64,000 bases of DNA from Clostridia bacterium (GCA_017504405.1 JAFVRG010000020.1:41881-105880), one strand, 5' to 3'. Counted from the stretch's first letter, positions 1 through 64,000 are shown. Notes: generated by a model from the sequence alone, not told the origin. Translations and numbers: made by a program.

Positions 1-126
1 TTTTCGATTTTGGGCTTTGTTTTCGCCCTTGCCGTTGTCTTTTTTACACTCGGCAGGGGGGCGAAAAAACGCTCCGATATAACTATGAGCGCTATAATCG
101 AGCGCTCGGATTTACCCTTGCAGTAA
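1..126 (+). CDS. 3' end of an upstream gene (partial), hydrophobic C-terminal segment, product unknown
   Basis: Frame 1 is open from the window edge to TAA at 124-126. It encodes FSILGFVFALAVVFFTL followed by a charged tail. No start codon lies in the window. Confidence 0.3.
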   Translation, partial: FSILGFVFALAVVFFTLGRGAKKRSDITMSAIIERSDLPLQ

Positions 127-173
127 TTTTGATTCTGCAAGCATTACGTTGATTAAATTAAGGATGGCACCTT

Positions 174-2381
174 GTGCCTGTGGATTATATAATGCAGAAA
201 AATTTTAATGCTACAAGCGAGAAGGAATGGGTGCTCAAATGCACCGACCTTCAAAAGGACAAGCAGAAGCGAGATATGATTTGCGCAACCCTCGGGGTGT
301 GTGACGTGCTCGCTCAGCTGCTCATCAACAGAGGCTATGATACGCCCAAAAAGGCAGGCTCGTTTTTGAGAATGGAGCAGGAAATGCTCCACGACCCCTT
401 TGAAATGAAGGATATGGATAGGGCTGTCGAGCGTATAAAGGCGGCAATTGACGGCGGGGAGAAAATCGCAATCTACGGCGATTACGACGTGGACGGCGTT
501 ACCTCGGTTTCCGCACTCTATCTTTACCTTGCCGAAAAGGGAGCAAATATCCGTTATTACATACCTAACCGAACGGCAGAGGGCTACGGCGTTTCAAAAA
601 ACGCTATTGAAGCCCTTGCAGGCGAGGGCGTTACCCTCATCGTTACCGTCGATACGGGAATAACGGCAAATGAGGAGATTGACTATGCGAAAACGCTCGG
701 TATAGATTTCGTTGTAACCGACCACCACGAATGTCAGTCTGATATACCCTTGGCGGCTGCGGTTGTCAATCCTCACAGACCCGACTGCACCTATCCCTTC
801 AAGGAGCTTGCAGGAGTCGGCGTTGTGTTCAAACTCATATCCGCATACGAGCAGAAATACAGCGGCAAAACGAAGTATGATGCTCTTACCGATATATGCG
901 CTACCTATGCCGACCTCATAGCGATAGGCACTATTGCCGACGTTATGCCTATAAAGGATGAGAATAAGCTGATAGTCAGCTACGGTCTGGCGCTTATAAG
1001 AGAAAACGAGAGAGTTGGTCTTTCTGCTCTCATTGATTCCATAGGACATAAAAACGAGGGCGCAACCGTTGCGGCAGTCAAGAGAAAGGCTCCGAAAATA
1101 ACGTCGTCCTATATAGGCTATACAATTGCGCCGAAGATAAATGCGGCAGGGCGTATGAGCTCGGCAGAGATTGCCGTGGAGCTGTTTTTGACGAATGATA
1201 AGGCGCACGCGGCTATCCTCGCCGACAGGCTTTTTGACGCCAATAAATCGAGACAGGATGAGGAAAACCGCATAATAGAGGAGGCGTATGCTCAGATACC
1301 CTCGGACTACGATGCGAAGAAATATCCCGTAATCGTGCTTGACAGCGACAGCTGGCACCACGGAGTTATCGGTATAGTTGCATCAAGGATAACCGAGCGA
1401 TTTGGGCTCCCCTCGATTCTTATATCCTTTGACGGATGCGGCACGGATATGAGTGACGTGGGAAAGGGCTCGGGAAGAAGCATAAAGGGGCTTAACCTCG
1501 TCGATGCGCTTCTTCACTGCGAGGATACCCTCGTAAAGTTCGGGGGACACGAGCTGGCTGCGGGAATGAGTGTAACCAGAGAGATGCTTCCTATATTCCG
1601 TGAAAGGATAAACGAGTATGCACGAGAGGCACTCAAGGTGTCCTCCCTTGTACATACCCTCGATGCGGATATGGAGCTTTCGCCTGAGGACGTAAATATC
1701 GCCGTGGCGGAGCAGATAAATCTGCTCGAGCCCTTCGGCACGGAAAACCCCACGCCCGTATTTGTACTGCGTGATGCACAGATTCTCGAAATCAACGCCG
1801 TCGGAGGGGGTAAGCATACACGTCTCACCGTGCGTGCTGATAAGGCTGTTTTTGTAGCCATGTATTTCTCGCATTCTCCGACATCTATTGAATTTTCCGA
1901 GGGGGATACGGTAGACCTTTTGTTCAACCTTGACGTTAACGAATGGAACGGCAGACGCACGGTTCAGCTGCTCGTTAAGGATATTCATACATCGAAAAGC
2001 GAGCGTGACGAGGCAAGAGCGGGGGCAGAGAACTTTGATAGAATATGGGCAGGCGGAAGCTACTGCGCGAGCGATAACGTGCTCCCTGACAGAGATGATT
2101 TTGCGGCAGTATACAATCTTGTCAGGCAGTCTATACGTGCTGGCTGTGACACGCTCTCCCTCACGCATATGCAAAGAAGGCTCAGAAATTCGGGCGAGAG
2201 AGGCATCGGCTATACCAAGCTCAAATTCATAATCAAAATATTCCAGGAGTTAAATCTATTGGGTATAAGTGAGGGCGAAGAGGGGATATACAGCTTCTCG
2301 CTCAGATTTTCGAATACAAAAACCGACCTTGAAAAATCACATCTTCTGAAAAGACTACGTCTTCAGCAGAAGAACGGGTAA
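174..2381 (+). CDS. recJ: single-stranded-DNA-specific exonuclease RecJ
   Basis: 735-aa ORF with DHH-family motifs (IAIYGDYDVDG, VTVDTG, VVTDHH) and DHHA1-like GGHELAAG. The GTG start at 174 follows AAGGA; ATG 192 is an alternative start. Confidence 0.9.
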   Translation: MPVDYIMQKNFNATSEKEWVLKCTDLQKDKQKRDMICATLGVCDVLAQLLINRGYDTPKKAGSFLRMEQEMLHDPFEMKDMDRAVERIKAAIDGGEKIAIYGDYDVDGVTSVSALYLYLAEKGANIRYYIPNRTAEGYGVSKNAIEALAGEGVTLIVTVDTGITANEEIDYAKTLGIDFVVTDHHECQSDIPLAAAVVNPHRPDCTYPFKELAGVGVVFKLISAYEQKYSGKTKYDALTDICATYADLIAIGTIADVMPIKDENKLIVSYGLALIRENERVGLSALIDSIGHKNEGATVAAVKRKAPKITSSYIGYTIAPKINAAGRMSSAEIAVELFLTNDKAHAAILADRLFDANKSRQDEENRIIEEAYAQIPSDYDAKKYPVIVLDSDSWHHGVIGIVASRITERFGLPSILISFDGCGTDMSDVGKGSGRSIKGLNLVDALLHCEDTLVKFGGHELAAGMSVTREMLPIFRERINEYAREALKVSSLVHTLDADMELSPEDVNIAVAEQINLLEPFGTENPTPVFVLRDAQILEINAVGGGKHTRLTVRADKAVFVAMYFSHSPTSIEFSEGDTVDLLFNLDVNEWNGRRTVQLLVKDIHTSKSERDEARAGAENFDRIWAGGSYCASDNVLPDRDDFAAVYNLVRQSIRAGCDTLSLTHMQRRLRNSGERGIGYTKLKFIIKIFQELNLLGISEGEEGIYSFSLRFSNTKTDLEKSHLLKRLRLQQKNG

Positions 2382-2385
2382 AAAT

Positions 2386-4623
2386 ATGGAAAAAACATTC
2401 TATGAGATGCTCGACCGAATAAGGGCGAGCGGAAGAAATTACAATATATCAAAAATCGAGGAGGCATACCGCTATGCGGCAGAGCTCCACGACGGACAGC
2501 TCAGGCAGAGCGGAGACCCGTACATAAGCCACCCGCTCGCCGTTTCCTCGATAGCCTTTGAGCTCGGTCTTGATACCGATTCAATATGTGCGGCGCTTTT
2601 ACACGATACGGTTGAGGACTGTGCGGCAAAAACCAGCCTTAATGAGATAAAAAATCGCTTTGGCGAGAGCGTTGCTCTCATAGTTGACGGACTTACCAAA
2701 AACGACAGGCTGACCGAAACCGCACGTCTCTCCTTTGACAGCAAGCAGGGGGAGGACCTCGAAAATACGAGAAAAATGCTCCTCGCAATGACTAAGGATA
2801 TAAGGGTTATATTCATAAAGCTCTGCGACCGTCTTCACAATATGCGCACTCTCAGCGCAAAGAATGACGAAAAGCAGAGGGAAAAGGCGCTCGAAACCAT
2901 GTATATCTTTGCGCCGCTCGCCCATAGGCTCGGTATGCAGAATATCAAGCACGAGCTTGAAAATATCAGCCTTTACTATCTTGACAGACCGGGATACACT
3001 GAGCTTGAAAGGGATATAAACGAAAAGTACGGAAAATCGAGAGGCTTTATCGACACCGCTACCGAAAAAATATCCCAACGTCTTAGCGAGAATAATATAA
3101 AATTCACACTTGAGGGCAGAATTAAATCTATATACAGCCTTTACAGAAAAATGTACAATCAGGGCAAAACCATTGATGAAATATACGATTTTTATGCGCT
3201 TCGAGTTATAGTTGACACCGAGCTTGACTGCTACACGGTGTTAGGACTTGTCCACGAAATGTTCCGTTCAATACCGGGACGCTTCAAGGATTATATTTCA
3301 ATGCCGAAGCCCAATATGTACCGCTCGCTCCATACGACGGTAATAGGAAATGACGGTATTCCCTTTGAGGTTCAGATAAGAACGAGGGAGATGCACGAGA
3401 TTGCTCAGTACGGTCTGGCGGCGCACTGGAAATACAAATCGGGGGATAAGGCATCACGGGAGGTTGACGATAAGCTTGCGTGGATATCGAAGCTCTTGGA
3501 GGCTGATGACGACTCTATCGACCGAGAGGACTTCCTCGGCGCATTCAAAACCGATATATTCAACGACGAAACCTTTGTTTTCACGCCAAAGGGCGACGTA
3601 TATTCCTTGCCCCTGGGCGCAACGCCGATAGACTTTGCGTATGCTATTCACTCTGCGATAGGCAACAAAATGGTGGGCGCAAAGATAAACAGCATGATAG
3701 TGCCCATTGACCGTGTGCTCCAAAACGGCGATATAGTCGAAATAATCACCTCACAGTCTACAAAGGGGCCCAGCCGTGACTGGCTCAAGATTGTAAAGAC
3801 GAGCGAGGCGAGGACGAAGATACGCCAGTACTTCAAAAAGGAGCAGAGGGCGGAGAACATCGTACTCGGCAGACAGATGATTGAGGACGAGGTATCTCAC
3901 TTTGGAATTTCATATACCGATGCAGAGCTTGAGCGTGTTATAGAAAACGTGGCGAAGCGTATAGGTATGAATTCCGAGGATATGATTGCTACCGTCGGCT
4001 TTGGCGGTATAGCGATAACCAAGCTTGCGATGAAGCTCCGTGACGAGCTCAAGCGGGTTGTGAAGCCCGTGGAGACCGACGAGGAAAAGGAAAAGCAGAT
4101 AATAGAGAGCCTGAAAAGCACCTCGGCAGCGCTTAAAACACACCGCAAGGGCGGAGTGGTCATCGACGGAGAGAGAGGCTGTCAGATAAAATTTGCGCAT
4201 TGCTGTAATCCTCTGCCGGGAGACAGCATAGTGGGATTTGTTACCCGTGGGTTTGGAATTTCAGTGCATAAGACCGACTGTCCCAATGCCGTTTCGGGTA
4301 TGAAAAATCCGGATCAGGCAGACCGATGGCTCCCTGCTGAATGGGAGGACGGCTACGCATCCCTGTTCTCGGGAGGAGAATACGAGGCAACCATGCAGAT
4401 TCTGGCAGATGACAGAATCGGTATTCTTGCGGAAATATCAACAACTCTTGCCGAGATGAAGGTGCAGATAATTCAGCTCGAAACAAGACCCCGTCCCAAC
4501 GATACGGCACTACTCAATATTACAATATCCTGCAAAAACGTATCGCATTACAATTCGATAGTTGCAAGGCTGCGTAATATAACTCACGTTATCAGCGTTG
4601 AGCGTGGCTTTTCAAAGGCATAA
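2386..4623 (+). CDS. relA: bifunctional (p)ppGpp synthetase/hydrolase (RelA/SpoT homolog)
   Basis: 745 aa. It has an HD hydrolase motif (HPLAV...LHDTVED), synthetase motifs (RFKDYISMPKPNMYRSLHTTV, EVQIRT), a TGS segment (FTPKGDVYSLPLGATPIDFAY) and a C-terminal ACT-like region. Confidence 0.95.
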   Translation: MEKTFYEMLDRIRASGRNYNISKIEEAYRYAAELHDGQLRQSGDPYISHPLAVSSIAFELGLDTDSICAALLHDTVEDCAAKTSLNEIKNRFGESVALIVDGLTKNDRLTETARLSFDSKQGEDLENTRKMLLAMTKDIRVIFIKLCDRLHNMRTLSAKNDEKQREKALETMYIFAPLAHRLGMQNIKHELENISLYYLDRPGYTELERDINEKYGKSRGFIDTATEKISQRLSENNIKFTLEGRIKSIYSLYRKMYNQGKTIDEIYDFYALRVIVDTELDCYTVLGLVHEMFRSIPGRFKDYISMPKPNMYRSLHTTVIGNDGIPFEVQIRTREMHEIAQYGLAAHWKYKSGDKASREVDDKLAWISKLLEADDDSIDREDFLGAFKTDIFNDETFVFTPKGDVYSLPLGATPIDFAYAIHSAIGNKMVGAKINSMIVPIDRVLQNGDIVEIITSQSTKGPSRDWLKIVKTSEARTKIRQYFKKEQRAENIVLGRQMIEDEVSHFGISYTDAELERVIENVAKRIGMNSEDMIATVGFGGIAITKLAMKLRDELKRVVKPVETDEEKEKQIIESLKSTSAALKTHRKGGVVIDGERGCQIKFAHCCNPLPGDSIVGFVTRGFGISVHKTDCPNAVSGMKNPDQADRWLPAEWEDGYASLFSGGEYEATMQILADDRIGILAEISTTLAEMKVQIIQLETRPRPNDTALLNITISCKNVSHYNSIVARLRNITHVISVERGFSKA

Positions 4624-4648
4624 TTAAAAATATAAGGTAGATTAAAAT

Positions 4649-5113
4649 ATGATTGCAGTACTTCAAAGAGTAAATGAGGCGTGCGTGTATGCGGACGGCG
4701 AATTTTCGGGAAAATGCTCACAGGGGCTTCTCATTCTGCTCGGCGTGCTCGACGGGGATAGCGAGGAGGATGCGCTCCTTCTTGCGGAGAAGATTTCAAA
4801 GATGCGTATTTTCTCGGATGAAAACGGCAAAATGAATCTTTCGGTAAAGGATGTCGGCGGCTCGGCGCTCGTGGTGTCAAATTTCACTCTGGGTGCAAAT
4901 TACGTTCACGGAAACCGCCCCGACTATCTTTCGTCGGCAAAGCCCGACGTTGCGTGTCCGTTGTACGAAAAATTCACATCGCTTCTGTCCGAGAGGATAG
5001 GAGAGGTAGCGACCGGAAAATTCGGCGCTGATATGAAAATAGACGCATCACTCGACGGTCCTGTTACAATAGTCGTTGATTCGATGCGGCTCAGAAAGGA
5101 TAAAAAGCAATGA
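4649..5113 (+). CDS. dtd: D-aminoacyl-tRNA deacylase
   Basis: 154 aa with the MIAVLQRV N-terminus, SNFTL and GNRP motifs typical of Dtd. It sits directly after relA, as in Bacillus. Confidence 0.9.
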   Translation: MIAVLQRVNEACVYADGEFSGKCSQGLLILLGVLDGDSEEDALLLAEKISKMRIFSDENGKMNLSVKDVGGSALVVSNFTLGANYVHGNRPDYLSSAKPDVACPLYEKFTSLLSERIGEVATGKFGADMKIDASLDGPVTIVVDSMRLRKDKKQ

Positions 5114-6639
5114 TACTCAGAATTAACGGCGACCTTAACCGTTATTATGCGCAAACTCTGTGTATGCTTTTCTTCCCCGGCGCAACCTTTGGCGAGAGGG
5201 AGATTGAAACGGGTGAAACACCCGTTATAACCTTTGATATAACAAAAGGAGACGGCGAGGTCAGCGCTGCGGCGACCATTCGCATAGGCGAAACCGTCAG
5301 CGAGGGCTTCGATACCGCACGCAAGGAGGAGTGCTCGAGCAGAGCGGACCTTACGAAAATTGCGGCAGGCAGAGCACTGTTCGTGGCGGGAAAGCAGCTC
5401 CTCGGATATAAACCGCCGTGGGGAATACTCACAGGCATACGCCCTGCAAAAATTGCGGCAGGCCATATGGCGGACGGCAACGGAATTTTGTCTACGAAGA
5501 GAATTCTGAGAGATGAATATTTTACAAACCCGAAGAAGGCGGCGATAGCTGTTTCGGTAGCGGCTAACGAACAGAAACTGCTCAAAAAGCTACCCGAAAA
5601 CCTGTGCAGTATGTACATATCTATTCCCTTCTGCCCGTCCAGATGCGCATATTGCTCATTTGTTTCCTATACGTCAAAAAAGCTTTTGTCCCTGATTGAC
5701 GAATATCTCGACACGCTATGCGTAGATATTGTTAATATGGCTAAAATAATAAGGGAGCAGGGCTTTACCGTTGCAACCGTCTATATAGGCGGCGGAACTC
5801 CCACCGTGCTCTCGGTTGAGCAGCTTACACGCCTGCTCACTACTGTTTCCGAGTGCGTTGACGTTGAGGGGCTTATGGAATTTACGCTGGAGGGCGGCAG
5901 GCCCGATACGATAACAGCGGAAAAGCTCAAGGTAGCGAAGAAATTCGGCGTTACACGCATCAGCGTGAATCCCCAGACGCTTTCTGATGAAATTCTTGAA
6001 AAAATAGGCAGACGGCATACGGTAGAGGATTTTATGCGAGCATATCGCATAGCGGAGGAGTCGGGAATTCGGGATATAAACGTGGATATTATCGCAGGTC
6101 TTCCCGGTGACAATTACAAGAATTTTTCAAATACAGTTGATAAAATAATAGACCTAAACCCCACTAATATAACGGTTCACACCTTCTGCGTGAAAAAGGC
6201 ATCGGATGCTCTCAGAAACGATAGCAATATATACTCTCCAAGCAGTGACGATACTGCGAAGGGCGTTGAGTATTCCCAGCTCCGTATGAAAATTGCGGGC
6301 TATAAGCCGTACTATATTTATAAGCAGAAGAATACTGTTGGTAATCTTGAAAACGTCGGATACTCCCGTGAGGGACACGAGGGACTCTACAACATCTTTA
6401 TGATGGAGGAGATTCACAGTATATTCTCTGTCGGTGCAGGTGCGGTTACAAAGCTCGTTGTCAGGGACGGCGACAAAATTTCTAAACTAAAACGCATATT
6501 TGCGCCTAAATATCCGTATGAATATTTAAGGGATGCGACGGCAATAAGGTGCGGTGATTCCAATAACGGAAAGCCCTCTATTGCGGAGCGCATATCAGAG
6601 TTTTTTAATCCAAACGGAGAAGATAATGAAAATAGCTAA
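5110..6639 (+). CDS. HemN/HemZ-like radical SAM protein (oxygen-independent coproporphyrinogen oxidase family)
   Basis: 509 aa with the CxxxCxxC radical SAM motif (CPSRCAYCSF) and a GGGTPT motif. There is a 4-nt ATGA overlap with the dtd stop. Confidence 0.75.
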   Translation: MILRINGDLNRYYAQTLCMLFFPGATFGEREIETGETPVITFDITKGDGEVSAAATIRIGETVSEGFDTARKEECSSRADLTKIAAGRALFVAGKQLLGYKPPWGILTGIRPAKIAAGHMADGNGILSTKRILRDEYFTNPKKAAIAVSVAANEQKLLKKLPENLCSMYISIPFCPSRCAYCSFVSYTSKKLLSLIDEYLDTLCVDIVNMAKIIREQGFTVATVYIGGGTPTVLSVEQLTRLLTTVSECVDVEGLMEFTLEGGRPDTITAEKLKVAKKFGVTRISVNPQTLSDEILEKIGRRHTVEDFMRAYRIAEESGIRDINVDIIAGLPGDNYKNFSNTVDKIIDLNPTNITVHTFCVKKASDALRNDSNIYSPSSDDTAKGVEYSQLRMKIAGYKPYYIYKQKNTVGNLENVGYSREGHEGLYNIFMMEEIHSIFSVGAGAVTKLVVRDGDKISKLKRIFAPKYPYEYLRDATAIRCGDSNNGKPSIAERISEFFNPNGEDNENS

Positions 6640-7534
6640 ATACAAATTCTCGGATGAGAGCGAGAAGCGTGAGTACGTCCACGAGTGTGACGGTGTTTTC
6701 GAGGCTCAGCTCGATTCTGCGGTAGAAAAAATATCGGAAATTGAAAGCCTGCGTGTAATAACCCTGTCAGGTCCTACCTGCTCGGGAAAAACAACAACGG
6801 CGGCGAAGCTCGTCAGTGAGCTGACGGCTAAGGGCAAAAAGGTTCACGTAATTTCGATAGACGATTTTTATTACAACCGTGATTTCCTCGTAGAAAGAGC
6901 GAAAAAAGAGGGCACTTCCCTCGATTTTGAATCGGTACGGACAATAGACCTTCACGCTCTTTCCGAGGTTATAGAGGAAATATTTGATAAAGATTTCGTA
7001 ATCCTGCCGAAATACGATTTTGAGAGCGGTACACGCAAGAGCGAGCAGCGCCTTGAAATAGACGACAGTGATATCTTCATATTTGAGGGTATACAGGCGC
7101 TCTATCCCGAGGTAACGGCGCTTCTCTCGCATCATAATTTCGTCAGCGTTTACGTATCGGTTGCAGAGTCGCTCTCTGTCGGCTCTGCCGTGTTTGATGC
7201 AAACGAGGTGCGATTCTTCCGACGCCTCGTCAGGGATTACAATTTCAGAGGCTCATCACCCGAATTTACCTTTGAGATATGGAAGAGTGTTCGGGAAAAT
7301 GAGGATAAAAACATATATCCGTACTGTACAGGGTGCGACGTAAGGCTCAACTCCCTGCTCGGTTACGATATATCGATGTTGAAGCCGTATCTTATACCCC
7401 TGCTCGACAGTATAGAATCGGGCAGTGAATATTATGGGATAGCACAGGATATGATAAAGAAAATGGCGCATATAGAGGAGATAAATTCCGACTATATGCC
7501 TGATATTTCAGTATTCCATGAGTTTCTGGGTTAG
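6626..7534 (+). CDS. uridine kinase / phosphoribulokinase-family P-loop nucleoside kinase
   Basis: Walker A motif GPTCSGKTTTA and the family-like segment IFIFEGIQALYPE. I moved the start from the track's 6554 to ATG 6626, which follows GGAGA at 6616-6620. Confidence 0.6.
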   Translation: MKIAKYKFSDESEKREYVHECDGVFEAQLDSAVEKISEIESLRVITLSGPTCSGKTTTAAKLVSELTAKGKKVHVISIDDFYYNRDFLVERAKKEGTSLDFESVRTIDLHALSEVIEEIFDKDFVILPKYDFESGTRKSEQRLEIDDSDIFIFEGIQALYPEVTALLSHHNFVSVYVSVAESLSVGSAVFDANEVRFFRRLVRDYNFRGSSPEFTFEIWKSVRENEDKNIYPYCTGCDVRLNSLLGYDISMLKPYLIPLLDSIESGSEYYGIAQDMIKKMAHIEEINSDYMPDISVFHEFLG

Positions 7535-7544
7535 GAGATAGTGT

Positions 7545-9179
7545 ATGCAAAACGGGGATAGCAGGCTTTTTGCTTCAAGGATGGAAAAAAAGAGCAGAAA
7601 ATCGCTGTTATCCGGTGTTTTGATACTTACAATCGCCAATATAGCGGTAAAAATATTCGGTTTTTTATATAAAGTACCCCTCAACGGTATGCTGGGCGAC
7701 GAGATGGCAAACGTCAATGCCGCCTATTCGGTATATTCTACCTTGCTCGTCCTGTCAACGGCAGGTATTCCGTCGGCGGTGGCTATGCTCGTATCCCGTG
7801 CCCGTGCCGAGGGGGACGAGGGGCGTGCCGAGAGGGTGTTTGACGTAGCGCATACTGCGCTCGCTGTGGCGGGAGTTTTACTTACTCTCGCTCTGCTTTT
7901 TCTATCACGCTTTATCGCCAATTTCAATTCCGGCGGAGATTCCTTTCTCTGTATGTGCGCAATATCGCCGGCATTGCTTTTCGTCTGCCTGTCGAGCGTT
8001 TATAGGGGATATTTTCAGGGGCATCAGATAATGACGCCTACCGCAATATCCGAGGTGATAGAGTCATTTTCCAAAATGGCGCTCGGACTTTTGCTCGCTT
8101 ACTTTACCCTCGGTCGCTACGGTAGCGGCACCGCCGCCGCATTCTCGGTTTTGGGAATAACGCTCGGTATGGGGCTTGGTGTTTTCTATCTTTGCATTAC
8201 ATTTTCTTTATATAGAAAGAAAAATCCGTCGGCCCAAACATCTGTAAAGGGACACCGTGAGCGCCGCAGAACACTGTGGGAGCTTATCAGATTATCCCTG
8301 CCGATAGCGGCGAGCTCTGCGGTAATCAGTATGGCAGGACTCATTGATTCACAGCTGATGCGTCCCCTGCTCGAGAGATATTCGGGCAGCGCAGAATATG
8401 CAAAGGCAGTGTATTCCGACTATTCAACGGGAGCAATAACGCTTTTTAATCTCCCAACAATTCTCATATACCCGATTGCCTGCGCCATAATTCCGTATAT
8501 CAGTGCCGCCCTCGTGAGGGGAAATAGGCGTGGCGTGTGTGAGGTTGTTGGCTCGTCGTTTCGTGTCTGCTCGCTTATCAGTATGCCGTGCGCCCTCGGT
8601 ATGAGTGTGCTGGCAACACCTATACTCGCCTTTGTTTTCCGAGGCGATGCGGATATGCCCGAGAATGCCGGTAAACTCCTCTCAATCTTAGCAATTGCCA
8701 TATTCTTTATAGGTATATTAACCGTCAGCAACGCCGTGCTTCAGGCGCACGGCAGGCAGTCCCTGCCTATAATCTCAATGACGGCAGGACTCGTTGTAAA
8801 GGGCGTGTCGGTCTGGCTTCTCACCGTAAGGTACGGCGCAATAGGTGCACCTGTCAGCACGCTCTTGTTCTATGCGGTGACGGTGATTATAAATATGTTT
8901 TTCGTATGCAAATATACGGGTGTGGCGCTGTCGGTTACGTCGGTGTTCGTTAAGCCGTTGGTTTGCTCGTCAATATCGTCAGGTGCGGCGTTTTTGACAT
9001 ACACGCTTCTCTCGGACGCTTCGCTCACGCTCGCCCTCATTTCGGCAATAGCTGTAGCGGTAGCCGTGTATATAGCGCTCATTTTGCTTTTGCGTTGCAT
9101 CACTCTCTCGGATATTCGGCAGCTGCCCCACGGAGAGAAGATAGCATTACGCCTTTCGGGCATCATTAAGGATAAATAA
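7545..9179 (+). CDS. MOP-superfamily flippase (MurJ / SpoVB / YabM-like polysaccharide or lipid II flippase)
   Basis: 544-aa polytopic membrane protein with an N-terminus typical of the MurJ/SpoVB family (KIFGFLYKVPLNGMLGDE...AGIPSAV). It sits upstream of mazG, as yabM does in Bacillus. AGGAGA RBS. Confidence 0.7.
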   Translation: MQNGDSRLFASRMEKKSRKSLLSGVLILTIANIAVKIFGFLYKVPLNGMLGDEMANVNAAYSVYSTLLVLSTAGIPSAVAMLVSRARAEGDEGRAERVFDVAHTALAVAGVLLTLALLFLSRFIANFNSGGDSFLCMCAISPALLFVCLSSVYRGYFQGHQIMTPTAISEVIESFSKMALGLLLAYFTLGRYGSGTAAAFSVLGITLGMGLGVFYLCITFSLYRKKNPSAQTSVKGHRERRRTLWELIRLSLPIAASSAVISMAGLIDSQLMRPLLERYSGSAEYAKAVYSDYSTGAITLFNLPTILIYPIACAIIPYISAALVRGNRRGVCEVVGSSFRVCSLISMPCALGMSVLATPILAFVFRGDADMPENAGKLLSILAIAIFFIGILTVSNAVLQAHGRQSLPIISMTAGLVVKGVSVWLLTVRYGAIGAPVSTLLFYAVTVIINMFFVCKYTGVALSVTSVFVKPLVCSSISSGAAFLTYTLLSDASLTLALISAIAVAVAVYIALILLLRCITLSDIRQLPHGEKIALRLSGIIKDK

Positions 9180-9201
9180 TTCAAGCATCGGAGTATAAAC
9201 A

Positions 9202-10014
9202 ATGGATATTAAGGAAAAAATCAGGACATTGGCAGTTAAGGAAAGATACAGCTTTTCAGACCTATGCGACATTATGGAGGTTCTGCGCTCGGAAGAGGGC
9301 TGCCCCTGGGATAGGGAGCAGAGCCACGAGAGCGTACGCATGGCATTGCTCGAGGAAACCTATGAGGCTGCAGAGGCAATAGATGACAAAAATCCCGAGC
9401 TGCTCTGTGAGGAGCTGGGTGATATGCTGTTTCAGATAGTTTTCCACGCAGAGATAGAGCGTGAGCGTGGTGTGTTTGACATATCAGACGTAATCGACGG
9501 AGTGAGTGCGAAGATGGTGCACCGCCACCCGCACGTCTTTTCTAACGTAATTGCGGAAAACTCGGATAAGGTGCTGTCAAATTGGGAAAAGATAAAAAAC
9601 AGTGAGAAATCCCGCGACAGCGCCGCCTCACGCCTTAAATCCGTTCCTAAAACGCTGCCCGCCCTTATGAAGGCAGAGAAGGTTGGCTCGAGAGCGGCAA
9701 AGGTTGGATTTGATTTTCCAGATGCCGACAGCGCAAGGGAGAAAATTTATGAGGAGCTGTTGGAGCTTGAAGGAGCAGAGAGCGATGCCGACAGATTGGA
9801 GGAGGCAGGCGACCTTCTCTTCGCTGTTGTGAATTATCTGCGCAAGCTCGGGATAAACTCCGAACAGGCGCTCGGCTACGCTACGGACAAGTTCGTTTCA
9901 CGGTTTGAAAAAACAGAGACGGAGCTGACGAAAAACGGCGGAAAAATGCAGGATTTTTCCCTATCTGAGATGGATAATGCGTGGAAAAGGGTAAAAATGA
10001 ACAAAAATAACTGA
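9202..10014 (+). CDS. mazG: MazG nucleoside triphosphate pyrophosphohydrolase (tandem MazG domains)
   Basis: CPWDREQSHESV...LLEETYE...ELGDMLFQIVFH, plus a second EEAGDLLFAVVNY repeat. 270 aa. Confidence 0.85.
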   Translation: MDIKEKIRTLAVKERYSFSDLCDIMEVLRSEEGCPWDREQSHESVRMALLEETYEAAEAIDDKNPELLCEELGDMLFQIVFHAEIERERGVFDISDVIDGVSAKMVHRHPHVFSNVIAENSDKVLSNWEKIKNSEKSRDSAASRLKSVPKTLPALMKAEKVGSRAAKVGFDFPDADSAREKIYEELLELEGAESDADRLEEAGDLLFAVVNYLRKLGINSEQALGYATDKFVSRFEKTETELTKNGGKMQDFSLSEMDNAWKRVKMNKNN

Positions 10015-10052
10015 AAAAAATGTAATTTTTTGTGTTTTTTTGCGATAAATGC

Positions 10053-10081
10053 TTGCAAAACTGGAAAAAGTATGTTATACT
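10053..10081 (+). promoter_or_regulatory. sigma-A type promoter for hup
   Basis: TTGCAA (10053-10058), a 17-nt spacer, then TGtTATACT with -10 at 10076-10081 (extended -10). Confidence 0.6.
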
Positions 10082-10125
10082 AAAAGCGTAAAAAAAAATA
10101 TTTTTACAAAGAAAGGGATTTTAAA

Positions 10126-10395
10126 ATGAACAAGACAGAGCTTATCAATGTAGTTGCAGAGGCAACAGATCTCAAGAAGAAGGACGCAGAGGCAGCAGTT
10201 AACGCAGTATTCGCAGCTATCGCTGACGCACTCAAGGCAGGCGATAAGGTTCAGCTTATCGGCTTCGGTTCCTTCGATGTTAAGGAAAGAGCAGCAAGAG
10301 AGGGCCGCAACCCCGCTACCGGCGAGAAGATTCAGATCGCAGCTTCCAAGAGTGTAGGCTTCTCCGCAGCATCCGCACTCAAGGCATCTCTTTAA
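10126..10395 (+). CDS. hup: DNA-binding protein HU
   Basis: 89 aa: MNKTELI...[26 protein letters not shown], the canonical HU/IHF fold signature. Confidence 0.95.
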
Positions 10396-10404
10396 TTCCA
10401 TTGA

Positions 10405-10647
10405 ATGAGGCTTGATAAATATCTCAAGGTCTCAAGGATAATTAAACGCAGAACGGTGGCGAACGATGCGTGTGACGCATCGCACGTCACCGTTAACGGT
10501 AAAACGGCAAAGGCGTCGTATGACGTGAAGAGCGGCGACATCATCGAGGTAACCTTCGGTCAACGCTCGCTTTGTGTGCGTGTTCTTGAGATTAAGGAAA
10601 GCACGAAAAAGACCGATGCAGACTCAATGTATGAGGTCATAACATAG
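10405..10647 (+). CDS. S4-domain RNA-binding protein (YabO/Hsp15-like)
   Basis: 80 aa. [19 protein letters not shown]...V.VNGK.AK.S..V..GD is the S4 motif. The position after hup matches Bacillus yabO. Confidence 0.8.
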
Positions 10648-10649
10648 TT

Positions 10650-10682
10650 AAAGGCGGTAATGCAACCGCCCTTTTCTTTTTT
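10650..10682 (+). terminator. intrinsic terminator after the S4-domain gene
   Basis: GGCGGT (10652-10657) pairs with ACCGCC (10664-10669), followed by a T-rich run (cttttctttttt). Confidence 0.8.
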
Positions 10683-10821
10683 CTTTCGGCACACCTTTTT
10701 TCTGCTCCTTTGAAAATATTGGAAAAACGCCCTCTGCCAATATGCCTTTTGTCCTTGCGGTGCATTTTTTTATAATACCGAGCATAAGAATATAGTGTTA
10801 GAATATATTGGGAGGCATAGT

Positions 10822-11100
10822 ATGCAAACGGAAAACAGAGTAGAGAAAAGACACGATTTAATGATAAATTCACGCAAAAAAATCTCTCTTTCGGGAATTG
10901 TTTCGGTAAAGGGCTTTGACGACTGTGAGGTGCTCCTTGAAACCTGTATGGGCAGGCTGACGGTTGAGGGCAGGGATTTACGTGTCACACACCTCGCAGA
11001 GGATAGCGGCGAGGTGTGCATCGAGGGCACGGTGAACGCACTTTATTATTCGGATGCTTCCGAGAAAAAGGGTGGATTTTTCTCCCGTCTGACAAAGTAA
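10822..11100 (+). CDS. yabP: sporulation protein YabP
   Basis: YabP-like sequence (LSGIVSVKGFDDCEVLLETCMGRLTVEGRDLRVTHL). I moved the start to ATG 10822, which follows GGGAGG. Synteny with yabQ supports the call. Confidence 0.7.
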   Translation: MQTENRVEKRHDLMINSRKKISLSGIVSVKGFDDCEVLLETCMGRLTVEGRDLRVTHLAEDSGEVCIEGTVNALYYSDASEKKGGFFSRLTK

Positions 11101-11633
11101 TGGAGCTATCTATGATAGATATGGGCAGCTCTTTTTTGCTGTCCGTTTTATTAGGTGCATTTTTCGGCTTATGCTATGACCCCCTGCGGATATTGCGCAT
11201 TTTGCGCAGAGAAAAAAAGGGTGTTTTCTTCAAGGTGCTGACGGCTATCGAGGATTTTTTGCTCCTCTCGACCTATGGTGCCTTTTTTTCAATTTTCGTC
11301 TTTGCCGTAAACGACGGTGTTCTGCGTGGCTTTATGCTTTTAGGCACGCTTTTGGGCTTTTTGATTTATTATTTTACAGTCGGCAGGCTCGTGATGGCTG
11401 TCAGCGAGAGGATAATTTCCTTTGTCCGCAGGTCAGTGCGGTTTGTAGCAAGAATTTTGTACAAACCTCTGAAAATCACGCTTGTATTTGTCTATAATAA
11501 ATCCATACGGTTGCTTTTACGTCTTGTCCTAAAGGTGTATATTTATTTCATCTCTCTTCCGCTTGCAAGGCACAGGCTTCGCAGCGTAGCAACCGAGTGC
11601 AGAGAAATTGTGAAATGCGAGGCGCTTACATAA
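11100..11633 (+). CDS. yabQ: spore cortex biosynthesis protein YabQ-like membrane protein
   Basis: Multi-TM 177-aa protein. The ATG at 11100 overlaps the yabP stop by 1 nt (TAATG). The track's upstream extension from 11016 lies inside yabP. Confidence 0.55.
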   Translation: MELSMIDMGSSFLLSVLLGAFFGLCYDPLRILRILRREKKGVFFKVLTAIEDFLLLSTYGAFFSIFVFAVNDGVLRGFMLLGTLLGFLIYYFTVGRLVMAVSERIISFVRRSVRFVARILYKPLKITLVFVYNKSIRLLLRLVLKVYIYFISLPLARHRLRSVATECREIVKCEALT

Positions 11634-11672
11634 GGCTGTCAGAAAAACAAAAAAAGTGTCGAGAGGCAAGCA

Positions 11673-11701
11673 TTGACAATACGTGCGTAATATGTTAAAA
11701 T
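11673..11701 (+). promoter_or_regulatory. sigma-A type promoter for the glg operon
   Basis: TTGACA (11673-11678), a 17-nt spacer, then TGtTAAAAT with -10 at 11696-11701. Confidence 0.55.
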
Positions 11702-11728
11702 ATATAAAATACTATATTAGGTGGAAAT

Positions 11729-13639
11729 ATGAAAAGCAAGGATATGGGAGAGTACCTGTTTCATCAGGGTACGAATTTTGAGGCATATAAGCTCCTCGGC
11801 GCTCACGTAGCTGTTGGCGACGGGGGATATACCTATACCTTTTCCACCTGGGCGCCTAACGCCGCCGAGATTTCCTTAGTGGGTGATTTCTGCGATTGGA
11901 ATACGGGAATCGCTATGGAGCGCACAACGGGCGGCGGAATATTCAGAGCAACCGTAAAATCCGACGTCTCGCTTGAGGGGCAACGGTATAAATTCAAAAT
12001 CAGGGGAAAAAACGGAACTCATCTTAAGGGTGACCCGTACGCCTTTTCCTCTATGGGCGGAGCAGACGGCGCATCGCTGATTTGTCACGAGTCAGCATTT
12101 GAGTGGCAGGACGGTGCGTGGCTCGAATACAGAAAATCAACTGTATGCGAGAGCAAGGGTAAATATCTCGCAACGCCGATAAATATCTACGAGGTGCATC
12201 TCGCATCCTTTATGAGAAAAGAGGACGGCTCATATCTATCCTACAAGGAGCTTGCCGACACCCTCGTTCCTTACGCAAAATCTCTCGGATTTACACATAT
12301 CGAGCTTTTACCCATAACCGAATATCCGTATGACGGCTCGTGGGGCTATCAGGTGTGCGGATACTATGCGCCCACATCCCGCTTTGGCACGCCAGACGAT
12401 TTCCGTTATTTCGTAAATAAATGCCACACATCGGGTGTAGGACTTATCCTTGACTGGGTTCCCGCACATTTTCCGAAGGACGAGTGGGGACTTTATGAAT
12501 TCGACGGCTCGCCCCTCTACGAATATCAGGGTAAGGATAGGCAGGAGAGCCGTTCCTGGGGCACACGCTATTTTGACGTAGGCCGTGAGGAGGTACAGTC
12601 CTTCCTCATCTCAAACGCACTGTATTGGCTCGAACAGTTCCATATAGACGGCATACGTGTCGATGCGGTTGCCTCTATGATATATCTTGACTATGACAGA
12701 GAGCCGGGCGAGTGGGTTCCCAACGTGTACGGCAATAACAAAAACCTTGAGGCTATTGCATTTTTGCAGAAGCTCAATACGGCGGTATTTTCCCGTCACC
12801 CCGATGCTCTAATGATAGCGGAGGAATCAACCTCGTTTGGCGGTATAACGCATCCTGTCAGCGAGGGCGGACTCGGATTTAATCTCAAATGGAATATGGG
12901 CTTTGCCAACGATTTTTACGATTACGTTGCAACCGACCCTTATTTCAGGAAGGACCGCCACACGGCGCTCAATTTCCCGATAATGTACGCATTTGGCGAG
13001 AATTATATTATGCCTATATCTCACGACGAGGTGGTTCACGGCAAAAAATCCTTTGTCGATAAGATGTTCGGTCCGTATGAGGACAAGTTCTCGCAGATGC
13101 GAGCCGCTCTTATGCTCATAATGACCTATCCCGGCAAGAAGATGATGTTTATGGGTACGGAGTATGCGCAATTCCGTGAGTGGGATTTTTCCGATTCACT
13201 TGAATGGTTTATGCTCGATTATCCAAATCATGCCAATATGCGTGAATTTGTCGCATCGCTCAACCGTTACTACCTCAAAACCCCGTCACTTTGGGAGGAC
13301 GATTTCACCCCCGACGGCTTTGAGTGGATATATCCCGACGAGGCAGGGAATAATATGGTAGCCTATCGGCGTGTGTCGGCAGATGGGGAAAGGGTTACGG
13401 TAATTGCCAGCTTTTGCGGCAGACCGATTGAGTCCTTGCGTGTTCCTGTGAGCGAAAAGGGAACGTATATAAATGAATTTTCTACGGGAGAAGGCTTCTC
13501 AAAGCTCTACCGTTCAAAAAAAGATAAAAACGGCAATTATATTTCGGTAGACGTGCCGCGGTTCGGCGCAGTTATTCTTAAAAAATCAACCGCCAAAACG
13601 CCCGCCATGAAAAGAATGGAGGAAAGAGATGTATTTTAA
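11729..13639 (+). CDS. glgB: 1,4-alpha-glucan branching enzyme
   Basis: 636 aa with GH13 branching-enzyme regions [23 protein letters not shown] and [10 protein letters not shown]. Confidence 0.95.
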
Positions 13640-14789
13640 GAAGGAATGTATCGCAATGCTGCTCGCAGGAGGACAGGGCAGCCGACTCTATGAGCTGACA
13701 CAGCAGACGGCAAAGCCGGCAGTCAGCTTCGGAGGCAAGTACCGCATTATCGACTTCCCACTGTCAAACTGTATCAATTCGGGAATTGACACTGTGGGAG
13801 TGCTGACGCAGTATCAGCCCTTGGCGCTGAATGAATATATAGGAAACGGAGCGCCGTGGGACCTTGACCGTTCCCGTGGCGGACTCAGTGTTTTGCCTCC
13901 GTATCAGGGCAAAAAGACCTCTGATTGGTACAAGGGTACGGCTAACGCAATTTACCAGAATATCAATTTCATAAAGAGATACAATCCCGACTACGTGCTT
14001 ATCCTGTCGGGTGATCATATCTACAAAATGGATTATGCCAAGATGCTCTCGGCGCATAAGGAAACGGGTGCGGTGTGCACGGTTGCAACGATAACCGTTC
14101 CTATGGATGAGGCATCACGCTTCGGTATATGCAACACAAATTCCGACGGCAGTATATACGAATTTGAGGAGAAACCCAAAAATCCCAAGAACGATCAGGC
14201 GTCAATGGGAATATACATCTTCAATACCGACGTTCTGATAAAGTATCTTGAGGATGATGAGGCGGACGAGAGCTCCTCGAACGATTTCGGTAAGAACATA
14301 ATTCCCAACCTTCTCAAAAACGGAGAAAAGCTTTACGCCTACGGCTTTGAGGGCTATTGGAAGGATGTTGGAACCATAAAGAGCCTCTGGGAGGCAAATA
14401 TGGACCTCATAGGCGATAAGCCCACTCTGGATATAGGCGACCGTGAGTTCAGGATATATTCGAGAAACATTGCCCGTGCGCCGCAGTTTATAGGCTCGGA
14501 TGCAAGGGTTATAAACTCTATGATTTCCGAGGGCTCGATTATCAAGGGAGTGGTTGAAAATTCCATTCTCTCAGGCGGCGTTACTGTCGAGGAGGGCGCA
14601 ACCGTCCGTGACAGCATTATTATGGATGACGTTAAAATAGGCAAGGGCGCTGTCGTATCGTACAGCATTATAGACAGCGAAACCGAAATAGGCGAAAACG
14701 TTTCGGTAGGACAGCCAAAAAGCGATGGCGCAGAGATATGCGTTATTGCCAAGGGCAGTGTTATAACTGACAAGGGGGTAGGTGAGTGA
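13629..14789 (+). CDS. glgC: glucose-1-phosphate adenylyltransferase, catalytic subunit
   Basis: [14 protein letters not shown]...[25 protein letters not shown], plus a C-terminal left-handed beta-helix repeat region. Confidence 0.95.
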
Positions 14790-15921
14790 TATGAACAATA
14801 CAGCAGGAATTATCTTTTCAAACCTTAACGACGACAATCTTTCCCGTCTTACTGTTGACAGAACGGTTGCCGCTATTCCCTTTGCGTGCAGATACAGGCT
14901 CGTTGACTTCAATCTCTCGAATATGGTTAACGCCAACATTTCCAATATAAGCATCGTTACAAACCGCAATTACCGCTCTCTCAAAAATCATATCGGAAGC
15001 GGTAAGGATTGGGATCTGGCACGTCGCTCGGGCGGTATTAACGTAGTATCGCCGTTCCAGAATTCCTCATCGGGGGCAAGGCTCTATACGGGACACCTCG
15101 AGGCTCTTAAAAGTATGTACGACGTAATTGCCGATTTTCACGAGGAAAACGTAGTGCTCGCTGACTGCGACACCATATTCAATATTGATTTGCGGTTGGC
15201 TATCTCCCAGCACGAGGATACCTCTGCCGACGTTACGGTGATTACGGCGAGATGCAAGGAAACGTGGACTTCAAAAACTCCCCGTATGCTTGTTAAAACA
15301 GACGAAAACAGCCGTGTTATAGATATGCTTCGCTCGGATAGATACAATGATGCAACGCCTGAGGTATCCCTCAACGTTTACGTTTTCAAGACCACCTATC
15401 TGCGTAAGCTTTTACAGGACAGTATGGCGAGAAATTATACGGGACTCACCCGTGACATTATGCTACGTGAGTACCGCCACGCAAGATATATGACCTACCG
15501 CTATGACGGATATATTGCGTATCTTTCAAGCTTCCGTGACTATTTCAACTCCTCTATGGAAATTCTCATAAATGAGAAGGCACGTCAGTCCCTGTTCGGT
15601 CTTGGCGCACGCCCTGTATATACCAACGTTCACAATTCCAGCCCTGCGGTATACAGGGACGGAGCGAAGGTGCGTGATTCTCTCATAGCAGACGGATGCG
15701 TTATTGAGGGCGAGGTCGAGAACTGCATTTTGTTCAGAAACGTTCACGTTGAAAAGGGCGCAGTGGTTAAAAATTCGGTTATCTTCCACGGCGGAATCGT
15801 GGGAGAGAACTCAAACGTCAACTGCGTTGTAGCCGACAAAAACGTAGTTATCGGCGACCATAGAAATTTGTCGGGACATTTTACAATGCCGTTCTTTATT
15901 GAGAAAAATAAGAGGGTTTGA
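14782..15921 (+). CDS. glgD: glucose-1-phosphate adenylyltransferase, GlgD regulatory subunit
   Basis: A paralog of glgC that lacks the GGxGxRL motif ([15 protein letters not shown]...[18 protein letters not shown]). ATG 14791 is an alternative to GTG 14782. Confidence 0.85.
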
Positions 15922-15924
15922 TTT

Positions 15925-17346
15925 ATGAAAATACTTTACGTAACCAGCGAGGTAACACCCTTTGCCGCCAGCGGCGGACTTGGCGATGTGCTCGGCGCTT
16001 TGCCGAGAACGGTTGCCGAGAGGGATGGCTATGAATGTGCGGTAATTTTACCGCTCTATTCGCAGATAAAGCCTGAATACAGGCAGATGATGAAAAAGGT
16101 TGATGAGTTCTACTTTTATCTCGGCTACCGCAGCCTTTATTGCGGAATATGGCAGATAGAGAAGGACGGGGTTACCTATTTCTTCGTTGACAACGAATAT
16201 TATTTCAAGCGTGACAAAATGTACGGTCAGTACGACGACGGCGAGCGTTTTGCGTATTTTTCCCGTGCGGTAATTGAGGTTATGGCGAGGGAAATCTTTT
16301 TGCCCGACATAATGCACGCAAACGACTGGCAGAGCGCCTGTGCTGTCGAGTATCTCAAGCTCAAATATGCAAGCCACCCGAAGCTCTCGGCTGTGAAGGC
16401 TGTGTATACCATTCACAACATTGAGTATCAGGGCAAATACGATATGGCTATCCTTGAAAACGTTTTTGATTTTGATTATTCCTTCAAAAACGTATTCGAG
16501 TTTGACGGCTGCATAAACCTTATGAAGGCGGCGATTGTCAGCTGTGACGTGCTCACGACCGTAAGCCCGAATTATGCAAAGGAGCTGAGAGAGCCGTTCT
16601 TCGCCTTCGGTCTGCACAACATAATCAGGGAAAACTCCTATAAAATGTGCGGAATAATCAACGGAATTGATACGGTATATTTCTCACCCGAAAACGGTGA
16701 CGATATAGAATACACATACAATGCCGACACCTTTATTGAGGGCAAGGCTAAAAACAAGCTTGCGCTTCAGCGTGAGCTTGGTCTTGAAGAAAATGCAGAT
16801 ATTCCCATGGCTGTTATGATTACAAGGCTTACGGCAGGCAAGGGAATAGATCTCGTCATTCATATCCTTGACGAGCTTTTAGAGCAGAATATGCAGTTCG
16901 TTATGCTCGGCACAGGCGAGTATTCATACGAGGAGATACTCTCACGCATTTGCGAGCGTCACAGAGATAAAGCACGTGCGCTTATAAAATTTGACAGAGT
17001 AATATCCAAGCATATGTATGCGGCGGCAGATATTTTCATAATGCCCTCAAAGAGCGAGCCCTGCGGGCTTGCGCAGATGACTGCGTGCAGATACGGCACA
17101 ATTCCCGTTGTGCGTGCGGTTGGCGGACTTGCTGACAGCATAGTGAATTACGGTCTTGACGGCTCTAACGGCTTCGTATTCGCAAACTTCAACGCACACG
17201 AGCTTCTGTTCAGGATTAAGGATGCGCTGTCGCTTTACGGCGTGAAGGAGGAGTGGAATGCCCTCGTAAAGCGTGCGATGACAACAGACTTTACATGGGA
17301 GAAATCTGCCCAGAAATACATTGAGATGTACGAAAAAATCAACTAA
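15925..17346 (+). CDS. glgA: glycogen synthase (ADP-glucose type)
   Basis: KILYVTSEVTPFAASGGLGDV N-terminus, with the C-terminal PSKSEPCGLAQM and GGLADS motifs. Confidence 0.95.
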   Translation: MKILYVTSEVTPFAASGGLGDVLGALPRTVAERDGYECAVILPLYSQIKPEYRQMMKKVDEFYFYLGYRSLYCGIWQIEKDGVTYFFVDNEYYFKRDKMYGQYDDGERFAYFSRAVIEVMAREIFLPDIMHANDWQSACAVEYLKLKYASHPKLSAVKAVYTIHNIEYQGKYDMAILENVFDFDYSFKNVFEFDGCINLMKAAIVSCDVLTTVSPNYAKELREPFFAFGLHNIIRENSYKMCGIINGIDTVYFSPENGDDIEYTYNADTFIEGKAKNKLALQRELGLEENADIPMAVMITRLTAGKGIDLVIHILDELLEQNMQFVMLGTGEYSYEEILSRICERHRDKARALIKFDRVISKHMYAAADIFIMPSKSEPCGLAQMTACRYGTIPVVRAVGGLADSIVNYGLDGSNGFVFANFNAHELLFRIKDALSLYGVKEEWNALVKRAMTTDFTWEKSAQKYIEMYEKIN

Positions 17347-17367
17347 AACCGAAAGAAACAGGATTAT

Positions 17368-19869
17368 ATGAGCAATACAAAGAAAACTACAGCAAAAACA
17401 ACGAAAAAGGAAACGGTAAAGCCTCTGGCAAATGCAGAGAATATGGCGGTGTCCGAGGCGGAGCTCAGAAAGAAAATAGAGAGCAAGCTGTATGCAAGAG
17501 GCGTCGGTGACCCCAAAAAAGCAACTGCGGAACAGCTTTACAATGCAACGGTTGCGGCACTCAAGGATATTATGATTGATGCCCGTGCCCGCTTTAACCG
17601 CAGAGTTGCCGCACAGGAGGGAAAGCGTGTGTGCTACCTCTGTATGGAATTTCTCGTCGGCAGACAGCTCAAAAACAACGTTATGCATATGGGTATGTAT
17701 GATACCCTCGATAAAATACTCAAGGGCTACGGCTCGTCCTTTGACGACATATATGCCTGCGAGGTAGACCCCGGACTCGGAAACGGAGGACTTGGCAGGC
17801 TTGCGGCTTGCTTTATGGATTCACTTACCTCTCTTGACTACGCCGCAAACGGCTATTCGCTCTGCTATGAAAACGGACTTTTCAAGCAGAAGCTGGTTGA
17901 CGGCGAGCAGGTAGAGCTTCCCGATACGTGGCTTCACAGCTCGGGCGCCTGGCTCGTGCCTCACCCCGAAAAAACTATTGATATACGCTTTGGCGGACAG
18001 ATAAGCGAGACGTGGGAAAACGGCGAGCTTCGTGTTACTCACACCGAGTATGACGAGGTAAAGGCTGTGCCGTACGATTTGCTTATCGTAGGACCCGACA
18101 CCACCACAGTTAACAGCATTCGCCTTTGGAAGGCGAAGGATGCAACCGCATCAATGGGCACCTACCACCGCACTCAGGGCGAGTATTTAAAGGCGTATGA
18201 GAAGAACAACAGCGCCGAGGAAATCACCCGTCAGCTTTATCCGCCCGACAATCACGACGAGGGAAAGCTCCTTCGTCTGACACAGCAGTATTTTCTGGTA
18301 TCCGCATCGCTTCAGAGCATAATCAGGGACTATTTTGCTACCAACGGCTCGCTTGCGGGCTTCGAAAACAAAATTGCCCTGCATATTAACGATACGCACC
18401 CTGCGCTCTGTATTCCCGAGCTTATGAGAATACTCATGGACGTGTATTCCTATTCGTGGGATGATGCGTGGAAGATTGTAACACGTACAGTAAGCTACAC
18501 CAACCATACAGTTCTTCCCGAGGCACTTGAATGCTGGAGAATTGATTTGTTCCGTGTCAAGCTGCCGAGAATTTTTGCGATAGTTTCAGAGATAAACCGC
18601 CGCTTCTGCGCCGACCTCTGGAATATGTATCCCGGAGATTGGGACAGAATTTCGAGAATGGCTGTCGTTGCATACGGTCAGGTAAAAATGGCAAACCTCT
18701 CGGTTGTCGGCTCGCACACGGTCAACGGTGTATCGCAGCTTCACAGCGATATTCTTAAAAAGACGGTTTTCCACGATTTCTACAAAATGTCACCGTGGAA
18801 ATTCACCAACGTCACAAACGGAGTTGTTCATAAGAGGTGGCTGTGTTACTCGAATCCTAAGCTTTCCGAGCTTCTCTGCGAGTGCATAGGCGACGGCTTT
18901 ATGAAAAACCCCTCCGAGCTCTCACGCTTTGAGGAATTTATAAATGACGAGAGCGTCCTTATGCGCCTTGCGGACATAAAGCGTCAGAATAAGGTACGCC
19001 TTGCGGAGTTTATCAAGGACAAAACGGGCGATATTATCAATCCCGACTCGGTCTTTGATATGCAGATTAAGAGACTTCACGAGTATAAGCGACAGCTTCT
19101 TAACGTGCTCAAAATCATATCAATTTACAACGAGATTTGCGATAATCCCAACGCAGATATAACGCCCGAAACATTTATTTTCGGTGCGAAGGCTGCGCCA
19201 GGCTACTATATGGCAAAGCGCATTATAAAGCTCATTTACTTCCTTGCACGTGAGCTTGATGCAAATCCTCTTACCAAGGGTAAAATAAAGATTGTCTTTG
19301 TTGAGGACTATAACGTGACAAAGGCTGAGGTGCTCATTCCCTCTGCGGATATCAGCGAGCAGATTTCCCTTGCGGGTAAAGAGGCGAGCGGAACGAGTAA
19401 TATGAAGCTGATGCTCAACGGCGCAATAACTATGGGTACGCTCGACGGAGCAAACGTTGAAATTCTTGATGCTGTCGGTGATCGGAATATCTATATATTC
19501 GGTCTTAACACCTACGAGGTTGACGAGCTGTGGCGTCACGGCTACAATTCCCGTGAATTTTACCACAATTCCGAGAGCATCAGGCGTGCGGTTGACCGCC
19601 TCAATTCAAGAATAGGCGGCGAGGATTTCTCGGATATTGCCGATTACCTCATTAACAGCGGTTACTCGGTTGCCGACCCGTATATGTGTCTTGCTGATTT
19701 CGGCTCATACAGATACACTCACGATAAGGCTATGGAGGACTACAAGGATACCCTTGAATGGCAGCGCCGTTCTCTCGTAAATATTGCGAGGGCAGGCAGA
19801 TTTGCCGCTGATAACAGCATAAGAACCTACGCAAACGAGATTTGGCATATCTCGCCTATAAACAAATAA
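17368..19869 (+). CDS. glgP: glycogen/maltodextrin phosphorylase
   Basis: 833 aa with the PLP-lysine region EASGTSNMKLMLNGA and GLGNGGLGRLAACF. Confidence 0.95.
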   Translation: MSNTKKTTAKTTKKETVKPLANAENMAVSEAELRKKIESKLYARGVGDPKKATAEQLYNATVAALKDIMIDARARFNRRVAAQEGKRVCYLCMEFLVGRQLKNNVMHMGMYDTLDKILKGYGSSFDDIYACEVDPGLGNGGLGRLAACFMDSLTSLDYAANGYSLCYENGLFKQKLVDGEQVELPDTWLHSSGAWLVPHPEKTIDIRFGGQISETWENGELRVTHTEYDEVKAVPYDLLIVGPDTTTVNSIRLWKAKDATASMGTYHRTQGEYLKAYEKNNSAEEITRQLYPPDNHDEGKLLRLTQQYFLVSASLQSIIRDYFATNGSLAGFENKIALHINDTHPALCIPELMRILMDVYSYSWDDAWKIVTRTVSYTNHTVLPEALECWRIDLFRVKLPRIFAIVSEINRRFCADLWNMYPGDWDRISRMAVVAYGQVKMANLSVVGSHTVNGVSQLHSDILKKTVFHDFYKMSPWKFTNVTNGVVHKRWLCYSNPKLSELLCECIGDGFMKNPSELSRFEEFINDESVLMRLADIKRQNKVRLAEFIKDKTGDIINPDSVFDMQIKRLHEYKRQLLNVLKIISIYNEICDNPNADITPETFIFGAKAAPGYYMAKRIIKLIYFLARELDANPLTKGKIKIVFVEDYNVTKAEVLIPSADISEQISLAGKEASGTSNMKLMLNGAITMGTLDGANVEILDAVGDRNIYIFGLNTYEVDELWRHGYNSREFYHNSESIRRAVDRLNSRIGGEDFSDIADYLINSGYSVADPYMCLADFGSYRYTHDKAMEDYKDTLEWQRRSLVNIARAGRFAADNSIRTYANEIWHISPINK

Positions 19870-19909
19870 TATTTCTCACCGCCCATAGCGGTGGGCAGAA
19901 GGAAAAACA

Positions 19910-21862
19910 TTGTCACAGCTTAGAATAAATAAGAGCAATGCGATGAACCCGAGAGGCAGGCTTTCCTTTACCGAAAACGGAAAGGAAACAAACGGTCGCC
20001 GTGCATTTTCGCACGGTGACCGCATCGGACTTTCGCTTTATCTGCCACGCTCGCTCGGAGCTGTTTCGGCTATCGCCCATCTGAAGAATGAACACACAGG
20101 TGATATAACCGAGTACGGCTTTCAATGGAGCGGAGCAGAGAGGGATTTTGATTTATATACATTAAGCTTCGACACGGCTGATTTGTCAGTACGCTCGGGG
20201 CTGTTTTTCCTGCGCATTGATATAGAATCCGTTTGCGGATATGTATGCGCACAAAGGGCAGAGGGGGATAGCGTAAGCTTTGCGCCCCTATGCGACAGCT
20301 CGCCATTTTCGCACCAGATAACCGTCAGCGATTTTGAGTATCCGCCCCCCGATTGGCTGAGAGGCGGAGTTATATACCACGTGTTTGTTGACAGGTTTTA
20401 CAGGGGCAAAGAAACCCCCGCCCGCCCCGACAGCATTATGCTGACCGATTGGGATAACGGTATTCCCGAGTATCCCGAATATCCCGGGGCGCACCTTGAA
20501 AATAACACATTTTTCGGCGGAAATCTATGGGGGGTTATAGATAAGCTCGATTATATCGCCTCGCTCGGCACACGGGCAATATACCTCAGCCCGATTTTCG
20601 AGGCGTATTCAAATCATAAGTACGATACGGGAAATTATATGAAGGTTGATGACGCCTTCGGCGGTGAGGAGGCGCTCTGCGCCCTTATTGCAGAGGCGAA
20701 AAAGCGTGGCATAGGAATAATCCTTGACGGCGTATTCAACCATACGGGCGCTGACAGTATTTATTTCAATAAATTCGGAAAATACGACTCCGTCGGCGCA
20801 TATCAGTCGAAGGATTCGCCGTATTACGGCTGGTTTGATTTTCAGTGGCACCCCTATAAATACACCTGTTGGTGGGATATCGACATTCTGCCGAGAATAA
20901 ATACCGCCGTGCCCGAGTGCCGTGAATATTTCCTCGGCAATAACGGAGTTATACGCCATTATGCAAAAATGGGTATTGCGGGTATGCGCCTTGACGTCGT
21001 TGACGAGCTCTCCGACGATTTCGTTTCGGGTATAAAGAGCGTGCTGGCAAGCGAGAACAGCGGCTCGGTGCTTTACGGCGAGGTCTGGGAGGATGCGTCC
21101 AACAAAATTGCATACGGCACACGCAAGAAATACTACCTCGGATGCGAGCTTGACGGCGTTATGAATTACCCCTATCGCACGGGCATAATAGATTATCTGC
21201 GGCAGGGGCGCACCGATACGCTTTCATACGCTCTCTCAGATGTTTTACCCAATATGCCGAAGCGCATAAGGGACTTGCAGATGAATCTGCTCGGAACTCA
21301 CGATACCGAGCGCATTATAACTGCGCTTGCCGCTCCGAATAGCGAGGGCAAAAGCAACGCCGAGCTATCGGTATTCCGAATGAATGAGGGCGATTACGCT
21401 CTCGGCATAAAGCGATTAAAGCTCGCCTATCTCATACTTTCAACCCTGCCGGGAATACCGACGGTTTACTACGGTGACGAGGTGGGAGTAGAGGGCTATA
21501 AGGATCCGTTTAACAGGACCCCGTACCCTTGGAATAAGCAGAATGAGGAGCTTCTTGACTTTTACAGACAAATGGGCAATATCAGAGCATCACGCTCGGT
21601 CTATGCAGACGGAGAATTTTCGCTGATTTGCCTTGACAGCGAATGTCTTGCCTTTTCCCGTGAGAAAAACGGCAGAGCATACGTTACATTAGTTAATAAT
21701 TCAAGCGCCCCCCTCTATGTTTTTGCAGATGGAGCGAGGGCAGAATGGGGAACGAAAATCAGAAAAGGTCGGGCGGTTATTGCCCCCCTTTCGGGAGCAA
21801 TAATATCTATACCCCTATCTCAAATAAGCAGCTTACGCCTGTCCTTTGAAAATGACGAATAA
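19910..21862 (+). CDS. GH13 alpha-amylase-family glycoside hydrolase (neopullulanase/cyclomaltodextrinase-like) with an N-terminal accessory domain
   Basis: All four GH13 conserved regions are present: DGVFNHTG, GMRLDVVDEL, GEVWED and LGTHDTER. The start is TTG at 19910; ATG 19943 is an alternative. Confidence 0.85.
   Translation: MSQLRINKSNAMNPRGRLSFTENGKETNGRRAFSHGDRIGLSLYLPRSLGAVSAIAHLKNEHTGDITEYGFQWSGAERDFDLYTLSFDTADLSVRSGLFFLRIDIESVCGYVCAQRAEGDSVSFAPLCDSSPFSHQITVSDFEYPPPDWLRGGVIYHVFVDRFYRGKETPARPDSIMLTDWDNGIPEYPEYPGAHLENNTFFGGNLWGVIDKLDYIASLGTRAIYLSPIFEAYSNHKYDTGNYMKVDDAFGGEEALCALIAEAKKRGIGIILDGVFNHTGADSIYFNKFGKYDSVGAYQSKDSPYYGWFDFQWHPYKYTCWWDIDILPRINTAVPECREYFLGNNGVIRHYAKMGIAGMRLDVVDELSDDFVSGIKSVLASENSGSVLYGEVWEDASNKIAYGTRKKYYLGCELDGVMNYPYRTGIIDYLRQGRTDTLSYALSDVLPNMPKRIRDLQMNLLGTHDTERIITALAAPNSEGKSNAELSVFRMNEGDYALGIKRLKLAYLILSTLPGIPTVYYGDEVGVEGYKDPFNRTPYPWNKQNEELLDFYRQMGNIRASRSVYADGEFSLICLDSECLAFSREKNGRAYVTLVNNSSAPLYVFADGARAEWGTKIRKGRAVIAPLSGAIISIPLSQISSLRLSFENDE
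21836..21862 (+). repeat. direct repeat copy A (the last 27 nt of the GH13 gene)
   Basis: cgcctgtcctttgaaaatgacgaataa. It matches 24196-24219 with 1 mismatch and one 3-nt indel. Confidence 0.8.
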
Positions 21863-21910
21863 AAAGCTTCTGAATAGGGCGGTCAGGGATTTTAATTGGA
21901 CAAAAGAAAA

Positions 21911-21940
21911 CCCGACTTGTGAAAAGTCGAGTTTTATTTT
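21911..21940 (+). terminator. intrinsic terminator downstream of the GH13 gene
   Basis: cccgactt / aagtcgag stem (one C.A mismatch), a 5-nt loop, then ttttatttt. Confidence 0.7.
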
Positions 21941-22035
21941 ATCGCACAAACTGTTTGAATTGTATTTTTTTTGAATACAATAAATTCACAGATGAATAAG
22001 AATTTGTCAAACCGACGCCCCGTTCAAATCAACTG

Positions 22036-22064
22036 TTGACAGAAAGAGAAAAATGTGATATAAT
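22036..22064 (+). promoter_or_regulatory. near-consensus sigma-A promoter for ktrBA
   Basis: TTGACA (22036-22041), a 17-nt spacer, then TGaTATAAT with -10 at 22059-22064. Confidence 0.7.
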
Positions 22065-22084
22065 TACAAAAAATGTTAATAATT

Positions 22085-22131
22085 AAGGAACCAGCTGACT
22101 GCAGAGGACGTTGGTTTCTTTGTGCTTTTTT
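22085..22131 (+). promoter_or_regulatory. 5'-leader stem-loop followed by a T-run, immediately upstream of the ktrB RBS
   Basis: An 11-bp stem (aaggaaccagc / gttggtttctt, two G.U pairs) with a 14-nt loop, then tgtgc and tttttt at 22126-22131. The RBS GAGGA is at 22132-22136. Confidence 0.4.
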
Positions 22132-22144
22132 GAGGAAAATCCTT

Positions 22145-23506
22145 ATGGATAGAAAAAAGAAATTTACACTCTCAACCACGCAGATTATATTACTTAGCTT
22201 CCTCGCAACCATTCTCGCGGGAAGCGGTCTTTTAGCATTGCCGATTAGTTCCGCAAGCGGAGAGGCCGTGCCGTATCTTGATGCACTTTTCACAGCAACC
22301 TCCGCTACCTGCGTGACGGGACTCGTTACACTCCCAACCGTATCTACTTGGAGCGTGTTCGGACAGATCGTCATTTTGCTTCTGATACAGGTCGGAGGAC
22401 TTGGTATCGTCACCATTATGTCGGGGCTGATGCTTCTTCTGAACAGAAAAATGGGCATCGGTGACCGATTGCTCATTCAGGATGCCTTCAATCTAAACAC
22501 AATGTCGGGACTTGCAAAGTTTGTAAAGAACGTACTGTTCGGCACGCTGATTATTGAAGGGATCGGTGCTATACTGTATATGTTCGTGTTCGTTCCCGAG
22601 TTTGGCGCAAAAGGCATCTGGATATCGGTATTTAATTCGGTTTCCGCCTTCTGTAATGCCGGCATCGACATTATTGCGGAAAACAGTCTTTGCAATTACG
22701 CCACAAATTCCTTAATTAACATCGTAACCTCTGCGCTCATCATTCTCGGTGGTCTCGGTTATATCGTATGGTGGGACGTGCTTCGTGTTGTTAAGAGCCG
22801 TTCGCCAAAGAACCGCAAAATATTCAGGCATTTGACATTACACTCAAAGATTGCGATTACCGTTACCGCAGGACTCATTCTTGGCGGTGCAATTCTCATA
22901 TTTATTTTTGAATATGACAACCCGTTGACTATCGGAAAGATGTCCGTGTTCGATAAAATTCAAGCATCCTTCTTCCAATCTGTCACAACGAGAACCGCAG
23001 GCTTTGCTACAGTTCCGCAAGAAAATCTGACAAATGCCTCTGCCGCCGTATCTATTATTTTGATGCTGATCGGCGGTTCTCCCGTGGGAACGGCAGGCGG
23101 TATGAAAACCGTAACTATTGCCGTTCTCATTTGTTCGGCATTAGCTACAGTCCGCAATAAAAACAGCGCAACCCTATTTGGCCGTCGTATTTCCGAGGGC
23201 TCGGTGAAAAAGGCAGTTGCTGTGGTCGTAACATTCCTAACGATCTGTGCAATATCCACCGTGCTCTTGATGGCAACAGGCAACGCATCTGCTCTTGATG
23301 CGGTCTATGAAACTGTCAGCGCAACGGCAACCGTCGGTCTTTCAAGAAATCTGACAGCAACGCTGGGCACATTTGGAAGGTTAATTATCATAGTAACGAT
23401 GTATTTCGGCAGAGTCGGTCCAATCTCACTTGCGGTGGCACTTGGCAGTAAAAACGAAAGTCAGAATGTAATTTCCGAGCCGACGGAAGATATAAGTATA
23501 GGATAA
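22145..23506 (+). CDS. ktrB: K+ uptake membrane subunit (KtrB/TrkH family)
   Basis: Polytopic protein with repeated pore-loop-like glycine motifs (TCVTGL, QVGGLG, RTAGF, GGSPVGTAGGMK, TVGLS). I moved the start to ATG 22145 (MDRKKKF), which follows GAGGA. Confidence 0.85.
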   Translation: MDRKKKFTLSTTQIILLSFLATILAGSGLLALPISSASGEAVPYLDALFTATSATCVTGLVTLPTVSTWSVFGQIVILLLIQVGGLGIVTIMSGLMLLLNRKMGIGDRLLIQDAFNLNTMSGLAKFVKNVLFGTLIIEGIGAILYMFVFVPEFGAKGIWISVFNSVSAFCNAGIDIIAENSLCNYATNSLINIVTSALIILGGLGYIVWWDVLRVVKSRSPKNRKIFRHLTLHSKIAITVTAGLILGGAILIFIFEYDNPLTIGKMSVFDKIQASFFQSVTTRTAGFATVPQENLTNASAAVSIILMLIGGSPVGTAGGMKTVTIAVLICSALATVRNKNSATLFGRRISEGSVKKAVAVVVTFLTICAISTVLLMATGNASALDAVYETVSATATVGLSRNLTATLGTFGRLIIIVTMYFGRVGPISLAVALGSKNESQNVISEPTEDISIG

Positions 23507-23516
23507 GGAGAGAACT

Positions 23517-24167
23517 ATGAAAGTAAAGAAAACTTATGCAGTTTTTGGACTTGGAAGATACGGCACAGCCGTGGCAAGAGAGCTTGTAGAGAACGGTATG
23601 GAGGTCATTGCCGTAGATACCGAAGAGCGAATTGTAAATGATGCAGCCGCATATCTGCCCGTGTGCAAGTGCGCAGACGTGACCGATGCAGAGGTTATCT
23701 CCCGTCTTGGCATCGAAAATATTGATACAGTAATTGTTTGTATGGCAAGCAATCTTGAAGCGAGTGTGATGGCGGTCACGCTTTGCAAGGAGGCGGGCGT
23801 TAATAACGTTATTGCAAAATGCGCTAATGAGATGCACCAAAAGATATTGCTTCGTGTGGGCGCAGATCAAGTGGTATTTCCCGAGAATGAGTCGGGAATT
23901 CGCCTCGCCAAGAATTTACTGAGCTCCGGCTTTATCGATATGATTTCCTTGTCGAAGGACGTATCAATGGTTGAGATTGATGTGAAGAACGACTGGATCG
24001 GTAAAAATCTAATTGAGCTTAATCTTCGTAAAAAATACGGCTTCAATATCGTTGCCATTAAGAAAGGCGAGAATGTCAACGTGAATATCAATCCCGAACA
24101 GGTGCTTGATGCGGAAACCACGCTGATTGTTATTGCAAATACGGCGAAATTGGGAAAACTGAAATAA
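23517..24167 (+). CDS. ktrA: K+ uptake peripheral RCK subunit (KtrA/TrkA family)
   Basis: 216 aa with the N-terminal Rossmann motif FGLGRYG and a C-terminal RCK_C-like domain. It is paired with ktrB. Confidence 0.85.
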   Translation: MKVKKTYAVFGLGRYGTAVARELVENGMEVIAVDTEERIVNDAAAYLPVCKCADVTDAEVISRLGIENIDTVIVCMASNLEASVMAVTLCKEAGVNNVIAKCANEMHQKILLRVGADQVVFPENESGIRLAKNLLSSGFIDMISLSKDVSMVEIDVKNDWIGKNLIELNLRKKYGFNIVAIKKGENVNVNINPEQVLDAETTLIVIANTAKLGKLK

Positions 24168-24195
24168 GCTTTCAAATTCCAATGCCGAGCTTTTG

Positions 24196-24219
24196 CGCCT
24201 ATCCTTTGAAAACGAATAA
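24196..24219 (+). repeat. direct repeat copy B (a relic of the GH13 3' end)
   Basis: cgcctatcctttgaaaacgaataa reads ...LRLSFENE* in a frame closed upstream by TGA at 24160-24162. The GH13 C-terminus is ...LRLSFENDE*. Confidence 0.75.
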
Positions 24220-24220
24220 T

Positions 24221-24247
24221 AAAAAACGGCTGTATCAGCCGTTTTTT
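24221..24247. terminator. bidirectional intrinsic terminator (ktrA / cysteine desulfurase convergent pair)
   Basis: acggctg / cagccgt stem with a tat loop, flanked by A6 on the left and T6 on the right. The stop codon of the minus-strand gene lies inside the hairpin. Confidence 0.8.
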
Positions 24248-25347
24248 ATTTCCTTTAATGCCTGCCATAGGACGTTCAGCTCTCTATGCTTGTTGAAGTA
24301 ACCGAAGCTGAGGCGGACACTGCCGGTCGGATATGTTCCGAGTGCCTTATGCGCCAGAGGCGCACAGTGGAGTCCCGCCCGACAGCAGATGCCGTTTTTC
24401 ATAAGAATCTCCGCCACCTTTGATACGGGCATTTTTTCCGAAACAAAGGACAGAGTGCCAACCCCCTCTGAAAACACTCGCACTTTGTCTATTGATTTGA
24501 GCATTTCCGCCGCCTTTTCAGTCAGTATTCTTTCCTGCCATTCTATTTCCGAAAGTCCAATGCTCTTTACAAATGAAACACCTCTGCCGAGGGCGGCAAT
24601 TGCGGGTGTAAAAAGGGTTCCCGCCTCGTATCTGTCGGGCAGAAAAACGGGCATTTTCACGCTTGATGAATTTACGCCGCTACCTCCCTGCATAAATTCG
24701 TCAAGACCGTCGGCAGAGTTAAGTATAACAAAGCCCGCCCCCTGTATACCCATAAGCCCCTTGTGAGCCGGGGCGCAGAGTGCGTTTATATTGCACCCCG
24801 TCATATCAATTTCGGTATGTCCTGCGCTCTGCGAGGCATCGACTATGAAATATATTCCTCGCTCACGGCATAGCCGTCCTATTTCCGCTATATCCTGCTT
24901 TCTTGCGCTGACGTTTGATACGTGATTGCAGATTATAATGTCCGTGTTATCTCTCAGCTTGCGCTTTATTGAGGACAGAGGTGACAAGGTGGTGAATACA
25001 CCGTATTCCGCTCCTGCGTCTTCGCAGGCGGCGCTGACGGGACGGAGAACGGAATTGTGCTCCATATCACTGATAAGGACGTGGGAGCCCTTTTTAATTT
25101 TGGTTTTTATGGCGAGGTTGAGCGCATAGGTAGCGTTTGGTGTGAATATTACGTTTTCGGGCTTATCAAAAGAAAAAAAGTCGCACAAAAGCTCTCTGCA
25201 TTCGTAAATTTTATCGGCGGCACGCATAGAAAGTATATGCGAGCCCCTGCCGGGGTTACCGCCGCATTTTTTAATTGTCCGTACAGTTTCCCTTATAACC
25301 GCCCGTGGCTTTGGGTAGCTCGTGGCGGCGTTGTCAAAATATATCAT
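24235..25347 (-). CDS. class V aminotransferase / cysteine desulfurase family protein
   Basis: 370 aa with the PLP-lysine context CAPAHKGLMG and the C-terminal active-site-like RAGLHCAP. Confidence 0.8.
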   Translation of the reverse strand: MIYFDNAATSYPKPRAVIRETVRTIKKCGGNPGRGSHILSMRAADKIYECRELLCDFFSFDKPENVIFTPNATYALNLAIKTKIKKGSHVLISDMEHNSVLRPVSAACEDAGAEYGVFTTLSPLSSIKRKLRDNTDIIICNHVSNVSARKQDIAEIGRLCRERGIYFIVDASQSAGHTEIDMTGCNINALCAPAHKGLMGIQGAGFVILNSADGLDEFMQGGSGVNSSSVKMPVFLPDRYEAGTLFTPAIAALGRGVSFVKSIGLSEIEWQERILTEKAAEMLKSIDKVRVFSEGVGTLSFVSEKMPVSKVAEILMKNGICCRAGLHCAPLAHKALGTYPTGSVRLSFGYFNKHRELNVLWQALKEIKNG

Positions 25348-25556
25348 ATGCTCTCCGTTGCTTGAAAATCTATTCCGATATTGCGGATTACTGCCGCCGC
25401 ACGCATAAATTCACGGCAGTCAAGCGATAGTGCAAAGCTGCATCCCTCTTCACTCTCAATTTTGATTATGTGTGAGGAAATTTTCGCCTTTGCGAGGGCC
25501 TTTTTTGCCTTTTGTGAATGTGTCTGCGAGCCAATTGTCATAGTACAGCTTTTCAT
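25344..25556 (-). CDS. DUF3343-like small protein (putative S/Se carrier-like partner of the desulfurase)
   Basis: 70 aa starting MKSCTMTIGSQTHSQKAKKALAKAKISS...EGCSFALSL. The start at 25556 follows AGGGGACGGA. There is an ATGA overlap with the desulfurase start. I consider the track's longer version (to 25646) over-extended. Confidence 0.5.
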   Translation of the reverse strand: MKSCTMTIGSQTHSQKAKKALAKAKISSHIIKIESEEGCSFALSLDCREFMRAAAVIRNIGIDFQATESI

Positions 25557-25738
25557 TTTTCCGTCCCCTGTTTTTAGGTTATACAATAGCATTTTATGCC
25601 AATGTGAAAGCGCTGCCACGCAGGGCGGAGTGGGAGAAACAGACAATTTTTAAAAAATAAATAAAAATGACTGAAATTTATGGACAAAGAGCAAATAATA
25701 TGTTATAATTGATAAATATTAAATAATTTTGGTGAAAT

Positions 25739-26347
25739 ATGAAAATATATTCTTTTCACAAGGGCGGATACGCATCTAACTCATACGCAGTTTGCGATGA
25801 TGATATGAAGGTGTGCTTTGCCGTTGACCCTGCGCTCACTCCTGCCGAGATGCGTGCGGCGGTGCCATCGCTTTCCGAAATCAAGGGAGTTTTGCTGACT
25901 CACGGACATTTTGACCACATATTGTCGCTCGCTTCGTACGTTTCTGAGGACATACCGGTTTATATTCACCCAAATGACATGGATATGCTGACTGACGGAT
26001 ATAAGAACGCATCGTCACTCGTTTCGATTACCCCGATAACCGCCTATGGCGCAAGCGTCAATGAGGTGCTTGACGGGCAGAAAATTGCGATAGGCGACGA
26101 GAAAATTACCGTCATGCACACCCCGGGACATACGGCAGGCTCGGTCTGTTACCTTGCCGATAGCTTTGTCATTACGGGGGATACGGTTTTCGCCTTTGGC
26201 GATAGGGGAAGAACCGATTTGTATTCGGGAAATGAGGCGGAGATTTATCGCTCTGTTGAAAGAATACTTGCTCTTGACGGAGAATTAACCGTATATTCGG
26301 GACACGGCCCGAAAACCAAAATTACGGATGAAAGAAAATATTACTGA
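25739..26347 (+). CDS. MBL-fold metallo-hydrolase (glyoxalase II-like)
   Basis: The LLTHGHFDH metal-binding motif, with HTPGHT further on. 202 aa. Confidence 0.8.
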   Translation: MKIYSFHKGGYASNSYAVCDDDMKVCFAVDPALTPAEMRAAVPSLSEIKGVLLTHGHFDHILSLASYVSEDIPVYIHPNDMDMLTDGYKNASSLVSITPITAYGASVNEVLDGQKIAIGDEKITVMHTPGHTAGSVCYLADSFVITGDTVFAFGDRGRTDLYSGNEAEIYRSVERILALDGELTVYSGHGPKTKITDERKYY

Positions 26348-26360
26348 TCGGAGAAAATTA

Positions 26361-28013
26361 ATGGAAGAAATCAGATCAAATTTTATACTTGACATAATCG
26401 ACGAGGACTTGGCGGCTAACCCCGATATGAAAATTCATACCCGTTTTCCGCCCGAGCCTAACGGATACCTGCATATAGGCAGTGCGAAGGCTATATGGAT
26501 AAACTCATCTATTGCAAAGAAATACGGCGGAAAGTTCAATCTGCGTTACGACGATACCAACCCCTCGAAGGAGGACGTTGAATACGTCAACTCGATATAC
26601 GAGGACCTTATGTGGCTGGGCGCTGAGCCTACGGGCGGTATTTTCTACGGCTCGGATTACTTTGATAAATGCTATGAATTCGCCGTGAAGCTGATAAAGG
26701 ACGGAAAGGCATACGTTTGCGACCTCACCGCCGACGAGATGCGTGAGTACAGAGGAACTCTCACCGAGGCGGGCAAGAACAGCCCCTACCGTGACAGAAG
26801 CGTTGAGGAAAACCTCGACCTTTTCGAGCGTATGAAAAACGGCGAGTTTGCTGACGGAGCGAAAACTCTGCGTGCAAAAATTGATATGGCATCGCCCAAC
26901 ATCAATATGCGTGACCCTGCTATTTACAGAATTGTTCACACCGACCATCACCGTCAGGGTGATAAGTGGTGCATATATCCCCTCTACGATTACGCTCATC
27001 CTATTCAGGATGCTCTCGAGGGAATAACTCACTCGCTTTGCTCGATTGAATTTGAAAATCACCGTCCCCTCTACAACTGGGTTGTTGAGAATATCGGTAT
27101 TGAAAACCATCCCAAGCAGAGAGAGTTTGCCCGCCTTAACGTTACGCATACCGTAATGAGCAAGAGGTATCTGAGAGAATTGGTAGAGAAGGGAATGGTT
27201 GACGGCTGGGACGACCCCCGTATGCCCACCCTTTGCGGACTTCGCCGCCGCGGATATACCCCCTCGGCAATCTTTGATTTTGTTTCCCGTGCAGGCGTGG
27301 CGAAGGCATACAGCGTTGTTGATTACGAGCTGCTCGAGCATTGCATCCGAGAGGAGCTCAATCAGTCGGCTGAACGCAGAATTGCCATTTTGAAGCCCAT
27401 AAAGGTTGTTGTAACCAACTACCCTGAGGATAAGGTTGAGTATTTTGAGGTATCAAACAATCCTCAGAACCCCGATGCAGGAACGAGAAGGGTTGCGTTT
27501 ACCCGTGAGATTTACATTGATTCTGACGATTTTGCAGAGGTACCGCCGCCCAAGTTCTTCCGTATGAAGCCCGACGGAGAGGTTCGTCTTATGGGTGCGT
27601 ATATCGTAAAATGCAACGAAATAATTAAAAATGCCGACGGTACGGTGAAGGAAATTCACTGTACGGCCGACCTCGAGGCGGCTAACGGAAATCCCCTCGA
27701 CGGACGTAAGATAAAGGGTACTATCCATTGGCTCTCGGAAAAATTTGCAGAGGATGCAACCGTTATGCTTTACGACCACCTCTTTACGCTTGAGGACGTG
27801 TCTGATATTCCCGAGGGTAAGGGCTACGGAGATTATCTCAATCTTGATTCGGTTGTCCGCCTTGACGGATGTAAGATTGAGCCCTCGCTTGCAGCTGCAA
27901 ATAAGGGCGATAAGTTCCAGTTCGTCCGTACAGGCTACTTCGTTAAGGATACAAAGCACGAAAACACCTTCAACCGCATTGTCGGTCTTAAAGACAGCTA
28001 CGTTAAAAAATAA
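26361..28013 (+). CDS. glnS: glutamine--tRNA ligase
   Basis: Class I motifs PEPNGYLHIGSAKA (HIGH) and VMSKR (KMSKS). The length and C-terminal anticodon-binding region fit GlnRS. I moved the start to ATG 26361, which follows GGAGA. Confidence 0.9.
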   Translation: MEEIRSNFILDIIDEDLAANPDMKIHTRFPPEPNGYLHIGSAKAIWINSSIAKKYGGKFNLRYDDTNPSKEDVEYVNSIYEDLMWLGAEPTGGIFYGSDYFDKCYEFAVKLIKDGKAYVCDLTADEMREYRGTLTEAGKNSPYRDRSVEENLDLFERMKNGEFADGAKTLRAKIDMASPNINMRDPAIYRIVHTDHHRQGDKWCIYPLYDYAHPIQDALEGITHSLCSIEFENHRPLYNWVVENIGIENHPKQREFARLNVTHTVMSKRYLRELVEKGMVDGWDDPRMPTLCGLRRRGYTPSAIFDFVSRAGVAKAYSVVDYELLEHCIREELNQSAERRIAILKPIKVVVTNYPEDKVEYFEVSNNPQNPDAGTRRVAFTREIYIDSDDFAEVPPPKFFRMKPDGEVRLMGAYIVKCNEIIKNADGTVKEIHCTADLEAANGNPLDGRKIKGTIHWLSEKFAEDATVMLYDHLFTLEDVSDIPEGKGYGDYLNLDSVVRLDGCKIEPSLAAANKGDKFQFVRTGYFVKDTKHENTFNRIVGLKDSYVKK

Positions 28014-28014
28014 T

Positions 28015-28046
28015 CTAAAAGGGATAGCGCACGCTATCCCTTTTTA
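28015..28046. terminator. bidirectional terminator shared by glnS and the YitT-family gene
   Basis: Perfect gggatagcg / cgctatccc inverted repeat flanked by aaaa and ttttt. The minus-strand stop codon (28034-28036) lies within the stem. Confidence 0.75.
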
Positions 28047-28951
28047 TGTGTTTTGATTGCTTTTCGGCTGAAATCGCCCACAACTATTTCGTTGACGGGT
28101 GTTGTGTATGCGAAGGTGTTTTTTTGATTTTGCAAAAGCCGTGTCATTTCTATCAGCTGGTGGCGTGATATTATACATATGAGCAGCTTTCTTTTGCCGC
28201 CCGCATACATTCCGACAGCCTCGGTTGACGTTACGCCTCGGCGAAGGTTATCCATTATTTCTCTTGCTACCGTATCGGGATTTTCGGTTATGATTTCTAC
28301 CTTTATTGCGCTTTTATAGCCGCCGAGTATCGACGAGGCGACACGTGCGGATACGAAGCTGTAAAGGATACACAGAGCAACAGGCTTGAAATTGTAAATT
28401 ATACTGCCGTCAGCACCCACCTCATAATAAACAAAATAGGAAATGATTGCAACCAGCGCATCAAGGGCGAATATTATCCAGATAAATCCGAAGTGAGGCA
28501 GCTTTTGGTCAATGAGCTTTGCGATAATATCCACCCCACCCGTAGAGCCACCTCGGCGAAACACCGTTCCGTATATAATTCCGCCGAGCACCGCCGCAAT
28601 GAGGGCGGGTAGAATTACGTCAACACCCCCTGCGTTATACGCAAATGCCGACAAATCAATTCTGCTTAAAGCAAGGTAGGAAAAACCGTCGGCAACGCAG
28701 AAAACGGATGTCTTTTTTGCAAACTCCCTGTCCGTGAAAATAAAAGCCCCTATACACAACGGCAGATTGACGAGCAACGTCATTGCACCGAGATTTACAC
28801 CGGTTTTGTACTGTATCATAGTCAAAATACCGCCGACCCCCGCAGGCGCAAAGCGGTTATTGACTATAAACAGAAGATAGGTCAAGGTAGATGCTATTGC
28901 GGCGAGCACTATGAACCCGTATTCAAGCAAGTTTTTTCTGCTGTTTGCCAT
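28034..28951 (-). CDS. YitT-family membrane protein (DUF2179 C-terminal domain)
   Basis: 305 aa with an N-terminal multi-TM region and a soluble C-terminal segment (IITENPDTVAREIMDNLRRGVTSTEAVGMYAGGKRKLLICIISRHQL) typical of the YitT family. Confidence 0.7.
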   Translation of the reverse strand: MANSRKNLLEYGFIVLAAIASTLTYLLFIVNNRFAPAGVGGILTMIQYKTGVNLGAMTLLVNLPLCIGAFIFTDREFAKKTSVFCVADGFSYLALSRIDLSAFAYNAGGVDVILPALIAAVLGGIIYGTVFRRGGSTGGVDIIAKLIDQKLPHFGFIWIIFALDALVAIISYFVYYEVGADGSIIYNFKPVALCILYSFVSARVASSILGGYKSAIKVEIITENPDTVAREIMDNLRRGVTSTEAVGMYAGGKRKLLICIISRHQLIEMTRLLQNQKNTFAYTTPVNEIVVGDFSRKAIKTHKKG

Positions 28952-28984
28952 AAGAAAATCCTACAAAATTATTTAATTTAAGTA

Positions 28985-29013
28985 TTGACAACATTTGTAA
29001 GGTTATGTATAAT
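28985..29013 (+). promoter_or_regulatory. sigma-A type promoter for the HPr-like gene
   Basis: TTGACA (28985-28990), a 17-nt spacer, then TATAAT (29008-29013). Confidence 0.6.
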
Positions 29014-29044
29014 TAATTTAGAATAAAATTTGCAAAGGAGATTT

Positions 29045-29278
29045 ATGATGAAAACGTTTTTTATAAGACTTTACACCATTCAGGACGTTCGTGATTTTGT
29101 AAATGCTGTCAGCCTTGCCAGCTGTGATATAGACCTCACGTCGGGCAGATACGTAGTAGATGCAAAATCTATAATGGGTATATTCAGCCTTGACCTTCTC
29201 AGCCCCATTCAGGTAACGATTCACGGAGAATGTGCAGGGATTGAGGATAAGCTTGAAAGGTTTATGGTTAAAGACTAA
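29045..29278 (+). CDS. HPr-like small protein lacking the His15 phosphorylation motif
   Basis: 77 aa from ATG 29045, which follows AAGGAG. The VDAKSIMGIFSL segment resembles the HPr Ser46 region. No GxHARPA motif is present. Confidence 0.55.
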   Translation: MMKTFFIRLYTIQDVRDFVNAVSLASCDIDLTSGRYVVDAKSIMGIFSLDLLSPIQVTIHGECAGIEDKLERFMVKD

Positions 29279-29407
29279 GGCTTCGCATTTTGGGTATATC
29301 GTGTCCTTTCTTCCCTCGCAGTATTCTATACAGCTTCGGGGCGCAAGAACGCAATCTACCTCAAAATCCGTGCGCCTTTGATTTGCGCTTTGAAATTATG
29401 ACTGACT

Positions 29408-29436
29408 AAAAAGGCAGGTATCAACCTGCCTTTTTT
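29408..29436. terminator. bidirectional terminator (HPr-like gene / rsmI)
   Basis: aggcaggt / acctgcct stem with an atca loop, flanked by an A-run and T6. Confidence 0.8.
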
Positions 29437-29437
29437 A

Positions 29438-30295
29438 CTAATCGTTTTTGAATAAATTGTATATTTCGTTTTTAGGTACGCCTCGGTTCTTTGCCACACG
29501 CTTTATGGCGTCCATTTTACTCATTCCTTCATTAGTGTAGAGCATAACCTCATCCTCAATGCTCATCTCGGGAGCATCGGCGGTCCTTGCTTCCCTTGCG
29601 CCGTCAACGACCAGTACAAATTCCCCTCGCACCTCTCGGCTCTCAAACTCTGAGATAGCACCGTCAACGGTTGAGCGGAATACCTCCTCGTTGATTTTCG
29701 TCAGCTCACGGCAGAGGGATATTTTTCTATCTCCGCCAAAGGCGTCTCGCATCTCCGACAGAGTTTTTGTCAGGTGATGGGGGGATTCGTAGAATATCAT
29801 CGTGCGTGTTTCGCCCCTCAAAAAATCGAGTCGCTCACGTCTGTCCTTTTTATCCTTGGAGAGAAAACCCTCAAAGCAGAAGCGACCTGTCGGCAGGGCA
29901 GAGAGAGCGAGCGCAGTAACTGCCGCACAGCATCCTGGGATACACACGGTTTTTATTCCGTTTTCTGCGCACAGGCGCACCATGTCCTCGCCCGGGTCGC
30001 TTATCGCAGGCATTCCCGCATCGGTTACCAATGCACAGCTTTCACCTGCGAGCAGTCGGGAGATAATCTGCATCCCACGCTCACGCTTGTTATGCTCGAA
30101 ATAGCTGATAAGCTCCTTTTTTATATCAAAGCAGGAGAGCAGCTTCGCCGTGTTTCTTGTGTCCTCCGCCGCAATAAAATCAACGTCGGACAAAACCTTC
30201 AGCGCACGTGCCGAAATATCTGATAAATTGCCGATAGGCGTTGCGACGAGATAGAGAACACTTGCCTCGGTTTTGTTTTTTTCGCTCATAATCAT
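29438..30295 (-). CDS. rsmI: 16S rRNA (cytidine1402-2'-O)-methyltransferase
   Basis: LYLVATPIGNLSDIS N-terminus with the tetrapyrrole-methylase fold signature. 285 aa. Synteny matches Bacillus yabC. Confidence 0.9.
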   Translation of the reverse strand: MIMSEKNKTEASVLYLVATPIGNLSDISARALKVLSDVDFIAAEDTRNTAKLLSCFDIKKELISYFEHNKRERGMQIISRLLAGESCALVTDAGMPAISDPGEDMVRLCAENGIKTVCIPGCCAAVTALALSALPTGRFCFEGFLSKDKKDRRERLDFLRGETRTMIFYESPHHLTKTLSEMRDAFGGDRKISLCRELTKINEEVFRSTVDGAISEFESREVRGEFVLVVDGAREARTADAPEMSIEDEVMLYTNEGMSKMDAIKRVAKNRGVPKNEIYNLFKND

Positions 30296-31050
30296 TCCTC
30301 ATACGAGCCGTATTCGTATATACGCTCGACCCTTTCGGTAAAATCCCGTGTTCCGTCCTTGTATAAAATCAGGGGTGCTGTAACTTTCATCGAGGGCTTA
30401 GCACCGCTTTTTGCGCAAACGAGCATCATTGAGGGCTCGGAGTCCCTTGTTGCGTGAACAAAGGTAACACGCTTCGGCTCTATCTGATTTTTCTGCATTG
30501 CGTCAAATAGCTCGCTCATTCTGTCGGGGCGGTATACGCAGTAGAAGTAACCGCCGAATTTGAGCATATCAGAGGCGCATTTTACGAAATCGTAGATAGT
30601 ACCGTACTGCTCGTGACGTGCTATATGCTTGTATTCACTCTCGTTCTTCTTGCCTGCACCGTTTTTCATATACGGGGGATTGGTGAAAACCGCATCGTAG
30701 CTATGCTTTTCCCGCATCTCTGTGAGCGCACGTACGTCGGCGTGGATTGCCGTAATTTTTTCGGACAGACCGTTGAGAGCAATATTTCTTTCGCATAAAT
30801 TGGCGAACACGTCCTGAATTTCCGCACAGTCAATATGGGCAAAGCGCCCCCGTGTAGCACACAAAAGTGATATTATTCCGCTCCCTGCGCCAAGCTCGAG
30901 AGCACGTCCGATTGGCATTTCCTTTATATATGAAGCGAGCAGGAGAGCATCGGTGCCAAATGTCAGACCGTCCGTTCTCTGAATGAGCCTTATTTTGTCA
31001 TTGACCTCGTCGAGCCGCTCGTTTTCGTAAATCAAAGCATCCTTTTGCAT
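30292..31050 (-). CDS. SAM-dependent N6-adenine methyltransferase (tRNA m6A37 TrmN6/YabB-like)
   Basis: SAM-binding LELGAGSG and catalytic NPPY (VFTNPPYM). There is a 4-nt overlap with rsmI. Confidence 0.75.
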   Translation of the reverse strand: MQKDALIYENERLDEVNDKIRLIQRTDGLTFGTDALLLASYIKEMPIGRALELGAGSGIISLLCATRGRFAHIDCAEIQDVFANLCERNIALNGLSEKITAIHADVRALTEMREKHSYDAVFTNPPYMKNGAGKKNESEYKHIARHEQYGTIYDFVKCASDMLKFGGYFYCVYRPDRMSELFDAMQKNQIEPKRVTFVHATRDSEPSMMLVCAKSGAKPSMKVTAPLILYKDGTRDFTERVERIYEYGSYEE

Positions 31051-31065
31051 ACAATTCCTTTCGGG

Positions 31066-31106
31066 GTTGTAAAAAGGCGGAGGTTTACGCTCCGCCTTTA
31101 TTTTTT
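31066..31106 (-). terminator. intrinsic terminator after the ferredoxin gene
   Basis: aaggcggag / ctccgcctt stem with a 7-nt loop. On the minus strand it is followed by a T-run (complement of aaaaa at 31071-31075). Confidence 0.7.
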
Positions 31107-31119
31107 ATGGTATGTACAA

Positions 31120-31293
31120 TCAGTCCTCGTTAACGGGAGCGCCTACGGGGCAAACGTCCGCACAGGTTCCGCAAGAGATGCACTCGTCAGCATCGATAAC
31201 GTACTTTCCATCTCCTTCGCTGATGCAGCCAACGGGGCACTCACCCTCGCAGGAGCCACATGCGATGCAATCGTCGTTAATCTTGTATGCCAT
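31120..31293 (-). CDS. fdx: 2x[4Fe-4S] clostridial-type ferredoxin (57 aa; absent from the ORF track)
   Basis: My translation is MAYKINDDCIACGSCEGECPVGCISEGDGKYVIDADECISCGTCADVCPVGAPVNED*. It has two CxxCxxCxxxCP motifs, and a GGAGG RBS lies 7 nt upstream. Confidence 0.85.
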   Translation of the reverse strand: MAYKINDDCIACGSCEGECPVGCISEGDGKYVIDADECISCGTCADVCPVGAPVNED

Positions 31294-31422
31294 TGTTAAA
31301 CCTCCAAATTAGATTTCTAAATGTTATTGTAGCACATATTTTGAAAAAATCAAGTACTTTTTTCAAAAATGTATCTCAAAAGCCCAATTGACCCAGTGTT
31401 TACAGGGGTTTTCGGGGGGAAA

Positions 31423-32493
31423 TTATTCTTTTTGCTCGTCCTTTTCCTCGTTTTTGCGTGCCTTTTCCTGCTTTGGTGTCCTTAAAAGTTTAACCTCCTC
31501 GCAGGTGAAAAGCTTAATTTCATCCTTTTCCTCGAGCCTTACCTTTATCATCTGGAGCAAAGGTCTTGCCTCAACAACCAGTCCGTTGCCCGATGCAGTT
31601 TTGACAACCGAGCCAACGGCAGGCGTGGTAGCGAGAGCGCTTTCGTATGCCTCGTGCTCATAACGCAAGCAGCACATGAGCCTGCCGCATGAGCCTGAAA
31701 TCTTCGCTGAATTGAGAGAGAAGTTTTGCTCCTTTGCCATCTTAATCGAAACCTGAACGAAATCGGTGAGAAATTCGGCGCAGCAATAGGGCTTTCCGCA
31801 GGTGCCAAGACCTCCCATCATCTTCGTTTCGTCACGTATTCCTATCTGTCGGAGCTCGATTCTTGTTTTGAATACACCCGCCAAATCCCTGACAAGCTCA
31901 CGGAAATCAACACGGCCCTCGCTCGTATAATAGAACGTCAGCTTGCTGTTGTCAAACGCATATTCCGCATCGACGAGATGCATATCGAGGTTATGCTCCC
32001 TCGCCATTTTCTTAAATATCGGGCGAGCATCTGCCTCGAGCGCACGGTTAGCCCTTGCACGCTCAATATCGTCCTTGGTAGCGGTTCTCACTATCGGGCG
32101 CAGAGGGGGAACAACCTCGCTCGCAGGTATCTGTCTGTTGGGTATTTTAACCACGCCGAGCTCGTATCCGCGGGCGGTTTCAACTATAACCTTTTCTCCG
32201 ATTTTGCAAACCTTGCCTGCGGGGTCAAAATAATATATCTTTGCCGCAGGGCGGAAATTGACACCGACAATATCTACGCCGTCCTCGATAGGCTCGGGCG
32301 CTTTAACTGTCACAGGCGTTTCATCTCCGATAGGGTCGTCTATTACAACCTCGTCAGAGCTCTGCTCGGGCTCAGAGGCAACCTCAGCGCTCTCTATTTC
32401 TGCCTCAGCGCCGTTTTCCTTTTTTTTCTTGTGGCGGTTGCGGTTGAAATATCTTCTTTTTTTGTTATTTTTATTATTGTTTTTTTCACTCAT
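31423..32493 (-). CDS. ricT: PSP1-domain protein (YaaT/RicT-like) with charged low-complexity N- and C-terminal extensions
   Basis: The core IYYFDP...GYELGVV...LGTCGKPYCCAEFL...GSCGRLMCCLRYE is typical of the PSP1/YaaT family. It lies downstream of holB, as in Bacillus. Confidence 0.8.
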   Translation of the reverse strand: MSEKNNNKNNKKRRYFNRNRHKKKKENGAEAEIESAEVASEPEQSSDEVVIDDPIGDETPVTVKAPEPIEDGVDIVGVNFRPAAKIYYFDPAGKVCKIGEKVIVETARGYELGVVKIPNRQIPASEVVPPLRPIVRTATKDDIERARANRALEADARPIFKKMAREHNLDMHLVDAEYAFDNSKLTFYYTSEGRVDFRELVRDLAGVFKTRIELRQIGIRDETKMMGGLGTCGKPYCCAEFLTDFVQVSIKMAKEQNFSLNSAKISGSCGRLMCCLRYEHEAYESALATTPAVGSVVKTASGNGLVVEARPLLQMIKVRLEEKDEIKLFTCEEVKLLRTPKQEKARKNEEKDEQKE

Positions 32494-32503
32494 ATATTTT
32501 CCT

Positions 32504-33532
32504 CTAACAACATTTTTTAATATCCGAAATCAACGATGTCATTATAATATTGACGTTTGCGTTTTTCAGCACCGAATCGAGCGCTCCCTCAATCAGCGTC
32601 TCAACGTCGCACAGCCGCTTCAGCGAAACGAGAGAAGATAGATCCGTCGCCTTTTCTCTCTCAAAATAATAACACAGGGAAACCGTCGGGCTTTTTTTAA
32701 TCAGTATAAGGTCTCGGAGCGCCTCAATAACCATGGACAAGCTTTCCGATAATTCGGCACGCTTCTGCGGCAGGGATGATATTGCATCATAAAGAGCAGA
32801 GTAGGTGGCTCTGCCCGTTACTGCGGATATAACCGCATCAACCGCCTCACGCTTCGCCGTTATTTCCGAGAGACGCTTACTGTCGCAGAGATCGAGCGCC
32901 GCCCCTATTCGTCCGTCTGCGCCCTCTATCATAGCCCCGAATTTTTCGGCAGAGGTGCGTTTCAGCGTGCGGGCATCCGATGAATTTTTTTCGAGGTATT
33001 CAGATAGCTCCTCAGGGCTGAAAAGCTGCATACGCAGAGTCTGCGCACGGCTCTTAACAGTAGTCAAAAGGCGCTTTGAATCCTCGCATAGCAAAAGAAA
33101 TACCACGCTGTCGGGCGGCTCCTCTAAAACCTTTAACAGCGCATTTTGCGCCTGTACGGTCAGCTTATCCGCCTCGCTTAAAATGTATACCTTATAGTCG
33201 CTCTCGGTAGCCGAGAGGTAAACGTCATCCTTGAGCCTGCGCACGGTGTCCACGCCAATAGTCGCTTTACCTGCGCTGTCGATAACGGTTACGTCGGGAA
33301 AATTGTCGGAAAAAATCCTTTTGCACGAATTACATTCTCCGCAGGGCAGGGTATCACCTGCTTTGTCTTCGCACGAGAGTGCGGCGGCAATGCTCCTTGC
33401 CAGCGTCATTTTTCCCGAGCCGTCAGGACCCTCGATAATGTATGCGTGGGAATGGCTTCTTTTTGCAATGCTCTCGCCTATGCGTTGTCTGAGCGCTTCG
33501 TTTCCGTGTATTTTGCTAAAATATACGCTCAT
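32504..33532 (-). CDS. holB: DNA polymerase III delta' subunit
   Basis: AAA+ clamp-loader motifs: HAYIIEGPDGSGKMTLA, a zinc module C..CGECNSC, and LLKVLEEPP. Confidence 0.85.
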   Translation of the reverse strand: MSVYFSKIHGNEALRQRIGESIAKRSHSHAYIIEGPDGSGKMTLARSIAAALSCEDKAGDTLPCGECNSCKRIFSDNFPDVTVIDSAGKATIGVDTVRRLKDDVYLSATESDYKVYILSEADKLTVQAQNALLKVLEEPPDSVVFLLLCEDSKRLLTTVKSRAQTLRMQLFSPEELSEYLEKNSSDARTLKRTSAEKFGAMIEGADGRIGAALDLCDSKRLSEITAKREAVDAVISAVTGRATYSALYDAISSLPQKRAELSESLSMVIEALRDLILIKKSPTVSLCYYFEREKATDLSSLVSLKRLCDVETLIEGALDSVLKNANVNIIMTSLISDIKKCC

Positions 33533-33698
33533 AGCTGTCCCCCTTTTTACATTATCAAGTTAAATTATATCAATTTTGAGCCGTTATGTCAATCATTTAT
33601 AGGAAATATTAATAAAATTTCAAATAAGTGTTGTAATAATTACAAAAATATGTTAGAATATTTTTGTTTTAAAACTTTTATATAATAGGAGTAGTTTT

Positions 33699-35645
33699 AT
33701 GTCAAGCGAGAAGTTTTATATCACCAGCGCTATTGCCTACGCATCACGTAAGCCTCATTTCGGAAATACCTATGAGATAATTCTCACCGATGCGATAGCA
33801 CGCTTCCAGCGACAGATGGGGAAGGACGTGTTTTTCCTCACAGGAACGGACGAGCACGGACAGAAAATCGAGGAGCTGGCTAAGGGTGAGGGAATAGAGC
33901 CTCAGAAATACGTTGATAAGGTTGCAGAGGAAATTAAGGGTATATGGGACCTTATGGGCGCATCATACGATAAATTCATTCGTACAACCGACGATTATCA
34001 CGTAAAGAGTGTAAAAAATATATTCAAAAAGCTCTATGAGCAGGGCGATATATACAAGGGTGAGTACGAGGGCTGGTACTGCACTCCGTGCGAATCCTTT
34101 TTTACAGATACCCAGATAGTTGACGGAAAATGCCCCGATTGCGGACGCCCGGTTGTGAAGGCGAAGGAGGAGGCATATTTCTTCGCTATGAGCAAATATG
34201 CTGACAGGCTGATAGATTATATCGAAAACCACGTTGAGTTTATCGAGCCCGAGGCACGTAAGAAGGAAATGGTTAATAACTTCTTAAAGGCGGGACTTCA
34301 GGACCTGTGTGTTTCGAGAACATCGTTTAAGTGGGGAATACCCGTTGACTTTGACGATAAGCACGTAATCTACGTATGGATAGATGCGCTCTCGAACTAT
34401 ATAACCGCTCTCGGCTATGACCCGGCAAACGAGGTTCAGCCCGAGCTTTACAACAAATACTGGCCTGCCGACGTTCATATAATCGGTAAGGATATTCTGC
34501 GCTTCCACACCATATACTGGCCTATAATGCTTATGGCGCTCGGTCAGCCCCTGCCGAAGAAGATTTTCGGTCACCCCTGGTTCAACTTCGGTCAGGACAA
34601 AATGTCGAAGTCGAAGGGCAACGTTATATACGCAGACCGCCTCGCTGAGTTTTTCGGCGTTGACGGAGTACGTCACTACGCACTCTCCGAGATGCCCTAC
34701 TGCGCAGACGGCAGTATAACTTATGAAAATGTTGTAAACCGCTACAACACCGACCTTGCCAACAACCTCGGCAACCTCGTTTCGAGAACTCATGCAATGA
34801 CGGTGAAGTATTTTGGCGGCACAGTTCCCGCCCCTACCGCTCCCGATGCGCTTGACGAGGAATTGAAGGCGGCGACAAAGAAGGCAATAGAGGATAGCCG
34901 TAACTATATGAATGACTACCACGTTGCCGATGCGATAGAGAGCATATTTACTATGCTTCGCCGTGCAAATAAATACATTGACGAAACAACCCCTTGGGTG
35001 CTTGCAAAGGATGAAAGCAAGCACGCACGTCTGGGCACGGTTATCTACAACCTGCTCGAAACGATAAGAATAGGTGCAATCCTGCTCACTCCCTTTATGC
35101 CCTCAACGGCTGATAAGATTTTTGCGCAGCTCGCCACCGATAAATGCGATTATGCGAGCGTAGAATTCGGTGCGCTTGAAAGCGGAAAGGCACTTGGCGA
35201 GGCATCAACGCTCTTTGCACGTATAGACGAGCAGAAGTTTTTAGCCGAGCGTGAGGCAGAAATGGAGGCGGCTCGCAAAAAGGCAGAGGCTGAGGCAAAG
35301 GCTCTCGAGGAGCCCGAGCACGAGCCCGAAATTAAAATAGACAGCTTTATGGGCGTTGAGCTTCGCACGGCGAAGATTCTCGAATGTGAGAAGGTGCCGA
35401 AGGCTAAAAAGCTTCTTAAGCTCATAGTAGACCTTGGCTACGAAAAACGTCAGATTGTTTCGGGAATTGCAAAATTCTACGAGCCCGAGCAGCTGATAGG
35501 TAAAAAGGTTATAGTAGTTGCCAACCTCGATCCCGCAACCCTTTGCGGAATTGAGAGCCGCGGTATGCTGCTCGCATCGGGCGAGGAGCAGGTCAGGGTA
35601 GTGTTCCTTGACCCCGAAACACCTCTCGGCGAGCGTGTGCGCTGA
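33699..35645 (+). CDS. metG: methionine--tRNA ligase with a C-terminal tRNA-binding (EMAP-like) domain
   Basis: HIGH-like KPHFGNTYE, KMSKS (DKMSKSKGN), a zinc knuckle CTPCE...CPDCGR, and the C-terminal VELRTAKILECEKV. Confidence 0.95.
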   Translation: MSSEKFYITSAIAYASRKPHFGNTYEIILTDAIARFQRQMGKDVFFLTGTDEHGQKIEELAKGEGIEPQKYVDKVAEEIKGIWDLMGASYDKFIRTTDDYHVKSVKNIFKKLYEQGDIYKGEYEGWYCTPCESFFTDTQIVDGKCPDCGRPVVKAKEEAYFFAMSKYADRLIDYIENHVEFIEPEARKKEMVNNFLKAGLQDLCVSRTSFKWGIPVDFDDKHVIYVWIDALSNYITALGYDPANEVQPELYNKYWPADVHIIGKDILRFHTIYWPIMLMALGQPLPKKIFGHPWFNFGQDKMSKSKGNVIYADRLAEFFGVDGVRHYALSEMPYCADGSITYENVVNRYNTDLANNLGNLVSRTHAMTVKYFGGTVPAPTAPDALDEELKAATKKAIEDSRNYMNDYHVADAIESIFTMLRRANKYIDETTPWVLAKDESKHARLGTVIYNLLETIRIGAILLTPFMPSTADKIFAQLATDKCDYASVEFGALESGKALGEASTLFARIDEQKFLAEREAEMEAARKKAEAEAKALEEPEHEPEIKIDSFMGVELRTAKILECEKVPKAKKLLKLIVDLGYEKRQIVSGIAKFYEPEQLIGKKVIVVANLDPATLCGIESRGMLLASGEEQVRVVFLDPETPLGERVR

Positions 35646-35648
35646 TAT

Positions 35649-36434
35649 ATGAAAATATTCGACACCCACGCACATTATTATGACGGACGTTTTGCAGATG
35701 AGGGAATAGACGTTGATTTGCTGTTGTCCTCGCTCTTTGATACGCAAATAGAGGGGATTGTCAATGTTGCTACCAACACCGAAAACGCACGAACCGTTAT
35801 AGAAATGGCTAAAAGGCATAAGGGAATGTATACGGCGCTCGGCATTCATCCGAGTGACGTTTCGCCCGATGCCGATATAGATTCGGAAATTGAAAAGCTC
35901 CGTTTTATGCTGACCGATAAGGAAAGTAAAGCGGTGGCTCTCGGCGAGATAGGACTCGATTATTATTGGCAGCCCTACGACGCCGATTTGCAGAAGAAAT
36001 ATTTTGACAGACAGTTAACTCTGTCCGAGGAGCTGGGACTTCCCGCTGTCGTACATATACGTGATTCTCACGGCGACAGCTTTGATATGATAGCCTCACA
36101 CCCCAAGGCATTCGGAATTATTCACAGCTACAGCGGTAGCGCCGAGATGGCACGTGAATATATAAAGCGTGGCTGGTATATATCCTTTTCGGGCACGGTT
36201 ACGTTTAAAAATGCGGCGAGGGTTGCATCGGTTGCGGAGTCGCTTCCTCACGATAGAGTCTTGGTGGAAACCGATGCTCCGTACCTTGCTCCTCACCCAA
36301 TGAGGGGAAAAACAAACCATTCGGGCAATCTCGTCTATACGGTAGGAAAGCTCGCAGAGCTTTGGAATATACCCTATGACGAGGCAGTAAAAATAACTAC
36401 TGAAAACGCAAAGCGTGTTTTCGCACTTGATTGA
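35649..36434 (+). CDS. tatD: TatD-family metal-dependent hydrolase/DNase
   Basis: FDTHAHY, GEIGLDYYW, VVHIRDS, IIHSYSG and ETDAPYLAP motifs. Confidence 0.9.
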   Translation: MKIFDTHAHYYDGRFADEGIDVDLLLSSLFDTQIEGIVNVATNTENARTVIEMAKRHKGMYTALGIHPSDVSPDADIDSEIEKLRFMLTDKESKAVALGEIGLDYYWQPYDADLQKKYFDRQLTLSEELGLPAVVHIRDSHGDSFDMIASHPKAFGIIHSYSGSAEMAREYIKRGWYISFSGTVTFKNAARVASVAESLPHDRVLVETDAPYLAPHPMRGKTNHSGNLVYTVGKLAELWNIPYDEAVKITTENAKRVFALD

Positions 36435-36435
36435 T

Positions 36436-37047
36436 ATGAAAAAGGAAATGACGATAACCTATAAGGTAGAGAACGGTCTTTACCTCAATATAACGAATAA
36501 ATGCTCTAACCGTTGCAGCTTTTGTATAAGGAATAACGGTGACGGAGCTTACGGCAGCAATTCCTTGTGGCTGACACGTGAGCCTACGGTTGAGGAAATC
36601 TGGAATGCCGTTGTTGCCGCCAACCCCGACAAATACAACGAGGTTGTATTCTGCGGCTACGGTGAGCCGTCCTGTCGGCTTGACGTTATGTGTGAAATAG
36701 CAAAGAAAATTAAAGAGAATTATAAAGTACCCGTAAGGGTTAACACAAACGGACAGTCCTCGCTGATAAACGGACGTGATACTGCGCCCGATTTTTCCGT
36801 GTTTGACTGCGTTTCGATCAGCCTCAATGCCCCGACCGCAGAGCGGTATCAACAGATTTGTAAATCTCAGTACGGCGAGAGGGCGTTTGACGCTATGCTC
36901 GATTTTGCCCGTGAGGTAAAGAAATATTCACCCGAGGTGCTATTGTCGGTGGTGAAGGAAACGATGAGCGAGGAGGAGCTATCTGCTTGCATAAGGCTCT
37001 GCGACGAAATCGGCGTTAAAATCAAAATCAGAAATTACATCGGTTGA
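36436..37047 (+). CDS. TatD-associated radical SAM protein (function unknown)
   Basis: NITNKCSNRCSFCIRN carries the CxxxCxxC motif. 203 aa. The ATG at 36436 lies 1 nt after the tatD stop. From memory this matches the tatD-linked radical SAM family, which needs an HMM check. Confidence 0.7.
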   Translation: MKKEMTITYKVENGLYLNITNKCSNRCSFCIRNNGDGAYGSNSLWLTREPTVEEIWNAVVAANPDKYNEVVFCGYGEPSCRLDVMCEIAKKIKENYKVPVRVNTNGQSSLINGRDTAPDFSVFDCVSISLNAPTAERYQQICKSQYGERAFDAMLDFAREVKKYSPEVLLSVVKETMSEEELSACIRLCDEIGVKIKIRNYIG

Positions 37048-37144
37048 TTTCTGCGCTGTGTCAGAGGCAGGAACGAGTCCGACTGATTTGAGTTATGTAC
37101 ATACTGCACAAACGGCAGTTATTATTCATCCGATTTGTCGGCAT

Positions 37145-37182
37145 GCTGAATAAAAATCAAGAAAAGTGAAAAAATATTCACA
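37145..37182. promoter_or_regulatory. tandem ARG boxes (ArgR/AhrC operators) upstream of the arg promoter
   Basis: Box 1 at 37145-37162 is gcTGAATAAAAATcaAga. Box 2 at 37165-37182 is agTGAAaAAATATTCAca. Both were compared with TNTGAATWWWWATTCANW; box 2 matches 14 of 16 defined positions. The start-to-start spacing is 20 bp. Confidence 0.7.
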
Positions 37183-37189
37183 AAAACCG

Positions 37190-37217
37190 TTGACAAATCT
37201 ATTTAAAGTGATATAAT
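37190..37217 (+). promoter_or_regulatory. sigma-A promoter of the arg operon
   Basis: TTGACA (37190-37195), a 16-nt spacer, then TGaTATAAT with -10 at 37212-37217. Confidence 0.7.
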
Positions 37218-37238
37218 AAGTGCATAACCATTCAACAA

Positions 37239-37256
37239 AATGAATATTTATCCACA
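37239..37256. promoter_or_regulatory. third ARG box in the argG leader
   Basis: aaTGAATATTTATcCAca matches 14 of 16 defined consensus positions. It lies between the predicted -10 and the AAAGGAG RBS. Confidence 0.6.
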
Positions 37257-37269
37257 AAGGAGATCAAAA

Positions 37270-38493
37270 ATGAATAAGGAAAACATCAAAAAGGTAGTGC
37301 TTGCATATTCGGGAGGACTCGACACCTCTATAATTATTCCGTGGTTGAAGGAAAACTATAACAACTGTGAGGTAATTGCGGTATCCGGTAACGTCGGACA
37401 GGCTGACGAGCTGGACGGACTTGAGGAGAAGGCAATTAAGACGGGAGCATCGAAGCTCTACGTGCTCGACCTCACCGACGAATATGTTGACGAGTACATA
37501 ATTCCTACTATGAAGGCGGGAGCGGTTTACGAGGATTATCTTCTCGGAACCAGTCACGCACGTCCCTGCATTGCAAAGGGGCTCGTTGAGATAGCTCTCA
37601 AGGAGAACGCAGACGCAATCTGTCACGGCTGTACGGGCAAGGGTAACGACCAGGTTCGTTTTGAGCTGGCTATCAAGCATTTTGCTCCCAATATGCCGAT
37701 AATCGCACCCTGGCGTGAGTGGGACATCAAGTCACGTGACGAGGAGATTGAGTACGCAGAGGCGCACAACGTTCCCCTTAAGATAAACCGTGAGACTAAC
37801 TATTCAAAGGACAAGAACCTCTGGCACCTTTCCCACGAGGGAATGGACCTTGAGGATACAGGCAACGAGCCGATGTATGACAAGCCCGGATTTCTTGAAA
37901 TGGGAGTATCTCCCATAATGGCACCCGATGCGCCCACCTACGTTGAGCTTGATTTCGAAAAGGGCGTTCCCGTTGCCCTTGACGGCAAGAAGATGAGTGC
38001 AAAGCAGATTATCCTCGCCCTCAATGAGCTTGGCGGTAAGAACGGTATCGGTATCATCGACATTGTTGAAAACCGTCTTGTCGGTATGAAGTGCCGTGGC
38101 GTATACGAAACTCCCGGCGGAACTATTCTTTACAAGGCGCACAGCGTTCTTGAAAGCATTTGCCTTGACAAGCTCACGCTTCACGAAAAGCAGAAGCTCT
38201 CAATAACCTTTGCAGAGCTTGTATACAACGGTCAGTGGTTTACCCCTCTTCGTGAGGCTCTCTCCGCATTCGTTGATAAGACACAGGAGAAGGTTACGGG
38301 TAAGGTAAGGCTCAAGCTCTATAAGGGCAATATGATTAACGCAGGCGTATGGAGTGACTATTCGCTTTACAGTGAGGAAATTGCAACCTTCGGCGAGAGC
38401 GATTACGACCAGCGTGATTCCGCAGGCTTTATCAACCTTTACGGTCTGCCTATCAAGGTTCAGGCTATGGTTGATGCTAAAAACAACAAGTAA
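37270..38493 (+). CDS. argG: argininosuccinate synthase
   Basis: [14 protein letters not shown]-binding motif and [14 protein letters not shown] moved the start to ATG 37270, which follows AAAGGAG. Confidence 0.95.
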
Positions 38494-38500
38494 TCAATAG

Positions 38501-38546
38501 GCACGGCTGTCACGCCGAAAGACGTGACAGCCATAGGTGCTTTTTT
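38501..38546 (+). terminator. terminator-like hairpin between argG and argH
   Basis: gcac-ggctgtcacg [ccgaaaga] cgtgacagcc-(atag)-gtgc, followed by tttttt at 38541-38546. The core is a perfect 10-bp stem, extended by 4 bp across a bulge. Confidence 0.55.
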
Positions 38547-38579
38547 CAGTGGTATAAATTTCACAAGGAGATAGGCAAA

Positions 38580-39956
38580 ATGGCTAAAATGTGGGCAGGA
38601 AGAACGAGCGGCGATACGGATAAGCTCGCTGACGATTTCAATTCCTCTATACACATCGACAATAGAATGTACCGTCAGGATATAAAGGGCAGTATGGCGC
38701 ACGCCGCTATGCTTGCGGCTAAGGGGATAATCTCGCAGGGCGAGGCTGATATCCTTATAAACGGACTTGCTGGCATTCTTGACGACATCGACAGCGGTGC
38801 GCTCGAATTTGATATGAGTGCTGAGGATATACATATGTTTGTCGAGCAGATACTGACGGAGCGTGTCGGCGAGGTGGGAAAGAAGCTTCACACCGCACGC
38901 AGCCGTAACGACCAGGTTGCTCTGGATATCCGTATGTATTTACGTGACGAAACCGAAACGCTGATAGAGGCACTATCCGAGCTTGTATCGGTTATAGCCG
39001 ATAGGGCAGAGGAGCACAAATGCTCGATTATGCCCGGCTATACTCACCTTCAGAGAGCTCAGCCTATAACCTTCGGTCATCACCTGATGGCGTACGCTAT
39101 GATGCTTATCCGTGATATTGACCGCATAAAGGATGCGAGAGCGAGAATGAATAAATCCCCTATCGGATGCTGCGCTCTTGCAGGTACAACCTACGATACA
39201 GACCGTCGCTTTGAGGCTGAAAAGCTCGGCTTTGACGGTATATGCGAAAACTCGCTTGACGGAGTATCCGACCGTGACTTCTGCGTCGAGCTTATGAGTG
39301 CTTTTTCTATCCTTATGATGCACCTCTCACGCTTCTCGGAGGAGCTTATCCTCTGGTCAAGCTGGGAATTTAAGTTCGTTGAGCTTTCCGATGCGTATAC
39401 GACGGGCTCGTCAATAATGCCGCAGAAGAAAAATCCCGATATGGCAGAGCTCATCCGTGGAAAAACGGGCAGGGTTTACGGCGACCTTATGGCGCTTCTG
39501 ACAACCCTTAAAGGACTTCCCCTTGCATATAATAAGGATATGCAGGAGGATAAGGAGAGCGTATTTGATGCGCTCGACACGGTAAAAATGTGCGTAGCAG
39601 TTATGACACCGATGCTTGCAACTATGAACGTTCGCACCGACAATATGCTTTTGGCGGCGCAGAAGGGCTTTATCAACGCAACCGACCTTGCCGACTATCT
39701 TGTGAAGAAGGGAATGCCCTTCCGTTCCGCATACAAAATATCGGGACAGATAGTTGCAAAGTGTATAGCAGAGGATAAGGTTTTGGAAACGCTGTCGCTT
39801 GACAGCTACCGTGAATTTTCCGAGCTTTTCGAGGACGACCTTTTTGAAGAAATAAGCCTTACCACCTGCGTTGAGAAGCGCATATCCGAGGGCGGAACGT
39901 CCTTTGGCTCGGTGGAAAAGCAGATAGCATCGGTCAGGGAGATTTTGAGTAAATGA
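38580..39956 (+). CDS. argH: argininosuccinate lyase
   Basis: MWAGRTSG N-terminus and the fumarate-lyase signature GSSIMPQKKNPD. Confidence 0.95.
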   Translation: MAKMWAGRTSGDTDKLADDFNSSIHIDNRMYRQDIKGSMAHAAMLAAKGIISQGEADILINGLAGILDDIDSGALEFDMSAEDIHMFVEQILTERVGEVGKKLHTARSRNDQVALDIRMYLRDETETLIEALSELVSVIADRAEEHKCSIMPGYTHLQRAQPITFGHHLMAYAMMLIRDIDRIKDARARMNKSPIGCCALAGTTYDTDRRFEAEKLGFDGICENSLDGVSDRDFCVELMSAFSILMMHLSRFSEELILWSSWEFKFVELSDAYTTGSSIMPQKKNPDMAELIRGKTGRVYGDLMALLTTLKGLPLAYNKDMQEDKESVFDALDTVKMCVAVMTPMLATMNVRTDNMLLAAQKGFINATDLADYLVKKGMPFRSAYKISGQIVAKCIAEDKVLETLSLDSYREFSELFEDDLFEEISLTTCVEKRISEGGTSFGSVEKQIASVREILSK

Positions 39957-40876
39957 CGAAAATTTTTATTGACGGCAGCGCAGGAACAACAGGACTTCGT
40001 ATTAACGAGCGCCTTGCCGACCGCCGTGATTTAGAGCTTATAAAAATATCAGACGAGCTTCGTAAGGATACAGGGGCAAGGGCGGAGGCGATAAACTCTG
40101 CCGATGTTGTGTTCTTGTGCCTGCCCGATGCGGCGGCTATCGAGGCTGTATCGCTCGTCAACAATAACAACACCGCAATAATTGATACCTCGACTGCTCA
40201 CAGAACGAGCGAGGGATGGGCGTACGGCTTCCCCGAGCTTTTTGGAGCGAGAGAGAAAATTAAAAATTCAAAGAGAATTGCAAATCCCGGCTGTCACGCC
40301 AGTGGCTTTGTAGCTCTCGTTGAGCCTCTTGTGAGAGAGGGCGTTATCCCAAAGGATGCACGTCTCACTTGCCATTCGCTCACGGGATATTCTGGCGGCG
40401 GCAAGAAGATGATTGCCGAATATGAGGACGCCGAGCGAGGCGAATTGCTCGGTGCGCCCCGTATGTACGGACTCACTCAAAAGCACAAGCATCTTCCCGA
40501 AATGAGCAAAATCTGCGGTCTTGACGCACAACCTATTTTTTGTCCGATAGTTGCGCCCTTTTACAGCGGAATGGAGGTTACCGTGCCTCTCTTTGCCAAT
40601 ATGATAAACGGAGATATCGAAAAAATCAAGGAAATCTACCGTGAGTATTACAAAAACGGACTCGTCCGTTTTGTTGAAACGGCAGACGAGGGCGGATTTT
40701 TGTCCGCAGGTGCGCTCTCAGGCAGAGATGATATGCAGATTTGCGTGTACGGCAACGAGGACAGGATAATCCTTACCTCACGCTTTGATAATCTCGGCAA
40801 GGGAGCTTCGGGCTCTGCGATACAGAATATGAATATACTCCTCGGCGTTGACGAGGCGGTCGGACTTAATATATAA
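39953..40876 (+). CDS. argC: N-acetyl-gamma-glutamyl-phosphate reductase (short, type-2 form)
   Basis: IDGSAGTTG NAD-binding motif and the active-site NPGCHASG. 307 aa. Confidence 0.9.
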   Translation: MTKIFIDGSAGTTGLRINERLADRRDLELIKISDELRKDTGARAEAINSADVVFLCLPDAAAIEAVSLVNNNNTAIIDTSTAHRTSEGWAYGFPELFGAREKIKNSKRIANPGCHASGFVALVEPLVREGVIPKDARLTCHSLTGYSGGGKKMIAEYEDAERGELLGAPRMYGLTQKHKHLPEMSKICGLDAQPIFCPIVAPFYSGMEVTVPLFANMINGDIEKIKEIYREYYKNGLVRFVETADEGGFLSAGALSGRDDMQICVYGNEDRIILTSRFDNLGKGASGSAIQNMNILLGVDEAVGLNI

Positions 40877-40889
40877 CAGGAGTTTTACA

Positions 40890-42104
40890 ATGAAGATAAT
40901 TGACGGCGGCGTTTGTGCCGCACAGGGCTTTGTTGCCGGCGGTGTTCACTGCGGAATACGCAAGAACCGCACCAAAAAGGATCTTGCACTTATATATAGC
41001 GAGTGCGTAGCGAGTGCGGCGACAGTATATACGACAAATCTCGTAAAGGGTGCGCCCCTTACGGTTACGAAAAAGCATATTGAAAACGGAAAAGCTCAGG
41101 CGGTAATCTGCAACAGCGGAAATGCAAATACCTGCAACGCAGACGGAATAGAGATTGCCGAGAAGATGAGCGAGCTTATCGCAAACGAGCTGAGAATCAG
41201 CGCTGACGATATAGTTGTAGCATCTACGGGTGTTATCGGTCAGCCCCTCAACATTGCGCCTATTGCGAGCGGCATCCCCGCTCTTGTTGCCTCACTTTCC
41301 AAGGATGGATGCGATGCGGCGGCAGAGGGAATTATGACTACCGATACCGTAAAGAAGGAAATTGCGGTTGAGTTTGAAATAGGCGGTAAGATATGCCGTA
41401 TCGGCGGAATTGCTAAGGGCAGCGGTATGATACATCCCAACATGGCTACTATGCTCGTGTTTATCACCACCGATGCTGCTATTTCCTCGGAAATGCTCAA
41501 GCGGGCGCTTTCAACCGATATTTCCTCGACCTTTAATATGGTCAGTGTTGACGGCGATACCTCGACAAACGATATGGTAACCGTTCTTGCCAACGGAATG
41601 GCAGGTAACACGGAAATAGTTGCCGAGGGCGAGGATTTCGATACCTTTATGAAGGCGCTTAATACCGTAACCGTTCACCTCTGCCGAATGATTGCAGGTG
41701 ACGGCGAGGGAGCTACCAAGCTGCTTGAATGTAAGGTTAACGGTGCAAAAACCGAGCAAATTGCAAAAACAGTTGCTAAGAGTGTTATCTGCTCGAGCCT
41801 TTTGAAGGCGGCGATGTTCGGAGCGGATGCAAACTGGGGCAGAGTTTTGTGCGCTATCGGTTACAGCGGCGCTGACGTTGACGTAAATAAGGTTGACGTG
41901 TCGTTCAAGAGCATAAAGGGCGAAATTGCAGTGTGCAAAAACGGAGCAGGCATCGACTTTTCCGAGGAGATAGCTAAGGAAATTCTGCTCGAGCGTGAAA
42001 TAGAGATATTGGTAGGCTTAAATGACGGCAACGGCTCTGCCGTTGCGTGGGGCTGTGACCTCACCTATGATTACGTCAAGATAAACGGTGATTACCGTAC
42101 CTAA
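40890..42104 (+). CDS. argJ: bifunctional ornithine acetyltransferase / N-acetylglutamate synthase
   Basis: GFVAGGVHCGI..., with the autoprocessing-site context HPNMATMLVFITTDA. I moved the start to ATG 40890, which follows ACAGGAG. Confidence 0.92.
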   Translation: MKIIDGGVCAAQGFVAGGVHCGIRKNRTKKDLALIYSECVASAATVYTTNLVKGAPLTVTKKHIENGKAQAVICNSGNANTCNADGIEIAEKMSELIANELRISADDIVVASTGVIGQPLNIAPIASGIPALVASLSKDGCDAAAEGIMTTDTVKKEIAVEFEIGGKICRIGGIAKGSGMIHPNMATMLVFITTDAAISSEMLKRALSTDISSTFNMVSVDGDTSTNDMVTVLANGMAGNTEIVAEGEDFDTFMKALNTVTVHLCRMIAGDGEGATKLLECKVNGAKTEQIAKTVAKSVICSSLLKAAMFGADANWGRVLCAIGYSGADVDVNKVDVSFKSIKGEIAVCKNGAGIDFSEEIAKEILLEREIEILVGLNDGNGSAVAWGCDLTYDYVKINGDYRT

Positions 42105-42113
42105 GGAGTATTT

Positions 42114-42980
42114 ATGTATAACGAAATGTCTAACGCCCACAGGGCAGAGGTGCTGACACAGGCGCTTCCTTATATACGCCGTTATAACGGTAAGGTTGTT
42201 GTTGTAAAATACGGCGGCAACGCTATGATAAACGAGCATCTTAAGGAGCAGGTTATGGAGGACGTTGTTCTCCTCTGGCTCATTGGAGTTAAGGTGGTTC
42301 TGGTTCACGGCGGTGGTCCTGAAATCAGCGAAATAATGACAAGGCTCGGTAAAAAGGCGGAGTTTGTTGACGGTTTGCGTGTAACCGACAAGGAAACCGT
42401 TGATATCGTTCAGATGGTTTTGGCAGGAAAGGTTAATAAAACCCTTGTCAATCTGCTCGAAACCAAGGGCGGTAAGGCAATGGGCATATCGGGTATGGAC
42501 GGCAGGCTCATCGAGGCAAAAATGAAGGATGAGCGTCTTGGCTACGTGGGTGAAATAACGAAAATTCATATAAATCCCGTAGTAGATTTGCTCGAAAAGG
42601 GCTACATTCCCGTAATTTCCACAGTCGGCTGTGATAAAGAGGGAAATGCCTACAACATTAACGGAGATACCGCCGCCGCATACATTGCGGGTGCGCTCGG
42701 TGCAGAGCGTCTTATTATGATGACGGATATTGCAGGAATTTTGCGTGACAGAAACGACCCCTCATCCCTCATTCCCGAGGTGACGATAAAGGATGCGGAA
42801 AAGCTACGTGCAGAGGGCATAATCTCGGGCGGTATGATACCGAAGGTTGACTGCTGTATTGAGGCTATCAACGAGGGCGTTAAGAACGTCATAATTATGG
42901 ACGGCACAGTTCCTCATTCGATACTTATGGAGCTTCTCACTGACGAGGGCTCAGGAACGATGGTTACAAGAGGCAGATAA
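42114..42980 (+). CDS. argB: acetylglutamate kinase
   Basis: VVVKYGGNAM, LVHGGGPEI and NINGDTAA motifs. Confidence 0.95.
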   Translation: MYNEMSNAHRAEVLTQALPYIRRYNGKVVVVKYGGNAMINEHLKEQVMEDVVLLWLIGVKVVLVHGGGPEISEIMTRLGKKAEFVDGLRVTDKETVDIVQMVLAGKVNKTLVNLLETKGGKAMGISGMDGRLIEAKMKDERLGYVGEITKIHINPVVDLLEKGYIPVISTVGCDKEGNAYNINGDTAAAYIAGALGAERLIMMTDIAGILRDRNDPSSLIPEVTIKDAEKLRAEGIISGGMIPKVDCCIEAINEGVKNVIIMDGTVPHSILMELLTDEGSGTMVTRGR

Positions 42981-42981
42981 A

Positions 42982-44148
42982 ATGAGCTACATTACAGAGA
43001 GAGATAAGGCGTTTGTGGCAGATACCTATGCACGCTTTCCCGTCGAAATAGTATCGGGAAAGGGTTCGGTTCTCTATGGCGCAGACGGCAAGGAATATAT
43101 AGATATGGGCTCGGGCATAGGTGTTACCGCATTTGGCGCCGCCGATGATGCTTGGGTAAGCGCAGTCAGCGAACAGCTTGGCCGTGTCGCTCACACCTCA
43201 AATCTTTATTATACCGAGCCGTGCGGAATGCTCGCAGAGCTTCTGTGCAAAAAAACGGGTATGAGCAAGGTGTTTTTCTCAAACTCGGGAGCAGAGGCAA
43301 ACGAATGTGCAATCAAGGTTGCGAGAAAATATTCCTCGGAGAAAAAGGGTGATGACTGCTTTACGGTGGTAACGCTTGAAAACAGCTTTCACGGCAGAAC
43401 TCTCACAACCCTTTCAGCAACAGGACAGGCGCATTATCACGAGCTTTTCAATCCCTTGACCCCCGGATTTGTACATACACCTGCGAATAATATTGAGGCA
43501 TTTTTGAAAACCGTCGCAGAGCATAAGGTTGCGGGCGTAATGATAGAATGTGTTCAGGGCGAGGGCGGCGTTTTACCGCTTGAAAAGGATTTTATCCTCG
43601 CAGTTGAGAAATACTGTAAGGATACCGATACCCCCCTTATAATAGACGAAGTACAGACGGGAAATGGCAGAACAGGCGAGCTTTACGCCTATATGAATTT
43701 TGGAATAGAGCCCGACATTGTTTCCACAGCGAAGGGAATAGGTGGCGGTCTTCCCTTGGGCGCAACGATGCTGTCAAAAAAGGTTGAGGGGGTGCTCGGT
43801 CACGGCGACCACGGCTCTACCTTTGGCGGAAATCCTGTTGCGTGTGCAGGCGGATACAGCATTATTTCAAGAATAGACGAAAAGCTTTTGTCCGAAATCA
43901 AGGAAAAGAGCAAATATATATTCGATACCCTTTCGGGCGAAGACGGAGTTCTCGGCGTCAGCGGAATGGGACTTATGATTGGTATTAAAACCGAGAAAAA
44001 AGCCATAGATGTAGTTAATAAGTGCATAGAGGACGGAGTTTTGTGCCTGACCGCTAAGGATAAGGTACGTCTGCTCCCTGCACTCAATATACCAATGGAT
44101 ACGCTCGTGCGTGCGATTGATGTAATTAAACGTGCGTGTGCGTTGTAA
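42982..44148 (+). CDS. argD: acetylornithine aminotransferase
   Basis: Class III aminotransferase with SNSGAEANE, DEVQTGNGRTG and the PLP-lysine context VSTAKGIGGG. Confidence 0.92.
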   Translation: MSYITERDKAFVADTYARFPVEIVSGKGSVLYGADGKEYIDMGSGIGVTAFGAADDAWVSAVSEQLGRVAHTSNLYYTEPCGMLAELLCKKTGMSKVFFSNSGAEANECAIKVARKYSSEKKGDDCFTVVTLENSFHGRTLTTLSATGQAHYHELFNPLTPGFVHTPANNIEAFLKTVAEHKVAGVMIECVQGEGGVLPLEKDFILAVEKYCKDTDTPLIIDEVQTGNGRTGELYAYMNFGIEPDIVSTAKGIGGGLPLGATMLSKKVEGVLGHGDHGSTFGGNPVACAGGYSIISRIDEKLLSEIKEKSKYIFDTLSGEDGVLGVSGMGLMIGIKTEKKAIDVVNKCIEDGVLCLTAKDKVRLLPALNIPMDTLVRAIDVIKRACAL

Positions 44149-44163
44149 TTTAAGGAGATTATT

Positions 44164-45147
44164 ATGGATTTTAAGGGAAAGAGCTTTTTGAAGCTTCTCG
44201 ATTTCACCCCCGAGGAGATAGGCTATCTTATTGATTTGGCAGGTGAGCTTAAGGATAAAAAGAAAAAGGGAACCCCCCACAGATTTTGCGAGGGAAAAAA
44301 CATAGCGCTTGTCTTTGAAAAGACCAGTACGAGAACCCGTTGCGCCTTTGAGGTTGCGGCGGCTGACCTCGGCATGCACCCCGTATATCTCGATCCGTCG
44401 GGCTCACAGATAGGAAAAAAGGAAAGCATTGCCGATACTGCGAGGGTTCTTGGCAGAATGTTTGACGGTATAGAGTACCGTGGCTTCGGTCAGGAAATCG
44501 TTGAGGAGCTGGCAAAATATGCAGGCGTTCCCGTATGGAACGGTCTTACCAATGAGTTTCACCCCACACAGATTCTTGCGGATTTCCTCACAATAAAGGA
44601 GCATTTTGGCACACTTTCGGGCAAAAAGCTCGTTTATATGGGAGATGCGAGATACAATATGGGCAATTCCCTTATGGTAGGTGCGGCAAAGATGGGTATG
44701 CACTTTGTTGCTTGCGCACCGAAAAAGTATTTCCCGAACGCAGAGCTTGTTTCCGAGTGCGAGAAAATCGCCGAGCAAACAGGCGCAACGCTTGAATTTA
44801 TCGAGGACCCGATGGCTGCAACCAAGAGCGCAGATGTTATTTATACCGACGTTTGGGTATCAATGGGCGAGCCTGCAGAGGTTTGGGAGGAGCGCATAAA
44901 CGACCTCACCCCTTACCGTGTAACGGCAAAAATTATGGCTAACGCAGGCGAGAAGTGCCGTTTTATGCACTGCCTGCCCGCATTCCACGATCTCAAAACC
45001 ACGGTTGGTAAGGAAATTTACGAAAAATTCGGCATCGACTGCATGGAGGTTACCGATGAGGTATTCGAGAGTGAGCAGTCTATAGTGTTTGACGAGGCTG
45101 AAAACCGTATGCACACGATAAAGGCGGTAATGCTCGCAACACTTTAA
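44164..45147 (+). CDS. argF: ornithine carbamoyltransferase
   Basis: [21 protein letters not shown] and HCLPAFH motifs. Confidence 0.95.
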
Positions 45148-45157
45148 TAGCTTATAG

Positions 45158-45202
45158 AAAAGGCACTTTTTGCGAACTTAAATATTCAAAAAGCGCCTTT
45201 TT
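45158..45202. terminator. long bidirectional hairpin between argF and the convergent LysM gene
   Basis: A ~15-bp stem (aaaaggcactttttg / caaaaagcgcctttt, one mismatch) with a 14-nt loop and A/T runs on both sides. Confidence 0.6.
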
Positions 45203-45205
45203 CCT

Positions 45206-46258
45206 TTAGTGCAACGTTCCCGTGCAGGAAAATGATTTTATTATATTGTAACGCTCCGACAGCATAGCAAAAAGAGGTGGATAGAAGGAGCTTATATTAT
45301 CAATATAGAAGGAATTTATGCCGAGTGAGTCGTAACTGTCGAGGCTTTTCTTCCATAGTGATAAAGAGGGCAGGGCAACTTTTACGTGCCTTTTTCCCTC
45401 GTCGCATTCATAGGAGCATCCGTTTTGCGTAACGTTAAATTTCACAAGCCTTTTACACGCAACCGCCATAGCATCGCTTATCGGTATTTCCATATCCTTT
45501 CCGTCAACAGTTTTTGTGGCAGAATAGAATATAGGCATTGCGAGCCTGCGTCGCTCATAGCTTGAACTGTCAGAGTCGGTGAGAATACAGTCACAGGATA
45601 TGTTGAAATTATCCTTGCATCGCAAAAACACTCCTATTCTGTGTGCTGACAGCTCTTCGTAAATATCATCTATTATTTTACCGTCCTTGGCAGGTATGTC
45701 TTGGGCATCTATCATCACAATGCGAAATCCGCAAGAAATTGCTTTTTCTGCTATTTCCTTTGGGCTTGCCCTGTCACACGACGGGTTTATCCTCAAAATT
45801 TTTTCCACCCCTGCAGCCTTTATCATATCGCTGTAACGGCACTCTCTGTTTCCGAATGGCAGAGAAATGTACGTAAGGTAGGGGAGCGTGTGAGATAGCA
45901 GCTGCTCTGAAATACCCTCTCTGAAAATTCCTGTTATACACACAGAATGCTTTTCATTTTTCGGATATATTGAAAAAACATCTTTTTTGTCGTTTTTCTT
46001 GTGATTTTGGGATAAATTTGAATTTTTTGTCTTAAAATCTCTTTGATAATTTTTGTGCTTTTCGGATAATATATTAAACTGATAATTTCTTATGCTGCAC
46101 AGCTCACACCTGATTTTGGGTATCAGAAGCTCTATTCCTTTGCATAGTCCCGTGGGATTTAATAAAAAATTTTTGCGCTCTAACTCTTCCTTATCAATAC
46201 CGTATTTTTGAGCAATTTCGTTTAATTCTTCATTTTCTTCTACCTTATGTATTCTCAC
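45206..46258 (-). CDS. LysM-domain protein; the C-terminal domain is of uncertain family (possibly a degenerate GH18/YaaH-like fold)
   Basis: The N-terminus HKVEENEELNEIAQKYGIDKEELERKNFLLNPTGLCKGIELLIP fits the LysM pattern. A K/N-rich linker follows. I did not find a DxxDxDxE catalytic motif in the C-terminal ~230 aa. Confidence 0.5.
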   Translation of the reverse strand: MRIHKVEENEELNEIAQKYGIDKEELERKNFLLNPTGLCKGIELLIPKIRCELCSIRNYQFNILSEKHKNYQRDFKTKNSNLSQNHKKNDKKDVFSIYPKNEKHSVCITGIFREGISEQLLSHTLPYLTYISLPFGNRECRYSDMIKAAGVEKILRINPSCDRASPKEIAEKAISCGFRIVMIDAQDIPAKDGKIIDDIYEELSAHRIGVFLRCKDNFNISCDCILTDSDSSSYERRRLAMPIFYSATKTVDGKDMEIPISDAMAVACKRLVKFNVTQNGCSYECDEGKRHVKVALPSLSLWKKSLDSYDSLGINSFYIDNISSFYPPLFAMLSERYNIIKSFSCTGTLH

Positions 46259-46336
46259 TCTACAAATCTCCTTTTGCAGTATTATATTGAAAAAACGGGT
46301 TAAAATACTAAAACAGTAAAATCACTTGGAGGATAT

Positions 46337-47608
46337 ATGAACAAAATTCAAATAGTAAGGGCACACGCCCGTGAAATACTTGATTCGAGAGGTAACCCCA
46401 CCGTTGAGGCGAGCGTTCTGCTTTCAGACGGCAGTGTAGGCGTGGCTTCTGTGCCGTCGGGCGCTTCTGTGGGCAAATATGAGGCGTGTGAGCTTCGTGA
46501 CGAGGCGAGCGAGCGCTACGGCGGTCGAGGCGTCCTTGATGCCGTTTATAACGTAAATAAGCTTATTTCCCCTGCAATTGCAGGTATATGCGCATACGAG
46601 CAGGCTGAAATAGACAATACAATAATCATGCTTGACAGCACGAAAAACAAGTCAAAGCTGGGCGCAAACGCAACCCTTTCGGTATCGCTTGCGGCGGCAC
46701 GTGCGGCGGCAGTTTCTCTGTCTATGCCGCTGTACAAGTATATCGGCGGCATTTCTGCCTCAACGCTTCCTATCCCTATGATGAATATCCTTAACGGCGG
46801 CGTGCATGCATCCAATAATATAGATATTCAGGAATTTATGATTATGCCAACGGGCGCCGAGAGCTTTTGCGAGGGACTTCGCATTGGTGCTGAGATATAT
46901 TCTATCCTCGGCAAGCTGTTGAAGCGTGACGGTCACAGCACATCGGTGGGCGACGAGGGCGGATTTGCGCCAAACCTCGACAGCGACGAGCAGGCACTCG
47001 ATTATATAGTGCGTGCTATTGAGGAGTCGGGCTATGAGGATAAGGTGAAGATTGCCCTTGACGTAGCGTCAAGCGGTTGGTTAACCGATAACGGAAATTA
47101 CTACCTGCCGAAAAGGAAAAACGAGCTTACGGCAGCAGAGCTGATAGACAGGGTGGAGATGCTCTGCGACGAGTACCCGATAGCCTCGGTTGAGGACGGA
47201 ATAGGGGAAACGGACTTTGACGGCTGGACACGGCTCACCGAGCGTCTGGGCTCACGTGTAATGCTCGTGGGCGACGATCTTTTCGTGACGAATACGGCAA
47301 GACTGCGTATGGGAATAGAAAAGCGTGCAGGCAATGCCATTCTGATAAAGCCGAACCAGATAGGAACTCTTACGGAAACGCTCGACGTAATAGCTCTTGC
47401 AAGGCGTGCGGGATACTCACATATCATTTCGCACCGCTCGGGCGAAACCGACGATACGACCATAGCCGACATTGCAGTTGCCACGGGTGCTATGTATATC
47501 AAATCGGGCGCACCCTGCCGTGGAGAGCGTGTAGCGAAGTACAACCGACTGCTCAAAATTGAGAGCTCGCTGCTTGAATTCGGAAAATATGGGCAGAGGA
47601 ATAAGTAA
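46337..47608 (+). CDS. eno: enolase
   Basis: [13 protein letters not shown], the SHRSGETDD variant of SHRSGETED, and [11 protein letters not shown]. Confidence 0.97.
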
Positions 47609-47665
47609 GGCGTGCATTTGCACGCCAAACATTCTCTTTTGCGCTAAAAATATGCAAAAAAGGTG

Positions 47666-47694
47666 TTGACAAACCAATAAATGTGTGGTATGAT
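47666..47694 (+). promoter_or_regulatory. sigma-A promoter for tRNA-Lys
   Basis: TTGACA (47666-47671), a 17-nt spacer, then TGgTATGAT with -10 at 47689-47694. Confidence 0.65.
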
Positions 47695-47724
47695 TAACAA
47701 GTGCCAAGTCCTGATTGGCTATCT

Positions 47725-47800
47725 GCCCCTGTAGCTCAGCTGGTAGAGCATTTGACTTTTAATCAAAGGGTCTGGGATTCGAATTCCCACAGGAGCACCA
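47725..47800 (+). tRNA. tRNA-Lys (anticodon UUU), with CCA encoded
   Basis: Hand-folded 76-nt cloverleaf: acceptor gcccctg/caggagc, D arm gctc/gagc, anticodon arm tttga-cTTTTaa-tcaaa, T arm tggga-ttcgaat-tccca, then ACCA. Confidence 0.9.
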
Positions 47801-47802
47801 CG

Positions 47803-47829
47803 AATCCCGTCCTCGTGACGGGATTTTTT
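47803..47829 (+). terminator. intrinsic terminator after tRNA-Lys
   Basis: aatcccgtc / gacgggatt stem with a 5-nt loop and a T6 run. Confidence 0.85.
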
Positions 47830-47854
47830 GTATATTTTCTGCAAAGGAGCAGTT

Positions 47855-48808
47855 ATGAATATAGTTTTTCTTGACAGAAGCACTTTGGGTGACGATCTCG
47901 ATACCTCAGTGCTCGGAAAATACGGCAGAGTTATCGAATACCCGATAACTCCCCCCGAGCTTTTGAAGGAGCGGGTTGAGGATGCTGACGTTATTGTTAT
48001 CAACAAAATAAAGGTTAACGAAAGCCTGCTTGAAAATGCAAAAAGGCTACGGCTTGTCTGTGAATTTGCAACTGGATACGATAATATTGACTTGGATTTG
48101 TGCAGAGAAAAGGGCGTTGCCGTTTGCAACGTTGTTGGATATTCAACCGAAAGCGTGGCTCAGATAACTGTTGCAACCGTCCTTAATCTTTACTGTCACT
48201 TGCCCGAATACGCAAGAGCCACGATGAATGGAGAATATACCAAGGGTGGCGTTGCCAATATACTTGTACCGCCATACCGTGAGCTTTTCGGTAAAACCTG
48301 GGGCGTTGTGGGATACGGAAATATTGGCAGAGCAGTAGGAAGAGTAGCGAAGGCGCTCGGATGCAAGGTGATAGTTAACAAGCGTACTCCGTGCGAGGAT
48401 GCAGAGATAGTTGACATCGATACGCTTTGCCGTGAGGCTGATATAATAACTCTTCATACCCCCCTAAATGACGGCACACGCGGAATTATCAGCCGTGAGC
48501 GGATTTCAAATATGAAGGACGGTGTTGTCATAGTCAACGAGGCGAGGGGCGCTATCTGGGATGAGAGTGCCGTGCGTGACGGTGTTCTTAGCGGGAAAAT
48601 CGGCGCTATCGGCTGTGACGTATTTTCCTATGAGCCGTTTGACGAAAAGCATCCGTTTTGGAGCATAAAAGGACTTGATAACGTATGTCTTACCCCTCAT
48701 ATGGCGTGGGCGGCATACGAGGCGAGGTGCCGTTGCCTTTCGGAAACAGAGAAGAATATAATCTCCTTCCTCTCGGGCGGCGACAGAAACAGAGTAGATT
48801 TGAAATGA
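47855..48808 (+). CDS. D-isomer-specific 2-hydroxyacid dehydrogenase (glycerate/hydroxypyruvate reductase-like)
   Basis: NAD-binding motif GVVGYGNIGRAVG, with the catalytic-region motifs NEARG and TPHMAW. I moved the start to ATG 47855, which follows AAAGGAG. Confidence 0.8.
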   Translation: MNIVFLDRSTLGDDLDTSVLGKYGRVIEYPITPPELLKERVEDADVIVINKIKVNESLLENAKRLRLVCEFATGYDNIDLDLCREKGVAVCNVVGYSTESVAQITVATVLNLYCHLPEYARATMNGEYTKGGVANILVPPYRELFGKTWGVVGYGNIGRAVGRVAKALGCKVIVNKRTPCEDAEIVDIDTLCREADIITLHTPLNDGTRGIISRERISNMKDGVVIVNEARGAIWDESAVRDGVLSGKIGAIGCDVFSYEPFDEKHPFWSIKGLDNVCLTPHMAWAAYEARCRCLSETEKNIISFLSGGDRNRVDLK

Positions 48809-48817
48809 GGCTTTTTT

Positions 48818-49141
48818 ATGATTACCGTGCTTGATTTAAGATATGGATACGAGAGCATTGACGAGGCTATACACCAGCTTCTTTTTTCGGTTGCCTCGGT
48901 CTGTGGCTCCGGCGGCGGAATACTCAAAATAATTCACGGTGAAAGGGGCAGGCTGCCCTCGGCTGTCAGACACGAGCTTAAAGGCTTGAAGCAACGCTCA
49001 AAAATTATGTGCGCCATATACGGAGAGAAGCTCGACAGCGCAGACGAAACCGTACGCTATATATGCGATAAATTTCCCGATTTTTCCGCCGATGAGGACT
49101 TCAAAACAAAAAATGCAGGCATAACCTTCGCCTGCATATAA
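48818..49141 (+). CDS. Smr-domain-like small protein
   Basis: VLDLRYG...IDEAI...ILKIIHGERG resembles the Smr LDLHG...IIHGKG pattern. 107 aa. Confidence 0.5.
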   Translation: MITVLDLRYGYESIDEAIHQLLFSVASVCGSGGGILKIIHGERGRLPSAVRHELKGLKQRSKIMCAIYGEKLDSADETVRYICDKFPDFSADEDFKTKNAGITFACI

Positions 49142-49180
49142 TAAGAGGGCATCCAGTAAAGCATACCTCATTTAATTCAA

Positions 49181-49220
49181 AAAAGGAAAAGGACTTCGGA
49201 ATAAGCACCGAAGTCCTTTT
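49181..49220. terminator. bidirectional terminator (Smr-like gene / ftsZ)
   Basis: ggacttcgg / ccgaagtcc stem with an 8-nt loop, flanked by A-rich and T-rich runs. Confidence 0.8.
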
Positions 49221-49223
49221 GAT

Positions 49224-50378
49224 TTACATTAATCCGTTTCTCTTGTTCTGTATAAGACGGATAAACTCGTCTTCATCATCCTCATCGGGAGCAAAGCGTG
49301 ATTGAGCGGTGATGGGAGTTTCCTCCTTTTGCTCTGATACGGCATCGGCAACAAGCTGAGCCTTTTCGTTAGACGCTCTCGCTATACTTGCGAATGCTGC
49401 CTCGTCGTTTTCCTTGGTGGCAAAGCCTGTTGCGATAATAGTTATCTGCATCTCGTCGTTAAGCTCGGGTGAGAAGTTTGCGCCCCAGATAATATTTGCG
49501 TTGGGGTCTGCCTCCTCGCTGATTATCGTTGATGCCATATCAACCTCTTCAAGTCCGACGTCGTTTGATACTGTTATGCTTACAAGCATTCCGGTAGCGC
49601 CAAGAATAGAGGTTTCGAGCAGAGGCGAGGATATTGCGGTTTTAGCCGCAAGCATCGCCTTGTCGGGGCCGTTGGCAATTCCAACGCCCATGTGTGCATA
49701 TCCTGCATCCTTCATAACCGAGGTAACGTCAGCAAAGTCGAGGTTGACAAATCCGGGTACGTTTATGAGCTCGGATACGCTCTTAACTCCGAGGAGAAGA
49801 ACGTCGTCTGCAATCTTAAAGGCGTTTGCCAGCGTCACCTTTTCTGCGCTGACCTGCTTAAGCCTCTCATTCGGTATGGTTATAAGTGAATCCACGTATT
49901 CACGCAGGCAGGCTATTCCTGCCTCTGCCTGAATGGTTCTGCGCTTGCCCTCAAATACAAAGGGCTTTGTGACTATACCTATTGTGAGTATACCCATTTC
50001 GTGCGCAACACGGGCAACGACGGGAGCTGCTCCCGTTCCTGTGCCACCGCCCATTCCTGCGGTTATAAATACCATATCTGCGCCGTCAACAGCCGCCTTT
50101 ATCTCCTCAATGCTTTCCTCTGCGGACTGGCGGCCTATTTCGGGATTAGCGCCTGCGCCGAAGCGGTGAGTGATGCTCTCGCCGAGCAAAACCTTCTTGG
50201 ACGCACGTGATGCGCTCAACGCCATTCCGTCGGTGTTCATTGCGATAAATTCAACGTCACGTATATTTGACTCAACCATTCGGTTGATTGCGTTTCCGCC
50301 GCCACCGCCGACGCCGATTACCTTAATTTTGACACCGCTTTTGTATTCATCCTTATAATCAAAGCTCATTTTAAACAT
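49224..50378 (-). CDS. ftsZ: cell division protein FtsZ
   Basis: [13 protein letters not shown] and the tubulin signature [11 protein letters not shown]. The C-terminal linker is acidic. Confidence 0.97.
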
Positions 50379-50411
50379 CTCCGTATAAAGAAATATAATT
50401 ATCCATATATA

Positions 50412-50440
50412 ATAATACTAAAAATTTCGGATAATTTCAA
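50412..50440 (-). promoter_or_regulatory. sigma-A type promoter directly upstream of ftsZ
   Basis: On the minus strand: TTGAAA (50440-50435), a 17-nt spacer, then TATTAT (50417-50412). Confidence 0.5.
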
Positions 50441-50461
50441 GAGCTTTTTTGCAAAAATTAG

Positions 50462-51586
50462 TTATTTTGCTTTATTTTTTGAGCAATTTGATTTTACAAG
50501 CGACAAAATGACCGAAAAAATCTCTCTCTGTGAATTCTTTTTCGCAAATTCCCTCACGTTCTTCTCAATTTTTCCTCGCCGCTCTCTATCCTTTGCAAGC
50601 GAGGATATAAGCTCTGTGAGAGCATCGCACGATAGCTCGCTCTCGTCGAGCAGTACGGCGGCGCCACGCTCTGACAGTGCCATGGCGTTTTTTCTCTGGT
50701 GGTCGTTTGTGACGTTTGGCGAGGGAATGAGTATGGCGCATTTTCCCATTTGGGCGAGCTCGGATAGCGTCATTGCGCCCGCTCGGCAGATTACTATATC
50801 GGCGGCAGACATATATTTTGACATATTTTCAATGTAGGGCACAATTATCCCTCTGTCCCCTATTTTAAGTTCGGAAAACAGGCGCTGGCACTCGGCAAAG
50901 TTCCTCTCTCCGCAGGCGTGCAGATGACAGTAGCCGTTATGCGCCGTTAATTTCTTCATAGTGCCGATGCAAGCCTCATTTACACGCAGAGCACCAAGGC
51001 TTCCTCCAAAGGACAAAATGAATAAATCATCGCCCGAAATTCCCAATTCCCGACGTGCGATCTCTCGGTTAGGAGCTAAAAAACCGCACCTGAGGGGATT
51101 TCCCGTAATGAAAATATTATCCTTTCTTTTCAGATACCGTGCGCCTTCCTCAAAATTGAGCATTACAGCATTCGCACGCCTTGCGAGCATCTTGACAGCG
51201 AGCCCGGGCACTGCGTTTGATTCGTGCAGGGCGGTAGGTATTCCCAGCTTCTGTGCTGCCCGTATGACGGGATAGCACACAAAGCCGCCTGTGCCTATTA
51301 CGGCATCGGGGCGAAGCCTTTTCAAAATTTTCTTTGCCTTTCTCACCGCCCCGAGTGTCATAAGGGCGGTTTTAATGTTGCCAAGCGACAACGAACGGCG
51401 AAGTCCCTGTACGTCAAGATAGCTTATACTGTACCCCGCCTCGCTTATAAGCCTATCCTCAAGCGAGTCTTTGCGCCCTATAAACGAAATGCTCGCATCG
51501 GAAATGTTATTTTCAATAATTGATGCTATTGACAGAGCAGGATTTATATGTCCGGCAGTTCCTCCCGCCGCAAGCAAAAAACGCAT
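50462..51586 (-). CDS. murG: UDP-N-acetylglucosamine--N-acetylmuramyl-(pentapeptide) pyrophosphoryl-undecaprenol GlcNAc transferase
   Basis: GGTAGHINPALS N-terminal motif with a GT28 C-terminal domain. dcw context. Confidence 0.93.
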   Translation of the reverse strand: MRFLLAAGGTAGHINPALSIASIIENNISDASISFIGRKDSLEDRLISEAGYSISYLDVQGLRRSLSLGNIKTALMTLGAVRKAKKILKRLRPDAVIGTGGFVCYPVIRAAQKLGIPTALHESNAVPGLAVKMLARRANAVMLNFEEGARYLKRKDNIFITGNPLRCGFLAPNREIARRELGISGDDLFILSFGGSLGALRVNEACIGTMKKLTAHNGYCHLHACGERNFAECQRLFSELKIGDRGIIVPYIENMSKYMSAADIVICRAGAMTLSELAQMGKCAILIPSPNVTNDHQRKNAMALSERGAAVLLDESELSCDALTELISSLAKDRERRGKIEKNVREFAKKNSQREIFSVILSLVKSNCSKNKAK

Positions 51587-51595
51587 ATGCCTCTC

Positions 51596-52792
51596 CTATT
51601 TTCTTATATTTGACAGCCGTGATACCGACAGAATTATTCCCATTTCCATAAGTAAAATGATAAGGGAGGTGCCTCCGTAGCTGAAAAAGGGCAGAGCAAT
51701 ACCCGTGTTGGGAAAAACGTTAGTAACAACCGCTATGTTAAGTATAACCTGAATTGCTATCTTTGATGAAATTCCGAGGGCAACAAGGCGCATAAAGGTG
51801 TCCTCGCATCTTAGCGCAATAACGTACCCCCTGTAAATTAGCAGAGCAAACAGAGCGATAATAATGAGAGCCCCGAAAAAGCCCAGCTCCTCGCAGGTTA
51901 CTGTAAAAATAAAATCGTTTGCAGGCTCGGATACATAGCTGTATTTGAGTCGGCTGTTGCCGAGTCCGAGCCCCCACAGACCCCCTGAGCCAATAGCCAT
52001 TCTTCCTTGGATTGTCTGCCAGCCTCCGTCACGGGGATAAAGCTCGGGATTTCTCCATATATCTATCCTCTTTTTTGTGTAATCGGTAAAGAGGGCAAAG
52101 GCGGCAACCCCCGAAATACCGACAGCGCCCACCGAGGCGAGATTTTTAATTTTTGCGCCCGCCAAAAATATCATGGAGCAACCAATCATACCGATAATTA
52201 TTATGCCCGACAGGTGCTTTTCGAGAGCAATAAGGGCGCAGAAAAGCCCTATGTAACCGAACGGAACCAGCGTGTCGGCAAGAAAACGGGAAAATCCCCG
52301 TTTTCCAACTGTTTTTGCCTCTGTATCGGTGAAATATTTTGCGAGCATTAAAACTATTGAGAGCTTTGCAAGCTCCGAGGGCTGAAAGGTGGCAAAGCCG
52401 AGGTTGATCCACCGCTTTGCTCCGTTGAGGTTTACTCCGATAATCAATACCAGAATTAAAAGTATTACGGTTACAATGTAAAGGTGTGTCGTATATTTGT
52501 GGATAGTGTCACGTGACGTACGGGAAAACAACGCCAAAACGAAAAAGCCCATAGCGGCAAACATTATCTGCCTCGATATGAAATGAAAGCTGTCGCCGTA
52601 CTGTGCGAGGGCGTATGCCGAGCCTGCGCTCGCTATCATTACAGTACCCGTAACCGTCAGAATTATTACTAAAAGCAGGAAAAAACCGTCGATTTTATGC
52701 GTTTTCTCCCCCACATTTCCTGTAATCCTTCGAATGGGCTCGGCTTTTTGCTCCGAATGCGTAGCTTTTCCGAAATGATAGGAATTGTCCAT
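51596..52792 (-). CDS. ftsW: SEDS-family peptidoglycan glycosyltransferase FtsW/SpoVE
   Basis: Polytopic protein with the LPFFSYGGTSL C-terminal SEDS motif. I moved the start to ATG 52792, which follows AGGAGG; the track's start is 52882. Confidence 0.88.
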   Translation of the reverse strand: MDNSYHFGKATHSEQKAEPIRRITGNVGEKTHKIDGFFLLLVIILTVTGTVMIASAGSAYALAQYGDSFHFISRQIMFAAMGFFVLALFSRTSRDTIHKYTTHLYIVTVILLILVLIIGVNLNGAKRWINLGFATFQPSELAKLSIVLMLAKYFTDTEAKTVGKRGFSRFLADTLVPFGYIGLFCALIALEKHLSGIIIIGMIGCSMIFLAGAKIKNLASVGAVGISGVAAFALFTDYTKKRIDIWRNPELYPRDGGWQTIQGRMAIGSGGLWGLGLGNSRLKYSYVSEPANDFIFTVTCEELGFFGALIIIALFALLIYRGYVIALRCEDTFMRLVALGISSKIAIQVILNIAVVTNVFPNTGIALPFFSYGGTSLIILLMEMGIILSVSRLSNIRK

Positions 52793-52800
52793 ATTGCCTC

Positions 52801-53775
52801 CTAACCTAAAAATGCGAGCAGAGAGAACAGCGCAGTTGCGACAACGAATATCAGAACGATGCCGTTTTCGGACAGACCGCATTTTTCGAGGTGGTGGTGA
52901 ATGGGAGCCATTTTAAACACCCGCCTTTTGCATATTTTATAAACGGTTACCTGAATTATTACCGATGCGCCCTCAATTACGTAGGCTATACCGAAAACGA
53001 GAATGATGAGAGGGCTTCCCATAAGGAATGCACATCCCGTAAGAATTGCGCCTAAAAAGAGCGAGCCCGTATCACCCATAAAAATTTTCGCAGGGTGCAG
53101 GTTGTAGGATAGAAATCCCAACGTGCCGCCGCATACGGCAGAGCATACTGTCAAAAGAAGCGCATTTTCGCTGTTTAAGGCAAAAATTAGCATAAAGAAT
53201 GAAATAACAGCGGCAACCGAGCCCGCCAGCCCGTCTATTCCGTCTGTAAGATTAGCGCAGTTTGTCGCACCCAAAATTAGTATGAGTGCTAAAAAGTAAT
53301 AGAAAATCCCCAAATCAACGCTGATTTTTACAAACGGAATGTAGATTTCGGTACTGATAAAGCCGAGAGCGGACAGAGCAAAGAGGTATAAACCGCTAAC
53401 TGTCAGCTGCAAAAGTATTTTCTGCTTTGGCGTCAGTCCCTCGTTTCGCCTCATGCGTATCTTTGTCATATCGTCAATAAAGCCTATAAGGGCGTTGAGC
53501 ATTGCAAATCCGAGCGTTGAGACGTATGCGAGCAGAAGCGGTGTATTGTTTTGTGATAATAGTAGAACACACACCGCTGAAACAACGGTTATGACCGAGG
53601 CAAAGACGGCGCCTCCCGTAGTGGGAGTCCCCTCCTTATCTTTATGCCAGGATGGGCCTATTTGAAGTATTTTTTGTCCCATTTTCATTCTTTTCAAAAC
53701 GGGAATTGTATATTTTGTGAGGCACGCAGTCAGAATGAGTGCCGACAAGAACGGTACGGCGAATAATGAGAGCAT
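52801..53775 (-). CDS. mraY: phospho-N-acetylmuramoyl-pentapeptide transferase
   Basis: NLTDGIDGLA, MGDTGSL and PIHHHLE motifs. Confidence 0.95.
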   Translation of the reverse strand: MLSLFAVPFLSALILTACLTKYTIPVLKRMKMGQKILQIGPSWHKDKEGTPTTGGAVFASVITVVSAVCVLLLSQNNTPLLLAYVSTLGFAMLNALIGFIDDMTKIRMRRNEGLTPKQKILLQLTVSGLYLFALSALGFISTEIYIPFVKISVDLGIFYYFLALILILGATNCANLTDGIDGLAGSVAAVISFFMLIFALNSENALLLTVCSAVCGGTLGFLSYNLHPAKIFMGDTGSLFLGAILTGCAFLMGSPLIILVFGIAYVIEGASVIIQVTVYKICKRRVFKMAPIHHHLEKCGLSENGIVLIFVVATALFSLLAFLG

Positions 53776-55082
53776 CAGTATTTTTCTTCCTTTATATAAT
53801 CAATTATCTTTTCACATTCCATGCCTCTTGACGCCTTGAACAGAATAATATCCCCACTGCGTATTACAGAGGACGCTACGCTTGCCACCGACCTGTGGCT
53901 TTTGCCACCTATGAAAAATACCTTATCCTGTCCCATTCCTTCACCCAGAGCAGCGGCGGCAGTATATACGCTGTCCTCTCCGTAGGCAATCAGTACGTCC
54001 ACGCCCCGCTTTGCACACAAAACGCCCGTGTCCTCGTGAATTTTTTTTGCATATTCACCGCATTCGAGTATGTCGCCGAGTATTACAACCCTGCGCAGCC
54101 CCTTTTCCCTTGCGATAGAGGACATAAGCGTGAGCGCCGCATCAATAGACTCTATTGATGAGTTGTAGCAATCGTCGAAAAACCATATTCCGTCACGGCA
54201 ATATATATTTTGCCTCATTTTCGGCATATCAACACGTGAAATAAATGAGAAATTTTCTTTAATGCCAACGCCTGCCGCCTCGCAGACTGCTAACGCAATT
54301 GCTGACGCTGTAACCGAATGTATGCTCCTTGACGGAAGAGAAACGGCAATACCGTTTGCGGTGTATTCCGATACATCTCCGAGGCGTATGCTTTCTATCG
54401 CAAAATCGCACATTTCGCCCTTAGCGCCAACGGTAATTTCCTTTTGACGGCAGGAAAAGCTTTTCGGTATGCAAAGTGATGCAGGATGTATGAAATACCC
54501 AGATTCTGCCGTGTTTCTCAATATTGACAGCTTTTCCCTTGCTATGGCTTTTTGTGAGCCGAAGCGTCCTATGTGCGACGTTCCTATGCTCGTTATTACC
54601 GCAATATCGGGCTTGCAAATTCCCGACAGGTATTCGATTTCCCCCGGATTGTTACTGCCCAGCTCAAGCACCAACGCCTGTGTGTCCTTTGGCATCGTCA
54701 GTATGCTTATGGGAACTCCTATATCATTGTTGTTGTTCTCGCTCGTTTTATGCGTTTTAATTCTTGACGAGAGGGCTGCGTATACGTACTCCTTCGCCGT
54801 CGTTTTACCGACACTGCCCGTAATTGCGATCACTGTGGGATTTAATTTTTCACGCACAAATGAAGCGAGCAGACCGAGCGAGGTGCGGTTGCCTGCATAA
54901 AAAGCCCCCTTTTCGAGCGCCTCGGTTATGTGCTGTCGGTTATCGGCGAGAGAGAAGAACAAATCTCCCACCGTCGCCATTCTGGAATCAAGGCAGACGT
55001 GCGTTGCATTTTCTTTTATGACGATTCCAAAAAGAGCGAAGGCTTCATCGGGAGTCAGACTGATGGGTAATTCTATTCGCAT
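53775..55082 (-). CDS. murF: UDP-N-acetylmuramoyl-tripeptide--D-alanyl-D-alanine ligase
   Basis: Mur ligase P-loop ITGSVGKTT. It sits between murE and mraY, with an ATGA overlap with the mraY start. Confidence 0.88.
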   Translation of the reverse strand: MRIELPISLTPDEAFALFGIVIKENATHVCLDSRMATVGDLFFSLADNRQHITEALEKGAFYAGNRTSLGLLASFVREKLNPTVIAITGSVGKTTAKEYVYAALSSRIKTHKTSENNNNDIGVPISILTMPKDTQALVLELGSNNPGEIEYLSGICKPDIAVITSIGTSHIGRFGSQKAIAREKLSILRNTAESGYFIHPASLCIPKSFSCRQKEITVGAKGEMCDFAIESIRLGDVSEYTANGIAVSLPSRSIHSVTASAIALAVCEAAGVGIKENFSFISRVDMPKMRQNIYCRDGIWFFDDCYNSSIESIDAALTLMSSIAREKGLRRVVILGDILECGEYAKKIHEDTGVLCAKRGVDVLIAYGEDSVYTAAAALGEGMGQDKVFFIGGKSHRSVASVASSVIRSGDIILFKASRGMECEKIIDYIKEEKY

Positions 55083-56551
55083 TTTTTCCTTCTCTCCTTC
55101 AATGCTGACCGCACGATTTCCCTTTCGGAAAACGGATGCACACCGTTTTCGTCTATCTCGTATTCCTCGTGTCCTTTGCCTACCAAAAGGATGATGTCAC
55201 CCTCACGTGCGGTAATTATGACGTGGTGAATAGCGGTCTTTCTGTCCTCAATAACGGTTATGTTTTCTTTGCTTGTAATCCCCGAGAGGATGTCGGAAAT
55301 AATACCGCCTTTGTCCTCACTGCGGCTGTTGTCGGAGGTGATTATAACCGAATCTGACAGCTCGCAGGCTATTTTGCCCATCGGCGCACGCTTGCTTTTG
55401 TCACGGTCACCACCGCAACCGAACAGGGTTACTATCCTGCGCCCGTCTGAAAATTTTTTTACGGTATGGAGCAGAGAAGCGAGAGCGCGCTCGGTGTGTG
55501 CATAGTCGATAATTACGGAAAAATTCTCCCCAGTGGCTACGCTCTCCATTCTTCCCTTGGGTGGCTTCATATATTTCATCACCTCTCTCGTTATAACCGC
55601 AGAAATGCCTAAATGCGTTACCGCCGCACACGCTAAAAGGGTGTTATAAACGGTGAATAGTCCTGCAATTTTCGTTTGCAGCTTGAATTTCAAATGCCGT
55701 GATATATAGGTGTATTCGGTTTTATCAGCGGCAAGCCTTATCCCTGTCGCAACGGCGTTTCCCGATGCTGTTGAGCAACGGATAACACTGCCTGAAAAAC
55801 CGTTAAGTATTTTATCCGTATACGGGTCGTCTGCATTGACAACAGCACATTTGGAATGTGAAAACAGCTTTGATTTTGCCAGAGCATACTCCTCCATACT
55901 GTTATGGAAATCGAGATGCTCGGGCGATAGGTTGGTAAATACGCCTATGTCAAAGTAAATGGGCGCAACCTTTTCAAGAGCGAGCGAGTGCGAGGAAACC
56001 TCCATTACCGTATATCTCGCTCCCATATTACGCATTCTTGCGAGTGTTTTGTAAAGGCTCTTGGGGTCGGGTGTGGTCATTGTCAGGGCGCTTTTGTCGC
56101 AGACAATTTCCCTGCCGTCCAGAAATGCGCCGTTAGTTCCTATAACAGCACAGCTCATTCCTGAGGCAGTCAGTATCGAGGATATGTAGTGACACACGCT
56201 CGTCTTGCCGTTAGTTCCCGTGACGCCTATCATTTTCATCTGGCGGTGCGGATTTTTGTAATATCTGCTCCACATTTTCGATAGGGCAAGTCTGCTGTTT
56301 TCCACCTCAAACACAGGTATTTTGTCGGTATGTGTATATATCTGTCCTTTTTCACATACAACCGCCGCCGCCCCTCGGCTCACAACCTCTGAAATGTCAC
56401 TGTGAGTGTTGTGCCGCATACCTGCAATACATACAAATACACAGCCCTCTGTTATTTCTCCTGTGTCGCTTGCAATGTCGTTTACGGAAATGTCAGAGGC
56501 GTTTTTGCCTGATACGTATTCGTTTTCATATATAAGTTCTGATAGCTTCAT
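55073..56551 (-). CDS. murE: UDP-N-acetylmuramoyl-L-alanyl-D-glutamate--2,6-diaminopimelate (or L-lysine) ligase
   Basis: VTGTNGKTS P-loop, GCGGDRD, and a DNSRSED variant of the C-terminal DNPR motif. The amino-acid specificity was not resolved. Confidence 0.9.
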   Translation of the reverse strand: MKLSELIYENEYVSGKNASDISVNDIASDTGEITEGCVFVCIAGMRHNTHSDISEVVSRGAAAVVCEKGQIYTHTDKIPVFEVENSRLALSKMWSRYYKNPHRQMKMIGVTGTNGKTSVCHYISSILTASGMSCAVIGTNGAFLDGREIVCDKSALTMTTPDPKSLYKTLARMRNMGARYTVMEVSSHSLALEKVAPIYFDIGVFTNLSPEHLDFHNSMEEYALAKSKLFSHSKCAVVNADDPYTDKILNGFSGSVIRCSTASGNAVATGIRLAADKTEYTYISRHLKFKLQTKIAGLFTVYNTLLACAAVTHLGISAVITREVMKYMKPPKGRMESVATGENFSVIIDYAHTERALASLLHTVKKFSDGRRIVTLFGCGGDRDKSKRAPMGKIACELSDSVIITSDNSRSEDKGGIISDILSGITSKENITVIEDRKTAIHHVIITAREGDIILLVGKGHEEYEIDENGVHPFSEREIVRSALKERRKKCE

Positions 56552-56558
56552 AAATCTC

Positions 56559-58850
56559 CTAATCCTCTGAATCCTTGTAGAGGGGCGTGAGTGTGATAAA
56601 TGTTCCCGCCATTACCTCGCTACCCTCCGCTATTGACTGTGCGCCTACCGTAATGTTGCCCGAGCTCGGTGCCAGTCCCGTTATTTTTATGTTAAGTCCC
56701 AAATCGGTCAGTATTTTGTTTGCCTCGCTGAGTGGCTTGCCTATAACGCTTGGCACAGTCAGGGTCTTGTAAATGTTATAATCGTCGGTATACAGATATA
56801 TAGTGGCAGGGGAAAGCTGTATCTCCGAGGTGGCAACGGGCGTTTGTGCCCGTACCGTTCCGTATACCGAGGAATAGTCCTTACATTGCTTGCCGTTTAC
56901 GTAGCAGATAAGTCCGTCCGCCAATATTTCCTTTACCGCCTCAGAGGCATCCTTGCCAATATAGTCCTTTACCGTAACCGTCGGTGCTTGCGTGCCCTCG
57001 GCATAGCTCGGCTCGTAGCCGAGGTAGGGCAGAACGTCAGAAAGTATTCTGCTGATATAAGGGGCGGCAACAACACTGCCGTATTTACTGAAGGTTTGAG
57101 GCTGGTCAACTATGAATATAACTGCTATTTTTGCATCATCCGAGGGAGCATAGGCAATACACGAGCCAATACGCTCGCCCGTATCGTTTCCCGTAGCATC
57201 GTCAAATTTCTGGCTCGTTCCTGTTTTTGCCGCTACCTTGTAGCCTAAAACTCCCGCATTCCTTGCACCGCCGTCACCCGATACGCCCTCCTCGAGAATT
57301 CTGCTGACAATTTCGCTCGTTTTTGAGGATATAATCTGCTTTTTTTGAGATGCGTCGTGCTTGTAAACTGTACTTCCGTCCGCCGAAACCACCCTGTCAA
57401 CGAGGTGCGGAGTTACGAGGTAGCCTCCGTTTGCCGCCGCCGCAATGGCACGCAGATGCGCTATCGGCGAAACCTTGAATCGCTGTCCGAAGGACGCCGT
57501 TGCCAGCTCGGTTGTGCCGAGCCCTTCATAGGTATGAAAAATCCCCTTTGCCTCGCTCGGCAAATCTATTCCCGATTTCTCCGTGTAGCCGAATTTCGTG
57601 TAGTATTCGTAAAAGGTTTTTGCGCCTATACGGGCAACTGTCTGCATCATTGTCGGGTTACAGGACTGTTGCAGACCGGTAGCGAAGGTTATTCCCGAGC
57701 CGTGTCCCGTCTTTTTATGGCAGGAAATTCTGTAACCGCCTATTTTGTAGTAGCCTATACAGTCAAATCGGTCATTTTCGGTTATAGAACCGCTGTCAAT
57801 GCCGACACAGGCGGTTATTACCTTGAAGGTAGAGCCGGGCTCGTATATTTCGCTTATTACCTTGTTATTCCACATGGTGTAGAGAAGCGTTGATTTGAGC
57901 GAGCTGTATTCGGGAGAGCCTGCCGCATACCCTGAGCCGTCGAGGACTGCCTGTGAGGCACTGTCGAGCACAAACGGTGTGTTGAGGTTGTAGCTTGGCG
58001 CAGTAGCCATACCGAGAATACCGCCTGTGTTTACGTCCATAATTGCGGCGCATACCCTGTTTGTCGCACCTGTTTCGGACATAGCGAGAGCCACGTTTTC
58101 CTCCAATATGCGCTGTATGTATATATCTATCGTTGTCGTGATGCTCGCTCCGTCAACAGCCTCCTCGTAGCTTATGTATTCGAGAGGGAGCTCATTTCCC
58201 TTGGCATCCTTGGTGTATATGTATCTGCCGTCAGTGCCGGTGAGGTATTCGTTCATTGAGGACTCTATCCCGAACAGTCCCTGATTGTCGGAGCCTGTAA
58301 AGCCTATTACGTGAGAGGCGAGCGTTCCGTACGGGTAATAACGGGTGCTTTCCGCCTCAATATGAACCATATCCTCAAGGGAATTTTGCGATATGAATTC
58401 CAAAACCCTTGCCTTGCTATCTTCGTCAATTCCCTTTTTTACCGTTTGGTCGAGCGTTGAGCCCTTTTGCGTTTTATCGTAGAGTGCGTGATAGTCAACG
58501 CCGAGTATTTCGGACAGTCCCTTAGCTATCAGCTCGCTTTTGTCATTTCCCGTTTTCCTTTTATCGGTTTTTATATCGACCGGGGAAATAAACACTCGCC
58601 ATACCGTTTTGTTGGTGGCGAGCACGGAGCCGTTAATATCGTACAAAAGACCTCTGTCTGCTTTCAGAGCAGAGCCGACGGTTATCTGGTCTATAACCTT
58701 TTTCTGATAAGCTTCATAATCAAAAAATTGCATTTTGAAGAGAACGGTTACGAGCAAAACGGCTACCGTAAAGAAAAAGATGAGCATATACAGCCCCCTT
58801 TTCTTTATGTTGAAATTATGACCGTACTGTACCCATCTTCCGTTTCTCAC
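56559..58850 (-). CDS. class B penicillin-binding protein (FtsI/SpoVD/PBP2B type) with two C-terminal PASTA domains
   Basis: Transpeptidase motifs GSTFK (SxxK), QSCN (SxN) and KTGT. An N-terminal TM anchor is present. Two PASTA-like repeats lie near the C-terminus. Confidence 0.92.
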   Translation of the reverse strand: MRNGRWVQYGHNFNIKKRGLYMLIFFFTVAVLLVTVLFKMQFFDYEAYQKKVIDQITVGSALKADRGLLYDINGSVLATNKTVWRVFISPVDIKTDKRKTGNDKSELIAKGLSEILGVDYHALYDKTQKGSTLDQTVKKGIDEDSKARVLEFISQNSLEDMVHIEAESTRYYPYGTLASHVIGFTGSDNQGLFGIESSMNEYLTGTDGRYIYTKDAKGNELPLEYISYEEAVDGASITTTIDIYIQRILEENVALAMSETGATNRVCAAIMDVNTGGILGMATAPSYNLNTPFVLDSASQAVLDGSGYAAGSPEYSSLKSTLLYTMWNNKVISEIYEPGSTFKVITACVGIDSGSITENDRFDCIGYYKIGGYRISCHKKTGHGSGITFATGLQQSCNPTMMQTVARIGAKTFYEYYTKFGYTEKSGIDLPSEAKGIFHTYEGLGTTELATASFGQRFKVSPIAHLRAIAAAANGGYLVTPHLVDRVVSADGSTVYKHDASQKKQIISSKTSEIVSRILEEGVSGDGGARNAGVLGYKVAAKTGTSQKFDDATGNDTGERIGSCIAYAPSDDAKIAVIFIVDQPQTFSKYGSVVAAPYISRILSDVLPYLGYEPSYAEGTQAPTVTVKDYIGKDASEAVKEILADGLICYVNGKQCKDYSSVYGTVRAQTPVATSEIQLSPATIYLYTDDYNIYKTLTVPSVIGKPLSEANKILTDLGLNIKITGLAPSSGNITVGAQSIAEGSEVMAGTFITLTPLYKDSED

Positions 58851-58862
58851 GACAAGCTCCCG

Positions 58863-58901
58863 AAAATAAAAAATATAGCGAGGGAAAAATCCTTCGCTAT
58901 A
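58863..58901 (-). terminator. terminator-like hairpin between the FtsL-slot gene and the PBP gene
   Basis: On the minus strand: tatagcgaagg / ccctcgctata (one mismatch) with a 7-nt loop, followed by ttttttatttt. Confidence 0.5.
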
Positions 58902-58924
58902 ATTCTATTTGATATTCGGTTTTA

Positions 58925-59368
58925 TTATTCCAATTCCTCGGAGAGGAGCATCGGTGTGTTTTCCTCAGCTACAACAACGGGCTCAGCATCATCGGCCGCA
59001 TTGTCCTTAACAAAGTTTATTCTGTTGAGAACGAGGTATGTCAGCATAACACTGCAGAGCATAAACAGCGCAACTATGCCGATAAGTCCCTTTCTGTGTC
59101 TTCTCTGATTTTCCGCCTTGCTGTCGCTTTCCTCGGAGGGCAGAGAATTGCCACGGGTTATATAATACTCGCTCGTCTTGCTGAAATTCGATTTTGCACG
59201 AACACTCGACGATACGTTTGCTGAGCACTTGTAGCCGTCGTTTTCAGCCTTTTTGAGCATTATTTCGCCTATTGTGCAGTTTTCTGCATCTATAAATCTG
59301 TTGCGAAGCTTCGCGAACAGAGGATTTGCGGACATATCCTGATTTGAGTAGTCAAATGCACGGGTCAT
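58925..59368 (-). CDS. single-pass membrane protein in the FtsL position of the dcw cluster (not a canonical FtsL)
   Basis: 147 aa. It has a ~90-aa cytoplasmic N-terminus, one TM segment (GLIGIVALFMLCSVMLTYLVL) and a short acidic ~38-aa C-terminus. Confidence 0.6.
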   Translation of the reverse strand: MTRAFDYSNQDMSANPLFAKLRNRFIDAENCTIGEIMLKKAENDGYKCSANVSSSVRAKSNFSKTSEYYITRGNSLPSEESDSKAENQRRHRKGLIGIVALFMLCSVMLTYLVLNRINFVKDNAADDAEPVVVAEENTPMLLSEELE

Positions 59369-59395
59369 GGTAAGTCTCCTTTATTGTTCTAAAAT

Positions 59396-60340
59396 TCAGA
59401 GCTTTTCCGCCACCCTCAGCTTTGCGCTTCGGGAGCGTGGGTTTACGGACAGCTCGTTTTGTCCGGGTAATATCGGTTTTTTTGTGATTATCTTTATTTT
59501 TGCCTTATTTCCGCATACGCATACAGGAAAATCGGGCGGACAGGTGCATCTGCCGCATTCATCGCTAAGTCCCTGCTTTACAAGCCTGTCCTCAAGCGAA
59601 TGAAAGGATATTACCGCAATCCTTCCCGTAGGGCATAGATGCTTTACGGCTCCCCTGAGCATCGGCGGTATTCCCGTCAGCTCGGAGTTCACCTCTATTC
59701 TTATTGCCTGAAAGGTTCTTTTCGCAGGGTGTGAGCCCTCGTTTTTGACCGATCCGGGCATAGAAGCTTTTATTATCTCAACGAGCTCCCCCGTTGTCCT
59801 TATGGGTGATTTTTCTCTTGAAATTACTATGTTTTTTGCTATTTTGGGAGCAAAACGCTCCTCTCCGTACTCGTAAATTATGCGTTTTAGCTCGCTCTCG
59901 GAGTAGGTGTTTACAACGGTGTAAGCGGAAAGCACGGCACCCTCGTCCATTCTCATATCGAGCGGAGCATCGTGCATATAGGAAAAACCGCGCTCGGGTG
60001 TGTCAAACTGATATGACGAGCAACCGAGGTCGGCGAGCACGCCGCCGAGATTGTCAATTTTAAGGTCGTTAAGGACCTCGTCAATGTCGGAATAATTTGA
60101 GTGAACGAAGGTTACCTTATCAATATATTCCGAAAGGCGCTCCTTCGCCGCCGCCAGAGCAGTAGTATCTCTGTCTATACATATAAGACGTGAGCCTTCG
60201 CCCAGCCTCTTTGCTATTTCAAGTGAATGACCGCCGCCGCCCGTCGTGCAGTCCACGTAGGTGTAGCCGTCCCTTATATTCAGAGCCTCTATACATTCGT
60301 CGAGCAGCACCGATACGTGCCGGAAATTAACGGTTTCCAT
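59396..60340 (-). CDS. rsmH: 16S rRNA (cytosine1402-N4)-methyltransferase
   Basis: HVSVLLDE, DCTTGGGGHS and DLGCSSYQFD motifs. Confidence 0.95.
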   Translation of the reverse strand: METVNFRHVSVLLDECIEALNIRDGYTYVDCTTGGGGHSLEIAKRLGEGSRLICIDRDTTALAAAKERLSEYIDKVTFVHSNYSDIDEVLNDLKIDNLGGVLADLGCSSYQFDTPERGFSYMHDAPLDMRMDEGAVLSAYTVVNTYSESELKRIIYEYGEERFAPKIAKNIVISREKSPIRTTGELVEIIKASMPGSVKNEGSHPAKRTFQAIRIEVNSELTGIPPMLRGAVKHLCPTGRIAVISFHSLEDRLVKQGLSDECGRCTCPPDFPVCVCGNKAKIKIITKKPILPGQNELSVNPRSRSAKLRVAEKL

Positions 60341-60343
60341 AGA

Positions 60344-60760
60344 TTAAAATTCCGAATAGAGCTCACGCAGGTCCTCGAGGTTGACGGATGCAATCTTGTC
60401 CTGCCATTCCTCCTCAGCCCATATCTCGGCGTAATCGCCCATTCCTGCTATAATTGCTCCCTTTTTGATATGTGCGTAGGCAACTAACTCTGCCGAGAGC
60501 ATAATTCTTCCGTGTGAGTCGAATGTGACGTCTATGCTGTTAGAGAATATAAATCGGCGCAAGCCCTCCACCTTTGCATCGGGGTAGGAGTTGAGCTTTT
60601 CTATCAGCTTGTCCCATTTCTCCTGAGTGTAAATTGCGAGGTGGGAATCAAGGCGGGGGACTATGTAAAAGGTTTCGCCGAGCTCAGGACGGTACTTCGC
60701 AGGTACAAAAAGCCTGTTTTTTGCGTCCAAGGTATGCGTATGCTTTCCGTAGAATGCCAT
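60344..60760 (-). CDS. mraZ: transcriptional regulator MraZ
   Basis: 138 aa with two DxxxR motifs (LDAKNRLFVP, FDSHGRIMLS). A strong GGAGG RBS is present. Confidence 0.93.
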   Translation of the reverse strand: MAFYGKHTHTLDAKNRLFVPAKYRPELGETFYIVPRLDSHLAIYTQEKWDKLIEKLNSYPDAKVEGLRRFIFSNSIDVTFDSHGRIMLSAELVAYAHIKKGAIIAGMGDYAEIWAEEEWQDKIASVNLEDLRELYSEF

Positions 60761-60799
60761 TGATTTCCTCCTTTCCGATGCGTAAAATGCTCAAATTGC

Positions 60800-60856
60800 A
60801 CCACATTCGGTACATTTTGCAACACTTTGCATCACAATTCACCACTTTGATACCAC
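60800..60856 (-). promoter_or_regulatory. array of 5-6 phased GTGGT-type direct repeats (putative MraZ boxes) in the mraZ leader
   Basis: The minus strand reads tGTGGTatcaaaGTGGTgaattGTGATgcaaaGTGTTgcaaaatGTACCgaatGTGGTgcaa. Plus-strand ACCAC-type cores start at 60800, (60810), 60821, 60831, 60841 and 60852, giving a 10-11 bp period. Confidence 0.65.
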
Positions 60857-60857
60857 A

Positions 60858-60886
60858 ATTATAATCCCGTTTTTTGAAAAAAGCAA
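60858..60886 (-). promoter_or_regulatory. candidate Pmra promoter
   Basis: On the minus strand: TTGCTT (60886-60881), a 17-nt spacer, then TATAAT (60863-60858). The repeat array lies immediately downstream. Confidence 0.5.
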
Positions 60887-61131
60887 CAACAAAATAAATA
60901 AAAAGGCGATTTTTTACTCAAAAAAACCTCAAAGTGCCGATAAATTAAGGGTAAAATGAAATTGTAAACTTTTTGTTAACAAAAACTTTTTCTTAAAAAA
61001 CAGCAAATCTATTCCAATTTTGCTTTTTATATGCTATAATTAACACGTGTATAATACCCTTAGGTATTTTTTCTCAAAATGGGTTTTTTATACCGAGTGG
61101 GGCTTGATTAATTAAGAAGGGTGATTTTGAG

Positions 61132-61464
61132 TTGTTTTTCTTTGATAAAATAGGCCAGAATAAATACGGCACGGTTGCCTTCCGCCGCAAAAGGGCGAAG
61201 GAAATTGCGGGGCTCGCCGTAAAATACGTAACGCAAAAGGTTGACGATAACGACAACGTTGTAGGGCGTGGCGGCTCACTCGCTATAAACAAAAGCGAGT
61301 TTATTCTAAATACCGATAAGGGTGTTTTGTTCCGTGCAAAAATTGATAAAATGGACGCCAGCTTTCTTCTCTCAAACGACGGCGTTATACTGACAGGACC
61401 TAATCTCGAAAAGGGCGGAGAGGTAGAATCCCTGACCGTTCATTTCGTATATTACAGGAAATGA
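61132..61464 (+). CDS. hypothetical protein (110 aa, TTG start)
   Basis: This is the only long ORF between the mraZ control region and ispD. A weak GAAGGG RBS lies ~10 nt upstream. I recognise no motif. Confidence 0.4.
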   Translation: MFFFDKIGQNKYGTVAFRRKRAKEIAGLAVKYVTQKVDDNDNVVGRGGSLAINKSEFILNTDKGVLFRAKIDKMDASFLLSNDGVILTGPNLEKGGEVESLTVHFVYYRK

Positions 61465-61471
61465 GGATTTT

Positions 61472-62227
61472 ATGAGCGTAACTTATAGAATAAATCAGTT
61501 AGTTAGGCTCCTGACGCTCAGGGGCAGACCGAAAACCTCCGCAGTTGTTTTAGCGGCGGGCAGCGGCTCTAGAATGAATTCGGATACAACCAAGCAGCTG
61601 ATGGAGCTGTGCGGAAAGCCATTGTTTGTTCATTCACTCCTTGCCTTTCAGAAATGTAAATATATTGACGAAATAGTGCTCGTATGCAGGCGTGAGGAGC
61701 GTGAATATGTAAAGGAAACCGCAAAAAGCTACGGTATAGACAAGCTCTCACGTGTGGTTGTCGGCGGAAAAACCCGTCAGCTTTCGGCTCTTGCAGGCTT
61801 TGAGGCTATATCGGAAAAGGCTGATTTTGTCGCTATACACGATGCGGCACGTGCGTGCGTTACCGCCGATATAATAGCCGACGTTGTGGCAATGGCTCAC
61901 GCATACGGTGCGGCGAGCGCAGTAGGTAAGGTTACCGATACTGTAAAGACCTTTGATTCCGACGGCTTTATTTCCTCAACCGTAGACAGAGAAACCGTCG
62001 TCGGGGCGCAGACGCCGCAGGTCTTTTCGGTAAGTATGTACCGTGCGGGCGCATACACGGCGCTCAAAAATAAAATTGAGGTAACCGATGACAATATGCT
62101 CGTCGAGCGTCTTGGCTTCCGTGTCAAGGCGGTTGACTGCGGCGCTGATAATTTCAAGGTTACCACTATACACGATATAGAGAGGGCGGAGGCTGTGCTT
62201 TCTGCTAAGGGAAACAAAAATGGCTGA
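61472..62227 (+). CDS. ispD: 2-C-methyl-D-erythritol 4-phosphate cytidylyltransferase
   Basis: [11 protein letters not shown] motif, with GGKTRQ.S further on. It is paired with ispF. Confidence 0.92.
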
Positions 62228-62702
62228 TATGAGAATAGGACACGGCTATGACGTGCACAGGCTTACGGAAAACAGAGCGCTCATTATCGGAGGGGTTAAA
62301 ATAGAGCACACTCTCGGACTTCTCGGACATTCGGATGCGGACGTGCTTTTGCATGCGATAATGGATGCTGTGCTCGGCGCAATGGGCGAGGGTGATATCG
62401 GCAGACATTTCCCCGATACTGCGAGTGAATATAAGGGTATTTCGAGTATAACACTTTGCGAGCGTGTTGCGGCTCTTATGACCGAAAACGGTTATGAAAT
62501 AGGAAACATAGACGCAACCGTAATAGCGCAAAGGCCAAAGCTTGCGCCTCATATTTCGGCTATGCGTGAAAACGTAGCGGCGGCGTTCGGAACCGACGTA
62601 TCCCGTGTGAACGTGAAGGCAACGACTGAGGAGCGCCTCGGCTTTACGGGCGAGGAGCTCGGAATTTCTGCGCACGCAGTGTGCATTCTCAACAAAAAAT
62701 AA
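62220..62702 (+). CDS. ispF: 2-C-methyl-D-erythritol 2,4-cyclodiphosphate synthase
   Basis: RIGHGYDVH and [11 protein letters not shown] motifs. There is an 8-nt overlap with ispD. Confidence 0.95.
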
Positions 62703-62930
62703 TAGCTGCCGCAAAATGCGGCAGCCGTATAGCATTTCACCGTCCTTGGCACTACCGCACATCCTTCCTTTTCCACGTCATAAAGGACGGCTACGATGCT
62801 TAGCCTGTGCCTTTTATTATGATATGGAGCATTTCACAGCCCGTCACTTTTAAATATTAAAGGTGTCCCTTGCGTGTGAGTAAAAAAACAAAAACGACAG
62901 TAAAAAACACATCTTTTGGGGGTAAAACCA

Positions 62931-63578
62931 ATGATAAAAATTTCTCCGTCACTTCTTTCCTGCGACTTCTCACAGATGGGAGCAGAGCTTGTTAAAATTC
63001 AGAATGCGGGTGCTGACTATGCGCATCTTGACGTTATGGATGGGGATTTCGTCAACAACATAAGCTTCGGTATTCCCGTTATTGCGGGAATAAGAAAGGC
63101 GAGCGATATATTCTTTGACGTTCACCTTATGATTTCCGAGCCTATAAGATACGTAGAGCGCTTTGCCTCTGCGGGCGCAGACCTTATCACGTTTCATTTA
63201 GAGGCGGCAGAGGACGTTTCGGCTACAATAGATGCTATAAAGAAAACGGGTAAAAAAGTGGGACTTTCAATTAAGCCCGCAACTCCTGCCGAGGCGGTAT
63301 ATCCTTATCTTGACAGGTGCGACCTCATTCTCGTTATGACCGTTGAGCCCGGCTTTGGCGGTCAGGCACTCATTCCCGAAACGCTCGAAAAGGTAGCGCT
63401 TATCAGAAAAGAGATAGAGCGTCGCTCCCTTTCCGTTGAGCTTCAGGTTGACGGAGGAATTACAGAGGAAAATGCGTGCAAGGCAATAGCGGCGGGCGCT
63501 GACGTTATCGTTGCCGGCTCGGCTGTTTTCAAATCAAACGATATGGCAAAAACCATAAAGAAATTAAGAGAGTTTTAA
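62931..63578 (+). CDS. rpe: ribulose-phosphate 3-epimerase
   Basis: ISPSLLSCDF, HLDVMDG and VMTVEPGFGGQ motifs. I moved the start to ATG 62931. Confidence 0.93.
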   Translation: MIKISPSLLSCDFSQMGAELVKIQNAGADYAHLDVMDGDFVNNISFGIPVIAGIRKASDIFFDVHLMISEPIRYVERFASAGADLITFHLEAAEDVSATIDAIKKTGKKVGLSIKPATPAEAVYPYLDRCDLILVMTVEPGFGGQALIPETLEKVALIRKEIERRSLSVELQVDGGITEENACKAIAAGADVIVAGSAVFKSNDMAKTIKKLREF

Positions 63579-63583
63579 TAAAA

Positions 63584-63620
63584 TTCGGGCTGTCCGTGCA
63601 AGGCAGCCCGAAAAATTTTT
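63584..63620 (+). terminator. terminator after rpe
   Basis: ttcgggctg / cagcccgaa stem with an 11-nt loop, followed by aaattttt. Confidence 0.6.
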
Positions 63621-63639
63621 CGGATTTTGTAAAAAAGTA

Positions 63640-63668
63640 TTGAAAAGATAAAAATAGTGTGCTACAAT
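63640..63668 (+). promoter_or_regulatory. sigma-A promoter for the metK leader
   Basis: TTGAAA (63640-63645), a 17-nt spacer, then TGcTACAAT with -10 at 63663-63668. Confidence 0.65.
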
Positions 63669-63687
63669 ATATGCGTAAATTAAATAA

Positions 63688-63813
63688 CCTTATCAAGAGC
63701 GGCGGAGGGACTGGCCCTGTGAAACCCGGCAACCTGATTTGTGTCAAGGTGCTAATTCCAAGGAGATGAGATTCATAACTTGGACTCTGGCTTGCCTATG
63801 AGTCTGTTTTTTT
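63688..63813 (+). promoter_or_regulatory. SAM-I (S-box) riboswitch with a terminator-type expression platform
   Basis: cttATCAAGAGcGGcGGAGGGActGGCCCtgtGAAACCCGGCAACC...aaGGTGCTAAttCCaagg matches the conserved S-box core. P1 pairs ttatc (63690-63694) with gatga (63765-63769). The ggactc/gagtct hairpin is followed by a T-run ending near 63813. Confidence 0.88.
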
Positions 63814-63835
63814 GTTTAAGGAAAAGGAGTTAAAA

Positions 63836-64000
63836 ATGAGTAAAAAATATCTTTTCACATCGGAGTCGGTAACAGAGGGGCATCCCGACAAAATGTGCGA
63901 CAAAATTTCCGATGCGATACTTGACGAGATGCTCCGTCAGGACCCGATGTCACGTGTTGCTTGCGAAACCTTTGCAACAACGGGCATTGTTACCGTTATG
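63836..64000 (+). CDS. metK: S-adenosylmethionine synthase (5' part; continues beyond the window)
   Basis: [31 protein letters not shown] is the canonical MetK N-terminus. An AAGGAG RBS is present. Confidence 0.93.

Follow-up and report, generated by a model that had tools for sequence, protein, structure and literature searches.

Genes and features of the locus

The window, a 64,000-nt stretch of DNA from a Clostridia bacterium (GCA_017504405.1, JAFVRG010000020.1:41881-105880), contains a glgBCDA-glgP-GH13 cluster whose final gene, GH13, is separated from a cysteine desulfurase gene by ktrB, ktrA and several promoter- and terminator-like features (Table 1). The 639-aa GH13 gene call recurs in independent assemblies, and the reading frame is also open from a TTG at 19910. 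KtrB matches PF02386 with 163 bits (cut-off 27) and TIGR00933 with 330.4 bits, marginally under the cut-off of 331.15, and its homologs carry the names KtrB or TrkH; the ktrB start in the earlier annotation was corrected to the ATG given in Table 1. The ktrA gene starts 11 nt after ktrB, and its domains are PF02254 (TrkA_N, nucleotide-binding) and PF02080 (TrkA_C). From these families, KtrB is predicted to conduct K+ and the RCK ring of KtrA to gate KtrB, and the unit should be a self-contained K+ uptake module.

Table 1. Coordinates of features at the ktrBA locus, counted from the first nucleotide of the window.
Feature	Position	Strand	Evidence or remarks
GH13 alpha-glucosidase/amylase-family gene	19943..21862	+	Pfam Alpha-amylase 1.9e-48
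Copy A of duplicated target	21830..21875	+	last ~10 GH13 codons, stop, decayed terminator left arm
Segment with T1 hairpin	21876..21942	+	terminator scan; ~67 nt
T1 terminator-like hairpin	21907-21935 plus T tract	+	−13.5 kcal/mol, z −2.9
P2 remnant and conserved 5′ leader	21945..22010	+	alignment with L089, L086, L171, L084
P1 sigma-70 promoter, extended −10	22036..22064	+	TTGACA-17-TGtgATATAAT, 12/12 consensus match
Leader hairpin AAGGAACCAGC...GUUGGUUUCUU, then U-rich tract	22085..22131	+	fold; candidate attenuator
ktrB, TrkH-family K+-translocating membrane subunit, 453 aa	22145..23506	+	Pfam TrkH 9.6e-48
ktrA, RCK-type regulatory subunit, 216 aa	23517..24167	+	Pfam TrkA_N 1.1e-24, TrkA_C 2.1e-11
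Cassette tail motif gctttcAAATTCCAAT--GCCGAGc	24168..24190	+	belongs to imported DNA; reads NKLSNSNAE
Copy B	24188..24235	+	non-coding relic of original GH13 3′ end (..LRLSFENE*)
T2 bidirectional terminator	24218..24250	both	perfect 15-bp stem; arms 24218-24232, 24236-24250
Cysteine desulfurase family gene	24235..25347	−	Pfam Aminotran_5; TIGR01977 396.5 bits, above cut-off

The original prediction, made from this DNA alone, had placed a near-consensus TTGACA-17-TGnTATAAT promoter and a terminator-like hairpin between two copies of the GH13 end, and a strong bidirectional terminator directly after the second copy. All three were recovered, as P1, T1 and T2. The two folds of T2 have free energies of −17.9 and −19.7 kcal/mol (z −5.5 and −5.9), and the desulfurase stop codon (TCA, 24235-24237) lies at the boundary between its loop and right arm. 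P1 would transcribe ktrBA through the candidate leader attenuator, T1 is predicted to block read-through from the glycogen operon, and T2 is predicted to terminate the ktrBA transcript.

With an adjacent TrkH-family gene and a ~216-aa TrkA_N/TrkA_C RCK gene, the pair resembles B. subtilis-type KtrAB of the Trk/Ktr/HKT superfamily. It differs in gene order, which is ktrB then ktrA, and in having a short conserved hairpin leader instead of a ydaO-type c-di-AMP riboswitch; no match to the ydaO-yuaA covariance model was found upstream of ktrB. Rfam gave nothing credible for known RNA families, whether the whole insert or the isolated leader was scanned, with no match at E ≤ 1 (21800-24400) or E ≤ 10 (22030-22160).

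The 3′ end of GH13 is duplicated downstream of ktrA

The final 27 nt of GH13 (cgcctgtcctttgaaaatgacgaataa, 21836-21862; copy A) recur 3′ of ktrA at 24196-24219 (cgcctatcctttgaaaacgaataa; copy B), with exactly the sequences and positions originally reported. The full duplicate measures ~46-48 nt (21830-21875 vs. 24188-24235), with 37 identities over 46/48 nt, so that the two copies are ~20% different. Similarity had also been suspected after both stop codons, and it does extend beyond them, to 21875 and 24235, into the left arm of the terminator. Because the duplicate reaches past the coding sequence, convergence at the protein level cannot explain it. The downstream part of copy A is unstructured when folded; copy B also includes the original terminator's left arm and its loop.

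The frame of copy B is closed upstream by a TGA at 24160-24162, as had been noted, next to the ktrA stop (TAA, 24165-24167). The same prediction had read copy B as an 18-codon relic of a gene end. Its GH13-derived part (..LRLSFENE*) stands, but the NKLSNSN part does not: it is the conserved cassette tail, which is also found directly 3′ of the ktrA stop in L085, L088/L171, L090 and L174. The duplicate is accordingly longer on its 3′ side and shorter on its 5′ side than the relic first described.

The repeat is short and A/T-rich and the source is a metagenome scaffold, which could suggest a fortuitous match, a repeat dispersed over the genome or an assembly chimera. A 17-nt core, CGCCTRTCCTTTGAAAA, occurs at just two sites in the 64 kb, even with 2 mismatches allowed, and 0/100 shuffles gave two matches. 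When 24168-24240 was aligned locally to the whole window the score was 41, a value reached by no shuffle (25.3 ± 2.4, maximum 33), and a repeat search of the window returned the GH13-end duplicate as its top direct repeat (43 nt, 79% ungapped). The window holds two copies, and none were found in ~2 Mb of related loci; the repeat is not dispersed, an outcome in favor of the original prediction. The GH13-ktrBA-desulfurase order with both repeat copies was found only in assemblies of the same species, of which four are independent of one another, and other samples yielded separate contigs across each joint: L170 and L169 cover the left one, L003 the right one and L002 both. The position, frame and terminator context of copy B also agree with the ancestral junction described below, and an artefactual or fortuitous repeat is hardly credible.

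The GH13/desulfurase junction lacks ktrBA in related species

In ~60 related species GH13 is followed by the convergent desulfurase gene, including the nearest full-length GH13 relative (L167, 62% identity), and the desulfurase is convergent with GH13 in all relatives. Where related loci have both genes on the contig, the desulfurase always comes next to GH13 and ktrBA never does, and ktrBA lies between the two in 0 of 80 related species loci. These comparisons bear out the expectation that GH13 abuts the desulfurase in relatives; the closest of them with a resolved junction are distant, with GH13 identities of 62% or less. A closer genome, L004, has glg genes at 90-94% and GH13 at 74% identity, and its contig stops inside GH13.

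The stop codons of GH13 and the desulfurase are 2-65 nt apart in 17 related loci, with one compact hairpin between them; in L167 the gap is 37 nt and again holds one hairpin. Copy B occupies the position at which relatives have the GH13 stop. Copy B and T2 together are built like the ancestral GH13/desulfurase junction, and the proposal that T2 was originally the convergent terminator of these two genes fits the compact one-hairpin arrangement of the relatives. Relative to this conserved synteny, ktrBA is an insertion.

The junction is variable within the family, where, depending on the species, it contains a shikimate kinase gene or IS200-like, MATE, ABC-F or HTH-TPR genes. Recurrent duplication of the GH13 end at gaps occupied by shikimate kinase was considered and rejected (within-locus score 13.9 vs. 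between-locus 13.6, permutation p=0.30). L023 and L074 gave a handful of A/T-rich matches, which are anecdotal.

The ktrBA cassette has foreign affinities

The promoter-leader-ktrB-ktrA unit is present in at least seven unrelated contexts, at 81-85% nucleotide and ~90% amino acid identity. Nucleotides 22036-24170/24183 align at 81-85% with L084, L085, L086, L088/L171, L090, L091, L173 and L174; the flanks of those ktrBA loci are unalignable with the window, and the window shares no flanking gene with the other cassette loci. Across the long host flanks GC content ranges from 0.40 to 0.53, and in the cassette it is steady at 0.43-0.48. Within 21863-22035 only 21945-22035 matches other cassettes; the T1 segment (21876-21942) has no similar sequence in any related or cassette locus compared, nor elsewhere in the window. 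P1 is found at the same position in all cassette copies. P2, a second, upstream cassette promoter, is degenerate here and in other genomes appears to drive a variable extra gene. The stem and loop of the leader hairpin are nearly invariant in 14 cassettes, including those with KtrB of only 68-81% identity, with one compensatory pair among them.

KtrB has relatives in >120 clusters at 89-93% identity, vs. 62% for the best non-self full-length match of GH13, an incongruence of the kind that the original prediction had proposed to look for. As the nearest cassette is only ~85% identical at the nucleotide level, either the transfer was not recent or the donor is unsampled. The cassette of L085 is 83% identical to that of the window; between L085 and its congener L178 (PheT 91% aa), the core-gene flanks match at only 80% and 74%. 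The glyoxalase-ktrBA block that L085 has at this site is missing from L178. A reading of the L178 spacer as a decayed ktrA end was rejected, since the overall alignment did not exceed shuffles and just the 18-nt motif is shared. Duplications like that of the window were found around none of the other cassette copies, the only flanking repeat being one of 13 nt in L085. Selection on a functional unit, and not true element ends, could account for the sharp borders of the cassette.

The composition of ktrBA deviates strongly in its use of ATA and moderately in global measures, a modest signal overall. ATA accounts for 1/19 Ile codons in ktrA, 11/52 in ktrB and 23/42 in GH13 (12/71 for ktrBA vs. 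663/1376, p=1.3e-7), which reproduces the earlier hand tally of one in 19 for ktrA and about half for GH13. The tetranucleotide and GC z scores are +2.4 and −2.3, and the codon z scores of ktrB and ktrA are −2.4 and 0.0. The suspected atypical composition was seen strongly for ATA and to a moderate degree for tetranucleotides, GC and ktrB codons, but not for the codons of ktrA, which are normal.

These data also bear on the possibility that ktrBA is ancestral here and was lost from all sampled relatives. Variable junction contents across the family, and direct repeats that could favor precise excision, are compatible with loss. Such a history would require ktrBA to have been lost cleanly and independently many times, with a compact hairpin junction re-formed on each occasion, and no ktrBA relics were seen at the empty sites of relatives. 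It would also leave unexplained the ATA bias and the ~90% identity of KtrB to proteins of genomes that differ greatly in GC content and context, and incongruence between KtrB/KtrA and the host is indicated. We consider ancestral presence highly improbable.

Mode of entry

Our preferred reading, with a probability of roughly 0.8, is that foreign ktrBA DNA was inserted at the GH13/desulfurase junction by illegitimate recombination, with duplication of ~46 nt of the target. Entry of an inserted cassette by horizontal transfer or illegitimate recombination had been suggested at the outset, and is supported by the empty sites, the foreign affinity of the cassette and the duplicate. About 2.3 kb of DNA (roughly 21876-24187), comprising the T1 segment, degenerate P2, P1, the leader hairpin and U tract, ktrB, ktrA and a short tail, would have been acquired in the lineage of this uncultured gut species (Clostridia, Oscillospiraceae-like), presumably from another gut bacterium. 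It would have landed at a very compact convergent junction, with the joint ~10 codons before the GH13 stop, and its integration would have duplicated the GH13 3′ end with the stop codon, together with the shared terminator's left arm and loop. Copy A would then preserve GH13 and copy B the bidirectional terminator and the desulfurase 3′ end, the coding part of copy B now being a dead relic. Recombination of the transferred DNA at the level of microhomology is the most likely event, rather than transposition or site-specific integration. A 46-nt target duplication is the hallmark of no well-characterised bacterial insertion mechanism, and the ~20% divergence of the copies fits a simple one-step duplication only if the event is old.

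Dedicated mobility functions were sought. No transposase or integrase adjoins the insert or any other cassette copy, no recombinase was found by Pfam between 11.7 and 28 kb or in the gene table ~10 kb either side of ktrA, and the insert has no plasmid match. Phage carriage was rejected: there was one 120-nt, 71% phage match, and viral contigs hold only a KtrB relative of 44% identity. A transposon or IS, recognized by a transposase gene, terminal inverted repeats and a 2-14 bp target-site duplication, was also rejected, since the insert genes are only ktrB and ktrA, the ends have no inverted repeats and the duplication is ~46 nt. An integrase-mediated element is contradicted by the absence of a tyrosine or serine recombinase and by repeats that are ~80% identical rather than identical att cores. 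Finally, the cassette has its own promoters, no nearby intI and an 18-nt A/T-rich tail that is unlike the imperfect palindrome of attC, and does not look like an integron gene cassette, whose ORF would have no promoter and would sit with its attC site in an array beside intI.

Homology-facilitated illegitimate recombination (HFIR) from a related donor that already had GH13-T1-ktrBA offers another route. The left crossover would have been homologous, inside GH13, and the right joint illegitimate, upstream of the recipient's last ~10 codons, so that copy A would be the donor allele and copy B the recipient allele. This would account for the ~20% divergence of the copies although both strains share them, and for the unmatched T1 segment between copy A and the cassette. 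A possible AGC overlap (3 nt) at the right joint would fit the 3-10 bp microhomologies documented for HFIR (PMC3240628), which has been invoked for relic-leaving displacements in V. cholerae (PMC5361080), and GH13 is unusually diverged from L004 in comparison with its neighbors. However, GH13-ktrBA is present in no other species among the 80 related loci or in any ktrB context, and along GH13 the identity to L004 varies by domain rather than at a single breakpoint, on a contig that ends before the junction. HFIR also tends to remove recipient DNA instead of duplicating it (PMC3240628). We regard this route as unlikely.

Integrative elements typically enter the 3′ ends of genes and reconstitute them. 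Campbell-type integration of a circle carrying ~46 nt of the GH13 end, either by one RecA-dependent crossover or by a trans-acting integrase that uses an att-like site, would make the two copies attL and attR. A single crossover yields direct repeats bracketing the insert, exactly as seen here, and circularised fragments gave duplications of 109-950 bp in E. coli (PMC3240628). Nevertheless, 46 nt is short for a RecA-mediated crossover, the circle must first have acquired a GH13 end, and other cassette copies carry no GH13-like sequence. Neither the insert nor any other cassette copy has an integrase or recombinase in or beside it, and in the sample the absence of circular-junction reads and of host-gene 3′ ends at the cassette ends looks true. 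Entry as a circle is, on this evidence, quite improbable.

Relation to known systems

In elements that occupy gene 3′ ends, the target gene is completed by the upstream att copy, and its original end survives, displaced, as the downstream copy. The direct repeats around ktrBA resemble attL and attR in bracketing an insert, but there is no integrase, the copies are only ~80% identical, and the cassette is found elsewhere without such repeats.

The proposed insertion of ktrBA by illegitimate recombination has parallels in the integration of transferred DNA in Acinetobacter, S. pneumoniae and P. stutzeri and in E. coli conjugation (PMC3240628), where foreign DNA likewise integrates without a dedicated recombinase and with short microhomology at the joint. 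Duplication of a target segment arose there when a circularised fragment recombined (PMC3240628). Classical HFIR differs in deleting recipient DNA; here ~46 nt are duplicated and a homologous anchor is not demonstrable. In the orphan immunity arrays of the V. cholerae T6SS, incoming DNA displaces the 3′ end of a conserved gene downstream as a remnant (PMC5361080). The joint in the 3′ part of a conserved gene is common to these arrays, to Rhs/CDI orphan 3′ ends and to ktrBA. In the T6SS and Rhs/CDI cases the piece pushed aside is an immunity or toxin module that still functions, and displacement happens repeatedly, whereas here a single ~10-codon stub was left and recurrence was not seen at this junction. 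E. coli offers an example of a Trk K+ transporter gene gained horizontally, trkG of the rac prophage (PMC9898762). Like ktrBA, whose deviation in composition is moderate, trkG is a Trk/Ktr-family K+ uptake gene judged foreign by composition and location (PMC9898762); it rides a prophage, whereas both subunits and the promoter travel together here without a phage, plasmid or mobility gene.

The event itself is clean but fairly ordinary, a textbook horizontal acquisition. It suggests that a compact convergent-gene junction can take foreign DNA when a small duplication spares both genes and their shared terminator, and that a complete, promoter-equipped K+ uptake module circulates, with no visible mobility gene, among gut Clostridia of very different base composition. 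K+ uptake aids osmotic and pH adaptation, and such transfers may matter for adaptation to the gut niche.

The leader hairpin is a lead for a regulatory RNA, and the tail motif for a possible mobilisation signal. A more speculative and rather doubtful extension is that ktrBA belongs to a recombinase-less family of modular cassettes of gut Clostridia, in which the 18-nt motif AAATTCCAATTTGTCGAG behind each unit would be an att-like site used in trans and the leader a new RNA; the layout may be P2, an optional gene, the motif, P1, the leader, ktrB, ktrA and the motif again. If so, the invariant hairpin would act in K+ homeostasis as a new cis-regulatory RNA and move with the cassette. The 18-nt motif brackets the cassette of L085 as an exact direct repeat of 13 nt, lies between the extra gene and ktrBA in L085 and L086, and is present alone at the empty site of L178.

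Duplication of the GH13 3′ end around ktrBA

In the window, a glycogen gene cluster (glgB, glgC, glgD, glgA, glgP, then the GH13 gene) is followed by ktrB, ktrA and a convergent cysteine desulfurase family gene, with an MBL-fold hydrolase gene and glnS beyond (see table). ktrB and ktrA encode the domains of a KtrAB-type K+ uptake system, and they are predicted to form one. The original prediction, that ktrBA is an inserted or replaced cassette, stands with corrected boundaries.

The two copies of the GH13 3′ end have exactly the sequences and positions first described. The repeat exceeds chance: its 17-nt core has just two occurrences in the 64 kb with up to 2 mismatches allowed, a result reached by no shuffle, and the score was 41 when the region after ktrA was aligned locally, with gaps, to the whole window (shuffles 25.3 ± 2.4, maximum 33). 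Similarity continues past both stop codons, as proposed, with 37 identities over 46/48 nt (21830-21875 vs. 24188-24235). The duplicate extends over part of T2, the terminator downstream, namely its loop and its A-rich left arm; the corresponding arm 3′ of the first copy lacks a partner and does not fold. Since the desulfurase stop codon (TCA, 24235-24237) marks the boundary between the loop and right arm of T2, the GH13 and desulfurase stops were originally 15 nt apart. Three regulatory features stand as claimed: a promoter matching 12/12 with TG, the first hairpin, and a bidirectional terminator with a perfect stem of 15 bp. The proposed gene-end relic after ktrA is GH13-derived only from ~24188, because 24168-24190 (NKLSNSNAE in that frame) holds a motif that ktrBA units elsewhere also carry immediately 3′ of the ktrA stop, and is thus the tail of the cassette.

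The desulfurase matched the selenocysteine lyase SclA model with a score below the cut-off. In another genome (L167) a small Se_S_carrier (PF11823) gene lies directly upstream of the desulfurase, and the window has a 100-aa ORF in the matching position (see table).

Features of the ktrBA region and of compared loci (L numbers) in other genomes
Feature	Locus	Position	Remark
T1 segment	window	21876-21942	67 nt with hairpin T1; matches nothing
Degenerate P2 and its leader	window	21945-22010	leftward of P1
Leader hairpin	window	22085-22131	AAGGAACC-AGCUGACUGCAGAGGACGU-GGUUCCUU, then U tract; within 80-nt leader
ktrB	window	22145-23506	after GH13 gene
ktrA	window	23517-24167	after ktrB
Cysteine desulfurase family gene	window	24235-25347	strand opposite to ktrBA
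100-aa ORF	window	~25344-25646 (-)	
Se_S_carrier gene	L167	6015-6230	
P2 region	L086	5040-5106	
P2 region	L089	1337-1400	
P2 region	L085	~7400-7472	
Tail motif	window	24174-24189	
Tail motif	L085	7841-7855, 10031-10048	
Tail motif	L086	5635-5652	
Tail motif	L088	2129-2146	
Tail motif	L090	4422-4439	
Tail motif	L093	220-237	
Tail motif	L174	8031-8048	
Tail motif	L178	8498-8515	
ktrBA	L084		downstream of smpB
ktrBA	L085		after pheST and glyoxalase gene
ktrBA	L086		after small P-loop ORF
ktrBA	L171		beside spoIIA-sigF-spoVA genes
ktrBA	L173		after TauE gene
ktrBA	L174		between MFS gene and PRK gene

The GH13-desulfurase junction in relatives

A single scan of species-representative genomes found this glg-GH13 cluster at 80 loci. 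On every contig that extends further, the next genes are desulfurase, MBL and glnS, and ktrBA never lies in between. At 17 loci, just 2-65 nt and one hairpin separate the stop codons of GH13 and the desulfurase, the same layout as the second copy plus T2, which had been taken for the ancestral junction. The nearest full-length GH13 relative in a 5.8-billion-protein collection (62%) also has an empty junction, of 37 nt with one hairpin. Across L009-L083, many loci carry a shikimate kinase gene (~169 aa) in the gap; rarer occupants are an HTH-TPR protein (L073), an ABC-F ATPase with a membrane protein (L076), a MATE pump (L053) and an IS200-like transposase (L037). Because the occupants differ among relatives, the junction is a variable spot.

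The order GH13-ktrBA-desulfurase was found only in same-species assemblies (97-100% nt identity), which contain both copies of the repeat. Separate contigs among them span each joint of the cassette, which excludes an assembly artefact.

The closest other genome (L004) has glg proteins 90-94% identical to those of the window, but its GH13 protein is only 74% identical; at L004 10001-11849 (window ~19910-21725) the N- and C-terminal parts of GH13 show 57-70% nt identity. Its contig ends within the GH13 3′ region, just before the junction.

Foreign affinity and composition of ktrBA

Best matches of the neighboring genes are incongruent. KtrB matches over 120 separate 90%-clusters (89-93% identity), whereas GH13, outside its own 7-member cluster, finds nothing above 62% except a single truncated match at 74%. 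On contigs encoding ~90% KtrB proteins, ktrBA lies in differing contexts, and no recombinase or transposase was found beside it in the six contigs listed in the table. Between the -35 box (22036) and a point slightly beyond the ktrA stop (24170-24183), other cassettes share 81-85% nt identity with the window; identity collapses outside these limits. Cassette GC is 0.43-0.48 across hosts, with long host flanks at 0.40-0.53 (GC3 0.37-0.60).

Two congeners, L085 and L178, served for calibration. They share atp-pheST synteny and a 91% identical PheT, and their flanks are 80% and 74% identical at the nucleotide level; the glyoxalase-ktrBA block is absent from L178. The window and L085 cassettes, at 83%, are thus closer to each other than are these congeners in their core genes. 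This similarity, together with the differing contexts, indicates that ktrBA has spread horizontally.

L085 7160-10306 vs. L178 8447-8629 is a second ktrBA presence/absence pair: within a syntenic stretch from atp-pheST to a Na/Pi-cotransporter gene, a 3.1-kb L085 block (P2-glyoxalase-motif-P1-ktrBA-motif) separates pheT from a tRNA-Pro(CGG) gene and is missing in L178.

Composition supports a foreign origin, although it is no proof alone. The suspected scarcity of ATA is real: in ktrBA it accounts for 12 of 71 Ile codons, compared with 663 of 1376 across 44 others (p=1.3e-7). Of those genes, one alone uses ATA as rarely as ktrB, and cassette copies in other hosts are also ATA-poor. Broader measures agree less strikingly (tetranucleotide distance z +2.4, 8th of 247 windows; GC z -2.3; synonymous-codon likelihood of ktrB z -2.4), and the codon likelihood of ktrA (z 0.0) does not deviate. 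Elsewhere, the 2.3-kb windows deviating most in tetranucleotides begin at 9001-9751, in an odd region (9000-12000); the lowest codon score (z -3.1) belongs to an ORF at 11016-11633, and another at 45206-46258 has a GC content of 0.39 vs. 0.47 for the window.

Origin of the insert

About 46 nt of target are duplicated, bracketing ~2.3 kb of foreign DNA. Transposition and integrase-mediated integration were rejected: no transposase, integrase or terminal inverted repeats were found for the insert, the 46-nt duplication is ~20% diverged, and the host-gene ends are absent from other cassette copies. On the most economical account, transferred DNA integrated illegitimately, with duplication of the ~46 nt; a possible AGC overlap lies at the right joint. 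Because simple insertion into a 15-nt inter-stop spacer with a stop-overlapping hairpin would presumably damage one part, selection may have favored a rare product that kept GH13, terminator and desulfurase end intact. A less likely variant is one-sided homologous import from a relative already carrying GH13-T1-ktrBA; it accounts for the divergence of the two copies and for the orphan T1 segment, although a donor with that arrangement did not turn up. Less likely still is that a circularised fragment integrated by single crossover, a known source of such duplications (PMC3240628). Displacement events that leave relics at the ends of conserved genes have been put forward for V. cholerae T6SS arrays (PMC5361080).

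Acquisition of Trk/Ktr genes by horizontal transfer has precedents, such as trkG of the E. coli rac prophage (PMC9898762). The event adds a well-documented case to a known class of acquisition. Mildly novel are a promoter-equipped ktrBA module with conserved ends that appears to move without visible mobility genes, and its invariant leader hairpin, which may sense some signal.

Possible modular organization of the cassette

The insert consists of the T1 segment, degenerate P2 with its leader, P1, the 80-nt leader, ktrB, ktrA and the tail motif. P2 (TTGAAA-17-TGnTATAAT, with the conserved leader AAACTCACCGATAAATAAGAATTTG) is intact upstream of P1 in L086, L089 and L085, and the window retains just a degenerate copy. 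In L086 P2 would drive a P-loop ORF of 173 aa, in L085 a glyoxalase gene and in L089 nothing, a pattern that suggests a modular unit whose first gene was lost or swapped.

The leader hairpin, including its loop, is nearly invariant upstream of ktrB in 14 cassettes (L084-L091, L093, L095, L098, L100, L111 and L116), even at KtrB identities of 68-81%, and contains one compensatory pair. No Rfam family matched it. The hairpin may act as an attenuator, or as a small riboswitch, in control of the K+ transporter.

The A/T-rich, 18-nt tail motif, AAATTCCAATTTGTCGAG, lies right after the ktrA stop in most cassette copies and, in L085 and L086, also 3′ of the additional gene upstream of ktrBA; the pair in L085 forms a 13-nt exact direct repeat bracketing ktrBA. 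L178 has a solitary copy in its empty pheT-tRNA-Pro site. The motif could be an att-like or regulatory site.

Compared with the same-species locus L002 (GCA_045542615.1), the first 1 kb of ktrB (window 22117-23117) differs by ~10%, as much as either differs from the cassettes of other hosts, in strains ~97% identical overall; window 23117-26300 is almost identical. This looks like allelic replacement inside the cassette plus a recently shared segment.
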